A stretch of 64,000 nucleotides of DNA from an uncultured Pseudomonadales bacterium (GTDB taxonomy: Bacteria; Patescibacteriota; Microgenomatia; UBA1400; UBA1396), in contig CAZEEI010000001.1 in the NCBI GenBank assembly GCA_964511175.1, positions 23,216-87,215 of the forward strand, given 5' to 3'. Under the pieces are notes generated by a model. It had not been told where the DNA came from, searched no databases, and was given only the letters and a program-made list of their open reading frames with translations. Shown here one piece after another: positions 1 to 64,000 of the stretch (positions are counted from its first letter, which is position 1; each line of letters starts with the position of its first letter). A program made the translations under genes and the position numbers.

Positions 1-1104
1 GCCGTCTTGATCTGGATCGAGCGAACAAACCCCACTGTCGCTGGAGTCCCACAACTCATTACCGCTGGTTTTGGCGTCATAGAGCCGGAAGATGAAGTTA
101 ATTGGTGTGGTGATAGGAGTAGCGCCAGAGTCGGTTAAACGACCTTGGAAGCTAAGGACGCGGTTGGGCCGGGTTGCCGCGGAGGGGTAGGCGTAACGGG
201 GTGTTACTTCGCTAAAGAACTGCTGGTAGCCAAAAACGCCTACCATAACACAGAACACGAGCAGGATTGCCAAGTGGAGGTAGCTCGCCAAAGCTAAGCG
301 GGAATACCAGGCGTAGAGACCGCGCCAGCCGCCAGGTTGTGCCGCAGGCTCAGGGTCGGCGAAAAGGGATGCCACGGGACCTGGTTTAACCCGGGGTTTG
401 AACCAGGCCAGGGGAATAAAGCGTTCGGCGGTGGTTTGTAAAGTTTGAGTCAGATGGCTAGCCAGAGGATCACTGGGTAGATACTCTTCACGGTGGGCCC
501 AAGCAGTAAAGCGGTGCAAACTTTGCAGACGCTGGCGGAGAGTCCAAGCCGAACGGCCATTTTGCCGTTCTTTCTCGAGATAGGTAGCTATTTTGGGTTT
601 AGTGCAGATATCAACCAGCGGCGCTGCTGGCCAAAAATTGAGAAAAAGACGGACATCTTGTGCATAATTTTGGATGGTAGTTTCTTTGCAACCACTTTTA
701 GTTAGTGCCAAAACAAAGCGTTGAAGTATTTTTCCCCAGGCAAGTTCGTCTTTTGTACTGGTGCCAGGATTAGCTGGCAACTGCCAATTGAGTGATCCCG
801 GACTGACGCTTTGCCAAAACTGTTCGAATTTGCGCAGGGAGGCCAACTTGCGTGCCTGGGTGCTATCCGGAAAACCGTTGTCTTTCAGATAGCGCAAGTA
901 AGCTGCGAAAGTGGTTGGAGTTAGGTTCTCCAGAGGTAAATTGCCTATTTTTTCACTGTGCCAGAGGAAGAAGCGACGTACATCCGAAGCGTAATTTTTG
1001 ACTGTTTTGGCGCTGAGATGGTATTGCCGCAGCCAGTTTACAAACTGCGTTAATCCGGCATCAAAGTCAGAGGGGGGTAAGGTGGGCTTAGGCTTAGTGA
1101 ACAT
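1..1104 (-). CDS. Partial (3' end beyond window start) membrane protein with two tandem phage-integrase N-terminal SAM-like domains, then a TM helix and an extracytoplasmic region
   Basis: Reverse-strand ATG at 1104 (MFTKPKPTLPPSDFDAGLTQFVNWLRQYHLSAKTVKNYASDVRRFFLWH...). A second similar module follows (KETTIQNYAQDVRLFLNFW...RQRLQSLHRFTAWAH), then a hydrophobic helix LHLAILLVFCVMVGVF. The open frame runs off the window edge and is absent from the ORF track because it has no stop. Confidence 0.5.
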   Translation of the reverse strand, partial: MFTKPKPTLPPSDFDAGLTQFVNWLRQYHLSAKTVKNYASDVRRFFLWHSEKIGNLPLENLTPTTFAAYLRYLKDNGFPDSTQARKLASLRKFEQFWQSVSPGSLNWQLPANPGTSTKDELAWGKILQRFVLALTKSGCKETTIQNYAQDVRLFLNFWPAAPLVDICTKPKIATYLEKERQNGRSAWTLRQRLQSLHRFTAWAHREEYLPSDPLASHLTQTLQTTAERFIPLAWFKPRVKPGPVASLFADPEPAAQPGGWRGLYAWYSRLALASYLHLAILLVFCVMVGVFGYQQFFSEVTPRYAYPSAATRPNRVLSFQGRLTDSGATPITTPINFIFRLYDAKTSGNELWDSSDSGVCSLDPDQDG

Positions 1105-1480
1105 GGCAGGTGGTTTCCTCTGGTATTAGACCGGATTAGACCTTATTTAGCATAGGTTTAAAGGAAGGTAATCTCAAGGGATAAACCAGGCTAATTACCA
1201 GGTAGCCAGGCTAAGGCCATGCCGGAATATTAAGAGATAATCGCTTTTTTCACGCAGGATAAAACAGTCGTAACTAACTCAATTTGCGTCAATAACATAG
1301 GGTTATCCCCAATAAAAAGATTGTGGGGAATGTTATATTTGCTTTAAATACAGAACACAAAATGAATCGTCTTAATTCTCTTGAGGAAAATCCACTGTTT
1401 TTAATGATTCTGGTTAGCCCAGATGTAATCTTTTCTAAAGATTCTGGTATTATTGACGCAGTGAGGTATGAAAACAAAAT

Positions 1481-2266
1481 ATGCGTGCGGTAATGCGTGA
1501 GACCTTGGGTTTATTAGCACTGGGTAGCCTGGAAGAACTTTGGCAAGGGCAGATACCCACTCAGCCATTAAGTCTGACCTATCTGGATTTAGCCCAATTG
1601 AGGCCGCGTTATGCCGCCTCTTCTTGGCGAGTGACTCTCAATAAGATGGTTCAGCAACGGCAGATCCTGAAGGTTTACCGCCAAGGAAGAGTGGCTTTCC
1701 AGATAGCCAAACAAGGTTGGCAGGAGTTTCAGGCTTTAAACCCTATTTTTTGGACTCGATTAGAGAGCGAATGGTCCTTGGCCATCTATCGGTCGTTCCG
1801 ACCGCAAAATAAGGCAACTGGCCAGGCTAGAAGGCTACTAGCGCAAGCTGGTTACCAGGTTATTCAGAATGGTATAGCCTGCCGGCCTAATACTACCTAT
1901 TCGGACTACTTACCCAGGCAATTGTCTGATCTGGGCTACAACTTGAGTATAATCTCGTTTTCGCCTAGTGGAGTGCGGTCAACTAGTATCCAAGAATTGC
2001 TCATAACCGGTGAAAGACCGCTCAATCTCCTTAGGGAAAGAGAGAAAATTAGCAGAAACATATCAGAAGTGCTAATGAAACTAAATAGAGATAAAATATT
2101 GAAGAATCAATCAAAAGAACACATTGGCGGTATGCTTATATCGGGTCTAACCTTTATCCAGCGGTTACGTTGGTTTGATCTGGGTGAGGGGGACAGTCAC
2201 GCCGATCTTCTTAACCTCATTAGCCAACTTGATGCTTTAATGCGGCAATATGCGTTAAAAAAATAA
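1481..2266 (+). CDS. Hypothetical protein (possible winged-helix regulator, unverified)
   Basis: 261-aa ORF with no recognisable catalytic motif. Confidence 0.4.
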   Translation: MRAVMRETLGLLALGSLEELWQGQIPTQPLSLTYLDLAQLRPRYAASSWRVTLNKMVQQRQILKVYRQGRVAFQIAKQGWQEFQALNPIFWTRLESEWSLAIYRSFRPQNKATGQARRLLAQAGYQVIQNGIACRPNTTYSDYLPRQLSDLGYNLSIISFSPSGVRSTSIQELLITGERPLNLLREREKISRNISEVLMKLNRDKILKNQSKEHIGGMLISGLTFIQRLRWFDLGEGDSHADLLNLISQLDALMRQYALKK

Positions 2267-2480
2267 GCCTGGAGAGGGGTATAAAATTAACGCAGAGACT
2301 TTTGCAGTAATACTGCGGTATTCACGCGAACCAGGCTGAAAGATCGCCAATATGATGAGGTAATCTGTTTTAAGGATAGGCACTTGATATATTTATATTC
2401 AGTTAAACTTCTTTATATTTATGCGCGTTAATTAAGCGGGAAAACACCAGAGTAAAAACACTTAGTGCAACAATCTGCGT

Positions 2481-3233
2481 TTAATAATTTGGAACCGCCA
2501 GGAAGTCAATTACGGTCTGGTAAGTACCCGCCGCCTGAGAGCCGTTAACCGCAGCTTGGTAGGTGACGGTTAAAACATCATCTTTAACCACCTGGTTATG
2601 CTCGGCTATTACTTGTGGCGATTGGCTATTTTCCCGGTCGGCAAAAGGGCGAAAATAGGTGCCGTTGGTAAAATCCGTCGATCGGTGCACGCCAGCCACG
2701 TTGAAGCCGAAACCGACCTCGCTGGCGCTGTTCCAAACGGCTGCCGTATCGATATCGCAACCGCCGCCACAATCGGCATGAGCAATGTCTGGTGCCATGA
2801 CACCACCTGCCTGGCGCAGTTGATGATCGGCTGCCGCTAGAATGCTGTAGCCGCCAGAGCGGGTAGAAACCACCAGCTGGTTGGTGGCCGTATTAAACAC
2901 GTCCGGAGAAAGGATGCCCAAGTTAATATCTAGTCCCAGAATACGAAAATTAAAACGGGGAATAGCGTAAACATACTGAAATCCGGAGAACACCCGGTAG
3001 CCGGTAGGGTTCAGGCCAAACTGTCCTGGCGCGTTTTGTCCCACGGTGTCGGTTACGGTGTAACCGCCGCCGCTTTTAGTGCCAGAGGTGGTGTTAAAGT
3101 TGCCAAACTGGATGATGTAGCTGTCGGAGCGCATATTTTCCGCCTGAATTAGGGGGGCACTGCCTAAACCAAGACAAATTGCCGCCAATCCTAGAGCGGC
3201 CCAACCTTGCCAACGCGGGCGCAGATAAGACAT
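2481..3233 (-). CDS. Secreted hypothetical protein (N-terminal signal peptide, Gly/Thr/Asn-rich, likely beta-rich)
   Basis: MSYLRPRWQGWAALGLAAICLGLGSAPLIQAENMR... is a signal-peptide-like N-terminus. No TM segments follow. Confidence 0.5.
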   Translation of the reverse strand: MSYLRPRWQGWAALGLAAICLGLGSAPLIQAENMRSDSYIIQFGNFNTTSGTKSGGGYTVTDTVGQNAPGQFGLNPTGYRVFSGFQYVYAIPRFNFRILGLDINLGILSPDVFNTATNQLVVSTRSGGYSILAAADHQLRQAGGVMAPDIAHADCGGGCDIDTAAVWNSASEVGFGFNVAGVHRSTDFTNGTYFRPFADRENSQSPQVIAEHNQVVKDDVLTVTYQAAVNGSQAAGTYQTVIDFLAVPNY

Positions 3234-3923
3234 TTAGGTCTCCTCAACAGCCTCGTCAGGCTGTAAATTGTCTAGAATTCGATCAGCTGATTCTTCCAAA
3301 ATTACCAGCTGCTTAACCACAATGGTGGTATTTTGCGGCGTCAAACTAAGCGACTGACGAACCTGACGTAGTTTGGGCTGTAGGAACCGCCGCAACCAGG
3401 CGGAAAGTCGGGCTTCCTCTTGAGCAATAGCCTCGGTTTCATTTTCCAGTTGGTGAGTTTTCTCCCGAGCTTCGGTAAACTGCTGCCTGGCAAAAATTAA
3501 AAGCGGCAGCAAGAAGGGAAGAGAAAGTAATTCGATTAAATCGGCTTTACCCAAGGGATGAACCGAAGTCCCCCAGAGAAAAATGGTCAGCAGAACCACA
3601 CTAACCAGATTGCCCACCAAAGTAAAACTGAGTGCCCCAAAAAATAGCAGCAAGTGAAAGAGCGGCAGAAAAGGCGACGCAATACTACCAGTGGAGCCAA
3701 CTACCAGGGCAATCGCCGCAGTAAGGAAAGCCGTTTCTAGTGATTGCGGATTGGGTAAAATATGGTGGCCAGCGGCCCGGGACAACCGCTTGGAGATGAA
3801 GAAAATAACCAGTAGGCAGGCGGTCATCTGCAGTGAATACGGGCGCAGATTAGGCAGAGAAACCCAGAGGTACGAAGCAACTAGGGAAACAAACAACAAT
3901 AGCGACTCCAATAGGGCAGGCAT
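3234..3923 (-). CDS. Integral membrane protein with C-terminal coiled-coil/acidic tail
   Basis: Multiple hydrophobic helices, then QQFTEAREKTHQLENETEAIAQEEARL. Its stop abuts the start of the downstream secreted protein (3233/3234), suggesting an operon. Confidence 0.45.
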   Translation of the reverse strand: MPALLESLLLFVSLVASYLWVSLPNLRPYSLQMTACLLVIFFISKRLSRAAGHHILPNPQSLETAFLTAAIALVVGSTGSIASPFLPLFHLLLFFGALSFTLVGNLVSVVLLTIFLWGTSVHPLGKADLIELLSLPFLLPLLIFARQQFTEAREKTHQLENETEAIAQEEARLSAWLRRFLQPKLRQVRQSLSLTPQNTTIVVKQLVILEESADRILDNLQPDEAVEET

Positions 3924-3963
3924 ATGGTTGGCTCAGTTTAACATAAGTGATATCATTGCAGCC

Positions 3964-6546
3964 ATGGCTTACGACCACCGGTCTCTTGAGAAAAAGTATA
4001 CTCAGCAGTGGCGAGAGCAACGTCTCTATGAGCCCGATTTGCGCGCCGCCGCACGGCCTTATTACAACCTCATGATGTTTCCTTATCCCTCGGCAGAAGG
4101 GCTGCACGTGGGTAACATGTATGCCTTTACCGGTGCTGACGTTCACGGCCGGTTTTACCGAATGTTGGGATTTGACGTTTTTGAACCGATTGGTTTGGAT
4201 GGTTTTGGTATTCACTCGGAGAATTACGCCATCAAAGTAGGTCGCCATCCGGCGCAGCAGGCTAAAGTCTCTGAGGATAATTTTTACCGTCAGCTGGGAG
4301 CGATCGGCAATGGATTCGCCTGGGAAGAACGCCTGGAAACTTACGATCCGGAGTATTATCGCTGGACACAGTGGCTGATGATGCAAATGTTCAAGCATGG
4401 TCTGGCTTACAAAGCCGAAGCGGCAGTGAACTGGTGTCCTTTTGACAAAACGGTTTTGGCCGACGAGCAAGTCGAGGACGGGGTGTGCGAGCGCTGTAAA
4501 AATCCGGTCGAGCGGCGCACGATGAGCTCCTGGTTTTTGCGGATTACCGATTATGCGGACCGCTTGTTGGATAATATCGACAATTACGCCTGGCAGGATG
4601 CTGAGGGGAAAACGCACCGCGGTTTGCAGTGGCCTGGTAAAGTGACCACTGCCCAGCGGAACTGGATTGGGCGCACGACTGGCTTGGATATTGATTTTGC
4701 TCTGGAAAATAGCCCGGAAAAAATTACCGTTTGGACTAAGTTTTGGGAAACGATTTTTGGTGTTACATACTTGGTTTTGGCTCCCGAGCATCCATTGGCG
4801 AGCCGCATTGCCAGCCAGTCACAAAAAACGGCTGTGGCGGAGTACATCCACTCGGCTTTGAATCGATCAGAGCAGGACCGTCAGGCTGGCCAGGAAAAAA
4901 GTGGCGTATTTACCGGTGCTTACGCCGTTAATCCGGTTAACGGTGAACGAGTACCTATCTGGATTGCCGACTATGTTTTAACGACTGTTGGAACTGGGGC
5001 GGTAATGGGTGTGCCGGCGCATGATGAGCGAGACTTTGCTTTTGCTCAGAAATTTGGTTTACCGATTATTCAGGTAGTAGCTTACGCTGACCCCCAAATC
5101 AATCAGGCAGTGGCTCGAGGAGAGCGTTCGTATGAGGGGGAAGGAGTACTTCTGCACTCTGGCCAGTTCGACGGACAAGCGGCTTGGGGAGAGGGAAAAA
5201 CGGCCATTCAAAATTGGCTGGTTAACCAAAATTGGGCGCGCGAACGAGTTAATTATCACCTACGCGATTGGCTGATCTCCCGCCAGCGTTACTGGGGGCC
5301 GCCCATTCCGTTAATCTACTGTGAACATTGTGCTGAACAGGGCAAAGGTGAGCGCCCCGAATTGCCTGGCTGGTATGCGGTGCCGGAAGCGGATTTACCG
5401 GTTCTTTTGCCAGAAATTAGCGACTTCAAACCCAAGGGTGACGGTACTTCGCCGCTGGCCAACGCGCCAGACGACTGGAAGTCGGCCGCCTGTCCAGTTT
5501 GTGGCCAACCGGCCAAACGCGAGCTCGATGTTTCCGATACTTTTTTGGATTCGGCTTGGTATTTTCTGCGCTATCCCTGGTTGGGCGAAAACGATCACCC
5601 GTTCGGAACGGTTCTGCCGTTTGAAAACCTCAAGGAGAATCGACCTGGAACGATTCTTCCAGAGGTAGCTGAGCGCCAGAAGCGTTCTCAACTTAGCTGG
5701 TTCCCGGTTGACGCCTATATCGGCGGTGCCGAGCACGCAGTGTTGCACCTGCTTTATGCCCGCTTTGTCACCATGGCTCTGCACGATTGGGGTTATTTAC
5801 CCAGTGATGAACCTTTTCCATTTTTATTCGGCCACGGACTGATCATCAAGGACGGCGCCAAAATGAGTAAGTCGCGCGGCAATGTGGTTAATCCGGACGA
5901 GTATATCGCCAAGTACGGCGCTGACGCTCTGCGTGCCTATCTGATGTTTTTGGGACCCTATGACCAGGGCGGCGACTTTCGCGACACCGGTATGAGTGGC
6001 ATGTACAAGTGGCTGACGCGGATTTGGGATCAATTCAGCCAAATTTCGGGCGAGGCGACTGATCCAGATCTCAAGCGAAAACTCCACCAAGTAATTGCAG
6101 CTAATACCGCTGATCTCTACCAGTTTAAATACAATACCTGTTTAGCTCGGCTTATGGAGGTGGTTAACCTCTGGCGTGAAGGGGAGACGATGGGGCGGCC
6201 GGAAGCGATTATTTTCCTCCAGCTGTTGGCACCGTTTGCGCCGTTTCTAACCGAGGCGCTTTACCAGCAAATTCAGGATAAAAACGGAACGAGTGTGTTC
6301 CATTCGATTCATAGTTCAATTTGGCCGCCAGCTAATTCGGCCCTACTCGAGGCGGAAACAATCCCGATCGCCATTCAGGTCAATGGCAAACTGCGGGGTG
6401 TGATCGAAGTTAATCTGCAGCAGGCAACTGATCAGGAGTTTTTAACAACTAAGGCCAAGCAACACGAAACAGTACAGCGTTTTCTCACCGCCGAATCCAA
6501 AAAAGTTATTGTCGTTCCCGGTAAAATTATCAACTTTGTGATCTAA
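3964..6546 (+). CDS. leuS: Leucyl-tRNA synthetase
   Basis: MAYDHRSLEKKYTQQWREQRLYEPD... class I LeuRS N-terminus with an HVGN (HIGH-type) motif and a KMSKS motif (GAKMSKSRGN). Start chosen at ATG 3964 inside the longer track ORF 3691..6546. Confidence 0.9.
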   Translation: MAYDHRSLEKKYTQQWREQRLYEPDLRAAARPYYNLMMFPYPSAEGLHVGNMYAFTGADVHGRFYRMLGFDVFEPIGLDGFGIHSENYAIKVGRHPAQQAKVSEDNFYRQLGAIGNGFAWEERLETYDPEYYRWTQWLMMQMFKHGLAYKAEAAVNWCPFDKTVLADEQVEDGVCERCKNPVERRTMSSWFLRITDYADRLLDNIDNYAWQDAEGKTHRGLQWPGKVTTAQRNWIGRTTGLDIDFALENSPEKITVWTKFWETIFGVTYLVLAPEHPLASRIASQSQKTAVAEYIHSALNRSEQDRQAGQEKSGVFTGAYAVNPVNGERVPIWIADYVLTTVGTGAVMGVPAHDERDFAFAQKFGLPIIQVVAYADPQINQAVARGERSYEGEGVLLHSGQFDGQAAWGEGKTAIQNWLVNQNWARERVNYHLRDWLISRQRYWGPPIPLIYCEHCAEQGKGERPELPGWYAVPEADLPVLLPEISDFKPKGDGTSPLANAPDDWKSAACPVCGQPAKRELDVSDTFLDSAWYFLRYPWLGENDHPFGTVLPFENLKENRPGTILPEVAERQKRSQLSWFPVDAYIGGAEHAVLHLLYARFVTMALHDWGYLPSDEPFPFLFGHGLIIKDGAKMSKSRGNVVNPDEYIAKYGADALRAYLMFLGPYDQGGDFRDTGMSGMYKWLTRIWDQFSQISGEATDPDLKRKLHQVIAANTADLYQFKYNTCLARLMEVVNLWREGETMGRPEAIIFLQLLAPFAPFLTEALYQQIQDKNGTSVFHSIHSSIWPPANSALLEAETIPIAIQVNGKLRGVIEVNLQQATDQEFLTTKAKQHETVQRFLTAESKKVIVVPGKIINFVI

Positions 6547-6586
6547 CGGTCAGTATTTAGTCAGATTCGCCTGATTTACTGCAAGG

Positions 6587-7237
6587 GTGAAGCAATGGTG
6601 GCGACAATATTGGTTACGCACGGTGCTTGGACTTTCCGGGTTGATAAGTTGTGTCTTGGGAGCAGTTTTTACCTACAAGGCCCACTATGAACACCCGCAG
6701 TATAGTTACTTGCCGGCCGACCAGGAGTGGCGTGATCACTTACACGAAGTAGTTGACTTAGCCCGCCGTCAAACGGATGCGTCCGCTGCCGCCGAACTCC
6801 TGGTTGATGTGGCTGGTGCAGTGGTTAAACCTGGTGTATATCAAGTTAACGCCGGCGGACGCATCCAAGAGGCTATTTTGGCGGCCGGCGGTTTTGCTGT
6901 GGAAGCAGATCAACAATATATCCATCAAAAGCTAAATTTGGCCGACCTACTGCACGACCGTAGCAAAATTTATATTCCCTTTACAGGTGAGATTGATCCG
7001 TCCGTTCAAGCCAACACTGATGCCAGTGTATCAACGACCGAAACTAGTCAGATAGTTAATCTCAATACTGCCAGTAGTATCGAATTGCAGAGTTTGACTG
7101 GAATAGGTGACAAAAGAGCTACGGAAATTATTGCGGCGCGCCCAATTGCTAACGAGCAGGATCTAATTGCCCGCACTAGTATCGGCGCAAGTATTTTGAC
7201 TAATATTATTGCTGATGGATTTACTTTGACATATTAA
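6587..7237 (+). CDS. comEA: Competence protein ComEA (SLBB domain plus helix-hairpin-helix DNA-binding domain)
   Basis: N-terminal TM anchor. C-terminal VNLNTASSIELQSLTGIGDKRATEIIAARP is an HhH motif typical of ComEA. Confidence 0.8.
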   Translation: MKQWWRQYWLRTVLGLSGLISCVLGAVFTYKAHYEHPQYSYLPADQEWRDHLHEVVDLARRQTDASAAAELLVDVAGAVVKPGVYQVNAGGRIQEAILAAGGFAVEADQQYIHQKLNLADLLHDRSKIYIPFTGEIDPSVQANTDASVSTTETSQIVNLNTASSIELQSLTGIGDKRATEIIAARPIANEQDLIARTSIGASILTNIIADGFTLTY

Positions 7238-7515
7238 TATTAACGAATAATAAGCAAATATGAATAATATCAACGCAAAATAGTGAAGAGAAATAAAAAA
7301 GGAGATAATTTTCGAAAATGATAAAAATTAACGCAATATGATTTATAAATACAAAAAACGAGTTTTACTTGGCTTTTAATGATTAAGTAAGGTTGGTTTT
7401 CGACAGTTTACGGCGATTTTGCTAATCACTGTTGATTGGATAAAAAACCTTATTGAAAAGGAAGAAAAGATGAAATTACTTATTTCTGTTTCGGTTTTTA
7501 ATCGGAAAGATAAAA

Positions 7516-8409
7516 ATGGTTGATGTTTTGGCTGATGCTCAAGCATTGGGAGCGGGCCTCTTGATAGGCAATGACCGCGGGTTGTCGTCGTCTGCCAACC
7601 AGCTTTTCCAGGCTGCCAGTATCCAGCACCTCACTGCAGCCAGCGGGGCTAATCTGGGTTTGGCGGTCTGGCTGGCTGGGCCACTACTTTATCCCTGGAA
7701 TTACCGACTCAAACACCTGGGCAAAGGGATAGTTTACGCTGTTTACTGGCTAATCGCCGGCGGTAGCGGCTCTCTTTGGCGGGCGTCAGTGATGGCCTTA
7801 TTATTATGGTTTAGCCACTGTTTAGGTCGTAAAACGGCTCAATGGTATGTCTGGTTGTTCACTATCTTGGTGGGCCAACTAAGTAATGTTTCTTATTACC
7901 GCACCAAGGGATTCTGGTTGTCGGCCGCCGCGGTACTAGGAATGTTGTTTTCACAGAAAGTTAAGCCAGGTGAAAATTACATGGCCTTATTACCGCAATG
8001 GCAAAGGTGGGTTAAAAGCTTATTTTTGCCTATATATTTTGGCTTAATAGTGACTATCTTTGTGTTACCTTTTCTTTGGCAATTCTTCGGTCAATTAAGC
8101 CTCAACAGCGCTTTTTCCACCGCTTTAGCTTCGCCTTTTATTTTCCCCCTACAGTTGACCGCCTTATTTTTCTTCGGGTCTCAGCATTTTCTCAGGTGGG
8201 TAGCGCCTTGGTTGGCTCTATGCCTAGTCGGAGAATACCGTCTTTTTACCCACTTCATTAGGCAATTTGTTAATTTTATCCAATCCAGTTGGTTTGTTTT
8301 GTTTTCGGTAATGAGTTTAATTGTGGCGCTGAGGTTAGGTTTTCGGGTTTGCCGATTAATTCAACAACAACGATACTGCCAAAAGCGATATCAAATATGG
8401 CAAGTTTGA
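7516..8409 (+). CDS. comEC: ComEC/Rec2 N-terminal polytopic competence-domain portion
   Basis: Multi-TM competence-domain-like sequence. Ends at TGA 8407-8409, overlapping the next ORF, which is in a different frame. Confidence 0.55.
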   Translation: MVDVLADAQALGAGLLIGNDRGLSSSANQLFQAASIQHLTAASGANLGLAVWLAGPLLYPWNYRLKHLGKGIVYAVYWLIAGGSGSLWRASVMALLLWFSHCLGRKTAQWYVWLFTILVGQLSNVSYYRTKGFWLSAAAVLGMLFSQKVKPGENYMALLPQWQRWVKSLFLPIYFGLIVTIFVLPFLWQFFGQLSLNSAFSTALASPFIFPLQLTALFFFGSQHFLRWVAPWLALCLVGEYRLFTHFIRQFVNFIQSSWFVLFSVMSLIVALRLGFRVCRLIQQQRYCQKRYQIWQV

Positions 8410-9272
8410 TGTTCAGCGCCAATCGCTTAGGTTTACTAATTGGCGGCGGATTGTGTTTAGTTGGTTGGTTTATGGCGGCTACTCAGCCAATTTATCCCCA
8501 AGTGATAGCTTGTGACGTAGGTCAAGGAGACGCGATCCTCCTGCGCTATGGTACAGTTGCGGTTTTAGTAGATGTTGGACGGAAACAAGGCATCTTGCCC
8601 TGTCTAAGATATAAGCTTGCTTTGGGGCAGACCAGCATCCAAACAGTTCTTCTCACCCATTGGGACGATGATCATATCGGGGCTTTTTCGGATGTAGCGG
8701 CGGCCTACCGGATTGGAACAGTGATTAGTAACCCGAACATTAAGGACTCAACTACCGCTCAACAAGTGGTTGAAACAATTAAGCAGGCCAGGGTAAATTT
8801 GACTCCCAGTCCGGGCGATGAACTGGTTTTCCCGGGCGGCAGGGTTCGTTTTGTCTGGTCGGCAACAGCGATAAGCGATCCCGCCACCAATACAACCGAA
8901 AATGATCGTTCCATTGGGATAGTGGCTAGCTTTAAAAGTTTCGGGTTTTTAGGTCTAGGTGACCTAGAGTGTGCCTCAGAATTAGCAGTCTCTAACTTAC
9001 CTCTGCTAATTTCGACGCCAATTTTAAAAATATCGCACCATGGGTCAAAAACATCATCTTGCACTCCTTTTATCGCTAAAATTGAGCCCGAAATAGCGAT
9101 CCTCTCGGTTGGTGAGGATAATAAGTATGGTCATCCCGCAGCAGAAATTTTAGCGATTTTGCGCGACCAGGCGACAACGGTTTTACGTACCGACCAGCTG
9201 GGTAGCCTGGAGATCCAGAGGAAAGGGAAAAATTGGTTATGGCGTTCGCAGCGTTGGTCAAACAGTGATTAA
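8397..9272 (+). CDS. comEC: ComEC/Rec2 C-terminal metallo-beta-lactamase domain portion
   Basis: TM helix, then VIACDVGQGDAILL...LLTHWDDDHIGAF...ISHHGSKTSS MBL motifs. Starts at ATG 8397, overlapping the upstream ORF by 13 nt in another frame. Confidence 0.6.
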   Translation: MASLMFSANRLGLLIGGGLCLVGWFMAATQPIYPQVIACDVGQGDAILLRYGTVAVLVDVGRKQGILPCLRYKLALGQTSIQTVLLTHWDDDHIGAFSDVAAAYRIGTVISNPNIKDSTTAQQVVETIKQARVNLTPSPGDELVFPGGRVRFVWSATAISDPATNTTENDRSIGIVASFKSFGFLGLGDLECASELAVSNLPLLISTPILKISHHGSKTSSCTPFIAKIEPEIAILSVGEDNKYGHPAAEILAILRDQATTVLRTDQLGSLEIQRKGKNWLWRSQRWSNSD

Positions 9273-9423
9273 TTAAAGTTGACAAATCCAACTGCAAATA
9301 TTGGGATTAAAACGTTTATTATTTATTTCGGGTTTAATCTGTATCGGGTAAAGTTTGGGATTTTTAATTAATAAAGTTTTTTGTTGCAAGACATAAAGAT
9401 ACTAATATATAAAATATGGGATT

Positions 9424-10821
9424 CTATGTTACTGAATGATGATAAAAAAATATAGATATCAATATTAGGATATATGAACCAGTCAATAAGCTTACGGCGA
9501 AGTGATCCAGAGAAAAAATGGGTACAAAACTCATTAATAAAATAAGATAAAAAGAGTACAAATAGTTAACAGAAAATGAAAAAGATAAGAGTAAAATAAT
9601 TGTCCCAATTCCTAAATCAATAACAAGAGATAAGAGAGAGGAGTGGATTGGTTGCAGGAATCTACCCTGGAAAAGAGCAATATTAGCATTTGCCGCTAGC
9701 CGTACATTTTGATTCAATCCTTCCCCCCAAATAATCCAGTGAGGCCAGGCTTGGCAAGACGATTTTAATAAGTCAGCTCGCCGGATAAACGAGGGGGCGG
9801 GTAGGTAATTTTGTCCCAAGATCACTACTGCCTGCCAGACAAGAGTACCTAAAATAATGAAGGCAACCGGTAGTATTAGACGTATTTTGGGTTGATTTTT
9901 AAGCCAAGTATTTAAGTTCCGCCTCTGATGATAAAGAATAAAAAGGAGCGGCAAAGAAGCCAAGGCAGTTATTGATTCGGTAATTACGATGGTTGAAAAA
10001 AAGATAATTATTAGCAATAAAATACCTATAGATAAATGTTTTTTTTTGAAAAGCTGGGTCCAAGCGTAGACCACACCCACCACCATCCAGGCGGCTAAGA
10101 TATTAGGGTGAGGAGTGCTGCCATAGGGTAAGCTCCGCACCATTGGCCAGAAATCACTGGTGGCAAGAAAGGAGCTGGCTCGGAACACTGGCTCACCAAA
10201 AAGCCAATAAGGCCCTAGCGATTTTTGGAAAAAGAATTGATACCAAGCCAAAAATGCCTGTAGCAGGACACTACCAATTACCGCCGATGACAAATGTTTT
10301 TGTACCCAGGTTCGATTTTGCGACCAAAATAACAGTAATAGGCCAGGACCGGTTAGCCAGCCTAGTAAAAACAGCAGGGAAGCCAGCGGTCGATCAGTGG
10401 TAAAACTGCGGCCAATTATCATTAAAATCAGCCCAAAGGTTAAGACAATTCTGCTCCGCAAACCAAAAAACGTCAAAATAAGCCGCACAGTGGTTTTACC
10501 TCTGGCAACTAACCGCTTTGCTGACACCTTTTGAGTTATTTGATAATAGTTCAACAACCACAGCAACCAAATCAGTAGAGAACTGACGTATAGTTTGGGC
10601 GCCCAATAATCGATGAACACACCATTTAAATAAGACCAAGCCGGACGACTAACCGCAAAAAGATTGATTGGCAAAAACAAAACTGCTAGATAAAATACCA
10701 CTAGCTTAATGTTTTCGATATTAATATATCTTTTGATGTTAATAATTATACTCATAACACTATAAGTAATGTTTGATAGAGTATATATCATCATTGTTTC
10801 TCGATTAATCTCACGATACAA
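9424..10821 (-). CDS. Polytopic membrane protein, O-antigen ligase/Wzy-like or glycosyltransferase-like (uncertain)
   Basis: 465 aa with at least 10 hydrophobic helices. The C-terminal third is encoded in very AT-rich DNA. Confidence 0.4.
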   Translation of the reverse strand: MYREINRETMMIYTLSNITYSVMSIIINIKRYINIENIKLVVFYLAVLFLPINLFAVSRPAWSYLNGVFIDYWAPKLYVSSLLIWLLWLLNYYQITQKVSAKRLVARGKTTVRLILTFFGLRSRIVLTFGLILMIIGRSFTTDRPLASLLFLLGWLTGPGLLLLFWSQNRTWVQKHLSSAVIGSVLLQAFLAWYQFFFQKSLGPYWLFGEPVFRASSFLATSDFWPMVRSLPYGSTPHPNILAAWMVVGVVYAWTQLFKKKHLSIGILLLIIIFFSTIVITESITALASLPLLFILYHQRRNLNTWLKNQPKIRLILPVAFIILGTLVWQAVVILGQNYLPAPSFIRRADLLKSSCQAWPHWIIWGEGLNQNVRLAANANIALFQGRFLQPIHSSLLSLVIDLGIGTIILLLSFSFSVNYLYSFYLILLMSFVPIFSLDHFAVSLLTGSYILILISIFFYHHSVT

Positions 10822-10830
10822 TCAACCACG

Positions 10831-12105
10831 ATGCATTACCAGGTTACTACTCTCAATACAGGCGCTACTTTAATTCAGGTACCGATGGCTGGAGTTAACA
10901 GTGTCACGGTTTTGGCACTAGTTAACGCCGGTCGTCGTTACGAACCAGACTCTCTGGTAGGCATTTCCCACTTCTTAGAACACCTGGTTTTTAAGGGAAC
11001 AGCTAATTACCCGGATGCCCAGGTTTTGTCCGCGGCGATCGATGAACTAGGGGGAGTTTTTAACGCTTTTACTTCCAAAGAGTACACCGGCTATTACGTA
11101 AAATTGGCCGCTCGCTTCATGGATCGGGCACTGGATGTAGTTACCGACATGCTGTGCGCGCCCAAGCTCCGCCAAACTGATATCGATCGGGAAGTGGGAG
11201 TCATTGTTGAGGAAATTAATATGTATGAAGACATGCCGATGCGCAACATCAGTGATGTTTATGATGAACTAATGTTTGCCGGTTCTAACCTGGCTGGGCG
11301 TATTTTGGGTACTAAGGATAGTGTTCGGACGATTAAATCAGCCGACTTTCGCCAGTACATGCAGGATTGGTATGGTTTCCGCAATGTGGTAATCGTGGTG
11401 GCCGGCAGTGCCACCCAAGTTGAAGCCAAAGGCTTGGTGGCACAAATCGAAAAAATGCTAGCCAAAGGCGGCACAACGCGTCAGTCGCACCAACAATCTG
11501 AATATTGGGGGGCTAAATATGGTGCTAAGCGAACGCGGATAATCTACAAAGAAACCGAACAAGCCCACTTTATCATGGGCTATCCAGGCTTAGCCCGCAC
11601 TGATCAGCGTCGTTATCCATTAACCGTTCTGACTACTCTCATGGGCAAAACCATGAGCTCGCGCCTTTTTACGGAAATACGCGAAAAACGCGGTCTTTGC
11701 TACTACGTACGCAGCGAGGCGGATTTTTTCCACGACGTTGGTACTTTTGGTGCCGCCGCCGGAGTTGACCCGCAACGCTTGCAAGAGGCTGTCTCGGCGG
11801 TTTTGGCCGAGTTTCAGAAGATGATCAGCACTCAGCCAGTTACTAAAGCGGAGGTAGAAGCCGCCAAACAAAACCTGATTGGCAGTTTGGCTTTAGATCT
11901 GGAAGATTCACAAAGTATGGCCTCTTGGTACGGCATGAAGCAGTTGTTAGAAGAAAAAGTAGAGACTGAGGCGGAAGTAGTAGCCCAAATTGAAGCCGTT
12001 ACCACGGCAGAAGTTCAAACAGTTGCCCAAGCACTGATTCATCCGGAGGAACTACGTTTTGCTTTAATTGGACCTTTCCATGAGGGAGAAGTTAAAATCG
12101 AGTAA
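10831..12105 (+). CDS. M16-family (pitrilysin/insulinase-like) zinc peptidase
   Basis: Inverted zinc motif HFLEHLVFKGT (HxxEH) near the N-terminus; 424 aa. Confidence 0.8.
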   Translation: MHYQVTTLNTGATLIQVPMAGVNSVTVLALVNAGRRYEPDSLVGISHFLEHLVFKGTANYPDAQVLSAAIDELGGVFNAFTSKEYTGYYVKLAARFMDRALDVVTDMLCAPKLRQTDIDREVGVIVEEINMYEDMPMRNISDVYDELMFAGSNLAGRILGTKDSVRTIKSADFRQYMQDWYGFRNVVIVVAGSATQVEAKGLVAQIEKMLAKGGTTRQSHQQSEYWGAKYGAKRTRIIYKETEQAHFIMGYPGLARTDQRRYPLTVLTTLMGKTMSSRLFTEIREKRGLCYYVRSEADFFHDVGTFGAAAGVDPQRLQEAVSAVLAEFQKMISTQPVTKAEVEAAKQNLIGSLALDLEDSQSMASWYGMKQLLEEKVETEAEVVAQIEAVTTAEVQTVAQALIHPEELRFALIGPFHEGEVKIE

Positions 12106-12124
12106 GAACAACGAAAGGAAAAAG

Positions 12125-12592
12125 ATGCAAAAATCAGCAGTTTTAGTTAAACCAGATGGTTTGCAACGCGGCTTAATCGGGGAGATCATTTCCCGGTTTG
12201 AGCGCAAGGGTTTAAAGCTGGCCGGAATTAAGATGATCCAGTTAACCGATGAGATTCTGGATGAGTGGTATTCTCACCACAAAGATAAGCCATTTTTCCC
12301 TAAGTTAAAGGGATTTATGATGCAAACACCGATTGTCGCCATGGTTTGGGAGGGGGTCGATGCCATTGATACCATCCGTCAACTGGTTGGTATTACCAAA
12401 AGCCGGGCTGCTGAAGCCGGTTCGGTACGGGGCGACTTAGCCATGTCGATGTCCAATAATCTAATCCATGCTTCTGACAGCACGCAGGCTGCCCAACGCG
12501 AAATAGGGCTGTTGTTTGGCGAGGAAGATATTTTTACCTACGTGAGTGCGACCGACGTACTGGTTTATAGCGATGAAGAACGCGACCTTTAG
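12125..12592 (+). CDS. ndk: Nucleoside diphosphate kinase
   Basis: AVLVKPDGLQRGLIGEIISRFERKGLKL...NLIHASDS with the catalytic His region. Start at ATG 12125 after an AAAGGAAAAAG RBS. Confidence 0.85.
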   Translation: MQKSAVLVKPDGLQRGLIGEIISRFERKGLKLAGIKMIQLTDEILDEWYSHHKDKPFFPKLKGFMMQTPIVAMVWEGVDAIDTIRQLVGITKSRAAEAGSVRGDLAMSMSNNLIHASDSTQAAQREIGLLFGEEDIFTYVSATDVLVYSDEERDL

Positions 12593-13553
12593 GGTGTAAC
12601 CCTCCAGGCGTGGAGTGCAAATGGGAACCTCCTCTCCCTCTTAATTCGGCCCACCAGACGCCTAGGGCAACCAAGGCTAAGGCCACCATTACACCAGGCG
12701 TGACCGGTTCGTGGAGAAAAAACACGGCCAGAGGCACGTAGAAGATTGGTTCCAGGTAAGTAAATAAGCCGGCCTCAGAAGCCTCCATGTTATTTTGGCC
12801 AATAATATAGGCGGTTAAGCCGATAATCGAACCAAATGTTGCCATATAAAGACTGGACCAGCCCACAATCGGCTGCTGCAACTGCTGCCAGCCAATCGAC
12901 ACCAACTCGTTAAAGTTTAAGCCGAGTTTAAACATCGAAAGACCGGCAAAACATACCATGCCAACGTAAAAACTAATCGTGGTGACAAAAAATTTAGGCA
13001 GTTTTTGATAGTATTTTTTGGCCAGCAGCAAGGCGGCGGCCATAATGAAATTGTAAGCAACGACCAAAGCGTTACCGCTAAAAGAAACCCGGTCCACCAA
13101 CATCTGTCCGTCGAGTAGGGGTTCAATGGCCAGAAAGAGCGTACCACTCAAAGCTAGACCCAAACCAATCCATTCGCGTTTTTCCTCTTTTTCGTGTAAG
13201 AAAATAATGCCACCGAGCGTCAAAAAAAAGGGCAGAGTGGTGACGATCAAACTGGCTTCTAGTGAAGAAGTGCGGTCTAGTCCTTCATATAAAACACTTA
13301 GAGCCAGTACAGTGCCCAGTAGTTCAATGCCGACAATACGGGGAATGTAGCGGATTAACCGCCGCTGTCGCCAAAGGTACCAAACTAAAATCGGCGTAGA
13401 AAGGATTGCCGCCAAAACATAGCGGTAAAGCAAGAATTGAAAGGGGGTAGTAACGGAGAGCGCCGGTTTCACAATGGGCAGAGCCACACCCCAAACGGCA
13501 ACATTAATCAGCAGAAAAATTACGCCGATAGTACGTGGTCGTAAGGCAGGCAT
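12534..13553 (-). CDS. EamA/DMT-family transporter (about 10 TM)
   Basis: Two repeated 5-TM halves typical of the drug/metabolite transporter superfamily. Start at MPALRPRT (13553). The 3' end overlaps the ndk 3' end by 59 nt. Confidence 0.6.
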   Translation of the reverse strand: MPALRPRTIGVIFLLINVAVWGVALPIVKPALSVTTPFQFLLYRYVLAAILSTPILVWYLWRQRRLIRYIPRIVGIELLGTVLALSVLYEGLDRTSSLEASLIVTTLPFFLTLGGIIFLHEKEEKREWIGLGLALSGTLFLAIEPLLDGQMLVDRVSFSGNALVVAYNFIMAAALLLAKKYYQKLPKFFVTTISFYVGMVCFAGLSMFKLGLNFNELVSIGWQQLQQPIVGWSSLYMATFGSIIGLTAYIIGQNNMEASEAGLFTYLEPIFYVPLAVFFLHEPVTPGVMVALALVALGVWWAELRGRGGSHLHSTPGGLHPKGRVLHRYKPVRRSHSRR

Positions 13554-13600
13554 GCAGTCATTGTAGCCTATGCTATAGTGATGAGAAGTAGGGAGATACG

Positions 13601-13957
13601 ATGCCACCACGACTATACGAGGGTCCAAAAAAAGAGCCGATTCCGGAAAATAGCTGCTGGATGTGTTTAGGGCAGGTTAAAGTTTCGACTGATCTAAACA
13701 CTAATACTGCCTTGTTATTCAATAGCCTGGAAGCGGGGAAGAAATACTTAAATTACGGAGTTTTGGCGCACGAAAGTGTAGTTCCAGTGCCACAGTATGC
13801 GCGTATTTACCTGGCAACAACCAATGAAATAAGGGTATCAGCTTTTTCTGCCACCGCCGATCGCTGTCTAATCGAGATTACGACCGGAAATTACGCTGGT
13901 AAATTTGCCATTATTTCTGCCGATAACTTTGACAGTCAATTAACACCAGTAAAATAA
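13601..13957 (+). CDS. Hypothetical protein
   Basis: 118-aa ORF with no recognisable motif. Confidence 0.3.
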   Translation: MPPRLYEGPKKEPIPENSCWMCLGQVKVSTDLNTNTALLFNSLEAGKKYLNYGVLAHESVVPVPQYARIYLATTNEIRVSAFSATADRCLIEITTGNYAGKFAIISADNFDSQLTPVK

Positions 13958-13976
13958 TCCATAGGGCTAGCGAAGT

Positions 13977-14687
13977 TTAATCCCGCAGCTTTTCGTAGGG
14001 CCGGATTTGGTAATCATTTGGCCAGAAATAATAGAGCGTAGCATGTTCTTCGTCATTGATTTCGAAAGCCACTATAGTGCCATCGTCAAAGGTGATTAGT
14101 CCGTGATCATTATCGCCGCCTCTTCTGATTTCAATAATTCCGAGCGCATGGCCACCGATTATTAAGCAGGTTTTCGGCTTTAAGTCCTCTATTGCCATAA
14201 TGCTAGTGACAAATTTGTAACCCTCCGGTGCCGATCCTCGGCGGAACCACCCCACTTGTTGGTCAATCTGATTACCAAGACGAGATTGCCGAAGAGCCAT
14301 CCTCTTTCCCGGGGAATTAGCGTCAGCTAACCGCGCCTGCCAAATACGCAATTCATTGCCATAGGAGTACATCGGGTGAGAACCGGGGGGAACGAGTGCG
14401 ATCGACATCGCATCATGGCGTAACGCCTCTAATTTTAAAAGAACCATAAGCTCAAACATTTCTGAATCTTTCAAAATGGGTAAAATGATTTCTGGTAACA
14501 AAAACCTCGCGAAATAATCAACCCGCAAATTGTTCGAATCAACTGATTGTTCTCCTGCCCGCCGCAAGATACGGTCAATGAATTCAATTAGACCAGGGGT
14601 TTCTGCCTTTGGGTCAAATTCGACCAAAAGGCCACCTTGTTGCTTTTCTTTTACTGCGGGTTTATGAGTAGGCATAAAAACCTCCAA
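13977..14687 (-). CDS. Hypothetical protein
   Basis: 236-aa ORF with no recognisable motif. Lies next to the 3' side of tRNA-Pro. Confidence 0.4.
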   Translation of the reverse strand: MEVFMPTHKPAVKEKQQGGLLVEFDPKAETPGLIEFIDRILRRAGEQSVDSNNLRVDYFARFLLPEIILPILKDSEMFELMVLLKLEALRHDAMSIALVPPGSHPMYSYGNELRIWQARLADANSPGKRMALRQSRLGNQIDQQVGWFRRGSAPEGYKFVTSIMAIEDLKPKTCLIIGGHALGIIEIRRGGDNDHGLITFDDGTIVAFEINDEEHATLYYFWPNDYQIRPYEKLRD

Positions 14688-14711
14688 TTAACTTTGTGAC
14701 CATCATACACT

Positions 14712-14787
14712 TGGTCGGGATGACTGGACTCGAACCAGCGACCTCAGCGTCCCGAACGCTGCGCGCTACCATCTGCGCTACATCCCG
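14712..14787 (-). tRNA. tRNA-Pro (anticodon CGG), CCA encoded
   Basis: Reverse complement gives CGGGATG-TA-GCGC-AGATGGTA-GCGC-G-CAGCG-TTCGGGA-CGCTG-AGGTC-GCTGG-TTCGAGT-CCAGT-CATCCCG-A-CCA. This folds as a cloverleaf with U33, anticodon CGG and G37. Confidence 0.85.
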
Positions 14788-14829
14788 TATTCAGCCTCGA
14801 CATTATAACGCAGTTCTCCCTAAAATAAG

Positions 14830-15507
14830 ATGAGGAGGAGTGTGACATCAACTAAAACTAATTTTTTTATTGGTGAAGTAATCGGCATAGGGTGGCAGGC
14901 GTGGCGACGACAGCCCTTACAATTAAGCGGTATTGTGGCGGCGGCGCTGTTGATACCGTACTTACCGGCAACAATCGGTATGGCTTTGGGTGACGAAGCT
15001 GGCTGGTTAACGGTTTTTCTTTTGTTGGGGATGTGGGGATTGGCTTTCCTGATTAATTTAGGTCTCTTACGCGTGTCGCTGAAAGTGACTGATGGTCAGC
15101 CAGTACAGTGGTTGGATTTATTTGCCGAATGGCGTCTACTGCCGCGTTTAGGGTTGGCTACCGGATTATATTTATTAGTGGTGTTAGGTGGCTGTCTAAT
15201 GTTTATTATTCCCGGGATAGTTTGGGCGATTGGACTGCAGTATTATCCCTGGCTGATACTCGAGGGATATGGTCCGGTGGCCGCCCTACAAGAGAGTGCT
15301 CGCCTAACGGTGGGTCACAAGTGGGACTTACTAGCTTGGCACTGGGTGAGTCAACTAATTATTATTTTGGGCATTTTTAGTTTGGGTTTAGGCCTATTAG
15401 TGGCAATGCCAGTGGTTTTAGTGGCTAATACTGCATTGTATCGGTGTCTGCAGGCCATAAGAAAGGAAGTTTATGTCAGGAAAAAGAATGAGAAGAAATG
15501 TTCTTGA
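14830..15507 (+). CDS. Integral membrane protein (hypothetical)
   Basis: Four to five hydrophobic helices and a basic C-terminus. Confidence 0.45.
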   Translation: MRRSVTSTKTNFFIGEVIGIGWQAWRRQPLQLSGIVAAALLIPYLPATIGMALGDEAGWLTVFLLLGMWGLAFLINLGLLRVSLKVTDGQPVQWLDLFAEWRLLPRLGLATGLYLLVVLGGCLMFIIPGIVWAIGLQYYPWLILEGYGPVAALQESARLTVGHKWDLLAWHWVSQLIIILGIFSLGLGLLVAMPVVLVANTALYRCLQAIRKEVYVRKKNEKKCS

Positions 15508-15790
15508 GCGATACAGGTTTGATTCTAATCACCCTAAGACCCCGGCCGAAATTGCGGCCAGCTTAGCAAACTTATTGTCAGATTTTACGGAAAAGAGTTT
15601 TCGGCCAGGCGGACAAGTTATCGACCAGTGGCTGCAACCTTGGTTGGACAGTTTTCTTAATAGTAATGCCAACACACAGCTCGTCTTATTAAGAGAAGCT
15701 TTACAAGGGTGGGGTTTCACCATTAGTTGGGTTTTAGACAGTACCTCTCGCAAACTACTAAGTTTAACCTTTAAACAGCTATTGCGTTAA
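15473..15790 (+). CDS. Small hypothetical protein, paralog 1 of a tandem pair
   Basis: Shares the PKTPAEIAASLANLLSDF / PNTPAEIAASLVELLSGF motif and an identical RBS+start context (aggaagtNtATG) with the next gene. Confidence 0.4.
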   Translation: MSGKRMRRNVLERYRFDSNHPKTPAEIAASLANLLSDFTEKSFRPGGQVIDQWLQPWLDSFLNSNANTQLVLLREALQGWGFTISWVLDSTSRKLLSLTFKQLLR

Positions 15791-15856
15791 GTTAAGAGGC
15801 AAATAACTAGACAAATCCTGACTCAACTGAGACAATCCGGTTCAGGAAGGAAGTCT

Positions 15857-16201
15857 ATGCCAGGAAGAATTGGTTTCGAAAAGTTTGAATTTGATCCCGA
15901 CCGACCGAATACTCCGGCCGAAATCGCGGCCAGTTTGGTGGAATTATTATCCGGTTTTAGCGGCAGGACTTTCCCGCCAGATAGCCCGGTTATCAATCAG
16001 TTACAACGCTGGTTGGATAGTTTTAGTGATGGCGCTACTGGTTTTGCACAACTTCAGCAAGTGAGAGCTGCTTTAGGAGAACAAGGTGTTTTGGTTCATT
16101 GGAACTTATATGGTACACCGGATAAATTACGCCTATATAGTATGGAGATTAACCAATTACCGCGTCTGAGGGAAGCTAATGGGACGGCGTTGTGCCGCTA
16201 A
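15857..16201 (+). CDS. Small hypothetical protein, paralog 2 of a tandem pair
   Basis: See paralog 1. 114 aa. Confidence 0.45.
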   Translation: MPGRIGFEKFEFDPDRPNTPAEIAASLVELLSGFSGRTFPPDSPVINQLQRWLDSFSDGATGFAQLQQVRAALGEQGVLVHWNLYGTPDKLRLYSMEINQLPRLREANGTALCR

Positions 16202-16211
16202 TTTGGCGTAT

Positions 16212-16943
16212 ATGTCTCAGAATAAGAGTATAAAAAAACTGTTATTGATTTTGCTGGTAGCGGCAGGTTTGGGGACGATAGTTTGGTGGAAACAAAACAG
16301 TAAAATACCCCCACAACATTCCGTCACCGGAACAGAAACTCCTCAGCAAGAAGACATGGCGGCTATCAGATCCTTCATGGGTAATCCAAATCTGGAATTG
16401 ACGTTTATTAACACTGATTTGCCGCTGCCATATTTTAGAGTTGGTAAAGTTACCAAGATAGATAGTGGCGAAAATATGGAGGTTGTCGAGGCTTGGATTC
16501 GTAAGGTCAACATCTATGACCAAAAGGAATTAATTGACGGAGAATGTTCCGTCTACGAATTTAATACTGATGCCAGAAGTCACAATTTGACAGCCGTAAT
16601 CATCCGCGGTTTACGGCAAAGTGAAATTGAAGACTGGAAAAATTCGGGTACATTTTGCAACTTAAATTCGGGCAGCACTCAAAAGTTAACTAAAACTGAA
16701 GCGGAAACTATTGCTATGGTTTATCTTAAGCGTGCCTTACCTAACTTTGAACAGATTAAAGACCAGTTTGTTTATTCGATACAAAATAATGGTGAGTCAC
16801 ACGAATGGCTGTGGGAAGACAGGAATTACCAATTGTCGGAAGAATTAGATAGCCGACCATACCCCAATCCAGTCATTCGCATATCCGTTCATAGTAGTAG
16901 CGAGATCCAGTACTGGAATACTATATCGCTCTTTGAGAATTGA
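16212..16943 (+). CDS. Membrane-anchored hypothetical protein (N-terminal TM, extracytoplasmic domain)
   Basis: MSQNKSIKKLLLILLVAAGLGTIVWW is a signal anchor. Start chosen at ATG 16212 inside track ORF 16179..16943. Confidence 0.45.
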   Translation: MSQNKSIKKLLLILLVAAGLGTIVWWKQNSKIPPQHSVTGTETPQQEDMAAIRSFMGNPNLELTFINTDLPLPYFRVGKVTKIDSGENMEVVEAWIRKVNIYDQKELIDGECSVYEFNTDARSHNLTAVIIRGLRQSEIEDWKNSGTFCNLNSGSTQKLTKTEAETIAMVYLKRALPNFEQIKDQFVYSIQNNGESHEWLWEDRNYQLSEELDSRPYPNPVIRISVHSSSEIQYWNTISLFEN

Positions 16944-16949
16944 ACACTG

Positions 16950-17117
16950 ATGATTAACGTTATAAGCGATATGAAAAAGAAAATCTTTATTGCGGTATTA
17001 GCATTGCTTTTTGTTCTTGGATTAGCCTGGTTTTTTGCGATCGAAGACTGTGTGGTGAACAGGAGAGACTTCGGAATTCCTACCGATTGGGCGACAATTA
17101 AAGACTGTAGCTACTAA
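16950..17117 (+). CDS. Possible small secreted or membrane peptide (55 aa)
   Basis: MINVISDMKKKIFIAVLALLFVLGLAWFFAIEDC... has a hydrophobic N-terminus. It is below the track size cutoff and speculative. Confidence 0.2.
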   Translation: MINVISDMKKKIFIAVLALLFVLGLAWFFAIEDCVVNRRDFGIPTDWATIKDCSY

Positions 17118-17126
17118 GCGATTTTG

Positions 17127-17198
17127 TGCTCCTGCCGGGAATCGAACCTGGATCTGGCGCTTAGGAGGCACCCGTTCTATCCATTGAACTACAGGAGC
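17127..17198 (-). tRNA. tRNA-Arg (anticodon CCT)
   Basis: Reverse complement gives GCTCCTG-TA-GTTC-AATGGATA-GAAC-G-GGTGC-CTCCTAA-GCGCC-AGAT-CCAGG-TTCGATT-CCCGG-CAGGAGC-A. One A-C mismatch in the T-stem. CCA is not encoded. Confidence 0.7.
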
Positions 17199-17217
17199 GA
17201 TAAAGTAGTAGTTTGTA

Positions 17218-18576
17218 TCACTTTAGATCGATAGTATACAGGTTTTCCGGCGTTATTGCCTCTTGGTTAAAATTAGTCAACATCAGCAGACTCGAACCAT
17301 TGGGCCAGGGATAAACAAAATCATGGTTGAACGGACCAGAATAAACCCGCACGGGATTGCCGCCATCGTACTCCATGATGGTAATCGCATTTTGGTCATG
17401 GGTAATAATGTGGCTCGAGTCGGGAAACCACTGGTAACCATGGGTATAAAGCGGGCTGTGATAGCGCTGGAAATTAATAACCGAATTAAGCGGTTTAGCG
17501 GTTTGGAGACGCAGGAAGGCAGCAGGCGAGGCTTGCAATGAAAGCGGTTGCTTGCTGTCCAAATCAGTAGCCAAAAGCTGTTTAGTGGCGCCAGGAATAA
17601 ACGCGCCAAGATCGGTGCCGATCCGAAACTGACGGTCTTCGTCACGGTCATAAACATAAATGCCGCCCGCTGCCGTAGTTCTTTCCTGGGGCTGAGTGTT
17701 GGAGGCTGGTTTGGCGGGCAGAAGATTGTCCGGTACGGTAAAAATGCTGGTAGCGGTGTACATTAGGTGTTTCTCGTCCGGTGAAAAGTAGGTATTAACC
17801 GCGCTGGTGGTAGCTACTTGTTGCATAAAGTAGGGGAATTTGCTCAGGCGTTCCCGGTCGCGCAAATACATTTCTTCCTCCCACTGCGAGAAAATACTGC
17901 TTAACTGGTAGGAGACATCGGCCTGCTCATCTAGGTCGGTAAGGCGGCTAGGATCCAGTAAAACGCTTTTGTGCGGCGAGATCAGGAGCAGCTGGCCACT
18001 ATTGGGTGACCAGACTATTTGGGTGTCATCTAAAGGGAAGCTGGCCGAAGGTCGTGCAACTTGGCGTGGGCTACGTTGTAGGGCCAGAAGATTATCGGTT
18101 AATTCGAGTACATAAAAACCATTACGGATATCGGCGGAAGCGGAGGCGGTATAGTAGGCCAAATGCTGGCCGTCCGGAGAAGGGACAGGTTTGGCCGCGC
18201 CGGAAAAAGTGAGGGGAGTAAAGCTGGGAGCCGTGGGGAAGAGTAGAGCATTAGCCTGGGTGACCAGCTCTTTTTCAATGACGACGTCTTTTTTCCAGGG
18301 GAGATAGCCATCTTTACTGATTTCAATAGCGTACTGGCCGGGATCTAGGTAAAGGGTATCGTCGGTGGCAGAAGTGAAGCGGCCATTAACCAGCACTCGA
18401 GCGCCGGTAGGTGAAGAATTGGCGACCAGCAGGCCACGACCAGCCACAAGCACATTGCGGGAGGGTCGGTAGCCCTGGGCAAAACGGATCACAATGGCCG
18501 TACCGGTGATAATAATAGCCATTGCGCAAACAGTCCACCAAATGCGCGCGCGAGTATTGGTCATAACCGTATACAA
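17218..18576 (-). CDS. PEGA-domain protein with N-terminal TM anchor and a beta-propeller-like C-terminal region
   Basis: VLVNGRFTSATDDTLYLDPGQYAIEISKDGYLPWKKDVVI is a classic PEGA motif. The real start may be the MTNTRARIWW codon at 18564. Confidence 0.55.
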   Translation of the reverse strand: MYTVMTNTRARIWWTVCAMAIIITGTAIVIRFAQGYRPSRNVLVAGRGLLVANSSPTGARVLVNGRFTSATDDTLYLDPGQYAIEISKDGYLPWKKDVVIEKELVTQANALLFPTAPSFTPLTFSGAAKPVPSPDGQHLAYYTASASADIRNGFYVLELTDNLLALQRSPRQVARPSASFPLDDTQIVWSPNSGQLLLISPHKSVLLDPSRLTDLDEQADVSYQLSSIFSQWEEEMYLRDRERLSKFPYFMQQVATTSAVNTYFSPDEKHLMYTATSIFTVPDNLLPAKPASNTQPQERTTAAGGIYVYDRDEDRQFRIGTDLGAFIPGATKQLLATDLDSKQPLSLQASPAAFLRLQTAKPLNSVINFQRYHSPLYTHGYQWFPDSSHIITHDQNAITIMEYDGGNPVRVYSGPFNHDFVYPWPNGSSLLMLTNFNQEAITPENLYTIDLK

Positions 18577-18587
18577 TTATAGTCGAA

Positions 18588-19385
18588 ATGAGAATGAATG
18601 TGCACAGACTTTTAGCCGCCGACATCTTTTTGTCATTATCGGGTTCAACTGCCTTGACTGCAGCGAGTGGTAAAGCTTTTGCAGTGCCAGTGCGCTTATT
18701 AGTGGAGCTACCTAGTTACCGCATTGTGGCTTTAGGCGAAGAAGCGCGAGCCGTAGAACATGCGGGGATTGGCCGCAGCCGCGTGATTGTGCCGTGTGAT
18801 GAGGTAGAAGTTTTTGATGAGCGGGGTGCCGAAGTGTTTTTGCGCGGGTTGTTTCGTATTGTGCTTGGTTCCGGTTTTTTGCTAAAACCCAAAGTATGGT
18901 TGGCTTTGCCGGGGAGAACTACGCCTTTTATGCAGGAAGTGTGGTTGAAGGTGATCTTGGCGGCCGGCGCCCGCGACGTAGTGCTGGTTAATCCGCTGTT
19001 AGCGATTGCCGCGGGCGCCGGCCTTCCTTTAGATTCCGCACACGGTTATGCGGTGGGCAGTATAACGGATAAAGGAGTCGTTTTAGGATTAGTGGCTTTT
19101 AGTCACGTGCAACAAGAGGTGTGGCAGCCGGTGGAAAGTTCGTCGGCGGAAGTTGCCGACGTCAGTCTCACCGCTTTGTCCCAGGCCTGGCAGAAGTTGC
19201 TACCCCAAGTGCCGGTTGAATTTGCTAGCTCACTGCAGCGGGAAGGGGCAGTGTTGGTTGTGCCAGAGGATTCAGCCGAATGGTCTCAGGCCTATACTAA
19301 TGTTTTGGGTGTGCCGGTTTCGACTTTTGAACGAACCACGGCCGTTTTGGGTCTACGTGCCCTGGCGAAGGAGGAGAATGCGTAA
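18588..19385 (+). CDS. Divergent MreB/actin-fold protein with degenerate nucleotide-binding motifs (265 aa)
   Basis: Aligns to MreB: VALGEEA..., AAGARDVVLVNPLLAIAAGAGLPL is close to the MreB ...[23 protein letters not shown] motif. Phosphate-1 (DIFLSLSGSTAL vs DLGTANT) and phosphate-2 (SITDKGVV vs DIGGGTTE) are eroded. Confidence 0.5.
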   Translation: MRMNVHRLLAADIFLSLSGSTALTAASGKAFAVPVRLLVELPSYRIVALGEEARAVEHAGIGRSRVIVPCDEVEVFDERGAEVFLRGLFRIVLGSGFLLKPKVWLALPGRTTPFMQEVWLKVILAAGARDVVLVNPLLAIAAGAGLPLDSAHGYAVGSITDKGVVLGLVAFSHVQQEVWQPVESSSAEVADVSLTALSQAWQKLLPQVPVEFASSLQREGAVLVVPEDSAEWSQAYTNVLGVPVSTFERTTAVLGLRALAKEENA

Positions 19386-20133
19386 CGCGGTGATTAAGGC
19401 GATCATTAGGCATTGTTTTACTGGTACTGGTCAAGAGTTTCAAGATTGGTGGCAACAACATTTGCAGACAGGTCATGGTTTACAGTTGATTTTTACGCCT
19501 AATCCCGAGCAAAGCGTATTGGCAACCGATAGCGACACATTTCGTGATTGTTTGCTAAGCGGTGATCAGCTATTAGCCGATGGCGCCGGTCTGGTGTGGG
19601 CCTCACGCCTGGAGGGTGTCACCCTCCACCGTATAACCGGTGTGGATATGACGGCTTGGTGGTTGCGGGTAAATCGCCAAGGAAAGGTGTCAACCTTACT
19701 GATTGGCGGCCGCGACAACGTGGCGGCAGATTTGGCGCGCCAAGTTGATCCTGACGACCAGTGGTGCTCTGGTATATCTGGCCACCTCAACGTCGCGGCC
19801 GCCCATGATCCGGCCTATCAAGATCAGATGGCCGATGAAGAACAAGCAATTTTTGACGCGATTAAAAAGAGAAAACCACAAGTAGTATTAGTTGCCTTTG
19901 GCGCTCCATGGCAGGAAGAGTTTTTATGTCGTCATCGGGAACAACTGGCCAAACTAGGCGTCAAAATAGCGATGGTCTGCGGTGGGGCTTTCGATTATCT
20001 CACCGGTCAAGCACCGCGCGCTCCTGGCTGGTTGCGGGCGATTGGCCTGGAATGGCTGTTTCGGTTATGGCAAGAACCCTGGCGCTGGCGGCGACAACTA
20101 CGGTTAATACGCTTCATTCACCTGGTGGTGTAA
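19378..20133 (+). CDS. WecG/TagA-family (GT26) glycosyltransferase
   Basis: LLADGAGLVWASRLEGVTLHRITGVDM aligns to the conserved ADGMGVVWAARLLG...RVAGSDL region of WecG/TagA. Start ATG 19378 overlaps the upstream stop. Confidence 0.7.
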   Translation: MRNAVIKAIIRHCFTGTGQEFQDWWQQHLQTGHGLQLIFTPNPEQSVLATDSDTFRDCLLSGDQLLADGAGLVWASRLEGVTLHRITGVDMTAWWLRVNRQGKVSTLLIGGRDNVAADLARQVDPDDQWCSGISGHLNVAAAHDPAYQDQMADEEQAIFDAIKKRKPQVVLVAFGAPWQEEFLCRHREQLAKLGVKIAMVCGGAFDYLTGQAPRAPGWLRAIGLEWLFRLWQEPWRWRRQLRLIRFIHLVV

Positions 20134-20142
20134 ACTAATCAC

Positions 20143-21186
20143 ATGCAGAATGATGTTTTACCAACCGCACCAAATATAAATGATACTTTCCACGATGCAG
20201 AGATCAGCAAGCCAATACAGAGACCGTCTGTTCCAGCAACTCAATCGAAATGGTTAATATCGATTTTAGTAGGAGCTCTAATAGTGATTACTGGCGTAGC
20301 TGTCTGGTTTGCCTATCAAAATCGGCAATTGAAACAAGAACAAGCTCTATTTAATCAACCAAGTCCTACGCCAACCACGGTGTTAAATGCTACTTCGGCT
20401 AACCTGCCAATATCATGGCAAGCTAGTGTTTTAGGTAGGCTTTCTTTTCAATATCCAAGCGATTGGCAGATCAAAGTTACTAATCCGGGAAAACAGTTAA
20501 TAATTAAGCCCATCTCTGGTTCAGATATCGATATTTCGATTTATACCATCGATAACCCCCAGGATTTGTCTTTGTCAGAATTCGGTAGTGATTGGGAAAT
20601 GAAACCAAACCTTTATAGCCCCACTGCTGAAGCAAGAATAGTTTCGGGGATTACTGGCTATTATCAAGAAAACCAGCATTGTGAACCGTCGCTTTGTGAT
20701 AAATTAGCGGTCTCTTATCAACAAAAAATATACGTAGTCACCATTGCTTACCAAGGCATTGATAGCGCGGATATTAATCAGAGAGTACAAACTTACCGAC
20801 CTATTTTCCAACAAGTCATTTTGAGTTTGAAGTTTGTCGGCCAAGCAGAAATTTCTAGTAATAAAGAATCTTTGCTTCAAGTGGTTGATGGCTATCTCTC
20901 CGCCCTAATGAAAGGCGATGTGGGTATGGCCACGAATTTTTTGGCCGAAGAAGTTAAAGACGAGACTTTTGCCAATTGGTACCAAGGGTACGAAAAATAT
21001 AAAACGTACGAAGTTCTGAATAAGTTTCATTCCGCACAAGAAGAAATCGATTTCTATAATCAAGATCAGGTCACTTTAACAGTCAAGCTCTATGAGGACA
21101 ACGACCGGGAGGGGAATAAAGCGCAGTTAACGTTCCGCAAGGCGGATGGTAATTGGAAAACCTTGACTTGGTATTTGTTCCCCTAA
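20143..21186 (+). CDS. Membrane-anchored hypothetical protein with extracytoplasmic domain
   Basis: TM segment WLISILVGALIVITGVAVWFAY, then a 280-aa soluble region. Confidence 0.45.
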   Translation: MQNDVLPTAPNINDTFHDAEISKPIQRPSVPATQSKWLISILVGALIVITGVAVWFAYQNRQLKQEQALFNQPSPTPTTVLNATSANLPISWQASVLGRLSFQYPSDWQIKVTNPGKQLIIKPISGSDIDISIYTIDNPQDLSLSEFGSDWEMKPNLYSPTAEARIVSGITGYYQENQHCEPSLCDKLAVSYQQKIYVVTIAYQGIDSADINQRVQTYRPIFQQVILSLKFVGQAEISSNKESLLQVVDGYLSALMKGDVGMATNFLAEEVKDETFANWYQGYEKYKTYEVLNKFHSAQEEIDFYNQDQVTLTVKLYEDNDREGNKAQLTFRKADGNWKTLTWYLFP

Positions 21187-21213
21187 CGAGAATATCCCGT
21201 ATAGGTTATAGTT

Positions 21214-21432
21214 TTACTCCGAGAGGGAGTTTCCTTCAATGCCCAGCAACCAGAGAACCGCTTCTTTGCGGTAGCGTCGGTCGCCGCGCGAATTAATCCG
21301 GATAGCTGGCAACTTGCCCCGTTTACCCCAGCGTTTCACCGTCAGAGGAGAGACGCGCAAAAGCTGAGCTACCTCACGCACCGTTAATAGGTCAGGCAAA
21401 TTGTTGATGTCTAGTTTGAGGTCATCGCTCAC
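21214..21432 (-). CDS. Helix-turn-helix DNA-binding protein (excisionase/MerR-like HTH)
   Basis: LLTVREVAQLLRVSPLTVKRWGKRGKLPAIRI is an HTH_17-type motif. 72 aa. Confidence 0.5.
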   Translation of the reverse strand: MSDDLKLDINNLPDLLTVREVAQLLRVSPLTVKRWGKRGKLPAIRINSRGDRRYRKEAVLWLLGIEGNSLSE

Positions 21433-21504
21433 GGAGGCTCCTTTGTTTCTGTCTCAATTTATATCCCAGCGTAGCAGAGAGGACGAAACCATGTCAATAC
21501 GAAA

Positions 21505-21526
21505 GGGCCGCCCGATCGGGCGGCCC
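21505..21526 (-). terminator. Rho-independent terminator downstream of rplL
   Basis: The perfect palindrome GGGCCGCCCGATCGGGCGGCCC sits immediately 3' of the rplL stop and is followed by a T-rich run on the minus strand. Confidence 0.55.
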
Positions 21527-21556
21527 TGACTTGAGTACTTACTCAACACCTCGAAC

Positions 21557-21937
21557 TTATTTAAGCTCGACGGCGGCGCCAGCTTCTTCCAGCACCTTTT
21601 TCGCGTTGTCAGCATCTTCTTTTTTAGCGCCTTCCAACACGACCTTGGGAGCGGACTCCACAAAGGTTTTGGCTTCGGCCAGACCGAGGTCAGGCTTAAG
21701 CGTACGGACCGCCTTGATAACGGCGATCTTGTTAGCACCGGCATTAGCCAGCACTACGTCAAATTCGGTTTTTTCCGCAGCAGCTTCGCCAGCGGCGGCG
21801 CCAGGCATGGCACCAGCCATCATGACGGGAGCGGCTGAAACGCCGAATTCTTCTTCGAGAGCCTTAACGAGTTCGGAAACTTCCATTAAAGAAAGTTTCT
21901 TCACGGCCTCAACGATGGACTGAACGTTGTCAGACAT
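21557..21937 (-). CDS. rplL: Ribosomal protein bL12 (L7/L12)
   Basis: [36 protein letters not shown]... with an Ala-rich hinge and conserved C-terminal domain. Confidence 0.9.
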
Positions 21938-21957
21938 ATTTTTTCCTTTCGTTTCCT

Positions 21958-22464
21958 TTATTGCTTATTGGCAACCGCAGTTAATACTCGTACCAGCGAG
22001 CCTGGTACCGCTTCCAACACGTTGCGCAGGCCGTAGGCCGGACCCTGCAGGCGTTGGAGTAACATCGTGATTAGTTCACTACGTCCCGGCACCTTAGAGA
22101 GTGTTTCCACTTCCGCGACCGAGAGCAGTTTGGCTTCTAACCAACCACCTTTGATTTCCGGCAGATCGTTATCAGCCATGAATTTAGTCATGGCTTTCAA
22201 AGCCGAAACTTCATCTTCGTAAGAAAAGAGCGTCAACAACTGATCTTGCAGCACACCGGCTAAACCCTCTGGTTTACCCAAGGCAATGTTGAGCAGGCGA
22301 TTACGGGTAATAACGATTTCACCGCCGGCTTCCTTGACGGCACGGCGCAGTTTAGTTTGCTGGCTAACGTCAAGACCAGAATACTTAGCAAACACGACCG
22401 ACTTGGCGCGGGCTAATTTTTCCTGTAACTCGGCAACTGCCTGAATTTTGGCTTGGCTAGGCAT
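21958..22464 (-). CDS. rplJ: Ribosomal protein uL10
   Basis: L10 family sequence, 168 aa, immediately upstream of rplL. Confidence 0.9.
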
Positions 22465-22676
22465 AAATGTCCTTTATTATTTTGGGCGACACGACCGAAA
22501 AAAGGAAAAAGTGCGGCTCATAGCGAGCGAAACTATTTTCTCTCCTCGGCACAATGTCGGTGCTTTCTTTGGATCGAGAACTGAATTATAGCAGAAAAAT
22601 GCGACTAAACAAGGTTAAAAGAGAAAATCAACCCTTCTTGCCAAAGTATTACTTTTTTAGTAAAGTATTACCAATT

Positions 22677-22922
22677 ATGAACGGTATTACTACTATTACC
22701 AGTAAAGGCCAGGTAGTTATTCCTAAGTCGATTCGGGATCAGTTTGGCCTCAAGCCCGCCAGCAAAGTGCAGTTTATGGTTAAAGATCAAACTATTTTTT
22801 TGCGTGTACAGCCCTCGGTTAGAGACATCATGGGATCGCTATCAACGTCACGTCGCCTCAATCGCCAACAAGAAAAAAGCGCTTTTGCTCAAGCGGTTAT
22901 TGATGATGTACAGGATAAATGA
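22677..22922 (+). CDS. AbrB/MazE/SpoVT-type antitoxin (VapB-like)
   Basis: ITSKGQVVIPKSIRDQFGLKPASKV swapped-hairpin motif. Start ATG 22677 inside track ORF 22554..22922. Confidence 0.6.
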   Translation: MNGITTITSKGQVVIPKSIRDQFGLKPASKVQFMVKDQTIFLRVQPSVRDIMGSLSTSRRLNRQQEKSAFAQAVIDDVQDK

Positions 22923-23275
22923 CGATCTTAGACACAAGTGCTGTTTTGCGTTTTCTTTTACGAGACGATCGGGAGAAAGCCGAGCAGGTAGCTTTGGTTT
23001 TAGAAAATGAATCGTCAATATTTATTCCGCAGGCAGTTTTTATTGAACTCGATTTTGTGTTGCGTAAAAGTTACCGAATTTCCCGTTCGGACGTAGCTTA
23101 TCAACTCAGTAGTTTGAGCGATCTGCCCAACGTCAAAACTGACCCAGAGACCCGCGTTGCTTTAACCATTTATTTGGGTACCAATTTGAGTTTAGCCGAT
23201 TGTTTCGTTTTGGCGTACGCTCATGGCCAGAGCTTGTGTTCTTTTGATGTCGATTTAATGAAAAACCGCTACTAA
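22919..23275 (+). CDS. PIN-domain toxin (VapC-like)
   Basis: MTILDTSAVLRFLL..., 118 aa, start overlapping the antitoxin stop (ATGA). Confidence 0.65.
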   Translation: MTILDTSAVLRFLLRDDREKAEQVALVLENESSIFIPQAVFIELDFVLRKSYRISRSDVAYQLSSLSDLPNVKTDPETRVALTIYLGTNLSLADCFVLAYAHGQSLCSFDVDLMKNRY

Positions 23276-23979
23276 ATCGTCGTCTGAACTTTAATTCCCG
23301 GACTCATGCTGGAAGCAATCGTCAACTTAAGAATACTGTTAGGCGGCAGAGCGGCCAACAAAGCTTGGAGGTTAGCCACCAGTTCTTCACTAGGCTGGCT
23401 AACTTTACCTAGACGCACGTGCATTAAGGGCGCCTTTTTCTCGCCGCGCAGGGTGGCCGCGCCACCTTGCAGCTGAGCTTTCTTAGCTTCCGGATCCGAT
23501 GTAACGGTGCCGGTTTTAGGATTGGGCATCAAACCTTTGGGTCCCAACAAGCGAGCAAACTTGGCGAGCTTAGGCATTAGTTCCGGTGTGGTTAATAACA
23601 CGTCAAACTCAACTTTACCTTCGGCCAAATCAGCTAAAATGGCGTCACTGGCAATCGCCACCCGCACCTCTTTACCGGTAGAGTGGGGGAAAGTGACGTC
23701 CACTGGCTTGAGTTCACGTTTCAAGTTGAGATGAGCGCTAACCGTACCGCCAAATTTGGCATAAGAAGTGGTTTTGAGTAATTCAATCGCTTGAGTAATG
23801 GGGTAAACCTGAGTGCGGTCGACCATACTGCGGGCTTCAACGTATTTTTTACCGCGTACCCGGCTACGTTTGGCTGGTGCCGCAACTGCCGCTACTTCTG
23901 CCGTTTCGGTGGCTTCAGCTTCTACCTCAGACGGTTCGGTTGTAGTTTCAATTTGTTTTTCTTCAGTGATATCCGTCAT
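23272..23979 (-). CDS. rplA: Ribosomal protein uL1 with an acidic N-terminal extension
   Basis: ...KFGGTVSAHLNLK...GKVEFDVLLTTPELMPKLAKFARLLGPKGLMPNPKTGTVT... L1 family. Confidence 0.9.
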   Translation of the reverse strand: MTDITEEKQIETTTEPSEVEAEATETAEVAAVAAPAKRSRVRGKKYVEARSMVDRTQVYPITQAIELLKTTSYAKFGGTVSAHLNLKRELKPVDVTFPHSTGKEVRVAIASDAILADLAEGKVEFDVLLTTPELMPKLAKFARLLGPKGLMPNPKTGTVTSDPEAKKAQLQGGAATLRGEKKAPLMHVRLGKVSQPSEELVANLQALLAALPPNSILKLTIASSMSPGIKVQTTI

Positions 23980-23987
23980 AATTCTCC

Positions 23988-24413
23988 TTACTCAGTCACC
24001 TTCACACCCATACTACGTGCGGTACCTTTAACCATGCTCATTACTGCTTCAAGATTAACGGCGTTAGTATCCGCCACTTTTGCCTCAGCAATTTTATGTA
24101 CTTGATCAGACGTTAAAGTACCAACCTCTTGAGTACCAGCGGTAGCAGCGCCTTTCTTAAGGTTGATTTCCTTCATAATCATGGCCGAAACCGGAGCCAA
24201 TTTGAGCTCGAAAGTAAAGGAACGGTCTTCAAAAACCGTAATCAAGGCAGGAATAACTTCACCGCGGCGATCCTTGGTTTTCTCATTGTACTGGTTACAG
24301 AACTCCATGATGTTGATACCAGCTTGTCCCAGAATAGGACCAACCGGCGGGGCAGGGTTAGCCGCACCACCGCGTAAGTTTAGTTTTAAGACAGCTTTAA
24401 CTTTTTTTGCCAT
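23988..24413 (-). CDS. rplK: Ribosomal protein uL11
   Basis: MAKKVKAVLKLNLRGGAANPAPPVGPILGQAGINIMEFCNQYNEKT... Confidence 0.9.
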   Translation of the reverse strand: MAKKVKAVLKLNLRGGAANPAPPVGPILGQAGINIMEFCNQYNEKTKDRRGEVIPALITVFEDRSFTFELKLAPVSAMIMKEINLKKGAATAGTQEVGTLTSDQVHKIAEAKVADTNAVNLEAVMSMVKGTARSMGVKVTE

Positions 24414-24608
24414 AAGACTCCCTATTTAGCTTTCGCTTAACCAAAAACGGAAACACCCGAAAAAGTTTAGACATTTGGTTGAGTTGTCACGCTATCAACC
24501 AAAGTATGTTTTTCGCGTTACCGCTCCTTCCATAATCGAGTGACTTGGAAGTGACGGTAGTATATCATAACTTTAAGGAGCTAATCGAAGTTAATTTGCA
24601 GTCGATGA

Positions 24609-24956
24609 CTAAAAATTAGCCTGTTGATGCCGATAAGGATTTTCGGGATCATCTAACCAGGCGTCTCTCTCCGACTCGGAAAGTCCACGTACCGTGACGT
24701 TTTTAGCTACGTAGGGGCGATCAATAAGATGAACCATTTCGCCAATACGCTGGTGCAATGCCGCTTCGGTAACGGAGGAAGCCCGGTCAAGAGACCAAAA
24801 TAGCTGTCTTTTTTCGGGTTCGTCGCGTTTAAATACTTCCCAGGTCATCAAAATGTAATCGTATTTCTGGCCAGCCTCTCTTTGATCCCAGAACTCGACG
24901 ACCTTCTTTGGTCTTCTGGCTCTTTCAGGATGTAATAAGTCTTTGAAAAATCTCAT
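24609..24956 (-). CDS. Hypothetical protein, paralog of the adjacent gene (115 aa)
   Basis: MRFFKDLLHPERARR...KNVTVRGLSESE, a paralog of MRSFKDLLRPREKKG...KNVSVYGLSASE. Confidence 0.4.
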   Translation of the reverse strand: MRFFKDLLHPERARRPKKVVEFWDQREAGQKYDYILMTWEVFKRDEPEKRQLFWSLDRASSVTEAALHQRIGEMVHLIDRPYVAKNVTVRGLSESERDAWLDDPENPYRHQQANF

Positions 24957-24960
24957 AACA

Positions 24961-25314
24961 TTAATGACTTTCGTCAGATTGAATTTCTAGCCAGGAATAG
25001 AAATCAAGTTGAGAATCTTGCCAATCATGCCATTCCGATGCGGAAAGACCATAGACAGAAACATTTTTAAGCACCTTAGGACGAACTATGTTTTGAGCGG
25101 CGAAACCATATTGTTTTCTAATAGCCTCAAGGGTTCTGTTTGGGGAATTGGCACGATCGGAATAAGCGTAAAAACTCCGTTCTTCTGGTTTAGAAGGATC
25201 AAATGTCTCACAAGTAACGACGACAAAATCGTAAGATTTTCCAGGCTCCCTTAAATCAAGAATCTCAATTCCTTTTTTCTCTCTTGGTCGCAGTAAATCT
25301 TTAAAAGAGCGCAT
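24961..25314 (-). CDS. Hypothetical protein, paralog of the adjacent gene (117 aa)
   Basis: See the previous feature. Located between nusG and rplK. Confidence 0.4.
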   Translation of the reverse strand: MRSFKDLLRPREKKGIEILDLREPGKSYDFVVVTCETFDPSKPEERSFYAYSDRANSPNRTLEAIRKQYGFAAQNIVRPKVLKNVSVYGLSASEWHDWQDSQLDFYSWLEIQSDESH

Positions 25315-25321
25315 GCTTTAA

Positions 25322-25972
25322 TTATAACTTGCTAACCTGGAGGAAATCCAATTCCACTGGTGTTTCGCGGCCAAAAATAGAGACAAGTACGGTAACTTTG
25401 CCTTTGCCCTCGTCAATACTATCGACTGAGCCGATGAAGTCGGTAAATGGACCTTCCACAATCTTGACCGCTTCGCCCACACTGAAGTTAGCTTTGTAGC
25501 TGGCCACGCCTTGGGACATGAATTTCTGGATAGCTTCGACTTCTTGTTTGGGCAGGGGAGTGGGTTTGGTACCCACGCCGACAAATCCGGTAACACCAGG
25601 GGTGGTACGGACACAGAGCCAGGATTCATCGGTGAGAACGAGACGGATCAAAATGTAGCCCGGGAAAATCTTTTCCTTAATGGCGCGTTTTTGACCACGG
25701 CGGATTTGGATTTTTTCTTGAGTGGGAATCAGAACTTCAAAAATAAAACCGGCCAAACCCATCGTTTCCACGCGTTGCTTCAGAGTGTGGGCAACTTTGT
25801 TTTCGTGGCCGGAATAAGTATGAACCACGTACCACTTGGCGCGGCGCTTGGTTTTCTCTTCTTCGCTGAGATCCGAAATCATGACGTGGCTAGTGCTTTT
25901 TGCCACGGTTTCCTGCGATTCTGGCGCTTCCAGATCGTTGGTGGGATTGGTTAATTGTTGGTCGTCAGACAT
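25322..25972 (-). CDS. nusG: Transcription termination/antitermination factor NusG (with acidic N-terminal extension)
   Basis: KWYVVHTYSGHENKVAHTLKQRVE... NGN domain and a C-terminal KOW domain (GEAVKIVEGPFTDFIGSV). Confidence 0.85.
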   Translation of the reverse strand: MSDDQQLTNPTNDLEAPESQETVAKSTSHVMISDLSEEEKTKRRAKWYVVHTYSGHENKVAHTLKQRVETMGLAGFIFEVLIPTQEKIQIRRGQKRAIKEKIFPGYILIRLVLTDESWLCVRTTPGVTGFVGVGTKPTPLPKQEVEAIQKFMSQGVASYKANFSVGEAVKIVEGPFTDFIGSVDSIDEGKGKVTVLVSIFGRETPVELDFLQVSKL

Positions 25973-25997
25973 ATTTCCTTATAATTTTGTCTTATTT

Positions 25998-26201
25998 TTA
26001 TAACCCGAGCACTATTGCGGCCAGCCGGCTGAACACGAAGTCCATAGCGCCGATAACTACGGCGGCTACTCCCACTACCACAACTACCACCACGGTGAGG
26101 CGGCGGGTAGATGAGGCGTCCGGCCAAGATACTTTTCGCATCTCTTCGAGTACGCCGCGGGGGTAAGCCTTCAACTCCGACCACAAAGTACGCAAGGTCA
26201 T
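25998..26201 (-). CDS. secE: Preprotein translocase subunit SecE
   Basis: 67 aa. ELKAYPRGVLEEMRKVSWP followed by a single TM helix. Conserved position upstream of nusG. Confidence 0.7.
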   Translation of the reverse strand: MTLRTLWSELKAYPRGVLEEMRKVSWPDASSTRRLTVVVVVVVGVAAVVIGAMDFVFSRLAAIVLGL

Positions 26202-26262
26202 GAAGCGGCATTATACCATAGCGCTTGGCCTAGGTTGGTGTATCAAAATGGCCAAAACCGAT

Positions 26263-26345
26263 AGTTGTACAACTATGATCTGGTAGAACCTTTTCGGTAG
26301 AGACTAGACTTGAGGTAAGTTGTACAACTGTTGGTTTGGCTGGTT
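26263..26345. repeat. Copy A of a ~85-bp intergenic repeat unit bounded by two AGTTGTACAACT 12-bp palindromes spaced 55 bp apart
   Basis: About 88% identical to 56280..56362. Sits in the divergent secE/galU intergenic region. Confidence 0.6.
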
Positions 26346-26418
26346 TTGATAGATAAGCCCGAACCAGATTTTCGCCAGGATTCTCCAATAAAGCGGCCTT
26401 CTGTTATACTGGTTTCCT

Positions 26419-27303
26419 ATGAGTCAAACCATTCGTAAGGCCGTAATCCCGGCCGCCGGGTTCGGAACCCGTTTTCTGCCCCAAACCAAAGCCATGCCCA
26501 AGGAAATGTTACCCATTGTGGATAAGCCGGTTATCCAGATTGTGGTGGAGGAGTTGGCCAGCGCCGGTATTACCGAGATCGTGATTGTTACCGGCTACCA
26601 TAAGCGTTCGATCGAAGACCACTTTGACCACAACTTTGAATTGGAACACGAACTGGAGAAATCAGGTAAGACCAGCTATCTGCAGGAGTTGGAGCGAATT
26701 AACAACTTGGCCAATTTTTATTATATTCGACAGAAAGGGCCTAAAGGTAACGCTACCCCAATCCTGAATGCCCGGGAAATCATCGGCAATGAGCCATTTA
26801 TTGTTTTTTGGGGCGACGACTTCATCACCGCCGAACCATCACGAGCCAAGCAGTTAATTGCCGCCTACGAAAAGTATGGCACGACCATTCTAGGGGGAAT
26901 TGCCGCCAATAAGGACGAAGATTACAACCGTTACGGTTTTGCCGGCGGTGAGCGGCTGGAAGATGGGGCGATTCGGGTTAATCAATTAATTGAGAAACCA
27001 GGAAAAGAAAACGCCCCCTCTGATTTAGGCATTGTTTCCGGCCAAATTTATAACCCGGATATTTTTGACGCCATCGAGGAAGCCAATTTCCGCCGCCAAG
27101 AGGGTAAGGAGCTGGTTTATATTGATGCGATCAATGTTTTGCGCGAACGCGGCGAAACGGTTCACGCTATTCCAGTAGTGGGTGGCAAGTTTTATGATTG
27201 CGGCAACGTGCTGGAATATCTCAAGACCGTAATCGAAATGGGTCTGCAGGAAGAGAAAATTGGGCCCAGTTTGCGGGCTTGGCTGCAGCAGTTGCAAACG
27301 TAG
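26419..27303 (+). CDS. galU: UTP-glucose-1-phosphate uridylyltransferase
   Basis: KAVIPAAGFGTRFLPQTKAMPKEMLPIVDKPVIQ is the nucleotidyltransferase signature. Confidence 0.8.
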   Translation: MSQTIRKAVIPAAGFGTRFLPQTKAMPKEMLPIVDKPVIQIVVEELASAGITEIVIVTGYHKRSIEDHFDHNFELEHELEKSGKTSYLQELERINNLANFYYIRQKGPKGNATPILNAREIIGNEPFIVFWGDDFITAEPSRAKQLIAAYEKYGTTILGGIAANKDEDYNRYGFAGGERLEDGAIRVNQLIEKPGKENAPSDLGIVSGQIYNPDIFDAIEEANFRRQEGKELVYIDAINVLRERGETVHAIPVVGGKFYDCGNVLEYLKTVIEMGLQEEKIGPSLRAWLQQLQT

Positions 27304-27394
27304 GCATGTATTAAAAAAGTTTTTCGTGTAACTTTCACCGTTGTCTTGGTGGCGCGTGGGGTGTATCTCCTTTCTTGACTAAGATATACTACTT

Positions 27395-27505
27395 TCAGTT
27401 GTCAAGAGAGGTGGCGAGGCGCTCGACCTGAGACCCACCCAGCAACCGAGCCGGTTTTCCCCGGTCGCGGTGCTCCCGAGCCCGCAGGGCGGCGACAAGC
27501 CTTCG
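27395..27505 (+). promoter_or_regulatory. SAM-I (S-box)-like riboswitch in the metK 5' leader
   Basis: P1 arms GTTGTC...GACAAG. TCAAGAGAGGTGGCGAGG matches the consensus UCAAGAGNGGCGGAGGGA. CCCAGCAACC matches CCCGGCAACC. A CCGG...CCGG P3 hairpin and GGTGC are present. About 20 nt separate P1 from the RBS and ATG. Confidence 0.55.
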
Positions 27506-27519
27506 GAAGAAAGGGAAAA

Positions 27520-28623
27520 ATGAGCCAATTTTGGGCGGCGGAGTCAGTTTGCGCTGGTCACCCCGATAAGGTTTGTGACCAAGTTTCCGATGCGATTGTT
27601 GACGCGGCGTTGGTCGCCGACCCACAGGCGCGGGTGGCGGTAGAGACGTTAGTGACGGCCAACCAGATTGTACTGGCCGGTGAAGTAGCCGCACGCGGCG
27701 AGTTGGATTTTCGGGCGATTGCTCGGCAGACAATTAAAGAATTGGATTACATTGATCCTTGCGCTGGTTTTACTTACCGTTCACCGCTGTTGTTGCGGAT
27801 CCACAGCCAAAGTTTGGATATTGCCCAAGGAGTTGACGGTGGTGGGGCGGGTGACCAGGGGATTATGTTTGGTTACGCTTGTACCGAAACGCCTGAGCTG
27901 ATGCCTTTGCCGATTACCTTGGCGCACCGTTTGGCTGAGCGCCTAGATCAGTTGCGTCAAACGGAACTGTCTTACCTGCGCCCGGATGGCAAAACCGAAG
28001 TCTTGGTTCGCTACGATCGCGGTCGGCCGACGGGGATAGAACGTGTGGTTTTGGCGGTGCCGCATGATCAGACTATCGAACCTACGGTGGTAAAAGTTGC
28101 TCTAATTAAAAGGGCAATCCAACCAGTGTTGGCCGAGTATGGTTGGTCAGCGCCTGGTCCACGTTCAATTATTCTCAATGGTACAGGCCGTTGGGAGTGG
28201 GGCGGACCGGCAGCGGATACCGGTGTCACTGGGCGGAAAATTGTGGTTGATGCCTACGGCCAGGCAGCGCGGGTGGGTGGTGGTGCATTTTCTGGGAAAG
28301 ATCCAACTAAAGTCGACCGCTCCGGTGCCTACGCGGCGCGCTTTTTAGCCAAGAACATTGTTGCAGCAAAACTAGCCAAGAAATGCGAGATCCACCTTAG
28401 TTACGTCATCGGCCGCCGCGCGCCGCTAACGGTGCAGATCGAGACTTTTGGTACCGAAACAAAAGCCAATCACCTAGTTCAATCTTTCGCCAAGGGATTG
28501 CTTAACTTATCGGTTCCCGGCATTATTTACGGTCTCCAACTACGCCAGCCCATCTACCGCCAGACGGCGGCTTACGGCCATTTTGGCCGAGCTGGATTCC
28601 CGTGGGAGGTTGTGCTAAATTGA
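27520..28623 (+). CDS. metK: S-adenosylmethionine synthetase
   Basis: ESVCAGHPDKVCDQVSDAIVDAAL... and GGGAFSGKDPTKVDRSGAYAAR are MetK signatures. Confidence 0.9.
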   Translation: MSQFWAAESVCAGHPDKVCDQVSDAIVDAALVADPQARVAVETLVTANQIVLAGEVAARGELDFRAIARQTIKELDYIDPCAGFTYRSPLLLRIHSQSLDIAQGVDGGGAGDQGIMFGYACTETPELMPLPITLAHRLAERLDQLRQTELSYLRPDGKTEVLVRYDRGRPTGIERVVLAVPHDQTIEPTVVKVALIKRAIQPVLAEYGWSAPGPRSIILNGTGRWEWGGPAADTGVTGRKIVVDAYGQAARVGGGAFSGKDPTKVDRSGAYAARFLAKNIVAAKLAKKCEIHLSYVIGRRAPLTVQIETFGTETKANHLVQSFAKGLLNLSVPGIIYGLQLRQPIYRQTAAYGHFGRAGFPWEVVLN

Positions 28624-28625
28624 AG

Positions 28626-28757
28626 ATGACCCGTCAGGTTATGTTGAGGTATTCATTCCTCGATAGTTTGCTTACGGGAGGAGCCGTGTCCCTCAAAAGA
28701 CCGTCCACCCACCTGGATTTTTCCGGGGGCAATGCACTCAACATGCTGACGGGTCAT
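28626..28757. repeat. Imperfect inverted repeat (~22-bp arms ATGACCCGTCAGG..TTGAG / CTCAA..CTGACGGGTCAT) flanking ~90 bp just after metK
   Basis: Left arm 28626..28648 and right arm 28737..28757 are reverse complements apart from a short indel. Confidence 0.5.
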
Positions 28758-29089
28758 TTTATTGGGAAGAGAGCGCTGACCTGCCGCAAAATTTCCACTA
28801 GTTTCTGTTCAGTCAAATAACCGGCCGACTTTTGGATGATCGTTGTTTCCGCAGTAAATAGCTTGTCTGGTCGAGCATAACTGGTTAGCGGTAAACTACC
28901 TTGGCGAAAATCGCTAGCTTGGATTCTAATCGCCAGTCGGCTCGAGTAAGGTTTGGAAGTTATTTGACACAGAATAAAGTTACCGAACTCGGCTTGAGCC
29001 AAAACCAAAGCTGGTCGTCGCTTCTGACCGCGTAAATCGGAAAACGGGAAAGTGACGACCACTATCTGTCCAATTACAAATCGGCCCAC
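28754..29089 (-). CDS. MazF/PemK-family endoribonuclease toxin
   Basis: GQIVVVTFPFSDLRGQKRRPALVLAQ has the conserved MazF/PemK N-terminus. 111 aa. Confidence 0.7.
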   Translation of the reverse strand: MGRFVIGQIVVVTFPFSDLRGQKRRPALVLAQAEFGNFILCQITSKPYSSRLAIRIQASDFRQGSLPLTSYARPDKLFTAETTIIQKSAGYLTEQKLVEILRQVSALFPIK

Positions 29090-29301
29090 GCCTCCTCCTC
29101 CTCAGGACGGTTCCAGTCGGTAGCTAAAACCGATTCACTTAAACGGGCTTGGCGGGCGGTTATTGGTTTGATTGGTCTAATGCGCAGTTCGCCCGCCTTG
29201 ACCTTAATCTCTACGTCCTTAACGATACCGCTTTCAGCCAGCAATACTTTAGGAATACGGATACCGCGGGAATTACCAATGGAAATGATCGTGGTTTGCA
29301 T
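29074..29301 (-). CDS. AbrB/MazE-type antitoxin
   Basis: IISIGNSRGIRIPKVLLAESGI swapped-hairpin. 75 aa, overlapping the toxin start. Confidence 0.6.
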   Translation of the reverse strand: MQTTIISIGNSRGIRIPKVLLAESGIVKDVEIKVKAGELRIRPIKPITARQARLSESVLATDWNRPEEEEAWADL

Positions 29302-29366
29302 AAGTAGTCACATTGTATGTACATATGCGCTGATGTCAAGGATGATATAATTCTGGAATATTGTTT

Positions 29367-29438
29367 TGCCTTCGTAGCTCAGGGGTAGAGCGCATTCTTG
29401 GTAAGAATGAGGTCCTGGGTTCAAATCCCAGCGAAGGC
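29367..29438 (+). tRNA. tRNA-Thr (anticodon GGT)
   Basis: GCCTTCG-TA-GCTC-AGGGGTA-GAGC-G-CATTC-TTGGTAA-GAATG-AGGTC-CTGGG-TTCAAAT-CCCAG-CGAAGGC-T. The 10-mer TCTGGAATAT occurs at 29351-29360 and again at 29438-29447. Confidence 0.85.
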
Positions 29439-29449
29439 TCTGGAATATA

Positions 29450-30241
29450 TTAACGTGATAAGTAACGAGTTTTCTTTCCGAGTTTGCAATCTAAACAATA
29501 TCGGAAAAAAAGGGCAAAAATCATATCGGCACCACCTTGTTTTGTTGCCTCCTCAATTAATGCCTCGATATCTTCCACAGTCACATACTCAAGTAATCCC
29601 AGCGACAATTTTTCTTGAGTGTCTAACTCCTGCCAAACACCAAGATTTTGCGCAATTTGAACATAAAAACGCTGAGCCATTTCGAGAATGACCGTTTCAT
29701 TTGGTCTCAGGGGTCTATCACTGCCCGAATTAAATATAGCATTAGCGTATCCGGATAATATTCTCATGAGCTGTTCTTGCTCCGAGCGTGAAGTTAGTTC
29801 CAAAAGAAAAGATTGTCCCTTGTTTGACTCTGGATGATTGGTTTTTTTTCTTGGTCGTGCCGACATTTTTTTACTACCCTTACGGGCTAGGCAGTATTTG
29901 AACAATTCGACATTATATCCAATGTGTTCTTTCTCAGCTTGTTGGACTAGTGCTTGCAACTCTTCTGGGGTTACATATTCGAGTAAACCCATGGTGGCCT
30001 TCAAATGTGTACTAACTTGGTCAAAGACACCAAGATTTTGCGCAATCTGAATATAAAGACGCTGAGCCATGGCTAGAGTAATATTTTGCCTTGAGTCAGG
30101 AGGGCTGTTGGTAGTTTTGGTAAATAAATAACTGGCGCGGTCGGCCATTATTCTCATGAGCTGTTCTTTCTCTGATTGTGAAGTTAGCTCCAAAGCCAGA
30201 AAAGAATTATTTTCACGCTCATGGTTATTAATTGCAGTCAT
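29450..30241 (-). CDS. Hypothetical protein built from two ~125-aa internal repeats
   Basis: ELTSQSEKEQLMRIMADRA...LAMAQRLYIQIAQNLGVF...LLEYVTPEELQALVQQAEK is repeated as ELTSRSEQEQLMRILSGYA...LEMAQRFYVQIAQNLGVW...LLEYVTVEDIEALIEEATK. Confidence 0.45.
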   Translation of the reverse strand: MTAINNHERENNSFLALELTSQSEKEQLMRIMADRASYLFTKTTNSPPDSRQNITLAMAQRLYIQIAQNLGVFDQVSTHLKATMGLLEYVTPEELQALVQQAEKEHIGYNVELFKYCLARKGSKKMSARPRKKTNHPESNKGQSFLLELTSRSEQEQLMRILSGYANAIFNSGSDRPLRPNETVILEMAQRFYVQIAQNLGVWQELDTQEKLSLGLLEYVTVEDIEALIEEATKQGGADMIFALFFRYCLDCKLGKKTRYLSR

Positions 30242-30254
30242 TTCTACCCCGAAA

Positions 30255-30905
30255 CTAAATGTGATTTATTGTAACACTATGAATCAATCCCACCCCGCCA
30301 AAGATAATCGCCTGCAACCCTGCCACCAGTGGTCCTAATAGATAACTGATGGGAGAGGCGCCGCCTGCCCAGGGAAAAATCAATAAAAGCAAAATCAGGA
30401 AACCGTAGCGTTCCAGTGTTAAATCGAATTCGTAAGCTAATTCACGCGGCAGGAAAGCAGTTAGCACTTTGCCGCCGTCGAGTGGGTGAATCGGCAGCAG
30501 ATTAAAAACTGCCAAAATTAAATTAATGTGGATTAGAAAGGAAATTACCACCATGGGCAAGGGAATTAGTGGGGAAAATAAAGCGACCAGGAAGGCAAGA
30601 GTAATGTTGGCGAGGGGGCCGGCCGCGGCGATCAGCGCAGCGTCACGACGGGGCGAACTAAGGTTGTAGGGGTCAAACACGACCGGCCGGCCCCAACCGA
30701 AGCCGAAAACCAGCAAGAATAAAGTACCGGCAGGATCAAGGTGGGCCAGGGGATTTAATGACAAGCGACCTTGGGCGCGGGGGGTTGGGTCACCCAGTTT
30801 ATCGGCCATCAGGGCATGGCAAAACTCATGGACAGTTAATGAAAGCACTAAACTAACTGCTAACACCAAAAAGGCGAGGGGGCTAGTAAAGAGGACGTCA
30901 AGCAT
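30255..30905 (-). CDS. M50-family (site-2 protease-like) membrane metalloprotease
   Basis: HEFCHAL (HExxH) in a TM helix plus LDGG in a downstream helix. 216 aa. Confidence 0.65.
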   Translation of the reverse strand: MLDVLFTSPLAFLVLAVSLVLSLTVHEFCHALMADKLGDPTPRAQGRLSLNPLAHLDPAGTLFLLVFGFGWGRPVVFDPYNLSSPRRDAALIAAAGPLANITLAFLVALFSPLIPLPMVVISFLIHINLILAVFNLLPIHPLDGGKVLTAFLPRELAYEFDLTLERYGFLILLLLIFPWAGGASPISYLLGPLVAGLQAIIFGGVGLIHSVTINHI

Positions 30906-30969
30906 ACGGCCATTCTACCATCGGTGAAGTCATGGTATACTACCTCCTCGACTAAAACGAAGGAAACTT

Positions 30970-31248
30970 ATGGCGCAAATCTACAGTATCGTCAAGAAAA
31001 ATACCGTGCGGCACAACCGCGCCGTGGCGAAGTCTGGCAAACACAGCATAATCGACTTAGGCAAGCATGTTATGGTGCCAGCACAGCGGACCATTAGTTA
31101 TGGTCACGTAGTTTCGCATGCCAAGAACCGTACGCCGCACCGCCGTATGCCTAATTTGCGCGTAGTGCATGTTTTAGTGGATGGTGTAAAGAAAGCTTTA
31201 CGTCTTTCTGCTAGTGACACGCGTACTTTCAAAAAATTAACTGCGTGA
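30970..31248 (+). CDS. rpmB: Ribosomal protein bL28 (start uncertain; the core may begin at ATG 31072)
   Basis: GHVVSHAKNRTPHRRMPNLRVVHVLVDGVKKALRLSASDTRTFKK matches the L28 pattern GNNVSHxNxKTKRRFxPNLQ.... Confidence 0.5.
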   Translation: MAQIYSIVKKNTVRHNRAVAKSGKHSIIDLGKHVMVPAQRTISYGHVVSHAKNRTPHRRMPNLRVVHVLVDGVKKALRLSASDTRTFKKLTA

Positions 31249-31262
31249 TATAGTTCGTTTCA

Positions 31263-31547
31263 ATGGATAGTCCAGACAGACGGTTACATTTATATTCGGT
31301 AGTTGGGTTTAAGGGTGTTCTCGAATTAATTGGTAGTGCGACCTCGCTACCAGAGGTGATTAGCCTAATCCTTTCCCAAGCGCCGCGCGACGTTTCTCAA
31401 TCAGTGGTAATTGATTTGCAAGCCAAAAAGGCTTTATTGGTGCCTTTTAACCAGGAAGCATTAGTGATTGATGTTTCTTTATTGGTGTTTCTCGACAAAA
31501 TTATTCCTGGTTGGCAGCGAGTTCAATTACTGAACGAATTGTTCTAA
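31263..31547 (+). CDS. Hypothetical protein
   Basis: 94-aa ORF downstream of rpmB. Confidence 0.3.
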   Translation: MDSPDRRLHLYSVVGFKGVLELIGSATSLPEVISLILSQAPRDVSQSVVIDLQAKKALLVPFNQEALVIDVSLLVFLDKIIPGWQRVQLLNELF

Positions 31548-32503
31548 ACCGCTCTTTCACCTTCGTATTGATAATGATCAACGACTAATTTCTCCGATGA
31601 TTCGAGGTGTACTGCCAAGATTTTTTGGCGAACATTGGCCCGGCTCTGGTAATTAGGCACAATAGTCCAAATCCCTGGCCAAGGCGAGAGGGCGCGAACG
31701 GCTCTTTCGATTAAGACGGCAGGGGCAAGACCAGGTTGTTGCGTTAAAACTTCCGCTAAAACCGGTCCGAGATTTTCAACTATGTACATATTCAGTGAAT
31801 GTGGTGCAACAGATCCTTTTTGCAGCTGCACCAAAAGCGAATACGGAATGTATCCGTCTTGGCGCGAAAGTCTTCTAGCAATCGGCGTTGTTGATTTGGC
31901 TGGTTGAGCTTGTTCAGTTGGCGCGGCGGCGTATTCAGCTAAAATATCGGCCAGCTGGGCAGCCACCAAAACAAAAGCCTTTTGGTAGTAGGAAGCGGCG
32001 GTTTCGGTTGAATCAATTTTAAAAGGCAGAGCGCGAATAATTGGTCCCTCATCCATGCCGGCGGTCATACGCATAACCGTAACAGCTGATGTGGCTTCAC
32101 CGTAAAGCAGGACAAATTGAGCCGGTGAACTGCCCCGGTATTTAGGTAAAGCCGAAGGGTGGACATTAATTGGCGCCAAACGAGGCAGAGATAGCAGCCA
32201 ATCTGGTACTAAATAGCCAAAGTCCACAACCAGTAGAAAATCGACGGGTGCTTGTTTGGAGAGATCGTCCATTAGGGGGCGCAGTGATTTGGCCACATTA
32301 AATACTGGTATTTTTTGGGTGCGAGCCCAAATTTCGACCGGCGTGGCAGTTAGCTGTTGATTGCGGCCGATCGGTCGGGCGACGGGAGTTACCGCCCAAT
32401 TAACCTGCCAGCGCGGGTCGTTAGCTAGGGCTGTGGCACAGGCTACGCTGCGCTCTGTGGTGCCACAAAGACCAACGCGCCAGATAGGGTTCGATTGATT
32501 CAT
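31544..32503 (-). CDS. fmt: Methionyl-tRNA formyltransferase
   Basis: INVHPSALPKYRGSSPAQ is the formyltransferase signature. 319 aa. Confidence 0.85.
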   Translation of the reverse strand: MNQSNPIWRVGLCGTTERSVACATALANDPRWQVNWAVTPVARPIGRNQQLTATPVEIWARTQKIPVFNVAKSLRPLMDDLSKQAPVDFLLVVDFGYLVPDWLLSLPRLAPINVHPSALPKYRGSSPAQFVLLYGEATSAVTVMRMTAGMDEGPIIRALPFKIDSTETAASYYQKAFVLVAAQLADILAEYAAAPTEQAQPAKSTTPIARRLSRQDGYIPYSLLVQLQKGSVAPHSLNMYIVENLGPVLAEVLTQQPGLAPAVLIERAVRALSPWPGIWTIVPNYQSRANVRQKILAVHLESSEKLVVDHYQYEGERAV

Positions 32504-33078
32504 AACGCCCTAGCTATTTGCGGATCAATTTCGACTAATTGACCTTTTTCTTCCTGATAGAGCACCTGTCCTTGGGTCAGAATGTGATCTGTGAAGAGGA
32601 TGCCGTCCAGGTGGTCCAATTCGTGCTGGACAACTCGGCCGATAAAATCGAAAAAAGTTTCGGTGTGATAAAGCGAAAGTTCGCCAGTTTCGGTAAGAGT
32701 TTGAAATTCAAGCGTTACCCACTCGGGACGAGCGACCGGACCGTAAAGATAAGGGATAGAGAGGCAGCCTTCCAGGTCAGCCTTGCGGGGATTCATGCCG
32801 GTAACCAGCCGATCGGCTCGATCGACCAGACGAGGATTGAAAAAATAACGGATAAATGGCTGGTCACTTTGGCCGGAGTCCAAGTGAGTCACAAAAATGC
32901 GCCAAGGAGTATCAACCTGCGGCGCTGCCAAACCCACCCCCGTTGGATTTTCGGCCCGCTGTAGAACTTCGCCCAAAGCTTTGGCAAAGGAGATGACTTT
33001 TTTGTCCGCCAAGGTTATCGGCTTGGCAACTTGCCGCAAAGCAGTATGGGGGGCAACCACTATTTTTGGTGATTTCAT
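32500..33078 (-). CDS. def: Peptide deformylase
   Basis: GVGLAAPQV, EGCLSIP and QHELDHLDG are the three PDF motifs. Confidence 0.85.
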   Translation of the reverse strand: MKSPKIVVAPHTALRQVAKPITLADKKVISFAKALGEVLQRAENPTGVGLAAPQVDTPWRIFVTHLDSGQSDQPFIRYFFNPRLVDRADRLVTGMNPRKADLEGCLSIPYLYGPVARPEWVTLEFQTLTETGELSLYHTETFFDFIGRVVQHELDHLDGILFTDHILTQGQVLYQEEKGQLVEIDPQIARAL

Positions 33079-33085
33079 GGAGCTA

Positions 33086-35185
33086 TTATAACCTTTTACC
33101 GGAAATGGAGGCTTCGATTACTTTCAACCGCTCGGTGGCGAACTCCTCGCCAGGCTTAAGCTGGAGAATTTTTTGATATTGGTCAACGGCGGCTGACCAA
33201 TCTCCGGCCGACTCCAAAAACTGGCCAAACTCGTGTCGAGCCTCTTCATAGTTGGGCTTAAGAGTGATGGCTTGGGTGAAGGCGGCGCGGGCGTCGTCGT
33301 TGCGGTGGAGACCACCCAGGATTACGGCACGATTAAAGTAAATTTGGGGATCAGTAGGAGCCAATTGTGCGGCCTGTTCGAGAGCGGCGAGTGCTTCGTC
33401 GTAGTAGCGGGGATCCAGCTTGGCCAAATAAAGGAACACTTTGGCGCGTGATTTCCAAAAAGACAGATGTACCGGATTGAGGGTAACAGCGCGATTAGTG
33501 GCAGCAATGGCTTCGTTGCCTAGTTGGGCTGCAATGGTGGCATCGGTTGGTGCGGCAGCGGTGGCTAAATTCGCCATAAAAGTAGCGGCTTCATCCCAAT
33601 ATAGAGCTTCGCGGGAGGCGCGCTGAGTGAGTTGTTGGAAAAGCTGATAGGCGATGAGTGGCTGTTGGCGCAGTACTTGGCGCTTAGCTTGCGCGAGTAG
33701 TCGGTCATTGGCCCAGGTTCGACAAACTGATAGTAAGGCCAAACCGGTAGCCAGACCCACAACGAGGGTTAGTAGCGAAGAACCGTCCAACTCTACTTCC
33801 CATTCGTCTGAGATCCGATCTCGTTTTAGGGTTACACCCTCCAGGCGTGATGTAGCGGCAGATTCGATCTCATTGATAAAAATCCAAGCCGGCATGAGGA
33901 AGAAAAGAACACCTACCGTTACCGTGGAAAAACCGAAAAAGTTTGATACGGCTAATGCTAGGTAACTGGCCAAAATAGCTGTCGCCAGGGTATTGTGCCG
34001 CCGCAGTAACTGCCAAATCACCGCCCCCATGAGCGTTAGGAGAGCAATGAGTCCAACCGCGCCGGTGGTGGCAAGCGCGTTAAGAAATTCATTGTGCGCT
34101 TTGTTATAGAGAAAATTCCATTCGGACACGGTGTTGTGGGCCAGGGGGCGGTCACGGTAGTAACTATAGGCGAAGGTTTCCACACCGGAACCAAAGAGTG
34201 GGTATCGCTGCCAGACGGCCAAAGCCCCGGACCAAACGATTTGGCGAATAGCACCAGAGTTGGTGCCGCCGTTTTCTAGAACGGTGCCGACCGAAGGAGC
34301 GGCGGGACGCTCAATGGTAGCGGCGGATGGTGGTGAGCTAGGTGAAAAGCGGGCGATCCATTTGAAAGCAGTCGGCGTAAAGGGAGTGCCAAAAAGGAGG
34401 GCAAGAATAACAAATGACGCCAGGAGGGTTACACCCTGAGCAATCCCACGCCTGGAGGGTGACACCCTCAGCCAGACGGCACCGCTAGCGACAAATCCTA
34501 GCAGGCCAGAACGCGAGCCGGTAAATAGCAATACAGTGAAAAACAGCGGTATGCTGGCGGCGCTTAACCAACGTTCCAATTTGGTTCGAGATTGTTGCCA
34601 GAGCCACAACGATAAAGGTAGCAACATAATCAAGTAGGCGGCCAACCAATTAGGCTGGCCAAGAGTGCCAAAGACCCGCGTTTGTACATCCTGTACCCAG
34701 CAACTTACCGAAAATTCACCCGTGATTAAAACGCAGCTTGGCGAAACACCAAAATGTTCCGGTAGGGCATAAAGAGCCACACCAATACCGGCATAAACCA
34801 CTGAACGCACGAGCGGTTTTAGATCATGCCGATCCAAATTACTGACCGCCGCAAAATAAAGTGTTAAGTAGGCTAAAGTCGAAAGCAGTCCGCCGTGGAA
34901 ACGCGAATAATAGCCGAAGATACTGGTGGCAACGTGAATCGAAGTAACTGTGGAAAGCAACTGACTAGTAAGGAAGAAAATGATCGGCCAAAACAAAAGA
35001 GTCCGCTGAAAGATAATTTTTTTAGCCCGAATCATTCGGACCAACCATAAGCCGGCAATCAGGCTGGTGTAGGCGTAAACCAGCATCATTTTATTGAATT
35101 CGAACAGTTCTTCATTGACCGCCGTGAAAGCAAAGGGGACGGTGATTACTAAGGCAGAAAACAACCAAACAATGGCACGGCGCAT
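33086..35185 (-). CDS. O-antigen ligase (Wzy_C)-like polytopic membrane protein fused to C-terminal TPR repeats
   Basis: N-terminal ~12 TM region with NKAHNEFLNALATTG. C-terminal TPR-like repeats (AAFTQAITLKPNYEEARHEFGQFLESAGDWSAAVDQYQKILQLKP). Contains copies of the dispersed GC-rich palindromic repeat (33828-33850, 34420-34468). Confidence 0.6.
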   Translation of the reverse strand: MRRAIVWLFSALVITVPFAFTAVNEELFEFNKMMLVYAYTSLIAGLWLVRMIRAKKIIFQRTLLFWPIIFFLTSQLLSTVTSIHVATSIFGYYSRFHGGLLSTLAYLTLYFAAVSNLDRHDLKPLVRSVVYAGIGVALYALPEHFGVSPSCVLITGEFSVSCWVQDVQTRVFGTLGQPNWLAAYLIMLLPLSLWLWQQSRTKLERWLSAASIPLFFTVLLFTGSRSGLLGFVASGAVWLRVSPSRRGIAQGVTLLASFVILALLFGTPFTPTAFKWIARFSPSSPPSAATIERPAAPSVGTVLENGGTNSGAIRQIVWSGALAVWQRYPLFGSGVETFAYSYYRDRPLAHNTVSEWNFLYNKAHNEFLNALATTGAVGLIALLTLMGAVIWQLLRRHNTLATAILASYLALAVSNFFGFSTVTVGVLFFLMPAWIFINEIESAATSRLEGVTLKRDRISDEWEVELDGSSLLTLVVGLATGLALLSVCRTWANDRLLAQAKRQVLRQQPLIAYQLFQQLTQRASREALYWDEAATFMANLATAAAPTDATIAAQLGNEAIAATNRAVTLNPVHLSFWKSRAKVFLYLAKLDPRYYDEALAALEQAAQLAPTDPQIYFNRAVILGGLHRNDDARAAFTQAITLKPNYEEARHEFGQFLESAGDWSAAVDQYQKILQLKPGEEFATERLKVIEASISGKRL

Positions 35186-35228
35186 GACGCCAGGTTAACA
35201 AATCCGTCAGAGTTTGTACAATGAGGAC

Positions 35229-36149
35229 ATGACGATCAGTATCGGTGGGGCGTATATCCGCATTTGGCGGCCGCGGCGCGGCTTAGCGGCAGAGGTACCG
35301 GCGGTAGTAGTACTTGATCAAGATGGGGCGATTATCGCTTTGGGCGACGCGGCCGCTCAGATGGAAGGCAAAACCTCTCATCAACAACAATTGGTGCGTT
35401 CCTTCTTTGGTGATCAAATTATTCATCGCGATGGTTTACGTGCTTTAATCCGTTTGGCTCTGGCGAAAGCGATCGAGTCCGACCAAGCCCGCTGGTGGGA
35501 AAGATTACGTTTAAACATCGCTGTGCCACCCACGGTTTCGCCACTGCACCGCGATTGGCTGCAGCGCACGGTGCGAGAAGCTGGTGGTGGTTGGTTGAAT
35601 TCACTTGATCCCTGGTCCCACTTGCTGCCGCACAACAGTCAGCGTCGGACGGATGTGGTACCGGTGCATGGTGTGTTGGACTGGGGTTTTTCGGGTGTAC
35701 GAGCCGCCCTTTATGTGGGCGATCAATTAGTAGCTAGTCAGAGTAATAGCCAATGGGGGTTGAGGCAACTTTGTGAAAAAATGGTTATTGCGGAACAAGC
35801 TAAAACACACCGCCTTTTTCCTCAGTCGGCCCTCTATAACCAGGAGTGGGGTTTAGCTTACACCGGTTTCGATACGGCAAAAGCACGGCCAATTTTAGCA
35901 ACGCTATCCGCCGAAGTGAAACAAACCACTCAGGTTGAGGGAGTTAAGGCGATTGGTCAAATGCTGATCACCCTGCAAAATCGTCTAACGCCAGAACAGA
36001 CGTCTTTTTTGCCGCAACATGGCTGGTTGGTGGTAGGTGGCGCGGCCAACCTTTTTACTGATTTAGATCATTGGAGCCAAAAATTGGGGGCCCCCCTGAC
36101 AGTAGCCGTAGGACCCACTTACGCCGTACTGAAGGGTTTAGGAGATTAA
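35229..36149 (+). CDS. Divergent MreB-like actin-fold protein
   Basis: ISIGGAYIRIW...VVVLDQDGAIIALGDAAAQMEGKT...LVVGGAANLFTDLD aligns to MreB phosphate-1, N-terminal and adenosine motifs, but with degenerate residues. First gene of the mreB-mreC-mreD-PBP2 block. ATG 35229 preferred over the TTG at 35214. Confidence 0.55.
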   Translation: MTISIGGAYIRIWRPRRGLAAEVPAVVVLDQDGAIIALGDAAAQMEGKTSHQQQLVRSFFGDQIIHRDGLRALIRLALAKAIESDQARWWERLRLNIAVPPTVSPLHRDWLQRTVREAGGGWLNSLDPWSHLLPHNSQRRTDVVPVHGVLDWGFSGVRAALYVGDQLVASQSNSQWGLRQLCEKMVIAEQAKTHRLFPQSALYNQEWGLAYTGFDTAKARPILATLSAEVKQTTQVEGVKAIGQMLITLQNRLTPEQTSFLPQHGWLVVGGAANLFTDLDHWSQKLGAPLTVAVGPTYAVLKGLGD

Positions 36150-36937
36150 TGCGCGTTGAGTCACCGACCTACTTTTTACGTTTAGGGATAGTTGTGGCTG
36201 TATCGGTGGCCTTTTTGTTGGGCCAACAGGGCGGCTTGGTCGGACCGCTCCGCGGCCTAATCATGATCAGCTTGCGGCCTGGCTGGGCGGCAGCACAGGC
36301 TTACGCGCAAATCAGACAAACCGTTTACGCCGATTGGCTGTTTTTGACCCAAGGGGGCAGCCGTCTCGCCGCCGCCGAACACGAACTAGCGCGTCAGCAG
36401 GTAGCAGCAGAAGTAGTAGCCGAACTAACTAAAGAAAATGCATTATTGCGTCAAGAGTTGGGTAGAGTAGTGCCTGAGCAGGCCATCTACCGTTTCTATG
36501 GCGGTGGTACCAATTGGTTTATTGACGGTGGTTGTCGTCAGGGAGTGCAACCTGGGGCACCAGTTCTCTACGAAGGGGCACTAGTCGGGCAGATTGATAA
36601 AGTAGAAGCCAACTTTAGTAGTGTCCAAACTATTATGGATCGTAGCTTCCGTTTACCGGTAGAGGTGGGTACAGCTTCAGCTCAGGGCCTATTTATGGTG
36701 TCGCGTGGTGCACCGGAAGTATCGCAATTAGCCGCCGACCAACCTCTATCAACCGGCGACCAAGTGATTAGCTTAGGTTTTGCCCAAGTACCACCCCACT
36801 TAATACTAGGCAAAGTCACCATTATTCAAACTGAAGCTGGTACCGGTATGGCGCGGGCGATTGTGGAACCCACTTTCTCACCGGCAGCTATATCCTGGGT
36901 GCGGGTGCCGCGCGAAAAGGATCAAACGTGTTTTTAA
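36149..36937 (+). CDS. mreC: Rod shape-determining protein MreC
   Basis: N-terminal TM anchor, a coiled-coil (QQVAAEVVAELTKENALLRQEL), then a beta-rich domain. Start ATG overlaps the upstream stop (TAATG). Confidence 0.6.
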   Translation: MRVESPTYFLRLGIVVAVSVAFLLGQQGGLVGPLRGLIMISLRPGWAAAQAYAQIRQTVYADWLFLTQGGSRLAAAEHELARQQVAAEVVAELTKENALLRQELGRVVPEQAIYRFYGGGTNWFIDGGCRQGVQPGAPVLYEGALVGQIDKVEANFSSVQTIMDRSFRLPVEVGTASAQGLFMVSRGAPEVSQLAADQPLSTGDQVISLGFAQVPPHLILGKVTIIQTEAGTGMARAIVEPTFSPAAISWVRVPREKDQTCF

Positions 36938-37383
36938 AAACTTGGCACCAATACTACTCGACTATGCGCCGACCCTTCTTGTTGGTGGTCGGTTTATGGT
37001 TGGTTTTGCCGTCGGCGGTAATTTTTGGTTGGCCCGTTTTGCTCTGGTGGATGGCCCGCCTACTGAGTCGATCGGCCGGTTCTTGGTTGACGGTTTTTCT
37101 GGTAATAGTCCTTGGTTTGCAGACCGATTTGTTAACTCAGCAACCGCTGGGTGTGGACATTTTGCTGTTTGGCGGTACTTTAGCCTGGTTGGAATTGTGG
37201 CAGCCTAGTGCCGTAGATTGGCGCGCGCCACTGGGCGATGTGGTTTGGGGCGGTATTTTTAGCAGTATCTTCTTTCTAATCAACCATACATTGGTTTGGT
37301 CCCGCTGGTGGCCGCAAATGATGATCCTAGTCGGGGTCAATTTAATAACGGGGGGCCTGACACTGTGGTGGCGAAGAAAATAA
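36928..37383 (+). CDS. mreD: Probable rod shape-determining protein MreD (small polytopic membrane protein)
   Basis: Position after mreC and before PBP2. 151 aa with 4-5 hydrophobic helices. Confidence 0.4.
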   Translation: MFLKTWHQYYSTMRRPFLLVVGLWLVLPSAVIFGWPVLLWWMARLLSRSAGSWLTVFLVIVLGLQTDLLTQQPLGVDILLFGGTLAWLELWQPSAVDWRAPLGDVVWGGIFSSIFFLINHTLVWSRWWPQMMILVGVNLITGGLTLWWRRK

Positions 37384-39026
37384 GCCTAGGCTTTGGTTGC
37401 GTTATTAGTGTGTTATGGCTAGTGCTGATAGCGCGCGCCGTTTGGCTACTGAGCCAACATGATCACTACTTACGTTTAGCCGAAAGAAACCGTTTATTGC
37501 GACAAATTATCCGGGCACCGCGGGGTTTAATTAGCGATCGGCAAGGAGTAATTTTAGCCGGTAATGAATTACACTATAGCGAGGTCAAGACAGTGGATGG
37601 CGAACTGCGGGAATATCCCTTAACCAAAGAGGCAGCTCTACCATTACTAGCCACCGCCCCAGCTAGTGTGCGTACTAGTTACCAGCGCACCTATCCCTTA
37701 GGACCAATTACGTCTCAACTAGTTGGTTATGTTGACCAACCAGCCGATTCGGAAGCGGTTATTACTGGGCGTACCGGAATCGAACACCTCAAACAAACTC
37801 AACTGGCCGGACAGGACGGGATAGCAGTTTATGAGCGCAATGCTTTGGGTCAGGCCACCCGCATCTTGCGCCAACAAGCAGCTGTGAAAGGGGAAGACCA
37901 GTCGCTTACTATTGATGCTGAACTGTCACAGGTGGCCTGGGAAGCTCTAGGTAAGCACCGCGGTGCCGTAATTGTGAGTGTTCCCCAAACCGGCGAAATT
38001 CTCACCGCCATTAGCAGTCCCAGTTTTATTCCCGAGATAAATCCCAGTCAGGCAGTAATCGATCAGTGGTCGGCTGATCGTAATATCGGTAAGGTAGCTC
38101 CTAGCCTGGTAGCAGCACTGGATTGGCCGGACAATCCCTTTCTTTACCGGCCACTGGCGGCGCAGTATCCGCCCGGTTCGATTTTCAAAATAGTAACGGC
38201 CTTAGCCGGTTTGGAGTACGACGCCATTACTGCGGATACTCAAGTGCGTGACGAGGGTGTCCTTAAAGTAGGTGACTTTCAGTACACCAACTGGTACTGG
38301 AATCAGTACGGTCGAGTGGAAGGAGACATTGCCGTGGTGCGGGCTCTGGCTCGCAGTAACGATATTTTTTTCTATAAAGTGGCGGAGTGGGTGGGGCCGG
38401 AGCGCTTAGCCCAGTTTGCCCGGCTACTGGCTTTGGGTCAGCGCACTCAGCACGTTCTGAGTGGCGAACGCGCCGGTTTGGTGCCAGATCCAGGCTGGAA
38501 ACAACTGCATTTTGGTGAATCCTGGTATTTAGGCAACACCTATCACATGGGTATTGGCCAGGGCGATGTGCTAACCACGCCCTTGCAGTTATCGGTACTC
38601 CTCAGTACGGTAGCCGCCCGCGGGCGGCGCTGCGAACCGCGTTTTCTATTGAATCAGCTCAGCTCCTGTGCCGAAGTTTCTTTGGATAGTGACTCACTAG
38701 CGCTGGTGGTACAGGGTTTGCGCCAAGTTTGCAGTGCTGGCGGCACGGCTTTTCCTTTTTTTACTACACCTTATGACGTTATGGGTAAAACCGGAACAGC
38801 GGAGTTTGGCGCTCCAGATGAAGAAGGCCAGCGTCCCACCCATGGTTGGTTTACGGTAGCGGCCAGCCATCGCGATCGTCAGCCGCCGGACACACCTGAT
38901 TTCACTGCCGAAATAGTAGTGACGGTGTTAATTGAATCGGACGAAATTAAAATTTTTCAGGAAGGATCCGGCGATGCCGCACCGGTAGCCAAAACAATTC
39001 TCGACTGGTGGTACCAAAATCGGTAA
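37296..39026 (+). CDS. mrdA: Penicillin-binding protein 2 / peptidoglycan D,D-transpeptidase (start uncertain)
   Basis: SxxK (GSIFKIVTA), SxN (RSNDIFFY) and KTG (GKTGTAEF) motifs. N-terminal TM and a dimerisation-domain-like region. Confidence 0.8.
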   Translation: MVPLVAANDDPSRGQFNNGGPDTVVAKKISLGFGCVISVLWLVLIARAVWLLSQHDHYLRLAERNRLLRQIIRAPRGLISDRQGVILAGNELHYSEVKTVDGELREYPLTKEAALPLLATAPASVRTSYQRTYPLGPITSQLVGYVDQPADSEAVITGRTGIEHLKQTQLAGQDGIAVYERNALGQATRILRQQAAVKGEDQSLTIDAELSQVAWEALGKHRGAVIVSVPQTGEILTAISSPSFIPEINPSQAVIDQWSADRNIGKVAPSLVAALDWPDNPFLYRPLAAQYPPGSIFKIVTALAGLEYDAITADTQVRDEGVLKVGDFQYTNWYWNQYGRVEGDIAVVRALARSNDIFFYKVAEWVGPERLAQFARLLALGQRTQHVLSGERAGLVPDPGWKQLHFGESWYLGNTYHMGIGQGDVLTTPLQLSVLLSTVAARGRRCEPRFLLNQLSSCAEVSLDSDSLALVVQGLRQVCSAGGTAFPFFTTPYDVMGKTGTAEFGAPDEEGQRPTHGWFTVAASHRDRQPPDTPDFTAEIVVTVLIESDEIKIFQEGSGDAAPVAKTILDWWYQNR

Positions 39027-39063
39027 GAATTGAGTCAGATTTGCAGCTTACAGTTAAGTAAGT

Positions 39064-40242
39064 ATGGCAAAAATTACCCAACGCGATCTGGCGATTATTT
39101 TGCGCTCAGCTTATCCGGCTTCTTTTTGGACAGTACGCACATTGGTTGCCTTGGCTGAGCGGCATGGTGCCGAACAAGTTGATCGCTGGTGGCAAAACGG
39201 TCAGGTTGAAGTTTTTCGCCAGGGCTGCGTTGATTTATTGACCAAAAATGCGCTTACCGAAACTTTAGCACAGCGTGAACTCACCCGTTTAAACCATTTT
39301 TTTCAACAACAACGTTGGCAATCTTTGGCAACACTGCAGAAATATTGGCACCGGCAAAACCAACTTTTGGCTCGCCGCGGCATTATTATCACTACCTTTT
39401 TTGATCCAAATTGGCCGATTCGCTTAAACGAATTGGTGGAGCCGCCTAGCGTTTTATGGAGCACGCGCCCCTTAGCTCCATTACTGGATCGTCCTTGTTT
39501 GGCGGTAGTGGGGACGCGTTCGCTGACTTATTATGGCCGCCGTGCGGCGACTTATTTTGGCAGGGTTTTAGGCGGCGACTACGGTATAACGATTGTATCT
39601 GGTTGTGCGCGGGGAGCTGATTGGACAACCCAAGCGGCGGCCTTGCGCGCCGGCGGGCAGAGCATTGGTTTATTAGGTTGTGGCATCACTTACCCGCCGG
39701 CGCGCTGTCAGGAAGTACCCGCTGATTCCCGGTTGGCGCTAGTTTCCGAGTTTGCTCCTTTTTCCCATAGTGCCAAATGGTATTTTCCCTTCCGCAACCG
39801 CTTAATTGCCGGCTTAGCCCAAAGTGTGCTAGTGATTGAAGCCGGGGAACATAGCGGCAGTTTTATCACTATCCAAGCCGCGCGCGAGCAAAACAAAACG
39901 GTAATGATCCTCAGTCAGCCTTTTTTTAATGACAACACTCATGCTCTCCAGGCTTTGGCTGGTGAGGGTAGCGCCCGTGTAGTGGTGCGTCCGGAGAATG
40001 TTTTGGAAGAGTTGGGTATCAAAGGTAAATCTGGTCAGCCGCTACCAACTCTCCCAAAAGTTTTGGTTTTGGCTCAAAATGAAGCCGAACAACAAGCACT
40101 TACCGCACTCTACCAACGCGGCGGTCAAGCTTTTGCTAGTGATTTATCCGCCTGGAAACAGGCCTGTCTTAGCCTGGAAGCACGCGGCTTAATTAGCGAA
40201 CAACTAGGTGTCTATCAGCTTTCAGGTATGATACAGTCTTAA
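39064..40242 (+). CDS. dprA: DNA processing protein DprA (Smf) with N-terminal extension
   Basis: LAVVGTRSLTYYGRRAATYFGRVLGGDYGITIVSGCARGADWTTQAAALRAGGQSIGLLGCGI is a DprA Rossmann-like signature. Confidence 0.8.
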   Translation: MAKITQRDLAIILRSAYPASFWTVRTLVALAERHGAEQVDRWWQNGQVEVFRQGCVDLLTKNALTETLAQRELTRLNHFFQQQRWQSLATLQKYWHRQNQLLARRGIIITTFFDPNWPIRLNELVEPPSVLWSTRPLAPLLDRPCLAVVGTRSLTYYGRRAATYFGRVLGGDYGITIVSGCARGADWTTQAAALRAGGQSIGLLGCGITYPPARCQEVPADSRLALVSEFAPFSHSAKWYFPFRNRLIAGLAQSVLVIEAGEHSGSFITIQAAREQNKTVMILSQPFFNDNTHALQALAGEGSARVVVRPENVLEELGIKGKSGQPLPTLPKVLVLAQNEAEQQALTALYQRGGQAFASDLSAWKQACLSLEARGLISEQLGVYQLSGMIQS

Positions 40243-40245
40243 TTT

Positions 40246-42321
40246 ATGAACCTCGTTGTTGTGGAATCACCAACTAAAGCGAAAAAACTTTCCCAATATT
40301 TGGGCAGTGATTTTGTGGTTGAAGCCTCGCGCGGCCACGTGCGTGACTTGCCCAAAAGCAAATTAGGAGTCGATGTCGAAGCCAATTTTCAACCCACTTA
40401 CCAACCACTGCATGGTTCGGCGGGAATTATTAAAAAATTAGGTAGCCTGGCCAAAAAGGCTGACCAACTTTATTTGGCCACCGACCCGGACCGGGAAGGG
40501 GAGGCGATTGCCTGGCACTTGTTGGAAGCTTGGGATAACGCCAAACTGAGGCAAAAAGCGCGGCGCGCCGTGTTCCACGAAATTACCAAAGAAGCGGTAC
40601 TTACCGCCATTGCCAAGCCGCAAGACCTCAACCTTGATTTGGTAGACGCGCAACAGGCGCGCCGCGTGCTGGATCGGTTGGTGGGTTACAAACTATCACC
40701 AGTTTTATGGAAGAAGGTTCGCCGCGGTTTATCGGCTGGCCGGGTGCAATCAGTAGCTCTGCGCCTGATTGTGGAACGTGAACTGGAAATCGAGGCTTTC
40801 CAGCCAGAAGAGTATTGGGAAGTCGATTTAGAACTCAGTGCCGGTAAAAATAACTTTTTGGCACGTGTCGTAGAGTTTAATGGCCAACCCTTTGCACCCA
40901 AACAACAGACCGATGTGGAGAAAGTAACCAGCTGGGTTCGGCAGGGAATATATTTAGTCGAAAGCAACGAAAAAAAACAGCGCTCGCGCCGTCCTTTTGC
41001 ACCATTTACCACTTCAACCTTACAACAGGCAGCCGCTAACCGTCTGGGGTACAGTGCCAAACGGACGATGCAATTAGCGCAACAGCTTTATGAAGAGGGT
41101 TGGATTACTTACCACCGTACTGACTCAACCGCTTTGTCTGGGCAGGCTCTCAATTTAGCGCGTACTTACATCGAAAAAGAATATGGCGCGCGGTACCTGC
41201 CGGAAAAACCCAACTTTTTCGCTACTAAGAGCAAAAATGCCCAGGAAGCACACGAAGCGATTCGTCCCACTAGCGCTCAGCCCAAGCTTGGTGAAAATGG
41301 TAAGTTTTCCGGTCCACACGCCAAGCTTTACGACCTTATTTTCCGCCGGTTTATCGCCAGCCAGATGTCGTTGGCACTGTACGATCAGACCACTATCACC
41401 ATCAAAGGCTCGGCGGACAAGCAACACCTGCGTGCTCGCGTCACCGGCTCCATTGTGTTGCACGATGGTTGGACAAAATTATTCCCCGGTGGTGAAGACG
41501 TAATTTTGCCAGACATTAAACCGGAAGATCCGTTGGATTTTCAGCGGGTCGAAGCTGCCCAGAAATTTACCCAACCGCCACCGCGTTTTAATGATGCTTC
41601 ACTAGTCAAAGAGCTGGAGAAGCGGGGGATTGGTCGGCCTAGTACTTATGCTTCGATCATTTCGGTCATTATCGACCGCGGCTACGTGGAACGGGAAAAC
41701 AAGGCTTTTCGACCTACTTTAGTGGGACGGACGGTGATTAAATTCCTTAATCAGAACTTTCCAGAAATTATCGATTACAACTTTACCGCCAACATGGAAG
41801 ACGATTTGGACGAAATTGCTTTAGGTCATAAAAAATGGCAGGCAGTAATAACGGCTTTTTATGATCCTTTTGCTACTAAGTTAGCTAAAGTAGAAAAAGA
41901 AGCGGAGCGTTTGCCGGTACCGTTGGAGCCGCTCAATCAATCCTGTCCCAAGTGCGGTGTCGACGAAGCAACCTGGAAAAAACTAACCGATCAATACCAA
42001 ACGCTGGCCAGCCTGACTCCAGCTCAACGCGATGCTATCAAACCGCGGGAAAGTGAACATGGGGAGTTAGTAATACGAATGGGCCGCTTTGGTAAGTTTA
42101 TTTCCTGTTCCCGTTATCCGGACTGCGAGTACACCGACAAATACCTCGAATCGATCGATATGTCCTGTCCGCAGTGTGGCGAGGGTGAAGTAGTGGTAAA
42201 AAAGACGAAGAAGGGGCGGACCTTTTACGGTTGCTCCCGTTATCCGGATTGCGATTTTGCCAGTTGGAACAAACCTAAACCAGCCAAAGACCAAGAGACC
42301 CAAACCAAGGCAGAAGCATGA
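40246..42321 (+). CDS. topA: DNA topoisomerase I with C-terminal zinc-ribbon repeats
   Basis: MNLVVVESPTKAKKL...ATDPDREGEAIAWHL Toprim domain. C-terminal CPKCG.../CPQCGEG.../GCSRYPDC zinc fingers. Confidence 0.9.
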   Translation: MNLVVVESPTKAKKLSQYLGSDFVVEASRGHVRDLPKSKLGVDVEANFQPTYQPLHGSAGIIKKLGSLAKKADQLYLATDPDREGEAIAWHLLEAWDNAKLRQKARRAVFHEITKEAVLTAIAKPQDLNLDLVDAQQARRVLDRLVGYKLSPVLWKKVRRGLSAGRVQSVALRLIVERELEIEAFQPEEYWEVDLELSAGKNNFLARVVEFNGQPFAPKQQTDVEKVTSWVRQGIYLVESNEKKQRSRRPFAPFTTSTLQQAAANRLGYSAKRTMQLAQQLYEEGWITYHRTDSTALSGQALNLARTYIEKEYGARYLPEKPNFFATKSKNAQEAHEAIRPTSAQPKLGENGKFSGPHAKLYDLIFRRFIASQMSLALYDQTTITIKGSADKQHLRARVTGSIVLHDGWTKLFPGGEDVILPDIKPEDPLDFQRVEAAQKFTQPPPRFNDASLVKELEKRGIGRPSTYASIISVIIDRGYVERENKAFRPTLVGRTVIKFLNQNFPEIIDYNFTANMEDDLDEIALGHKKWQAVITAFYDPFATKLAKVEKEAERLPVPLEPLNQSCPKCGVDEATWKKLTDQYQTLASLTPAQRDAIKPRESEHGELVIRMGRFGKFISCSRYPDCEYTDKYLESIDMSCPQCGEGEVVVKKTKKGRTFYGCSRYPDCDFASWNKPKPAKDQETQTKAEA

Positions 42322-42881
42322 TGTACTCGGACACTGATATTTTACAGGCGATCAAATCCGGTGAATTAGTCATTGAGCCGCTGCAGCGGCGGCATATATC
42401 TGGTGCTACGGTTGACTTAACCCTACATCCGCGGTTCCGTGTTTTTCATACTACCCACTTAACCCACATCGATGTCAAAAAAGAATTTGACGTTACCGAA
42501 CCGGTCGAAGTAGCCGCCGACGGTTCGTTTATTCTGCACCCAGGTGAGTTTGTTTTAGGCAGTGTAGCGGAGAAAATAACGCTTTCCGCTAAACTAGCCG
42601 CCATCATTGAGGGCCGCTCCAGTTTGGGGCGAATTGGCCTCATTGTGCACGCCACCGCCTCTTTGGTAGAGCCTAACTGGAGCGGCCCGCTCACTTTGGA
42701 AATGAGCAACATTAGCAGTTTGCCGATCAAGCTTTACGCTGGCATGCGGATCGCTAAATTAGCGGTGATCGAATTAAAATCGCCAGCTAGTGACCGGTAC
42801 AATGCCCAGGCTAAATACCAAAATCAGGAAGCGCCCACACCTTCCCGGATTTGGCAGGATTTCCAGCCGCAGCAGGATTGA
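42318..42881 (+). CDS. dcd: dCTP deaminase
   Basis: ILQAIKSGELVIEP...TVDLTL...AAIIEGRSSLGRIGL is the Dcd/dUTPase-fold family signature. Confidence 0.8.
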   Translation: MMYSDTDILQAIKSGELVIEPLQRRHISGATVDLTLHPRFRVFHTTHLTHIDVKKEFDVTEPVEVAADGSFILHPGEFVLGSVAEKITLSAKLAAIIEGRSSLGRIGLIVHATASLVEPNWSGPLTLEMSNISSLPIKLYAGMRIAKLAVIELKSPASDRYNAQAKYQNQEAPTPSRIWQDFQPQQD

Positions 42882-42925
42882 GGCTCGGGGCTGGTTGGGT
42901 ATATTAAAAACTGTTTTTTGTCATT

Positions 42926-42977
42926 TTGTACAAAATCGACGGTTAACTTGTACAACAACCTGGCCTAAATTGTACAA
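42926..42977. promoter_or_regulatory. Array of three TTGTACAA palindromes with exact 22-bp centre-to-centre spacing, upstream of dut
   Basis: Sites at 42926-42933, 42948-42955 and 42970-42977. The same motif and spacing recur at 52648-52699. Confidence 0.55.
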
Positions 42978-43013
42978 AAGAGCAGAAACGTGTTTTTGAA
43001 ATATAGGGGGACT

Positions 43014-43448
43014 ATGAATAAAATCAAACTTCGCATCAAATTATTCGACACTAGTTTACCCGTGCCGGCCTACCAAACGCCCGGTTCAGTTGGTTTTGAT
43101 TTGTATGCTCGCGAGGAAACCATTATTCCGCCTGGTGAGATTAGGTTAGTGCCGCTGAACATTGCTATTGAACTGCCGCCCCAGCACTGGGCTTTGCTGG
43201 CGGCGCGCTCCTCGCTCCAGAAAAAAGGGCTAATTTTAGCTAATGGCATTGGGGTGGGGGACAGTGATTACTGCGGCGATAACGACGAGTACCGTGCCGC
43301 CCTCTGGAATCATAGTACGACTGGCGTAATCATTGCCAAGGGCGAGCGCATTGTCCAAATGTTAATTTTGCCTTACACGCGGCCAGAGTTCGGGTTAGTT
43401 ACGCATTTAGGCCACACTGATCGAGGTGGTTTTGGCAGCACTAATTAG
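43014..43448 (+). CDS. dut: dUTP diphosphatase
   Basis: GSVGFDLYA...LLAARSSL...GVGDSDYCGD...RGGFGSTN are dUTPase motifs. Start ATG 43014 after an AGGGGG RBS. Confidence 0.85.
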   Translation: MNKIKLRIKLFDTSLPVPAYQTPGSVGFDLYAREETIIPPGEIRLVPLNIAIELPPQHWALLAARSSLQKKGLILANGIGVGDSDYCGDNDEYRAALWNHSTTGVIIAKGERIVQMLILPYTRPEFGLVTHLGHTDRGGFGSTN

Positions 43449-43593
43449 TAAAGTTTCCCGCAAAAACTGCTGGTAAAAATGCTTTTAACGGATGCATTCG
43501 TGTTCTGTTTGTGACGTGCTAGTTTGATGTGGTTGACGCCCTTTAGGACAACATTTAGCGTAAGGGAGTAGGCAATTCACCTACAGCTAGTGT

Positions 43594-44628
43594 ATGAACA
43601 GTTTAAATCCAGAAAATCGTCGTCGCCAAGTTAGGCTGGCTTTAGCCACCCAAGCACAATGGGAAAGTGATCGTGGCTTTGCCAATCATCATAGTTTGGA
43701 GGAATTAGAAATTGCGGAAGACCTACCCGCTTTGGAGAAACTGCCTATCGAGGGTATTCTAGCCACTATTCTTGATGAATTTTTAGAGCTATATGAAGCG
43801 ATCATTCATCCCGAACCTAAAGAGGCAGAGCTATTAGAGCTAGCCGACGCCGCCGCCTTTGCTTTACGACTTTACGCGGAGTTACTGAAAGTTCGTGACG
43901 AACGGGGAGCCACTTACTCCCAAGCCGAATTTCGACAGATGACTCAATTAGTATCCCAGGCTATGCTGGCAGGAGAAGTGGTAGAGTTTGCCAATATTGA
44001 ACGAAGTATGTCGGAAAAAGACACTATTCTCACCGACCTGCGACAATTGATGACCGTGGTCTTGAAAACCTATTGTCATTTGGTTGGTATTGAGATACCG
44101 GAGGCCGAGTTAGTGGCTATAGTCGAAGACGTTGGTAACATTGCGGGCGCCTTATTACTGGAAGGTGGGGAAATAACAAAATTAGTGAGAGCGAGTTTAC
44201 TTCAATTGATGCTAAGACCGATTGTTCAGGCTAGTCCTGACGGGCATGCCACCGTAGTTAATCCCCAAGCTTCGGAGGAGGTGATGCTTGATGCCTACGC
44301 GGCAATCGAAGAGTTTGCCCGCAAACATTATGGTTACGAAAACTTATGGCTGCTGGTGGGCTCACTTTATTCGCCGCCGGTTGGTAAAAATGTTTTAAAT
44401 TATCCTTATCCTTTGCCTGAAGGTGTGGATTCTTATCGTGAATTTAAGTTAATACGTAATCATTTCCCAGGCAGAGTGATTCCTTTAGATTATGATGTTT
44501 ATCGAGATACTCCTCAGGCCTACATTCGACGCTGGGAATTCAATCATCCTGGCCAAAGCTTTACTACTGATTTTATGATTCAAGCCAGAATACCCAATTT
44601 TGATAGTATTGCTGCCGAATTGCGATAA
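43594..44628 (+). CDS. Hypothetical protein with a possible MazG-like all-alpha NTP-pyrophosphatase N-terminal region
   Basis: ILDEFLELYEAI...EAELLELADAAAFALRLYAEL resembles the MazG E-x2-E...E-x2-D layout. 344 aa, sitting between dut and tmk. Confidence 0.35.
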   Translation: MNSLNPENRRRQVRLALATQAQWESDRGFANHHSLEELEIAEDLPALEKLPIEGILATILDEFLELYEAIIHPEPKEAELLELADAAAFALRLYAELLKVRDERGATYSQAEFRQMTQLVSQAMLAGEVVEFANIERSMSEKDTILTDLRQLMTVVLKTYCHLVGIEIPEAELVAIVEDVGNIAGALLLEGGEITKLVRASLLQLMLRPIVQASPDGHATVVNPQASEEVMLDAYAAIEEFARKHYGYENLWLLVGSLYSPPVGKNVLNYPYPLPEGVDSYREFKLIRNHFPGRVIPLDYDVYRDTPQAYIRRWEFNHPGQSFTTDFMIQARIPNFDSIAAELR

Positions 44629-44653
44629 GCTATTAGCAGCAGGAAGGTAACTT

Positions 44654-45301
44654 ATGAATCAACATCCAGATCACCAAGGTTGGCTAATTTCCTTTGAGGG
44701 CGGCGAGGGTGCCGGTAAATCGGTGCAGATTAAGTTACTGCGGGATCACTTGCATTCTTGCGGCCAAGACGTGGTGGTTTTGCGCGAGCCAGGTGGTACG
44801 ACCATTTCTGAACAGATCCGTGAGGTAGTGCTTTCGGCCAAAAACGTGGGTATTGCTTACACTACGGAGGTGTTATTGTTCCAAGCAGCCCGCGCCCAAC
44901 TGTACCGCGAAATTGTTTTACCGAGTCTACAGGTAGGCAAAATTGTGTTAATGGACCGAACGCGCGACTCTTCCGTGGTGTACCAGGGTATGGTGCGCGG
45001 TTTTGGGGTAGATTTAATCGAACAGCTCAACAACATTTCTACCGAAAGCACCTATCCCGATATTACCTTTCTGCTCAATGTTACGCCGGAAGTCGGCCTG
45101 GAACGACGCCACGGTACCGATAAAATGGATCGTTTAGACATGGAGTCACGTGATTTCCACGAGAGCGTGCGCCAAGCTTATTTACAAGTAGCCGAACAAG
45201 ATACGCGTGGCCGGTGGGTAGTGGTTGACGCCGATCGCTCCATTGAGTCTATGGAAGCAGACATTTGGAAAGAAGTGCACCGCCGGGGAGTGTGCGCTTG
45301 A
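44654..45301 (+). CDS. tmk: Thymidylate kinase
   Basis: LISFEGGEGAGKSVQ P-loop, REPGGT and LMDRTRDSSVVYQG. Confidence 0.85.
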   Translation: MNQHPDHQGWLISFEGGEGAGKSVQIKLLRDHLHSCGQDVVVLREPGGTTISEQIREVVLSAKNVGIAYTTEVLLFQAARAQLYREIVLPSLQVGKIVLMDRTRDSSVVYQGMVRGFGVDLIEQLNNISTESTYPDITFLLNVTPEVGLERRHGTDKMDRLDMESRDFHESVRQAYLQVAEQDTRGRWVVVDADRSIESMEADIWKEVHRRGVCA

Positions 45302-46149
45302 GGCGCATCGGGGCGCATTTAACATCAGCCGGCGGGCCAGAACGCGCGGTGGATCGTGCCTTAGCCATTGGTGCTGATTGTTTGCAGATTTTTTCTGGGT
45401 CGCCGCGGGCGTGGGCCCGCCGGCCGCTGCACGAGGATGGGTTAAGATCTTTCCAAAAATACAGTTTAGAACATGATATTCGGCCAATCTTCGTACACGC
45501 TTTATATTTAGTGAACCTAGCAAGCGACCAAACAGAACTTGTGCAAAAGTCGGTAAAAGTATTGATTCATGATTTAAAGTTTGGGGCAGGTTTTAATTCG
45601 GCCGGGGTAGTAGTCCATCTAGGTTCCCATCAGGGGAGGGGTTGGCTGGCTGTCAGAGAGAATGTTGCTTTGCTAATTAAAAAAATCATCGACGAAGCCG
45701 CAGCTGATACGCCATTTTTAATCGAAAACTCAGCCGGCCAAAACGGTAAACTCTGTTCCGATCTAAGCGAAGTTCGTTGGTTGCTAGATACGGTGGCGCG
45801 GCCCAGCCTAGGCTGGTGCTACGACACCTGCCACGGCTGGGCCGCGGGTTACTACGCCTCCCAACCACAGTTAGGCGGCAAAAACTTATTAACAGAAGTG
45901 GATCGGTTAGAACTTTGGCCAACTTTGCGTTGTCTTCACGTCAATGATTCGCGTGATCCCTTCGGCGATGGGCGCGACCGGCACGATAATATCGGCAAAG
46001 GACAGATCGACTTGACGGAGTTTAAGATGCTGTTAAATCATGCCCAAGCACAAGAGATACCGATTATTACGGAAGCGCCAGGCTTGGATGGCAATGGACC
46101 TGATAGCTATAATCTAGAAGAAATTAAAAAACTAGTTAGCGTCGTTTAG
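45265..46149 (+). CDS. nfo: Endonuclease IV (AP endonuclease family 2); the true start is probably the GTG/TTG near 45292-45298
   Basis: RIGAHLTSAGG..., HALYLVNLAS, VVHLGSH, LIENSAGQ and DTCHGWAAGY are the xylose-isomerase-like TIM-barrel Nfo motifs. Confidence 0.8.
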   Translation: MERSAPPGSVRLRRIGAHLTSAGGPERAVDRALAIGADCLQIFSGSPRAWARRPLHEDGLRSFQKYSLEHDIRPIFVHALYLVNLASDQTELVQKSVKVLIHDLKFGAGFNSAGVVVHLGSHQGRGWLAVRENVALLIKKIIDEAAADTPFLIENSAGQNGKLCSDLSEVRWLLDTVARPSLGWCYDTCHGWAAGYYASQPQLGGKNLLTEVDRLELWPTLRCLHVNDSRDPFGDGRDRHDNIGKGQIDLTEFKMLLNHAQAQEIPIITEAPGLDGNGPDSYNLEEIKKLVSVV

Positions 46150-46882
46150 CTTTTTCTGACTGACGTTCACTACGTTCGCCTAAATCTAATGCGAGCTTGA
46201 CTTGAGTTGCGGCGACTTCATCTTGTAATCGAGTAATACGAGCGTAATGTTCTTCTTGAGCCTGCTGTTTAGCTACTATTTTTAGTTCTTGTTTTTGGTA
46301 ACGGCGCCGCGATCGTTGTAGCCGTCGAGTACCGGCTAAAACACGGTTGGCTACCAAAGTGGGGTTCACTGTTTGCAGATTAGTATCCTCATTCGCCGCC
46401 AGAGCGATTATTTTTTGACGGGCTGCTGTATATTTTTCTCCGATTGGCGTTTCTGCTGTACAATCAAGTAATGTGCAAGCTATTGTCACCACCAAACAGG
46501 CTGCAAATAATCCCGGGTAGAGCTCTATTTTCTCATCATAGGTAAGTGCAGAAACTTTAAGGATCAAAAAAAGAGCGGCTGGTGTAACCAACGTGAGTAT
46601 TAAACGAGCGAACCTACGGTCTCTCCGAGCATCACGGTATTCTTGGCAAACTTCGATCGCCTGTTGCAATTCAACAGGTAGATCCTGCCATTCAGCATCA
46701 CGTTGGGACTGTATTGCTGCTGCTAACTCATTAGCTCGAGGAGTAGAGCCAGAATTCAGTGGTGCAGTTGCTAGTTCAAGTAAACTTTCGTTCCAAGTTT
46801 GTCCGTCATCACGCGAGTAATCTACGATCAAAACTTCTTCTGGCGCAAGTTCGGATTGCTTTTCTAATAATTGATGTCTCAT
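46136..46882 (-). CDS. Paralog A of a 4-gene tandem family: N-terminal soluble domain (IEVCQEYRDAR motif), two TM helices, basic coiled-coil C-terminus
   Basis: Shares an N-terminal h-h-D/E-Y-x-x-DDG motif and an I-x-x-CQEY-x-x-AR motif followed by 2 TM with paralog B. 248 aa. Confidence 0.5.
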   Translation of the reverse strand: MRHQLLEKQSELAPEEVLIVDYSRDDGQTWNESLLELATAPLNSGSTPRANELAAAIQSQRDAEWQDLPVELQQAIEVCQEYRDARRDRRFARLILTLVTPAALFLILKVSALTYDEKIELYPGLFAACLVVTIACTLLDCTAETPIGEKYTAARQKIIALAANEDTNLQTVNPTLVANRVLAGTRRLQRSRRRYQKQELKIVAKQQAQEEHYARITRLQDEVAATQVKLALDLGERSERQSEKAKRR

Positions 46883-47640
46883 GACTCGTCGATTCCAAGT
46901 CGAGCCCGAGCCTCATCTAACGCTTTCGCTTTTTCGAGAAATAGGGTTTGAGCTGCCTCTTTAGTTTGTTGTTTACGACGGCGGTGATCAGTATCCTGTT
47001 TTTGTTGGCGCAAATCACGTTGCAGAGAGCGGGTGCCGCTCAGAATACGGTCGACAAACCGATCTGGATCAGAGGTGTAAGGGCTAAGACCTAGTTGTTC
47101 AGCCAGCACTAAAACTTCATCGCGGGCTTGCTGATATCTTGTTTTGACTCGTGTGATGCTCTGTGCCAAAGCATCAGCGGGAAGGCTAGCCAAAGAATCA
47201 AGATCATTGTCGGTGGGGCCAGTGTACTTTGCGGAAGTGGCAATACCGCGTGCCAGTGAATAAGCGATTAAAGCAACAAATGGTACGCAGGCTACTTCGG
47301 TAGTAGACAGGGGCGCCCGAGAAATTATGGCCAGTAGCGGCAAAATTATCGACAGCAAAATTAAAAAGGGTAAATAGGAGTCCCGCTTATATTGAAAGCG
47401 AGCCTCTTGATATTCTTGGCAAACTTCGATTATCTGACGTAATTGAGCTGGTATTTCAACCATTTCGCCGTTAGCTGATTGGCTCCGTAGTGAGTCCTGA
47501 TAGTTGGCGATTAGGTCGGCGACTACCTGGTCGATTTCCAGATCGGAGTCAACTTGTTCTGTCTCTGGATTAGCGAAAGGGCTTGCGCCATCATCGATGC
47601 CATATTCATCAATCAGAACTTCGTGATGTTGGAGTTTCAT
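46879..47640 (-). CDS. Paralog B of the tandem family (253 aa)
   Basis: EVLIDEYGIDDGASP...LRQIIEVCQEYQEARFQY..., 2 TM, then a basic C-terminal region. Its stop overlaps the start of paralog A. Confidence 0.5.
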   Translation of the reverse strand: MKLQHHEVLIDEYGIDDGASPFANPETEQVDSDLEIDQVVADLIANYQDSLRSQSANGEMVEIPAQLRQIIEVCQEYQEARFQYKRDSYLPFLILLSIILPLLAIISRAPLSTTEVACVPFVALIAYSLARGIATSAKYTGPTDNDLDSLASLPADALAQSITRVKTRYQQARDEVLVLAEQLGLSPYTSDPDRFVDRILSGTRSLQRDLRQQKQDTDHRRRKQQTKEAAQTLFLEKAKALDEARARLGIDES

Positions 47641-47695
47641 AACGTCCTATATTATATCATAATAGACGTAACCCGGCAGAGATTAGGGAACTTAA

Positions 47696-48191
47696 TTATC
47701 GGAAACGTTTAGCGCTTTTACTAATGCGTTTGGCGGCGGCCTTAGCGTCAATAGTCTTAGGGTCAAGCGTATCGCCAGCTATTCGTTTAGCTACTTTTTG
47801 GCCGGCTGTCCGCACTTTGGCCCCGGAAAGATCGTCAAACAATCCTCCCATTAACTCATTAGTTCCCTCAAAGTTATTGTTTCCGGCTAATATGTCTCCC
47901 CAGCACGACATGGCTTCAAAAAGGAATATGGCAAAACCAAGTCCACCCAAGCCAGCCAGCAGCATTTCCGGTCTGAATTTGCCATCGATCATAGTTAATG
48001 AACTAATAACCGCTAAAACCAAGAAATAAAGTGAAGGCGCGGTCATGACGGGCCTCCTGGTATTCTTGGCAAGCTTGGATAGTTTCCTGTAACGGCTTGG
48101 GCAAATCGTAAAAGTCAGCAAATGTAGGGCTATTTATTTGTTGAGTTAATCGATCGACTTCCTCTTGATTTTGCTTTGACATAGTCATCAA
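47696..48191 (-). pseudogene. Paralog C of the tandem family, split by an apparent 1-nt frameshift
   Basis: ORF 48003..48191 carries LQETIQACQEYQEARHDRAF then stops. The TM and C-terminal portion continues in another frame (47696..48046) from ...PSLYFLVLAVISS. Confidence 0.4.
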
Positions 48192-48212
48192 ATTATAGCA
48201 TACCCAGTCAGT

Positions 48213-48653
48213 TTAATAACGCTTAGCCTTGTTGGGATCAGACCCGTCTTTGCCGAAATATCGATCAAAAGCTGCTTGTGCTCCAAGGTGGTAGAGAGGT
48301 GGGTGCTCGTTTTCTGCTGGCAATTGACCGCCACTAGCGGCAACAAAATCGCGTACAAAATCCGCGGTTTTGGAGTAAACCTGATCAATTGCTAACTTTT
48401 GGATTATGGCAGTAATCCGTTCATTAGCTTGTTGATGTTGTTTGTGAGGTCGTTTTACCAAAGATAGCCATTTTGAGCGTCGTGAGGTAGTTTGGTATGC
48501 GCGGCAGGCATCAACGATTTCCCAGTAAAAATAAAGGTTGTCGGTTTTCAATTGGTCAACCAGGTCTGATAAATTAAATTTAGGTTGTTCGCCATCATGG
48601 TAAGAATAGTCTTCAACGAGAATTTCACCATGACGCAAGTTATTTTTTAACAT
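48213..48653 (-). CDS. Paralog D of the tandem family (soluble, 146 aa, no TM)
   Basis: GEILVEDYSYHDGEQP...YFYWEIVDACRAYQTTSRR retains both family motifs but lacks the TM segment. Confidence 0.45.
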   Translation of the reverse strand: MLKNNLRHGEILVEDYSYHDGEQPKFNLSDLVDQLKTDNLYFYWEIVDACRAYQTTSRRSKWLSLVKRPHKQHQQANERITAIIQKLAIDQVYSKTADFVRDFVAASGGQLPAENEHPPLYHLGAQAAFDRYFGKDGSDPNKAKRY

Positions 48654-48719
48654 GGCTTTAGTATAGCAATAAGTTAAAGATTGGATTAATCGCTATGGCT
48701 GAACGTATATAATCCAATC

Positions 48720-49643
48720 ATGGCGACGCGTTTCGACGGGCGATTGTTTGCCCAACAAAAATTAGACCAGGTAGCGCAACAAACGGCGGCTTGGTCTTTA
48801 CAAGTTGGCCGTCGGCCTAAACTAGTTTCGCTATTTCCCTATGAAGATCACGCCAGCGTGATGTACACCAAACTCAAACAAAAGGATGCTGAATCGGTAG
48901 GGGTGGAGTATGAAGCTCAACCGTTGTCTCTGCGCGCGCCGCGGCAGGAATGGTTAACTGCGGTTCACGCCGCGGCGCGCCATCCTAAAGTCGACGGTAT
49001 CCTGGTGCAAAAACCAGCCGCCCAGCGTTTTTTAGAAGTTAGGGGTGGCAAGTACACTCAATTTACTAACTGGTGGTCCGGTATTGCCGAAAGTATCCCG
49101 GTGGCTAAAGACGTTGACGGTTTGGCGCCGGTTTCCTTATTTCATCTTCAGCAACTATCCGAGCAAACTGTCCAGGGCAAGTGTCTGCCTGTAGATAATC
49201 TCGATGACTTTATTTTGCCGGCCACGGCTCAGGCAGTGATCGATATAGCCCTCGATTTGAGTTGGCAACTCACCGCACTGCGACAGAAAAAAGTTATGAT
49301 TATTGGTCGTTCGGTAATTGTTGGCCAGCCAGCGGCGTACGGTTTTCGTTTACTAGGTATCGATTGTGATTTAATTTCCTCAAAAAGTAACCTAGCCGCT
49401 ATCTTGCCAGGAGCCGATCTGATTGTTTGCGCTTCCGGTCAAGCCGATTTGATTCAGGGCAACTGGGTGAAATCTAAGGCTATTCTCATTGATGTTGGCG
49501 CCCCGCGGCCGGAGTTTACCGCAGCTTGTTATGAACGGTCAGCTAGCTGGACGCCAGTGCCGGGAGGCGTGGGGCCGGTTACCCGCGCCTGTTTGTTGGA
49601 AAACTTGGTTAAGCTCTTACATGCTACAATCAACCAGGACTAG
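48720..49643 (+). CDS. folD: Bifunctional methylenetetrahydrofolate dehydrogenase/cyclohydrolase
   Basis: DGILVQKP and TPVPGGVGPVT are FolD signatures. Confidence 0.75.
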   Translation: MATRFDGRLFAQQKLDQVAQQTAAWSLQVGRRPKLVSLFPYEDHASVMYTKLKQKDAESVGVEYEAQPLSLRAPRQEWLTAVHAAARHPKVDGILVQKPAAQRFLEVRGGKYTQFTNWWSGIAESIPVAKDVDGLAPVSLFHLQQLSEQTVQGKCLPVDNLDDFILPATAQAVIDIALDLSWQLTALRQKKVMIIGRSVIVGQPAAYGFRLLGIDCDLISSKSNLAAILPGADLIVCASGQADLIQGNWVKSKAILIDVGAPRPEFTAACYERSASWTPVPGGVGPVTRACLLENLVKLLHATINQD

Positions 49644-49680
49644 ACCAACGGTAACCAGCCGAGAAAAAAAGGAGTAATCT

Positions 49681-50409
49681 ATGGGCGAAATTAACCAACT
49701 TAAGTATCCGCGTATTTTACTAAAAATATCCGGGGAATCCTTAGCAGGAGGCCGCGATTATGGTCTCGATACCGATTTTTTAGATTATTTAGCCCAGGAA
49801 ATTGAGCAAGCTGCCCAGGCGGGGGCGCAAATTGCGATTGTTCCCGGCGGCGGTAACTTGATGCGCGGCGCCAAAGCCAGCAATGATGCACAAATGGATC
49901 GGGCTACAGCTGACTACATGGGCATGTTGGCCACAGTTTTCAACGGCCTGGCTCTCCAGGATGCCCTCGAACGCCACGGACTCAATACCCGTTTAATGAG
50001 CGCCATTACCATGATCGAAGTAGCCGAGCCTTTCATCCGTCGTCGCGCCATTCGCCACTTAGAGAAGGGGCGGATTGTCATTTTGGGTGCCGGAACTGGT
50101 TTGCCATTTGTTACTACCGACACTGGTGCGGCGCTGCGCGGTTTGGAACTAAAGTGTGATGCTATTCTCAAAGCCACCAAAGTAGATGGTGTGTATGATG
50201 ATGACCCGATGACCAATCCCCAGGCAAAGAAATTTGATACCCTGCCTTATCGGGAAGCGTTGATTAACGACAAGATTAAAATCATGGACGATTCGGCCAT
50301 TACGCTGTGTCGGGACAGCAAAGTACACATCGTGGTATTTAACGTCTATACGCCAGGCAATTTGCTCAAAGTGGTACAAGGCGAGTCAATAGGCACGGTA
50401 GTCTGCTGA
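49681..50409 (+). CDS. pyrH: UMP kinase
   Basis: RILLKISGESLAG...IVPGGGNLMRG...ILGAGTGLPFVTTDTGAALRG. Confidence 0.9.
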   Translation: MGEINQLKYPRILLKISGESLAGGRDYGLDTDFLDYLAQEIEQAAQAGAQIAIVPGGGNLMRGAKASNDAQMDRATADYMGMLATVFNGLALQDALERHGLNTRLMSAITMIEVAEPFIRRRAIRHLEKGRIVILGAGTGLPFVTTDTGAALRGLELKCDAILKATKVDGVYDDDPMTNPQAKKFDTLPYREALINDKIKIMDDSAITLCRDSKVHIVVFNVYTPGNLLKVVQGESIGTVVC

Positions 50410-50422
50410 AAGAACGACCAAA

Positions 50423-51253
50423 ATGACCAGCCGAACTGAGGGTTTTTTCTTCCGCAATAGTCGTGCGGCGCTATGTGAGCTTCTTCAAATTAAGGATTTA
50501 ACTGAAATCGATAGGGTAGATACTATTACTTTACCTGATGCAGTAGGTGATCCGATGCGACAAGCAGTAGCGGAAACACTACGCGATCCTGAGGCACGCG
50601 AACGTGATTTAAGTTTTCAATACCAAGATGGGCGAACTGTTTTGACCAATAAATTGGTTGGTTCTGAACTTAATTTAACGGCGCTTACCTCTAATAAAAC
50701 TTTAGGAACGTCGACTCAATATTCGCTTGCAGAATTACTGCACGAGACAGTTAAAATTTATTTTGGGCAACCCAAGTTTATTGCGGCTCATACCCATCCT
50801 GCTCTCACCCTAGATTTTTTACAACGACACGGGATACCAGCTAGCTCCCTGTACACCCATAAGGAGCAAGGTATTGCCCTAGATATGCCAGCACTAGTGG
50901 CTCTTTTTAGTGACCATGCTCTTTATCCCAGCGATGGTGATATCGCTAATTTAGTAAGTAACGTGCGCTACTGGCGCAATCAACTCATTGGTTCCCAGCA
51001 AGGTTTGGTTTTAATCATCAATCCCTCTTTCCACATGCCAGTGCGGGCTAAAGCACTTGGTATTCGGGAGTACAATGCCGCGGCGCAAGTGGCCGTTGTC
51101 CAGTACATGAAAAGTTTAGCTCAGCATAATCCTCACAAGGAGGATTTTCACCAGGCCAAACAACAAGCTTTATGCCGCTTTGCCAATCAAAATGGTTTAC
51201 TGGTTTTTATGGGCGACGATTTTCGTCATAATTCATTAAAAAGATTACGCTGA
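50423..51253 (+). CDS. Hypothetical protein
   Basis: 276 aa. Contains AAHTHPA, but the full JAB/MPN metalloprotease motif is not satisfied. Confidence 0.35.
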   Translation: MTSRTEGFFFRNSRAALCELLQIKDLTEIDRVDTITLPDAVGDPMRQAVAETLRDPEARERDLSFQYQDGRTVLTNKLVGSELNLTALTSNKTLGTSTQYSLAELLHETVKIYFGQPKFIAAHTHPALTLDFLQRHGIPASSLYTHKEQGIALDMPALVALFSDHALYPSDGDIANLVSNVRYWRNQLIGSQQGLVLIINPSFHMPVRAKALGIREYNAAAQVAVVQYMKSLAQHNPHKEDFHQAKQQALCRFANQNGLLVFMGDDFRHNSLKRLR

Positions 51254-51371
51254 GAGTCTTTTTAGTGTGATATACTATCGCTTCGGTAAAAACTAACACC
51301 TCGCGGCGCAACCTTGCCGCACCAGCGGTGATTCGCGAGGGAGGGCCCAGTTGGGCGGAAAAAGGAGCAAT

Positions 51372-52163
51372 ATGGTGGCAACCAAGAAAAAAGCCCCAAG
51401 CAAAAAAAGTGAAACCCCGGTGGTAACAGCCCCGGAGGCGCCAGTAGTAACTGTAGTAACAGAAGAAGTGGCTCCGGCCATCGATCTCAAAGCTTTACTG
51501 GAGGCAGGCGTCCATTTTGGTCACCAAGCACAGCGCTGGAACCCTAAAATGAGTTCCTTTATCTATGACACCAAAGATGGTGTGCATATTTTCGATTTAG
51601 TCAAAACCGCGGCACAGCTCGAAAAAGCCATGGTTTTTGTGCGCCAGTTGGGCAAGCAGGGTAAAACCGTAGTTTTTGTCGGTACCAAGCGCCAGGCTCA
51701 GGATTTAGTCACGGCTGCGGCACAATCGGTAGGAGCAATGTACATCACCGCGCGTTGGTTGGGCGGTCTGATTACCAACTGGGAACAAGTTAGTAAATCG
51801 ATCAGCAAAATGAACGATATTAAAAAAGGCTTAGCCGAAGGTAAATACGATCAATACACCAAATACGAACGCACTCAACTTCAAAAAGAGGTGGATCGCT
51901 TATCTCGTTTCTTAGGTGGAGTCGCTGATCTCAAAACGGTGCCGGACGCAATTTTTGTGGTGGATGTTTCCGAAGAGGCCGTAGCCGTTAAAGAAGCCAA
52001 AATTGCCGGTGTGCCGATTATCGCCCTAGTGGATAGCAATGGTAATCCGGAAGATATCGACTACATTATTCCTGGTAACGATGATGCCGTGTCGGCGATT
52101 CAAATCATTGTTAATTTGGTTGTCCAGGCTTATGGTGAAGGCAAAAAGATGGGGAGAAAATAA
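51372..52163 (+). CDS. rpsB: Ribosomal protein uS2
   Basis: LLEAGVHFGHQAQRWNPKM...VVFVGTKRQAQ.... Start ATG 51372 after an AAAGGAG RBS, with a Lys/Pro-rich N-terminal extension. Confidence 0.9.
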   Translation: MVATKKKAPSKKSETPVVTAPEAPVVTVVTEEVAPAIDLKALLEAGVHFGHQAQRWNPKMSSFIYDTKDGVHIFDLVKTAAQLEKAMVFVRQLGKQGKTVVFVGTKRQAQDLVTAAAQSVGAMYITARWLGGLITNWEQVSKSISKMNDIKKGLAEGKYDQYTKYERTQLQKEVDRLSRFLGGVADLKTVPDAIFVVDVSEEAVAVKEAKIAGVPIIALVDSNGNPEDIDYIIPGNDDAVSAIQIIVNLVVQAYGEGKKMGRK

Positions 52164-52164
52164 T

Positions 52165-52614
52165 ATGGCGTTGGCAATGGACCTGATTAAGCAGCTGCGC
52201 GAGGAAACTGGCGCGGGTGTAATGGACGCCAAAAAAGCATTGCAGGACGCCGACAATGATTTGGCCAAAGCCCGTCAGTTAGTCGCCGAACGCGGCCTGG
52301 CCAAAGCCGATAAAAAAGCAGATCGCGAAACCAAAGAAGGCTATGTTGGCGTTTATGTGCATGCCAACGGTAAAATCGGCGCTATGGTCAGTCTTTTGTG
52401 CGAAACCGATTTTGTGGCGCGTAACGACGAATTTCAAACTTTAGCGCGGGAATTAGCGATGCAAGTGGCCAGCATGGAACCGGCCAACGTTGCCGAGTTA
52501 CTGGATCAGGAATATATTCGCGATGGTCGACGAGTGGGCGACATGGTGAAGAGTTTGTCCGGCAAGATTGGTGAGAATATCGTAGTGGGCGAGATTTACC
52601 GATTAATGATCTAG
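52165..52614 (+). CDS. tsf: Elongation factor Ts, short form (149 aa)
   Basis: MALAMDLIKQLREETGAGVMDAKKAL UBA-like N-terminus. A single-core-domain EF-Ts. Confidence 0.8.
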   Translation: MALAMDLIKQLREETGAGVMDAKKALQDADNDLAKARQLVAERGLAKADKKADRETKEGYVGVYVHANGKIGAMVSLLCETDFVARNDEFQTLARELAMQVASMEPANVAELLDQEYIRDGRRVGDMVKSLSGKIGENIVVGEIYRLMI

Positions 52615-52647
52615 TGGCCAATATTTCAAAATAGCCAAAACCGCCTA

Positions 52648-52699
52648 TTGTACAAAAAGAACATCTGTTTTGTACAAAATGGCTGATCAAATTGTACAA
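52648..52699. promoter_or_regulatory. Second array of three TTGTACAA palindromes at exact 22-bp spacing (convergent tsf / membrane-gene intergenic region)
   Basis: Sites at 52648-52655, 52670-52677 and 52692-52699. Confidence 0.55.
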
Positions 52700-52732
52700 C
52701 TATCGGTTTTTGGGTTTTCAATATATTTCCCT

Positions 52733-53674
52733 TTATCGCCGACCGCGATTTAACCAACCAACCAGCAGAATCATTGCCAGCCAAGCCCACCAGAAAACCG
52801 GCAGGGGATTGGTGTAGAACACATTGATCAGGGTTTGCACTGTTTCCGCCGGCCAGAGCACAATTAAGCCCAGGCCATAACTGCGTTGGTAAGATAAACG
52901 CATCCCAAAGATGCTGAGCAGTGATTTAGCAATCCAGGCGTACAAAATAAGGCCGATTAGGCGCAGAATAAGTAGCCCGATCCACCGCCAGCTAAACCAA
53001 ACAAAAGTAAGAATCCGCGCCGCCTCAGCCAAGAAAGAGTTCCAATCAGCGTCATGATCGGCCAAGCTAGAGCGATCCAAGTGCCAGGATTGATCGTCAA
53101 GCCAATCGGTTAAATTAGTAGTCTGCTCGTCGCCAGTTACACCAGATATAGTTATGGTTTCACCGGTAATAAACAATAAACTGTGATGCGGATTAGTTGG
53201 TTGGTCGGTAGTATCGAAGATAGCCAAATAAGATGGCAAGTCAGAGCGCTTGGCTAAAAACGAGGGGTAGGGCACATTCAAAGACTGATTTGGCGTGACT
53301 GTCAAACGATGATTTTGGTAATTAAAACTCAAGTCGCTGGGCCAATCGCGCTGCAGATTAGTCCAAGTTTCCTGCCAATTAGTGAGGAGTCGAGGGCGGG
53401 TGACTAGAACAAAATGTAAAGTTGACACAACCGCCAAAAGTAAATAAACAACCAAAAGTGTTACCAATTTGGTTTGGCGTGGCAGGCGGCTCAGTTGAGG
53501 ATAGGCGGCTACGTCGGTTAATGAGCGCCAGTAGTGCTGAAGTGGTTGGAAAAATAAGGAAAGCAATCGCATGCTGTCACTATTGTAACGCCTTTTCGTT
53601 GTAGAATAGGAGACAGCCAAGAGAAGAGGAGGATGCCGAGCATGTATCTTGATGATTTTCGCGAAAAAGCCCAA
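52733..53674 (-). CDS. Hypothetical membrane protein
   Basis: 313 aa with an N-terminal TM, a soluble middle region and C-terminal TM helices. Confidence 0.4.
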   Translation of the reverse strand: MGFFAKIIKIHARHPPLLLAVSYSTTKRRYNSDSMRLLSLFFQPLQHYWRSLTDVAAYPQLSRLPRQTKLVTLLVVYLLLAVVSTLHFVLVTRPRLLTNWQETWTNLQRDWPSDLSFNYQNHRLTVTPNQSLNVPYPSFLAKRSDLPSYLAIFDTTDQPTNPHHSLLFITGETITISGVTGDEQTTNLTDWLDDQSWHLDRSSLADHDADWNSFLAEAARILTFVWFSWRWIGLLILRLIGLILYAWIAKSLLSIFGMRLSYQRSYGLGLIVLWPAETVQTLINVFYTNPLPVFWWAWLAMILLVGWLNRGRR

Positions 53675-54199
53675 AAAGTAATCGATCGTCTCAAGGACGA
53701 ACTGCGCACCATTCGCACCGGCCGCGCTCAGCCGTCGCTGGTGGAGAATGTTGAAGTAGAAGTAGCATCATACGGTGGGACTCGGCTCAAGCTGAAAGAG
53801 TTAGCTGCCATTGCTGCGCCTGATCCTTCCCTGTTGACCATTCAGCCTTTCGATCCTGGTGTGATCAAAGATATCGAACGGGCTTTTCAGGTAGCCAATC
53901 TAGGTTTCAGTCCGGCCGTTGATAAGAATTTGATTCGTTTGCCCCTGCCACCTCTGACCCAGGAGCGCCGCGAACAACTGGCTAAGACGGTTGACCAAAA
54001 AGCCGAAGAGGCGCGCGTATCCCTACGTCATCAACGTGGCGAAAGTAAAAAAGACATTGAAAATCAAAAGGATGAGGGTGGGATTAGTGAAGACGATATT
54101 GCCCGCGAAGTGGTAACACTGCAGAAACTGGTGGATGAGTTTAATGATCAAATTGATCAATTGAGTGTGGAAAAGAAGGAAGAATTGAAGCAGGTCTAG
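53642..54199 (+). CDS. frr: Ribosome recycling factor
   Basis: MYLDDFREKAQKVIDRLKDELRTIRTGRAQPSLVENVEVE... Confidence 0.9.
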   Translation: MYLDDFREKAQKVIDRLKDELRTIRTGRAQPSLVENVEVEVASYGGTRLKLKELAAIAAPDPSLLTIQPFDPGVIKDIERAFQVANLGFSPAVDKNLIRLPLPPLTQERREQLAKTVDQKAEEARVSLRHQRGESKKDIENQKDEGGISEDDIAREVVTLQKLVDEFNDQIDQLSVEKKEELKQV

Positions 54200-54217
54200 C
54201 ATCTGCCGTAACTAATT

Positions 54218-55330
54218 ATGTTGATCGGTACCATTGTTTGGTTCTTGTTATTGTTGTCCTTGCTGGTGATCATTCATGAGTTGGGTCATTTTTTAATGGC
54301 TAAGTGGGCAGGGGTGCATGTGCCCGAATTTGGCCTGGGTTATCCGCCTAAAGTTCGTGATCTATTCCAGCGTTGGGGTACAGTATTTTCGCTTAATGCT
54401 ATTCCAGTAGGTGGCTTTGTACGTTTGTATGGCGACGACAGCGAAACTATCGCTCCGGATTTGTTGGAAGCTGGTCGAAGTAAGCAGGAGATGTTCGCTT
54501 ACCAGTCGCGCAGTAAAAGATTAATTATTGTTTTAGCTGGTGTAGTAGTTAATTTTGTATTTGGCATTGCCGCCTTCGCTTTGCTATTTTCCTTTATTGG
54601 TATTCCTACCCAGCGTGAATTGGTAGCGATTACCGAAATTACAACTGATTCGCCGGCTCAAGCCGCGCAATTTCAAACTGGCGATTTAATTTTATCGTGG
54701 CAAGCCGAAGGGGAAGCGGCAATGAAGATTAAAAGTTCATCAGAATTAATCGAAGTTATCGATCAGCACCGCGGCGAAACCGTGTCGATTCTAGTACAGC
54801 GGGAGGGGGCAGAGGTATGGCTGCGCCCCACTTTGCGAACCGAAAAAACCGCTACAGCAGGTTTATTGGGTGTTGGGCTTAGCGATAGCGAGCTGCGCTT
54901 TTACCCCTGGTGGCAGATGCCTTGGCGAGGAGCTTGGCAGGGCTGGCAGGACTCACTGCAGTTGAGCCGAATGATCCTCCAGTCCTTGGGCGAAATGTTA
55001 GCGCGGTTGGTGTTGAAGGGAGAAGTGCCCAAGGACATTTCTGGACCGGTGGGTATTGTTAATCAGGCTTACCAAGTTGGTGTACTCCAACAAGGTATTT
55101 TGGGCTCGGTGCATTTTGCCGGACAGTTGTCAGTGAACTTGGCCATTATGAATTTACTACCGATTCCCGCCCTGGATGGCGGACGAGCCTTGTTTATTCT
55201 GATGGAGAGAGTGATTGGGCCGGAGCGGCGCCGACGCTGGGAGGGAAAAGCCAATACGGTCGGTTTTCTCTTTTTGTTAACTCTGATCTTGCTGGTAACG
55301 GTTAAAGATATAATTGGTTTGTTTAGTTAA
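54218..55330 (+). CDS. rseP: RIP metalloprotease RseP (M50 with PDZ)
   Basis: IIHELGHFLMAKWAGV (HExxH) and a C-terminal NLLPIPALDGG. Confidence 0.8.
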   Translation: MLIGTIVWFLLLLSLLVIIHELGHFLMAKWAGVHVPEFGLGYPPKVRDLFQRWGTVFSLNAIPVGGFVRLYGDDSETIAPDLLEAGRSKQEMFAYQSRSKRLIIVLAGVVVNFVFGIAAFALLFSFIGIPTQRELVAITEITTDSPAQAAQFQTGDLILSWQAEGEAAMKIKSSSELIEVIDQHRGETVSILVQREGAEVWLRPTLRTEKTATAGLLGVGLSDSELRFYPWWQMPWRGAWQGWQDSLQLSRMILQSLGEMLARLVLKGEVPKDISGPVGIVNQAYQVGVLQQGILGSVHFAGQLSVNLAIMNLLPIPALDGGRALFILMERVIGPERRRRWEGKANTVGFLFLLTLILLVTVKDIIGLFS

Positions 55331-55335
55331 AAATT

Positions 55336-56238
55336 ATGGGTAAAATGGTTATTTTTTATCAAGCCGATCACTGGCGCAATAATGCAGCGCCTGAGCTGAT
55401 AACAGAAATTACCTGGGAAGCCGGTTGGTATCCCAATGGGGAACAATATTTGCATCTTAATAATGCCAGCGCCAGCGCGGTCGACGATCTGACTATTTTA
55501 GCCGGATTCCACGACCACGAGCCGTTAGACCAACAATTGATGCGCCTGTGGTTGTTGTTGGAAGTAGCGCGGCGGACGGCGACGGGTCAATTGCGCTTAT
55601 TCATACCATATCTGCCTTACAGTCTGCAGGATCGAGATGTGCGAGGAGGCGACGCCGCCGCCGCGCCAGCAATCGGTAAAATTATTGCCGCTTTAGGTGT
55701 GGACCAAGTTAGCGTGATAGATGCGCATAGTCCAAGTACTGTAGCTAGTTGGTCAGTACCGGTACGCAACCTGGATAGTAATCCCTTACTGGCTGCGGCG
55801 GTTGGCACTCATTTAGCCGGACGTAATTTAGCCGTGGTAGCACCAGACAGCGGGGCCGCGGCGAAGGCTAAGGCCATGAGCAACCTTCTGAAGACACCTT
55901 TTTACCAGTTCAACAAAGTGCGCCGCGGCCCCGGCGACGTAACGATTGATGGCAGTCTGGCGGACTGCGTGGCCGACACGGTTCTATTAGTGGACGATCT
56001 AGTAAATACGGGCGGCACCCTGATTGAAACCGCCAGGATTGTGCACCAGCAATGCCCGTCGGCGCAAATAGTGGTGGTGGCGACCCATGCTTTACTAGCC
56101 AACCAAGCTTGGGAGAGGTTGCAGGCGGTTGGTATTGGACAAGCCTTTTTTACCAACTCGTATTTTTCAGCACCACTGCGAATGAGTAAGCAGACTAACT
56201 TGCCAATAGTTGATATCGGAAGTCTTTGGTTGAGCTAG
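55336..56238 (+). CDS. prs: Ribose-phosphate pyrophosphokinase (PRPP synthetase)-like
   Basis: LFIPYLPYSLQDRD (PY.GY.RQDR-like) and the PRTase motif VLLVDDLVNTGGTL. Confidence 0.7.
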   Translation: MGKMVIFYQADHWRNNAAPELITEITWEAGWYPNGEQYLHLNNASASAVDDLTILAGFHDHEPLDQQLMRLWLLLEVARRTATGQLRLFIPYLPYSLQDRDVRGGDAAAAPAIGKIIAALGVDQVSVIDAHSPSTVASWSVPVRNLDSNPLLAAAVGTHLAGRNLAVVAPDSGAAAKAKAMSNLLKTPFYQFNKVRRGPGDVTIDGSLADCVADTVLLVDDLVNTGGTLIETARIVHQQCPSAQIVVVATHALLANQAWERLQAVGIGQAFFTNSYFSAPLRMSKQTNLPIVDIGSLWLS

Positions 56239-56279
56239 AGATTTTCAGTAGGAATGTTTCAAAAACCCAAAAACCAGTA

Positions 56280-56362
56280 GTTGTACAACTATGATCTTGT
56301 GGAGCCTTTTCGGTTGAGGCTGGACTCGAGGTAAGTTGTACAACTGTTGGTTTTGGTCATTT
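56280..56362. repeat. Copy B of the ~85-bp repeat unit bounded by AGTTGTACAACT palindromes
   Basis: About 88% identical to 26263..26345. Sits in the convergent prs / HAD-gene intergenic region. Confidence 0.6.
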
Positions 56363-56375
56363 TGATATATGCTGT

Positions 56376-57020
56376 CTAATCTAGGTATGGCCACAAAGCC
56401 ATGAGGTTGCGTTCGTGAACACAATACTGCGCTAAAGAGGCCACCTCTTCCCGCCACGTAACACCGCCAAAATAAATGAAGCGATCGGCAATTAATCCGG
56501 CTTCATAGTCCGATATCCCATCACCAATTACGGCGGTGGGGCCGGGATTATTTTTTCTGATTTGAGTAACGATTTGTTGTTTGCCGAGATTACGCCAGAG
56601 AGGTATCGAACGGTCGAGCTCCCGGAATTTGCCGGATTCTGTGAAGAGTAGGTGATTGGCGAAAACATTTTCTCGGGGAATAGCTAAATAATCGGTCAGC
56701 GGATAAATACATTCAACATAGCCACCAGTTACCACAAAAATATTAGCCGAATGAACTCGTAAATGATGCAGTAGCCTTCTAGTACCTGGCGTCACATTCT
56801 GTTGATATAGTTGACCGATTATTTCTAATTCCGATTTGGTTGGTTGAAGCAAAGTTAAACGCTTAAGAAAAATTTTCTCCAGCAGTATTTTGCCGCTCAT
56901 AGCCTGATTAGTCAGCCGCTCAATCTGCGGACGCATTTTTTTCAATTCACCCAATTGGTCAATACCCTCAATGGTTGACAAAGTACTGTCTAGATCAAAA
57001 ACAACATTTGTAAACTTCAT
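56376..57020 (-). CDS. HAD-superfamily hydrolase (phosphoserine-phosphatase-like subfamily IB)
   Basis: VVFDLDSTL motif I. A later GDGISD motif. Confidence 0.6.
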   Translation of the reverse strand: MKFTNVVFDLDSTLSTIEGIDQLGELKKMRPQIERLTNQAMSGKILLEKIFLKRLTLLQPTKSELEIIGQLYQQNVTPGTRRLLHHLRVHSANIFVVTGGYVECIYPLTDYLAIPRENVFANHLLFTESGKFRELDRSIPLWRNLGKQQIVTQIRKNNPGPTAVIGDGISDYEAGLIADRFIYFGGVTWREEVASLAQYCVHERNLMALWPYLD

Positions 57021-57171
57021 AATTCCTTTCAAGATTGATTAAATGTCAAAAATACCGCCACCGGCGGAAAACTAAACAAGCAAACGAAATACCTCGTTCG
57101 CTCTAACGGGAGGAAGAGGAAAAGACTATCTGGAAGGCAAAAAAGGCCTTAATCATAACTGCATCATTCTA

Positions 57172-57486
57172 TCATACTTTCGATGGCTTAATTTTACTTT
57201 TAACAGCATAAGCAAATAATCGAATAATCGGCCGATTCTCCTTGGTGTAAATATCTCTGACTCCCAATGTCGCTTGACAATGCGGGCAGACTAAACATTC
57301 TTGGTTGTCGTCTAATAATTTAGGATTAACAATCCGATCAAGATACATTCTTTTTAAAGGTCCAGATCCATCTTTTTGATAATGGCAGACGGGTGTGTCA
57401 CAAGTAGCACAGTCAATTTGTAGTAAACGACTCCATCCACCCCGATTTTGACGATATTGGTCATTAATTAGTGGCATCAGCGTCAT
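57172..57486 (-). CDS. Small zinc-ribbon protein (hypothetical)
   Basis: CATCDTPVCH ... CLVCPHC are paired CxxC motifs. 104 aa. Confidence 0.35.
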   Translation of the reverse strand: MTLMPLINDQYRQNRGGWSRLLQIDCATCDTPVCHYQKDGSGPLKRMYLDRIVNPKLLDDNQECLVCPHCQATLGVRDIYTKENRPIIRLFAYAVKSKIKPSKV

Positions 57487-57512
57487 TATATACCTGCTAT
57501 TTTAAAGGGTGT

Positions 57513-57983
57513 TTATTTTGCAAAACTACCAATTATCGGATTAGACACCATTTGGAAATCCACATATTTCATGCGAATAGAAACAGAATGCGATCCAGCA
57601 CTAAAAAATATTTCTTTTTCATTTCCCAGCTTAGTATCCACATATAAAGGAATATTAAATAGGTTGCCAAAAGGGGGGACAGCCCCTATTTCCACTCCGC
57701 TAATTTTCTGCACCTCCTCAGGAATAGCCAGCGCCAAATTTTTAACTTTGATTAACTTTTTAATTTTTTGGAAATCGACTTTATCTTCGCCGGAAACAAC
57801 CACCATTAATGGTTTACCGTCGCCCAAGAGGATGAGAGCCTTAGTTCCCTGCGACAAACTTGCTCCAACCATTTTGGCGGCCTTGACAGAATTAAACACG
57901 GCCGGATGTTCAACCAGATTGTAGGCGACTCCTGTTTCCCGCAATAGGTCAATGATTTTTTCCGACAAAACTTTTTCTTTCAT
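57513..57983 (-). CDS. YbaK/ProX-family aminoacyl-tRNA deacylase
   Basis: KALILLGDGKPLMVVVSGEDKVD...VPPFG is typical of the YbaK/ProX editing domain. Confidence 0.7.
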   Translation of the reverse strand: MKEKVLSEKIIDLLRETGVAYNLVEHPAVFNSVKAAKMVGASLSQGTKALILLGDGKPLMVVVSGEDKVDFQKIKKLIKVKNLALAIPEEVQKISGVEIGAVPPFGNLFNIPLYVDTKLGNEKEIFFSAGSHSVSIRMKYVDFQMVSNPIIGSFAK

Positions 57984-59161
57984 TTATCACCATTCATTAC
58001 GAAGTAGCTATCACTAACCTGGCCTCGTTTTTTGGCAGAACCGTCAAAACGGTCAGCATTAAAGAAGGCGGCTAATTCCGGATAAGTAGAGCTGGTTTCC
58101 AAAATTGATTCGGCCAGTAGTTTACCCAAAACCGGGAAATGTTTATAACCGGTGCCGCTAAAACCGCTGGCAACGTAATAATTGGGTAGCTTGGTTTGGC
58201 CAACAATCGGGTAATAATCTGGAGTGATATCGATGCAGGAATCAAAGCCGCCCAGACTAATGGCATGGCTGAAGTCAGGTAGACGTTGGCTGATTTGTTC
58301 AAAATATTGCTTAATCATTGGCAAGCGGAAAAGTAATTCGCCGGCATTATGCGGCGCAATTTGCTGGTTTAAGTCCAGCGCCACGCTGCTGACATCCACA
58401 AATTCCGGATGGGGAATAAGATAAAACAAATTCACAAAATCAGCGATGGCGATTTGGGTGTTGCGCATTTGAAGCGGCAAACGGTAAAAGCAGTTAGTAA
58501 TGTTGATTACTTTGACCGGCAATTTCAGATCGAGAAACCGGTTAATCGTGTTGGTTGCCGCCGCTGTGGCGTTACATACCTTAATCGCTTCAATGGTGTC
58601 CTGTTCAGTAGCGACGATAAAACCAGCACCCCTGGTTCTAACATCGATAACTGGGCAATTTTCCCTAATTTCTACACCATGTTGACGACACTGATCAAGC
58701 AGATAACCGATAGTGCGCACCGGATTTAAATAGCCGGCCTGCGGATCGTAACCGGCGCAGGTGTTGGTGACGTTCAAGTCAGGATAAAGCGCTTTGATGG
58801 CCTGCTCTTCTAAGTATTGGGCCTCGATACCCAGTGATTGTAAAAGCTGCACGTTATCTTGCATGGCCTGGCTTTGGTCCAGGGAGTTGAGAACTAATAA
58901 TCCTTTGCGGACATACTGCAATCGGTTTTTTGACCGACCGAGGCGGCGTAAAGCTAAGTAACTTTCGTGGGCGGAAAAAGCCATTTCCTTAGCATTGTAA
59001 AAATGACGTACCAAGCCGCAACACTGACCAGTTTGGCCGGCGCCGGCGATTTGCTTTTCCAAAACTATGATGTGGTATTTGTCGCTAACCCTTTTAGCCA
59101 ACTCTAAGGCCGTAGCTAAACCGGTACTGCCGGCGCCGATAATAACGATGTTTTTTAACAT
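57980..59161 (-). CDS. FAD-dependent oxidoreductase (DAO family)
   Basis: IVIIGAGSTGLATALELAK is a Rossmann GxGxxG FAD motif. About 390 aa. Confidence 0.7.
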   Translation of the reverse strand: MLKNIVIIGAGSTGLATALELAKRVSDKYHIIVLEKQIAGAGQTGQCCGLVRHFYNAKEMAFSAHESYLALRRLGRSKNRLQYVRKGLLVLNSLDQSQAMQDNVQLLQSLGIEAQYLEEQAIKALYPDLNVTNTCAGYDPQAGYLNPVRTIGYLLDQCRQHGVEIRENCPVIDVRTRGAGFIVATEQDTIEAIKVCNATAAATNTINRFLDLKLPVKVINITNCFYRLPLQMRNTQIAIADFVNLFYLIPHPEFVDVSSVALDLNQQIAPHNAGELLFRLPMIKQYFEQISQRLPDFSHAISLGGFDSCIDITPDYYPIVGQTKLPNYYVASGFSGTGYKHFPVLGKLLAESILETSSTYPELAAFFNADRFDGSAKKRGQVSDSYFVMNGDK

Positions 59162-59181
59162 AATTGTCCTTTTCAAATTAA

Positions 59182-59204
59182 AAGCCCCCTGGGAGAGGGG
59201 GCTT
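59182..59204 (-). terminator. Rho-independent terminator (AGCCCCCT-GGGAG-AGGGGGCT) downstream of the 59334..60362 gene
   Basis: GC-rich 8-bp stem flanked by T-runs on both strands. Confidence 0.6.
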
Positions 59205-59333
59205 AGTTTTAGTTAATTGATTTTTTTATGCCACCGCTCCTCTTTTGCCACCAATAATGTATCGCCAAGCTGCCAAAAGCGGTGAATTAGAGATAAGTAT
59301 TTGGCAAAACTGGTTTTTCATATTAGTCGGTTT

Positions 59334-60362
59334 CTAGATACTGGCAAACAGGGGAATAACTTGATTAAGGGTATCAATGTGCAAGTTGCCCAGGACGTTG
59401 TTCATCAGAGTGGCATGCCGTTTAACCGGTTTTTCTGTGTTATTAGTTAGAGTCAAGGCAAAGCCTTTTTGTGCCCGGGCGGGTCGGGTAATACGACTAC
59501 GAAATCCCTGTCGCGTAAAGACGCGAGCCAGATTAGGCGCATTAAACCAAGTCGATAAAAATACCGCTTGATCACGACGACTTGTATTGCGTGGTTCTTT
59601 ACTAATTAAAACGCGCATACCAATCAGATCAGGATGTTTTTGTGCATAGCTTTTGAGAGTAGCGCGAATAGCATTTAAATTATGGCGGTGCTGGCTACTA
59701 TCATAATCCACTACCGGAGTACCTTCGCTAAAAGTGCCGTTAGCAAAGAAAAGAGGTATGATTTGCGTCTGATGACCCAGAATTTCACTCATACCACCAG
59801 CATATTCGTCCAATCCCGCCTCTTCACCCGTGGTTTCTCGATCAATCTTCATTAGACAAGTTAAATCATATAATCCTAAGGTGACCGATCCGGCTTGTTC
59901 ATTAGGAGACAACGGTACTTGCTCCAGCGAACCAACAATACATTGGTGGTTCTTAATAATACCTTTTTGTTGGAGCAATCCCAGATTGCGACGAGCGGCT
60001 TGGATAAATTGGGGAGCAATATCAATAGCTGTTACTTTATCGATTAAAATATTTTTACCGAGTAAGCTCTCTGCTTCACCCAGCGCGGTGATTTCGCGTT
60101 TAGCCGTTGCCGATCCTAAAAAGACCAAATCTAAATTGTTACCCACTTGTTGGTAAGTTTTGGCCAATTCCTGAGCAACCAAACTAATCTCTTCTTGTTC
60201 AAAAAGACCAACCGAAGAAGGGGCACCCTCGATAGCTGTCACTGGCACGTCGCTCCACATTCGGACAATGCTTTCTGCCAACAGTCCTAGAGCAGTTGTG
60301 GATTGGGCTTGGTTCTTAATTTCCGAGCTGGGTTTTGTCTTTAAAGCGTCAGGTTTAGTCAT
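59334..60362 (-). CDS. Putative SAM-dependent methyltransferase, EgtD/Methyltransf_33-like (tentative)
   Basis: DLVFLGSATAKREITAL resembles the EgtD LVELGSGTSEKTR motif. Start ATG 60362 after a GGAG RBS. Confidence 0.35.
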   Translation of the reverse strand: MTKPDALKTKPSSEIKNQAQSTTALGLLAESIVRMWSDVPVTAIEGAPSSVGLFEQEEISLVAQELAKTYQQVGNNLDLVFLGSATAKREITALGEAESLLGKNILIDKVTAIDIAPQFIQAARRNLGLLQQKGIIKNHQCIVGSLEQVPLSPNEQAGSVTLGLYDLTCLMKIDRETTGEEAGLDEYAGGMSEILGHQTQIIPLFFANGTFSEGTPVVDYDSSQHRHNLNAIRATLKSYAQKHPDLIGMRVLISKEPRNTSRRDQAVFLSTWFNAPNLARVFTRQGFRSRITRPARAQKGFALTLTNNTEKPVKRHATLMNNVLGNLHIDTLNQVIPLFASI

Positions 60363-60504
60363 TTTTCTCCTCAGTGTAGCTATTCTGCATAGACTAATTC
60401 TATTCAAACTATCTGTTTTTACCACATCAATCAACTCTCGTCAATAAGTAGGTTAATCTCGTCTAAGAAGAGTGATACAATAAAAGCAATTGTCGAACCA
60501 ATCG

Positions 60505-60715
60505 GTGACAGGTTGGTTACACGAATTCCTAGTTCGTGGTTCCGTAGGGAGGGCAGGTGAGGAACCGGTAAGCTAACTCATCCGGCTGGTTGGTCGTTAC
60601 GCAACTTAATGAGCTTGGCCTTAGCCAAGAAAAGTCAGGTGGTACCACGGTTTGTCCGCCGTCCTGGCAAGCACTAGCAAAGTAGTGTTTGCGGGGACGG
60701 TTTTTAAAGTTAGGA
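60505..60715 (+). promoter_or_regulatory. T-box-like leader upstream of the tRNA-binding protein and proS
   Basis: AGGTGGTACCACGG (60637-60650) matches the T-box consensus AGGGUGGUACCGCGG. It overlaps a long hairpin plus TTTTT (60654-60705) that could act as terminator or antiterminator. A Stem-I-like GGTTCC...GGAACC hairpin lies upstream. Confidence 0.45.
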
Positions 60716-60724
60716 GAGGGTGCT

Positions 60725-61060
60725 ATGGCCACATATGATGATTTTGCTAAACTCGATATTCGAGTGGGAAGGGTGATTGCTGTCGAAGATTTTCCACAGG
60801 CGCGTAAACCAGCTTATAAACTCACAATCGATTTTGGTCCCGAAATTGGTCAGAAACGTTCGAGTGTCCAAATAACTAAGCACTATCGGCAAGAGGAACT
60901 AATCGGTAAACAGGTTTTAGGAGTGGTAAATTTTCCACCGCGCCAAATCGGTTCTTTTCTATCCGAAGTCTTAACACTCGGCGCGCCCGATATCGACGGA
61001 GCTTGTATTTTAATTAGGCCGGATAAAGAAGAGGCGACAATTGGGGGGAAACTGTTTTAA
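60725..61060 (+). CDS. tRNA-binding protein (CsaA/Trbp111-like OB-fold)
   Basis: FAKLDIRVGRVIAVEDFPQARKPAYKLTIDFG is typical of the MetRS-C/EMAP-like tRNA-binding domain. Confidence 0.65.
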   Translation: MATYDDFAKLDIRVGRVIAVEDFPQARKPAYKLTIDFGPEIGQKRSSVQITKHYRQEELIGKQVLGVVNFPPRQIGSFLSEVLTLGAPDIDGACILIRPDKEEATIGGKLF

Positions 61061-61072
61061 GATAAGGAAGTT

Positions 61073-62509
61073 ATGATTGATTCGGCCAACGCTCGTCTCA
61101 AAAAAAAATCGGAAAACATGTCGGAGTGGTATACCGATGTTATTTTGCGCGCCCAGTTGGCCGACTATGCCCCGGTCAAGGGTTGTATGGTGTTGCGTCC
61201 TTATGGTTACGCTCTCTGGGAAAATATTCAAAAGGAGTTGGATCCCAAACTTAAGCAACTCGGTTGCCAAAATGCCTATTTTCCGTTGTTTATTCCTCAG
61301 TCACTGCTGCAGCGCGAAAGCGAACACGTGGAAGGTTTTGCCCCGGAAGTAGCGGTGGTGACCCATGCTGGCGGGAAACAACTTGAGGAGCCACTGATTG
61401 TTCGGCCGACTTCGGAAACCATCATGTATGAGATGTACCATAAATGGATTCAGTCTTATCGGGATTTGCCATTGGCTCTTAATCAATGGAATAACGTCGT
61501 GCGCTGGGAAAAGCGAACTTACTTTTTCCTGCGAACCACTGAATTTCTCTGGCAAGAAGCGCACACGGCCCATGCCACTCACGCTGAAGCACAGAAAATG
61601 GTTCTGGATGGTTTGCACGCCTACGCCGAATTAGCGGAAAACTTTTTAGCCATGCCAGTAGTTAAAGGTGTCAAAAGCGAATCAGAGAAGTTTGCCGGTG
61701 CCTTCCAGACCACCACCATTGAAGCAATGATGCCAGACGGTAAGGCGCTGCAAAGTGGCACCAGCCATGATTTGGGTCAAAACTTTGCGCAGGCTTTTAA
61801 CATTACCTTCCAGGATCAAAACGGTGACAATCAATTTGTCTGGCAGACTAGTTTTGGTTTGTCTACCCGTATTTTGGGTGGTCTGATCATGACCCATGGC
61901 GACGATAAAGGCTTGGTTTTTCCGCCTAAGGTAGCGCCAATTCAAGTCATGATTTTACCGGTGCGCACCGATGATTACCGCTTAGTAGAATTTGCCCATT
62001 TGCTGGAAGCTCGTTTACTCAAGCGGGGGGTCCGGGCAGCCGTGGATGAGCGGAATAAACTTTCCTTAGGTTACCGGATTAATGATGCCGAACTTAAGGG
62101 TATTCCGCTGCGTTTGGAAGTCGGTCCGCGTGAATTAGCCGCCGCCGAAGTCCAGTTGGCCGTTCGTCACTTGGGCGAAAAGAGGGGATTATCGGTAGAG
62201 CATTTCGAAGAAGGAGCACAAAAACTATTAACTTGGATTCAGGAAGATATGCTGGCGCGGGCTAAACAAAGAATGCAGGACAATACCCATGATGCCCATT
62301 CGCAAGCCGAATTTGAAGAAATTATGCGCACCACTCGCGGTTTTATTCGGGCCTATTGGGACGAAACAGCCGTTACGGAAGCCAAGATTAAGGAGCTCAC
62401 TAAGGCTACCACGCGCTGTGTGCCGCTAGATGAGCCGGAGAGTGAGGGGACTGATATTTTCTCCGGTCAACCGGCCAAAAGACGCTGGTTGTTTGCGCAA
62501 GCCTACTAA
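61073..62509 (+). CDS. proS: Prolyl-tRNA synthetase, archaeal/eukaryotic-like type
   Basis: SEWYTDVILRAQLADY...VRPTSETIMYEMYHKWIQSYRDLP...FQTSFGLSTR are class II ProRS motifs. C-terminal zinc-binding-like domain. Confidence 0.9.
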   Translation: MIDSANARLKKKSENMSEWYTDVILRAQLADYAPVKGCMVLRPYGYALWENIQKELDPKLKQLGCQNAYFPLFIPQSLLQRESEHVEGFAPEVAVVTHAGGKQLEEPLIVRPTSETIMYEMYHKWIQSYRDLPLALNQWNNVVRWEKRTYFFLRTTEFLWQEAHTAHATHAEAQKMVLDGLHAYAELAENFLAMPVVKGVKSESEKFAGAFQTTTIEAMMPDGKALQSGTSHDLGQNFAQAFNITFQDQNGDNQFVWQTSFGLSTRILGGLIMTHGDDKGLVFPPKVAPIQVMILPVRTDDYRLVEFAHLLEARLLKRGVRAAVDERNKLSLGYRINDAELKGIPLRLEVGPRELAAAEVQLAVRHLGEKRGLSVEHFEEGAQKLLTWIQEDMLARAKQRMQDNTHDAHSQAEFEEIMRTTRGFIRAYWDETAVTEAKIKELTKATTRCVPLDEPESEGTDIFSGQPAKRRWLFAQAY

Positions 62510-62553
62510 AGTTGTGATTGACCAATACACATATTTGTGTGTACAATTCGGCC

Positions 62554-62859
62554 ATGAATATTAATGCGGCTCGTCAAATACAGTATTGGCAGGATTTATC
62601 GGCCGGTTTGTTGTTGGGTAAGGTTAAGGCAGATCGACGTCTCCAAGTGAAGATGCCTAGCCAAGTGGTGGTCCAACTGGACGCCTTGTTTCCTGATGTT
62701 GACCGTAGTTTTGTCTTAACCCAGCTGGCGGTTAATGCCATTGCTCAGGAATTAAAATTTCACGACAGGGAGGCGTTGCGTTCTTTGGCTAGTGCCGAAC
62801 AGAGTGGTTTAGATGACATGTTGGTTTATCTGGAGAAAAGGGATGCCGAGTCAGACTAA
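62554..62859 (+). CDS. Putative antitoxin partnered with the downstream PemK/MazF toxin
   Basis: Small acidic protein immediately upstream of, and overlapping, the toxin gene. Confidence 0.35.
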   Translation: MNINAARQIQYWQDLSAGLLLGKVKADRRLQVKMPSQVVVQLDALFPDVDRSFVLTQLAVNAIAQELKFHDREALRSLASAEQSGLDDMLVYLEKRDAESD

Positions 62860-63196
62860 CCCTGTTTTGCCGAAGGCAGGCGATATTTTTCTCGTTAAGT
62901 TTCATCCGGGGTATGGAACGGAGTTGCGCAAGTACCGGCCGGCAGTGATTGTTTCGGATCGAGTTACCTTGGCCGACCAGCGCTTTGCCCTCATCGCTCC
63001 TTTAACCACCAGTACTAAAATTTTTCATCCTCGGACAGAATTAACCATTAAGCGCAATCCTGCTTTAGAAAAAGATTCGGTTTTATTATGCTGGTATTTA
63101 TGGACAATTGATGTTGATCGATTGGTAAGAAAATTAGGTAGTTTAAGTTTGACCGATCAACATAAGATGACTGAGATGCTACGCGATTTATTTTAG
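62843..63196 (+). CDS. PemK/MazF-family toxin
   Basis: PKAGDIFLVKFHPGYGTELRKYRPAVIVS is the MazF/PemK signature. Confidence 0.65.
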   Translation: MPSQTNPVLPKAGDIFLVKFHPGYGTELRKYRPAVIVSDRVTLADQRFALIAPLTTSTKIFHPRTELTIKRNPALEKDSVLLCWYLWTIDVDRLVRKLGSLSLTDQHKMTEMLRDLF

Positions 63197-63401
63197 GATA
63201 CCGTCCTAGAACAAATAATTTTGTCCAGGCTAAAATTAGTTATACGCCGTAAGATGGGCTTTTTTACCGCGTATACAACCCGAAGAAAAATGCTACTATA
63301 CATCTTAGTCCAACCCGGTGAGGGGAGAAGTATCACCACTCGCAAGAGATGGTGATACTTTGTTTTAATAGTCTTATTATTATGAGTCGGCGGTCGCCTT
63401 T

Positions 63402-64000
63402 ATGACCAAGGATCAGCGCCAATTTTTTCCCGATTTTCTCCGAACCCTGGCCATTATTGGCGTAGTAGCGATTCATGCTGACACCATCACTAGTTCTTTT
63501 ACCAATTATGTCGGCGGCATCTCTTGGTGGTTGGTCAATATAGTGGTGTCTTTTTCCCGGGCAGCCGTACCCCTGTTTATCATGTTAAGCGGTTACCTAC
63601 TTTTGTCGCGAGATCGCGATTATTCGTCAGCCGAAATTCGCCACAAAGTAGGGCACCGGATTGGCATACCGCTGATTTTTTGGACAGGAGTCTTTTATTT
63701 TTGGGAAGTTTTTTGGCGGAAAGGCAAGCTAGAGTGGCTATCGGTTGGCCGGCAAATTCTTTCCGGTAATATTTTTCACCTTTATTTTTTAGTAATCATG
63801 ATCGGTTTATATTTAGCCACTCCTTATTTACGTCGCCAGATCAGTAAAATCAGTATGCGACAGCTGTGGGTCATTATTGTGGTGATTTTTAGTGTTGATT
63901 TTCTGGGGGAATTAACCAGTTATTTATTTTTTAATACTTCTTTAGCCACCGGGGCCATTTTTTACTTTCTGCCTTATACGGCCTATTTTTTAAGCGGTTA
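63402..64000 (+). CDS. Partial acyltransferase-3 (OatA-like) family membrane protein; 3' end beyond the window
   Basis: Open frame from ATG 63402 with no stop before the window end (FFPDFLRTLAIIGVVAIHAD...). Polytopic. Confidence 0.55.
   Translation, partial: MTKDQRQFFPDFLRTLAIIGVVAIHADTITSSFTNYVGGISWWLVNIVVSFSRAAVPLFIMLSGYLLLSRDRDYSSAEIRHKVGHRIGIPLIFWTGVFYFWEVFWRKGKLEWLSVGRQILSGNIFHLYFLVIMIGLYLATPYLRRQISKISMRQLWVIIVVIFSVDFLGELTSYLFFNTSLATGAIFYFLPYTAYFLSG

Follow-up and report, generated by a model that had tools for sequence, protein, structure and literature searches.

What fills the space between nfo and folD in this Microgenomates-type Patescibacteria (CPR) genome, and what might it do there? 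The window, that is, the whole stretch of 64,000 nucleotides that was analysed, had been the subject of an earlier note, which described four tandem paralogs of an unrecognised family at this junction and took them for conflict-type rather than housekeeping genes. We find the observation itself partly confirmed and the interpretation partly supported.

Four genes between nfo and folD

The left flank is nfo (endonuclease IV, AP_endonuc_2; 45298..46149, plus strand), a member of a conserved gene block, and the right flank is folD (48720..49643, plus strand). The gap between them is filled by co-directional genes in the order D, C, B, A, all on the minus strand, as are the features given below. 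Gene D (48213..48653) encodes a soluble paralog of 146 aa, a singleton cluster (P0003), with EILVEDYSYHDGEQ as its N-terminal motif. Copy C consists of two ORFs: C1 (48003..48188), an N-terminal fragment of 61 aa whose second motif reads LQETIQACQEYQEAR, and C2 (47696..48046; P0004), 116 aa with a two-helix transmembrane (TM) hairpin and a basic tail. Gene B (46879..47640; P0001) encodes 253 aa, and gene A (46136..46882; P0002), built like B, 248 aa. A and nfo converge, their 3' ends overlapping by 14 nt; D and folD diverge from a 66-nt spacer, and TATAAT lies 6 nt 5' of the folD ATG.

Are the four genes translationally coupled, as had been supposed? Only A and B overlap (ATGA, with the ATG of A on the stop of B); gaps of 55 nt and about 24 nt separate B from C and C from D. 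A −10-like hexamer lies 3–10 nt 5' of the start codon of B, of C1 and of D, in every case a consensus match only: TATAAT 10 nt from the B start (47651..47656), TATAAT preceded by TGC just 5' of the C1 start (48192..48197) and TATACT, likewise preceded by TGC and thus extended −10-like, 6 nt from the D start (48660..48665).

The genes bear a coding-frame signature (in A, for example, GC1/GC2/GC3 = 0.62/0.41/0.31). GC3 of the cassette is 0.31–0.44, compared with 0.49–0.53 in the flanking housekeeping genes; the low values resemble those of the window's other lineage-specific genes. Since the reading frames of A and B are intact over 248 and 253 aa at a mutual identity of 28%, selection has probably kept them open. 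The four genes are real and mutually related.

Paralogy, architecture and the split copy

How close is the relationship? A and B match one another by BLASTP at E = 1e-10 (28% identity) and by phmmer at 5e-13 when all 709 six-frame ORFs of the window are searched. C1 matches A at E = 1.6e-8 with a shuffle z of 16, and B with z = 9.2. The first 45 or so residues of D score z = 7.7 against B, with 0 of 2000 shuffles as high, and z = 4.9 against A; phmmer gives D only 0.007–0.03, and the similarity of its C-terminal half to B is weak (z = 3.0). The C2 tail scores z = 4.2 against that of A. Pairwise similarity among the four copies is thus above chance, D and C2 being its weakest links. On these alignments A, B and C1 are clear paralogs and D a weaker one, related mainly through its N-terminus.

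Two motifs had been ascribed to all four copies. The first, h-h-h-x-[DE]-Y-x-x-[DH]-D-G, lies in a predicted disordered, acidic region; it is found in A, B and D, but is absent from C. The second, L-P-x-x-L-x-x-x-I-x-x-C-Q-E-Y-x-x-A-R, is predicted to form an amphipathic, juxtamembrane helix with invariant Cys and Tyr; A, B and C1 carry it, but in D it is degenerate (EIVDACRAYQ). Neither motif recurs when the whole 64 kb window is translated in six frames. Across motif 2 runs a 55-nt DNA repeat common to A (46626..46680, encoding LPVELQQAIEVCQEYRDAR), B (47399..47453; 76% identity to the A copy) and C1 (48049..48103; 64%). We conclude that the copies arose by local duplication and have since diverged to 26–28% identity.

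By hydropathy, A has TM helices at residues 94–112 and 121–139 (hairpin 46466..46603), B at 88–106 and 116–134 (hairpin 47239..47379) and C2 at 2–20 and 28–46. The two TM helices claimed for A and B are therefore predicted here too; the basic tail holds for A (net charge +9, as in C2), but that of B is about neutral. D has no TM helix, as the note had it, and C1 has none either. In B the parts run in the order N-terminal motif, acidic linker, motif 2, two TM helices, a helix-loop-helix with GTRSLQR and an Arg/Lys/Gln-rich helix; A and B share the order after the hairpin, where a helix-loop-helix ending G-T-R-x-L-Q-R gives way to the long Arg/Lys/Gln-rich helix. The motif 2 helix would continue straight into TM1, and TM2 is rich in small residues. 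The C2 hairpin carries GLGGLG and its basic tail ends KSAKRFR. With the basic stretch RDARRDRRFAR before TM1, a loop of 8–12 residues and an Arg-rich segment after TM2, the positive-inside rule predicts N-in/C-in hairpin membrane proteins, with nearly all of their mass probably cytoplasmic.

The AF2 model of A, built on a four-sequence alignment, is of low confidence (pLDDT 64.5, pTM 0.45). It places motif 2 and TM1 in one helix (residues 70–113), followed by helices at 122–140 and 186–247, the last with pLDDT 79–92; the region of the N-terminal motif falls below 50. The model of D (pLDDT 39) is unusable.

Is copy C one gene or two? C2 reads in frame +1 relative to C1, which ends at a TAG within the C2 ORF. 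The two overlap by 44 nt (48003..48046), a segment that encodes hydrophobic residues in both frames, and the frame change lies inside this overlap or just upstream of it. Joined, the frames yield an A-like, colinear protein with the correct distance from motif 2 to TM1. An independent Logan assembly (L001) of run SRR8925802 shows the identical split, with 0 mismatches over 12,852 nt. Copy C is thus split by a frame change, as the earlier note had recognised. No long homopolymer lies at the overlap. A programmed +1 frameshift seems less likely, since neither the TAG nor the sequence before it offers a recognisable slippery site; UGA recoding is no explanation for the end of C1, because its stop is TAG. 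C1 is not called by gene callers. C2 may be expressed alone, since its ATG has its own Shine–Dalgarno-like AGGAGG (48053..48058) 6 nt upstream, embedded in the codons for the QEA of motif 2.

A variable slot and its possible cargo function

Does the family exist elsewhere? Against Pfam, NCBIfam, PADLOC and PHROGs the five ORFs gave only noise: no PADLOC-DB v2 defence family appeared at E ≤ 10 for any of them, and no PHROG matched with E < 0.09. A profile search of PDB sequences returned nothing under E = 0.09, which bears out the description of the family as unrecognised. In a word-indexed search of 5.8e9 clusters (B, then the family profile, E ≤ 10) only the window's own proteins were recovered, the B query matching B's own cluster, P0001, alone. 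An exhaustive HMMER profile search of 1.84 billion representative proteins added two giant repeat proteins (P0005 and P0006), both spurious; the match of P0005 runs over an Asp-box-like repeat, and its first residues are an adapter-derived peptide. A scan of IMG/VR gave no confirmed match, and tblastn against phage and plasmid records gave none. The sole match in a JGI metagenome scan (L090) was rejected because it runs antisense within a longer ORF that resembles, by eye, an HD-domain protein. As none of about 15 billion public proteins is a detectable relative, the family is by these searches an orphan, known from the source genome alone.

What do related genomes hold at this position? The conserved block runs topA-dcd-dut-x-tmk-nfo-(slot)-folD-pyrH-x-rpsB, and tmk-nfo-folD-rpsB is kept in related Patescibacteria. 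The cassette's neighbours dcd, dut, tmk, nfo, folD, pyrH and rpsB are syntenic housekeeping genes, and the relatives' versions of the block lack the cassette. A scan of genome contigs with an nfo alignment gave 80 loci; with folD alone it found nothing. At about 28 related loci nfo directly adjoins folD. About 20 carry unrelated cargo between the two genes, namely a PDDEXK nuclease, multi-TM proteins (EamA-type and others) and unknowns, of which some look HAD- and VanW-type-like by eye. No homolog of the family occurs in 88 related loci, where neighbouring unknown genes do have homologs. Since the gap in relatives is empty or filled with other cargo, never with this family, we conclude that the cassette is accessory and specific to this genome, inserted at a variable slot in an otherwise conserved block of nucleotide-metabolism and translation genes. 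It does not resemble a mobile element or genomic island: there is no integrase, transposase or flanking repeat at the cassette, no tRNA within 16 kb and no phage, plasmid or IMG/VR match, and GC3 is only modestly lower than in the flanks.

These results settle part of what had been proposed. That all related genomes examined lack the family, their slot being empty or differently filled, argues for accessory rather than housekeeping genes; the conflict-type label itself found no match among defence models, phages or plasmids. The source genome is the only one with the family, so that its variable copy number at the junction, for which the earlier note proposed a test, cannot be demonstrated. 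Neither homology to a housekeeping family nor a conserved cassette of fixed copy number, each named in advance as counting against the note's reading, was found.

How might such proteins work? The best explanation, which we advance tentatively and at somewhat less than even confidence, is that these orphan tandem paralogs of a variable slot are accessory oligomers of the membrane face, modulated by D, C1 and C2. The proteins would bind one another at the membrane's inner face to form homo- or hetero-oligomers, with contacts made by the juxtamembrane helix, the small-residue faces of the TM helices and the long helix at the C-terminus. A soluble partner would dock on the N-terminal peptide; anchorless D and the fragments C1 and C2 would serve as non-anchored or partial subunits that modulate assembly. 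Oligomerisation, docking and modulation are read from the sequences with low confidence. The role of the cassette would be accessory and lineage-specific, not a core task of the pathway genes on either side.

That tandem copies diverge, that one is broken and that the slot varies is equally expected of conflict or immunity genes. Could A, B and C2 be membrane-perturbing 2-TM effectors (SLATT-, class II holin- or viroporin-like) or membrane-sited immunity proteins, with the acidic N-terminal domain as sensor or auto-inhibitor, D as antagonist or decoy, and an arms race behind their diversification? We consider this possible, though rather unlikely. Presence in one genome, in a variable slot, is consistent with it, as are the broken copy C, the hairpin with its charged tail and, in C2, a near-holin size and the GLGGLG stretch. 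The 26–28% identity of the paralogs, far below the 60–67% of housekeeping orthologs of the nearest genomes, points to fast evolution or transfer. The top 19 BFVD matches to the A model include five SLATT-annotated viral proteins (E 0.066–0.43) and, as the first match, the orbivirus NS3 viroporin (E 0.05, TM 0.23), but all are non-significant (E ≥ 0.05, TM 0.22–0.27) and the query is a low-confidence model. Against this reading, SLATT/DUF4231, holin, PADLOC and PHROG models are all unmatched; the surroundings hold neither a sensor or enzymatic partner nor an endolysin, phage or mobile-element gene; the cargo of the same slot in relatives is heterogeneous and forms no defence island; and A and B are about three times holin size. 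Since no relative is detectable in about 15 billion public proteins, a conflict role is neither refuted nor shown, and a conflict cassette is a live but unproven hypothesis. A more specific form, a self-contained, partner-less membrane module of a new sequence family in which A, B and C2 are hairpin pore-formers or membrane-sited immunity proteins checked or mimicked by D, we regard as unlikely. Such a module could diversify through birth-and-death turnover in a slot that permits recombination, within the genome of a CPR episymbiont.

Alternatively, the cassette might be a remnant in decay with little present function, if any: old cargo from a mobile element or phage that has escaped sampling, or a duplicated array that is dying out; the split of C and the loss of the hairpin from D would then be steps of erosion. 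The disrupted C, the degenerate motif 2 and missing hairpin of D, a GC3 below that of the flanks and the want of relatives anywhere are in keeping with this. A, B and D are nevertheless intact ORFs of 146–253 aa, their motifs conserved despite deep divergence and each with a plausible start signal, and the locus lacks integrase, transposase, tRNA, flanking repeat and any phage or plasmid similarity, so that we judge decay improbable. Least credible by far is an artefact, whether chance non-coding frames or a gene C that is intact in the organism and was broken in sequencing or assembly: the sequence is known from one sample and C1 went uncalled, but protein-level paralogy with conservative substitutions, the GC1 > GC2 > GC3 signature, an independent assembly identical over 12.8 kb (C region included), the lack of a long homopolymer at the overlap and a TAG stop that UGA recoding cannot explain all speak against it.

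Where, then, did the family come from? It could have arisen de novo in the nfo–folD slot and then been duplicated, and such a birth would explain the total lack of homologs among about 15 billion proteins. The nfo–folD junction, with other junctions of the block, is a recurrent insertion slot in Microgenomates-type genomes, and one lineage has filled it with a family of no detectable kin in that collection. In lineages sampled as poorly as this, orphan genes for membrane proteins are common, so the finding is not very surprising by itself; its present value is mainly descriptive and it opens no long-standing question. Were the conflict reading true, the Patescibacteria, as yet barely explored, would yield a compact new family of effectors or immunity proteins of the membrane, and with it a built-in natural experiment with anchored, anchorless and split copies side by side.

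Comparison with known systems

Two motif identities were considered and rejected. The N-terminal motif of A, YSRDDGQTW, fits the BNR/Asp-box consensus (S-x-D-x-G-x-T-W), and A scores E 0.16 and 12.5 bits against Pfam BNR, whose cut-off is 27. The T-W is missing from B (GIDDGASPF) and from D (SYHDGEQPK). One lone copy of the motif, confined to A and set in a stretch predicted to be disordered, with no beta-propeller repeat, does not make an Asp-box protein. Nor does a zinc-binding anti-sigma motif (HxxxCxxC) apply, there being one Cys only and no zf-HC2 match.

Chlamydial inclusion-membrane (Inc) proteins have coiled-coil tails and a bilobed hydrophobic hairpin that leaves the two termini on the same side. 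They form lineage-restricted clusters of tandem paralogs with no homologs elsewhere, and are type III-secreted into a host-derived membrane. The cassette resembles them in architecture alone; no sequence similarity, secretion link or signal is evident.

Class II holins and orbivirus NS3-type viroporins share with A and B two TM helices, the N-in/C-in topology (predicted for A and B) and a highly charged C-terminal tail, and the tandem, related genes recall holin/antiholin pairs. Class II holins are, however, 2-TM proteins of about 65–95 aa with a charged C-terminus and an endolysin neighbour in a phage or prophage. A (248 aa) and B (253 aa), with an N-terminal domain of about 90 aa and a tail of about 110 aa, are about three times that size, and no endolysin or phage gene lies in the cassette's flanks. 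C2, at 116 aa, is near holins in size and topology, and is the only holin-like copy.

Do A and B belong instead with the SMODS- and SLOG-associating 2TM effectors (SLATT; Pfam SLATT_1-6, DUF4231), of which the earlier note was reminded? The likeness lies in a helical region, a tight 2-TM hairpin, a helical tail and a size of about 200–260 aa; in A, hydropathy and AF2 agree on two closely spaced TM helices flanked by helices, as in SLATT. The resemblance did not survive comparison of profiles and gene context: hmmscan against Pfam-A at E ≤ 10 matched none of A, B, C1, C2 and D to SLATT_1-6 or DUF4231, and no SMODS, SLOG, RT, TIR or GTPase partner lies near the cassette. Foldseek against PDB gave only generic helical matches (E > 0.2). 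The SLATT and NS3 entries among the BFVD matches are a weak echo, which on this model would reflect shared topology and is no evidence of homology. SLATT proteins are found and defined through their linkage or fusion to nucleotide-signalling, reverse-transcriptase, TIR or GTPase partners; where they are partner-linked, the cassette is a stand-alone array of paralogs.

Paralogs in the nfo–folD gap

Are the genes between nfo and folD real, and are they related to one another? In the interval 46136–48653 every ORF counted as a gene lies on the minus strand: D (48653..48213, 146 aa), C1 (48188..48003, 61 aa), C2 (48046..47696, 116 aa when counted from the ATG with AGGAGG in front), B (47640..46879, 253 aa) and A (46882..46136, 248 aa). 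Their frames show the usual coding signature (GC1/GC2/GC3 of A, 0.62/0.41/0.31). The plus-strand ORFs of the interval are antisense shadows of at most 101 aa, and Rfam finds no RNA families there. To its left lies nfo (AP_endonuc_2), to its right folD, and the local gene order reads dcd, dut, unknown, tmk, nfo, cassette, folD, pyrH, unknown, rpsB.

By sequence comparison A and B are clearly paralogs. BLASTP aligns them at 28% identity over 227 columns (E = 1e-10), and A, used as a phmmer query against all 709 six-frame ORFs of the window, retrieves B at 5e-13. The kinship of C1 with A and B is also clear (phmmer against window ORFs, E = 1.6e-8 and 2.6e-4; shuffle z-scores 16 and 9.2, respectively), and over the second motif a 55-nt DNA stretch of A recurs in B at 76% and in C at 64% identity. 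C2 belongs with the family by its position and frame continuing C1, its two-TM architecture and the modest likeness of its tail to that of A (z = 4.2). D is the weak member. Its similarity lies mainly in the first approximately 45 residues, compared with B (z = 7.7, 0 of 2000 shuffles) and with A (z = 4.9), and its C-terminal half weakly resembles the segment of B after the TM helices (z = 3.0); its phmmer scores are just 0.007–0.03, with B as its reciprocal best non-self match.

The four co-directional genes described in the earlier note are thus upheld. Of the two motifs that it assigned to all four, the N-terminal one (hydrophobic-D/E-Y-x-x-DDG) is missing from C alone, and the second (I-x-x-CQEY-x-x-AR) is present throughout but degenerate in D (IVDACRAYQ). 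A search of all frames over the 64 kb found the patterns [DE]Y..[DH]DG, C[QR][EA]Y and GTR.LQR in the cassette only.

Translational coupling was also claimed for all, but only A and B overlap (ATGA); gaps of 55 nt and about 24 nt separate B from C and C from D. B, C1 and D have a TATAAT-like hexamer 3–10 nt upstream of the start codon (consensus matches only). Such a hexamer, with at least five of six matches and ending 3–10 nt before the start, precedes 10 of 50 genes in the window, among them folD (48700–48719); other examples lie at 33079–33098, 10811–10830 and 26399–26418. The hexamers suggest that the source genome commonly makes leaderless or very short-leader mRNAs; AGGAG-type ribosome-binding sites precede other window genes. 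Given the hexamers at B, C1, D, folD and elsewhere, separate, possibly leaderless, cassette transcripts would be as likely as a single coupled operon. At the other end, the stop-proximal 14 nt of A (46136–46149) overlap the 3' end of nfo, convergently on the opposite strand, so that the cassette has no room for a terminator of its own on that side; no terminator-like site was found there.

Membrane architecture

Hydropathy places two TM helices in A (94–112, 121–139), B (88–106, 116–134) and C2 (2–20, 28–46) and none in D or C1, as the earlier note had it for A, B and D. The N-terminal third is acidic (net −11 in A, −14 in B), a basic stretch stands immediately before TM1 (RDARRDRRFAR in A), the inter-TM loop spans 8–12 residues and Arg-rich segments follow TM2. 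The basic tail claimed for A and B is found in A, and in C2 (+9 each), but that of B is roughly neutral. Read with the positive-inside rule, this layout would put both termini in the cytoplasm and leave nearly nothing exposed outside.

An AF2 model of A from a four-sequence alignment is of low confidence (pLDDT 64.5, pTM 0.45). The N-terminal motif region is disordered in it (pLDDT <50); a single continuous helix (70–113) contains the second motif and TM1, TM2 spans 122–140 and is followed by two short helices, and a long helix extends over 186–247 (pLDDT 79–92). The model of D (pLDDT 39) is unusable. In the second motif the L, L, I, C and Y are spaced i, i+4, i+4, i+3, i+3, forming one hydrophobic seam with the invariant Cys and Tyr, which suggests a packing or oligomerisation face.

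A variable slot in related genomes

How is the gap filled elsewhere? The nearest nfo proteins are at most 67% identical, and those that carry a name come from Patescibacteria (Woesebacteria, Pacebacteria, Microgenomates group). The gene order topA-dcd-dut-x-tmk-(glyA)-nfo-[slot]-folD-(pyrH)-x-rpsB-tsf-x-frr is conserved in related contigs. We compared nine loci fetched by exact protein and 80 from GTDB species representatives. In about 48 of these the two genes share a strand, with folD after nfo: they are adjacent in about 28, and in about 20 they stand 0.3–4.7 kb apart with unrelated cargo between them. Recognisable cargo comprises unknown helical proteins, a recurrent multi-TM protein, an EamA-like transporter and a PDDEXK nuclease, with two further items HAD-like and VanW-like by eye only. 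Among the 10,870 ORFs of these loci, profile, phmmer and motif searches found no homolog of A–D; as a control, the neighbouring 344-aa gene and the DUF1189 gene do have homologs there. On this comparison adjacency is likely the ancestral state. The slot takes insertions repeatedly, the cassette being one lineage's own filling of it, and the variable, accessory locus of the earlier note is borne out.

The paralogs share 26–28% identity, as against 60–67% for housekeeping orthologs between the source genome and its nearest sampled relatives, which lack the family. This could mean that evolution is much faster in the cassette than in core genes, or that the cassette arrived already diversified from an unsampled donor. 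Its GC3 (0.31–0.44) lies below that of the flanks (0.49–0.53); several other window genes are similarly low (0.36–0.39). No tandem or flanking repeats, integrase, tRNA or repeat boundary were found at the cassette.

Wider searches returned the family's own members. The four called proteins are singleton clusters, their source being one 240,198-nt NCBI contig and one Logan contig. With B as the query, a word-indexed search over 5.8 billion clusters retrieved B itself only, and a second one with the family profile (E ≤ 10) the window's own proteins only. An exhaustive HMMER run with the profile over 1.84 billion representatives (~15 billion proteins) found no real homolog beyond the four window proteins, two giant repeat proteins being rejected as clearly spurious. 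IMG/VR gave no confirmed matches, and tblastn found none in a set of 50,697 phage records or in one of 72,556 plasmid records. The sole JGI metagenome match was rejected as antisense within a longer ORF, HD-domain-like by eye. One of the two rejected repeat proteins, P0005, is a public 3240-aa 'protein' of near-identical ~80-aa repeats that matches solely through an Asp-box-like YDYSIDGGATW repeat. Its N-terminus, MCIRDR, is the translation of ATGTGTATAAGAGACAG, the Nextera mosaic-end adapter, and P0005 is probably an adapter-contaminated assembly artefact.

Several side observations concern the block itself. Other slots also accept insertions in relatives: in one (L002, 5087–5735) a Gp49/HTH (HigB/HigA-like) pair lies between tsf and the DUF1189 gene, and in another (L004, 4806–5240) a Y1 (IS200-type) transposase gene directly follows folD. 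In the window, the 276-aa gene between pyrH and rpsB (50423–51253, plus strand, GC3 0.36) has no Pfam or PHROG match, and the 88 related nfo loci contain no homolog; the block thus holds a second orphan, in a different slot. The 344-aa gene between dut and tmk (43594–44628, plus strand, GC3 0.39) lacks a Pfam match, but six related loci carry clear homologs in the corresponding place (E down to 1e-51). It is a conserved, uncharacterised Patescibacteria protein within the nucleotide-metabolism block. In the Woesebacteria MAG contig_170543 (L008/L010, 3267–7314) topA and its neighbours are broken into many small ORFs, which looks like an indel-rich assembly, not biology. In many TPA MAG records titled 'uncultured Pseudomonadales bacterium', L011, L012, L014, L015 and L017 among them, the tmk-nfo-folD-rpsB-tsf block is of the Patescibacteria type and the nfo proteins are closest to Woesebacteria and Pacebacteria; these labels look wrong.

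Possible functions and known families

What is secure is that the cassette is a real, genome-specific family of tandem paralogs in a variable slot, in which a hairpin membrane anchor is present in three copies and missing from one, and one copy is split. We tentatively favour a cytoplasm-facing membrane assembly with an accessory function. The anchored copies would lie N-in/C-in and self-associate through the juxtamembrane helix, small-residue TM faces and the long C-terminal helix; the N-terminal peptide would dock a partner, and D and the C fragments would modulate the assembly. A conflict effector or immunity module, as proposed in the earlier note, is a less probable alternative, compatible with the evidence yet given no positive support by it.

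Is the cassette a decaying remnant? Copy C, described as frameshifted, does prove disrupted. The frame of C2 is shifted by +1 against that of C1, the ORFs overlapping by 44 nt. Fused near ...CQEYQEARHDRA/PSLYFLVLAV..., the two give an A-like protein in which the second motif stands at the correct distance from TM1, so that a one-base indel in a once-intact gene is the simplest account. UGA recoding is ruled out because the C1 stop is TAG. C2 has an ideal start (AGGAGG-6nt-ATG), was called as a gene by public pipelines and may still be produced as a stand-alone two-TM protein. We regard a remnant as improbable. An artefact is scarcely credible, an independent Logan assembly of SRR8925802 having 0 mismatches over 12,852 nt, with the C region identical, and the frame-change site no long homopolymer. 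The accessory assembly stays our preferred reading. The earlier observation was largely right, and its interpretation is partly supported.

The family was held to be unrecognised, and Pfam, NCBIfam, PADLOC and PHROGs indeed give no significant match for any cassette ORF. It is novel in sequence; the architecture is ordinary-looking, the CPR lineage poorly sampled, and no new mechanism has emerged so far. A profile search of PDB sequences gave no match below E = 0.09, and Foldseek with the A model against the PDB only generic helical matches (E > 0.2). The YSRDDGQTW of A conforms to the Asp-box consensus, which accounts for a sub-threshold BNR match and for the spurious P0005 match; the T-W is absent from B and D.

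Membership of SLATT, the likeness earlier suggested, is not supported by sequence or gene context: SLATT, DUF4231 and holin models are absent from the cassette ORFs even at E ≤ 10. The literature describes SLATT proteins as effectors with links to reverse transcriptases, nucleotide-signalling enzymes or GTPases; the cassette has no such partner among its neighbours. Among the top 19 BFVD matches to the low-confidence A model are five proteins annotated as SLATT and a viroporin, orbivirus NS3, all at E ≥ 0.05 and TM 0.22–0.27. We read this likeness as shared topology (helices, hairpin, helices) rather than homology.
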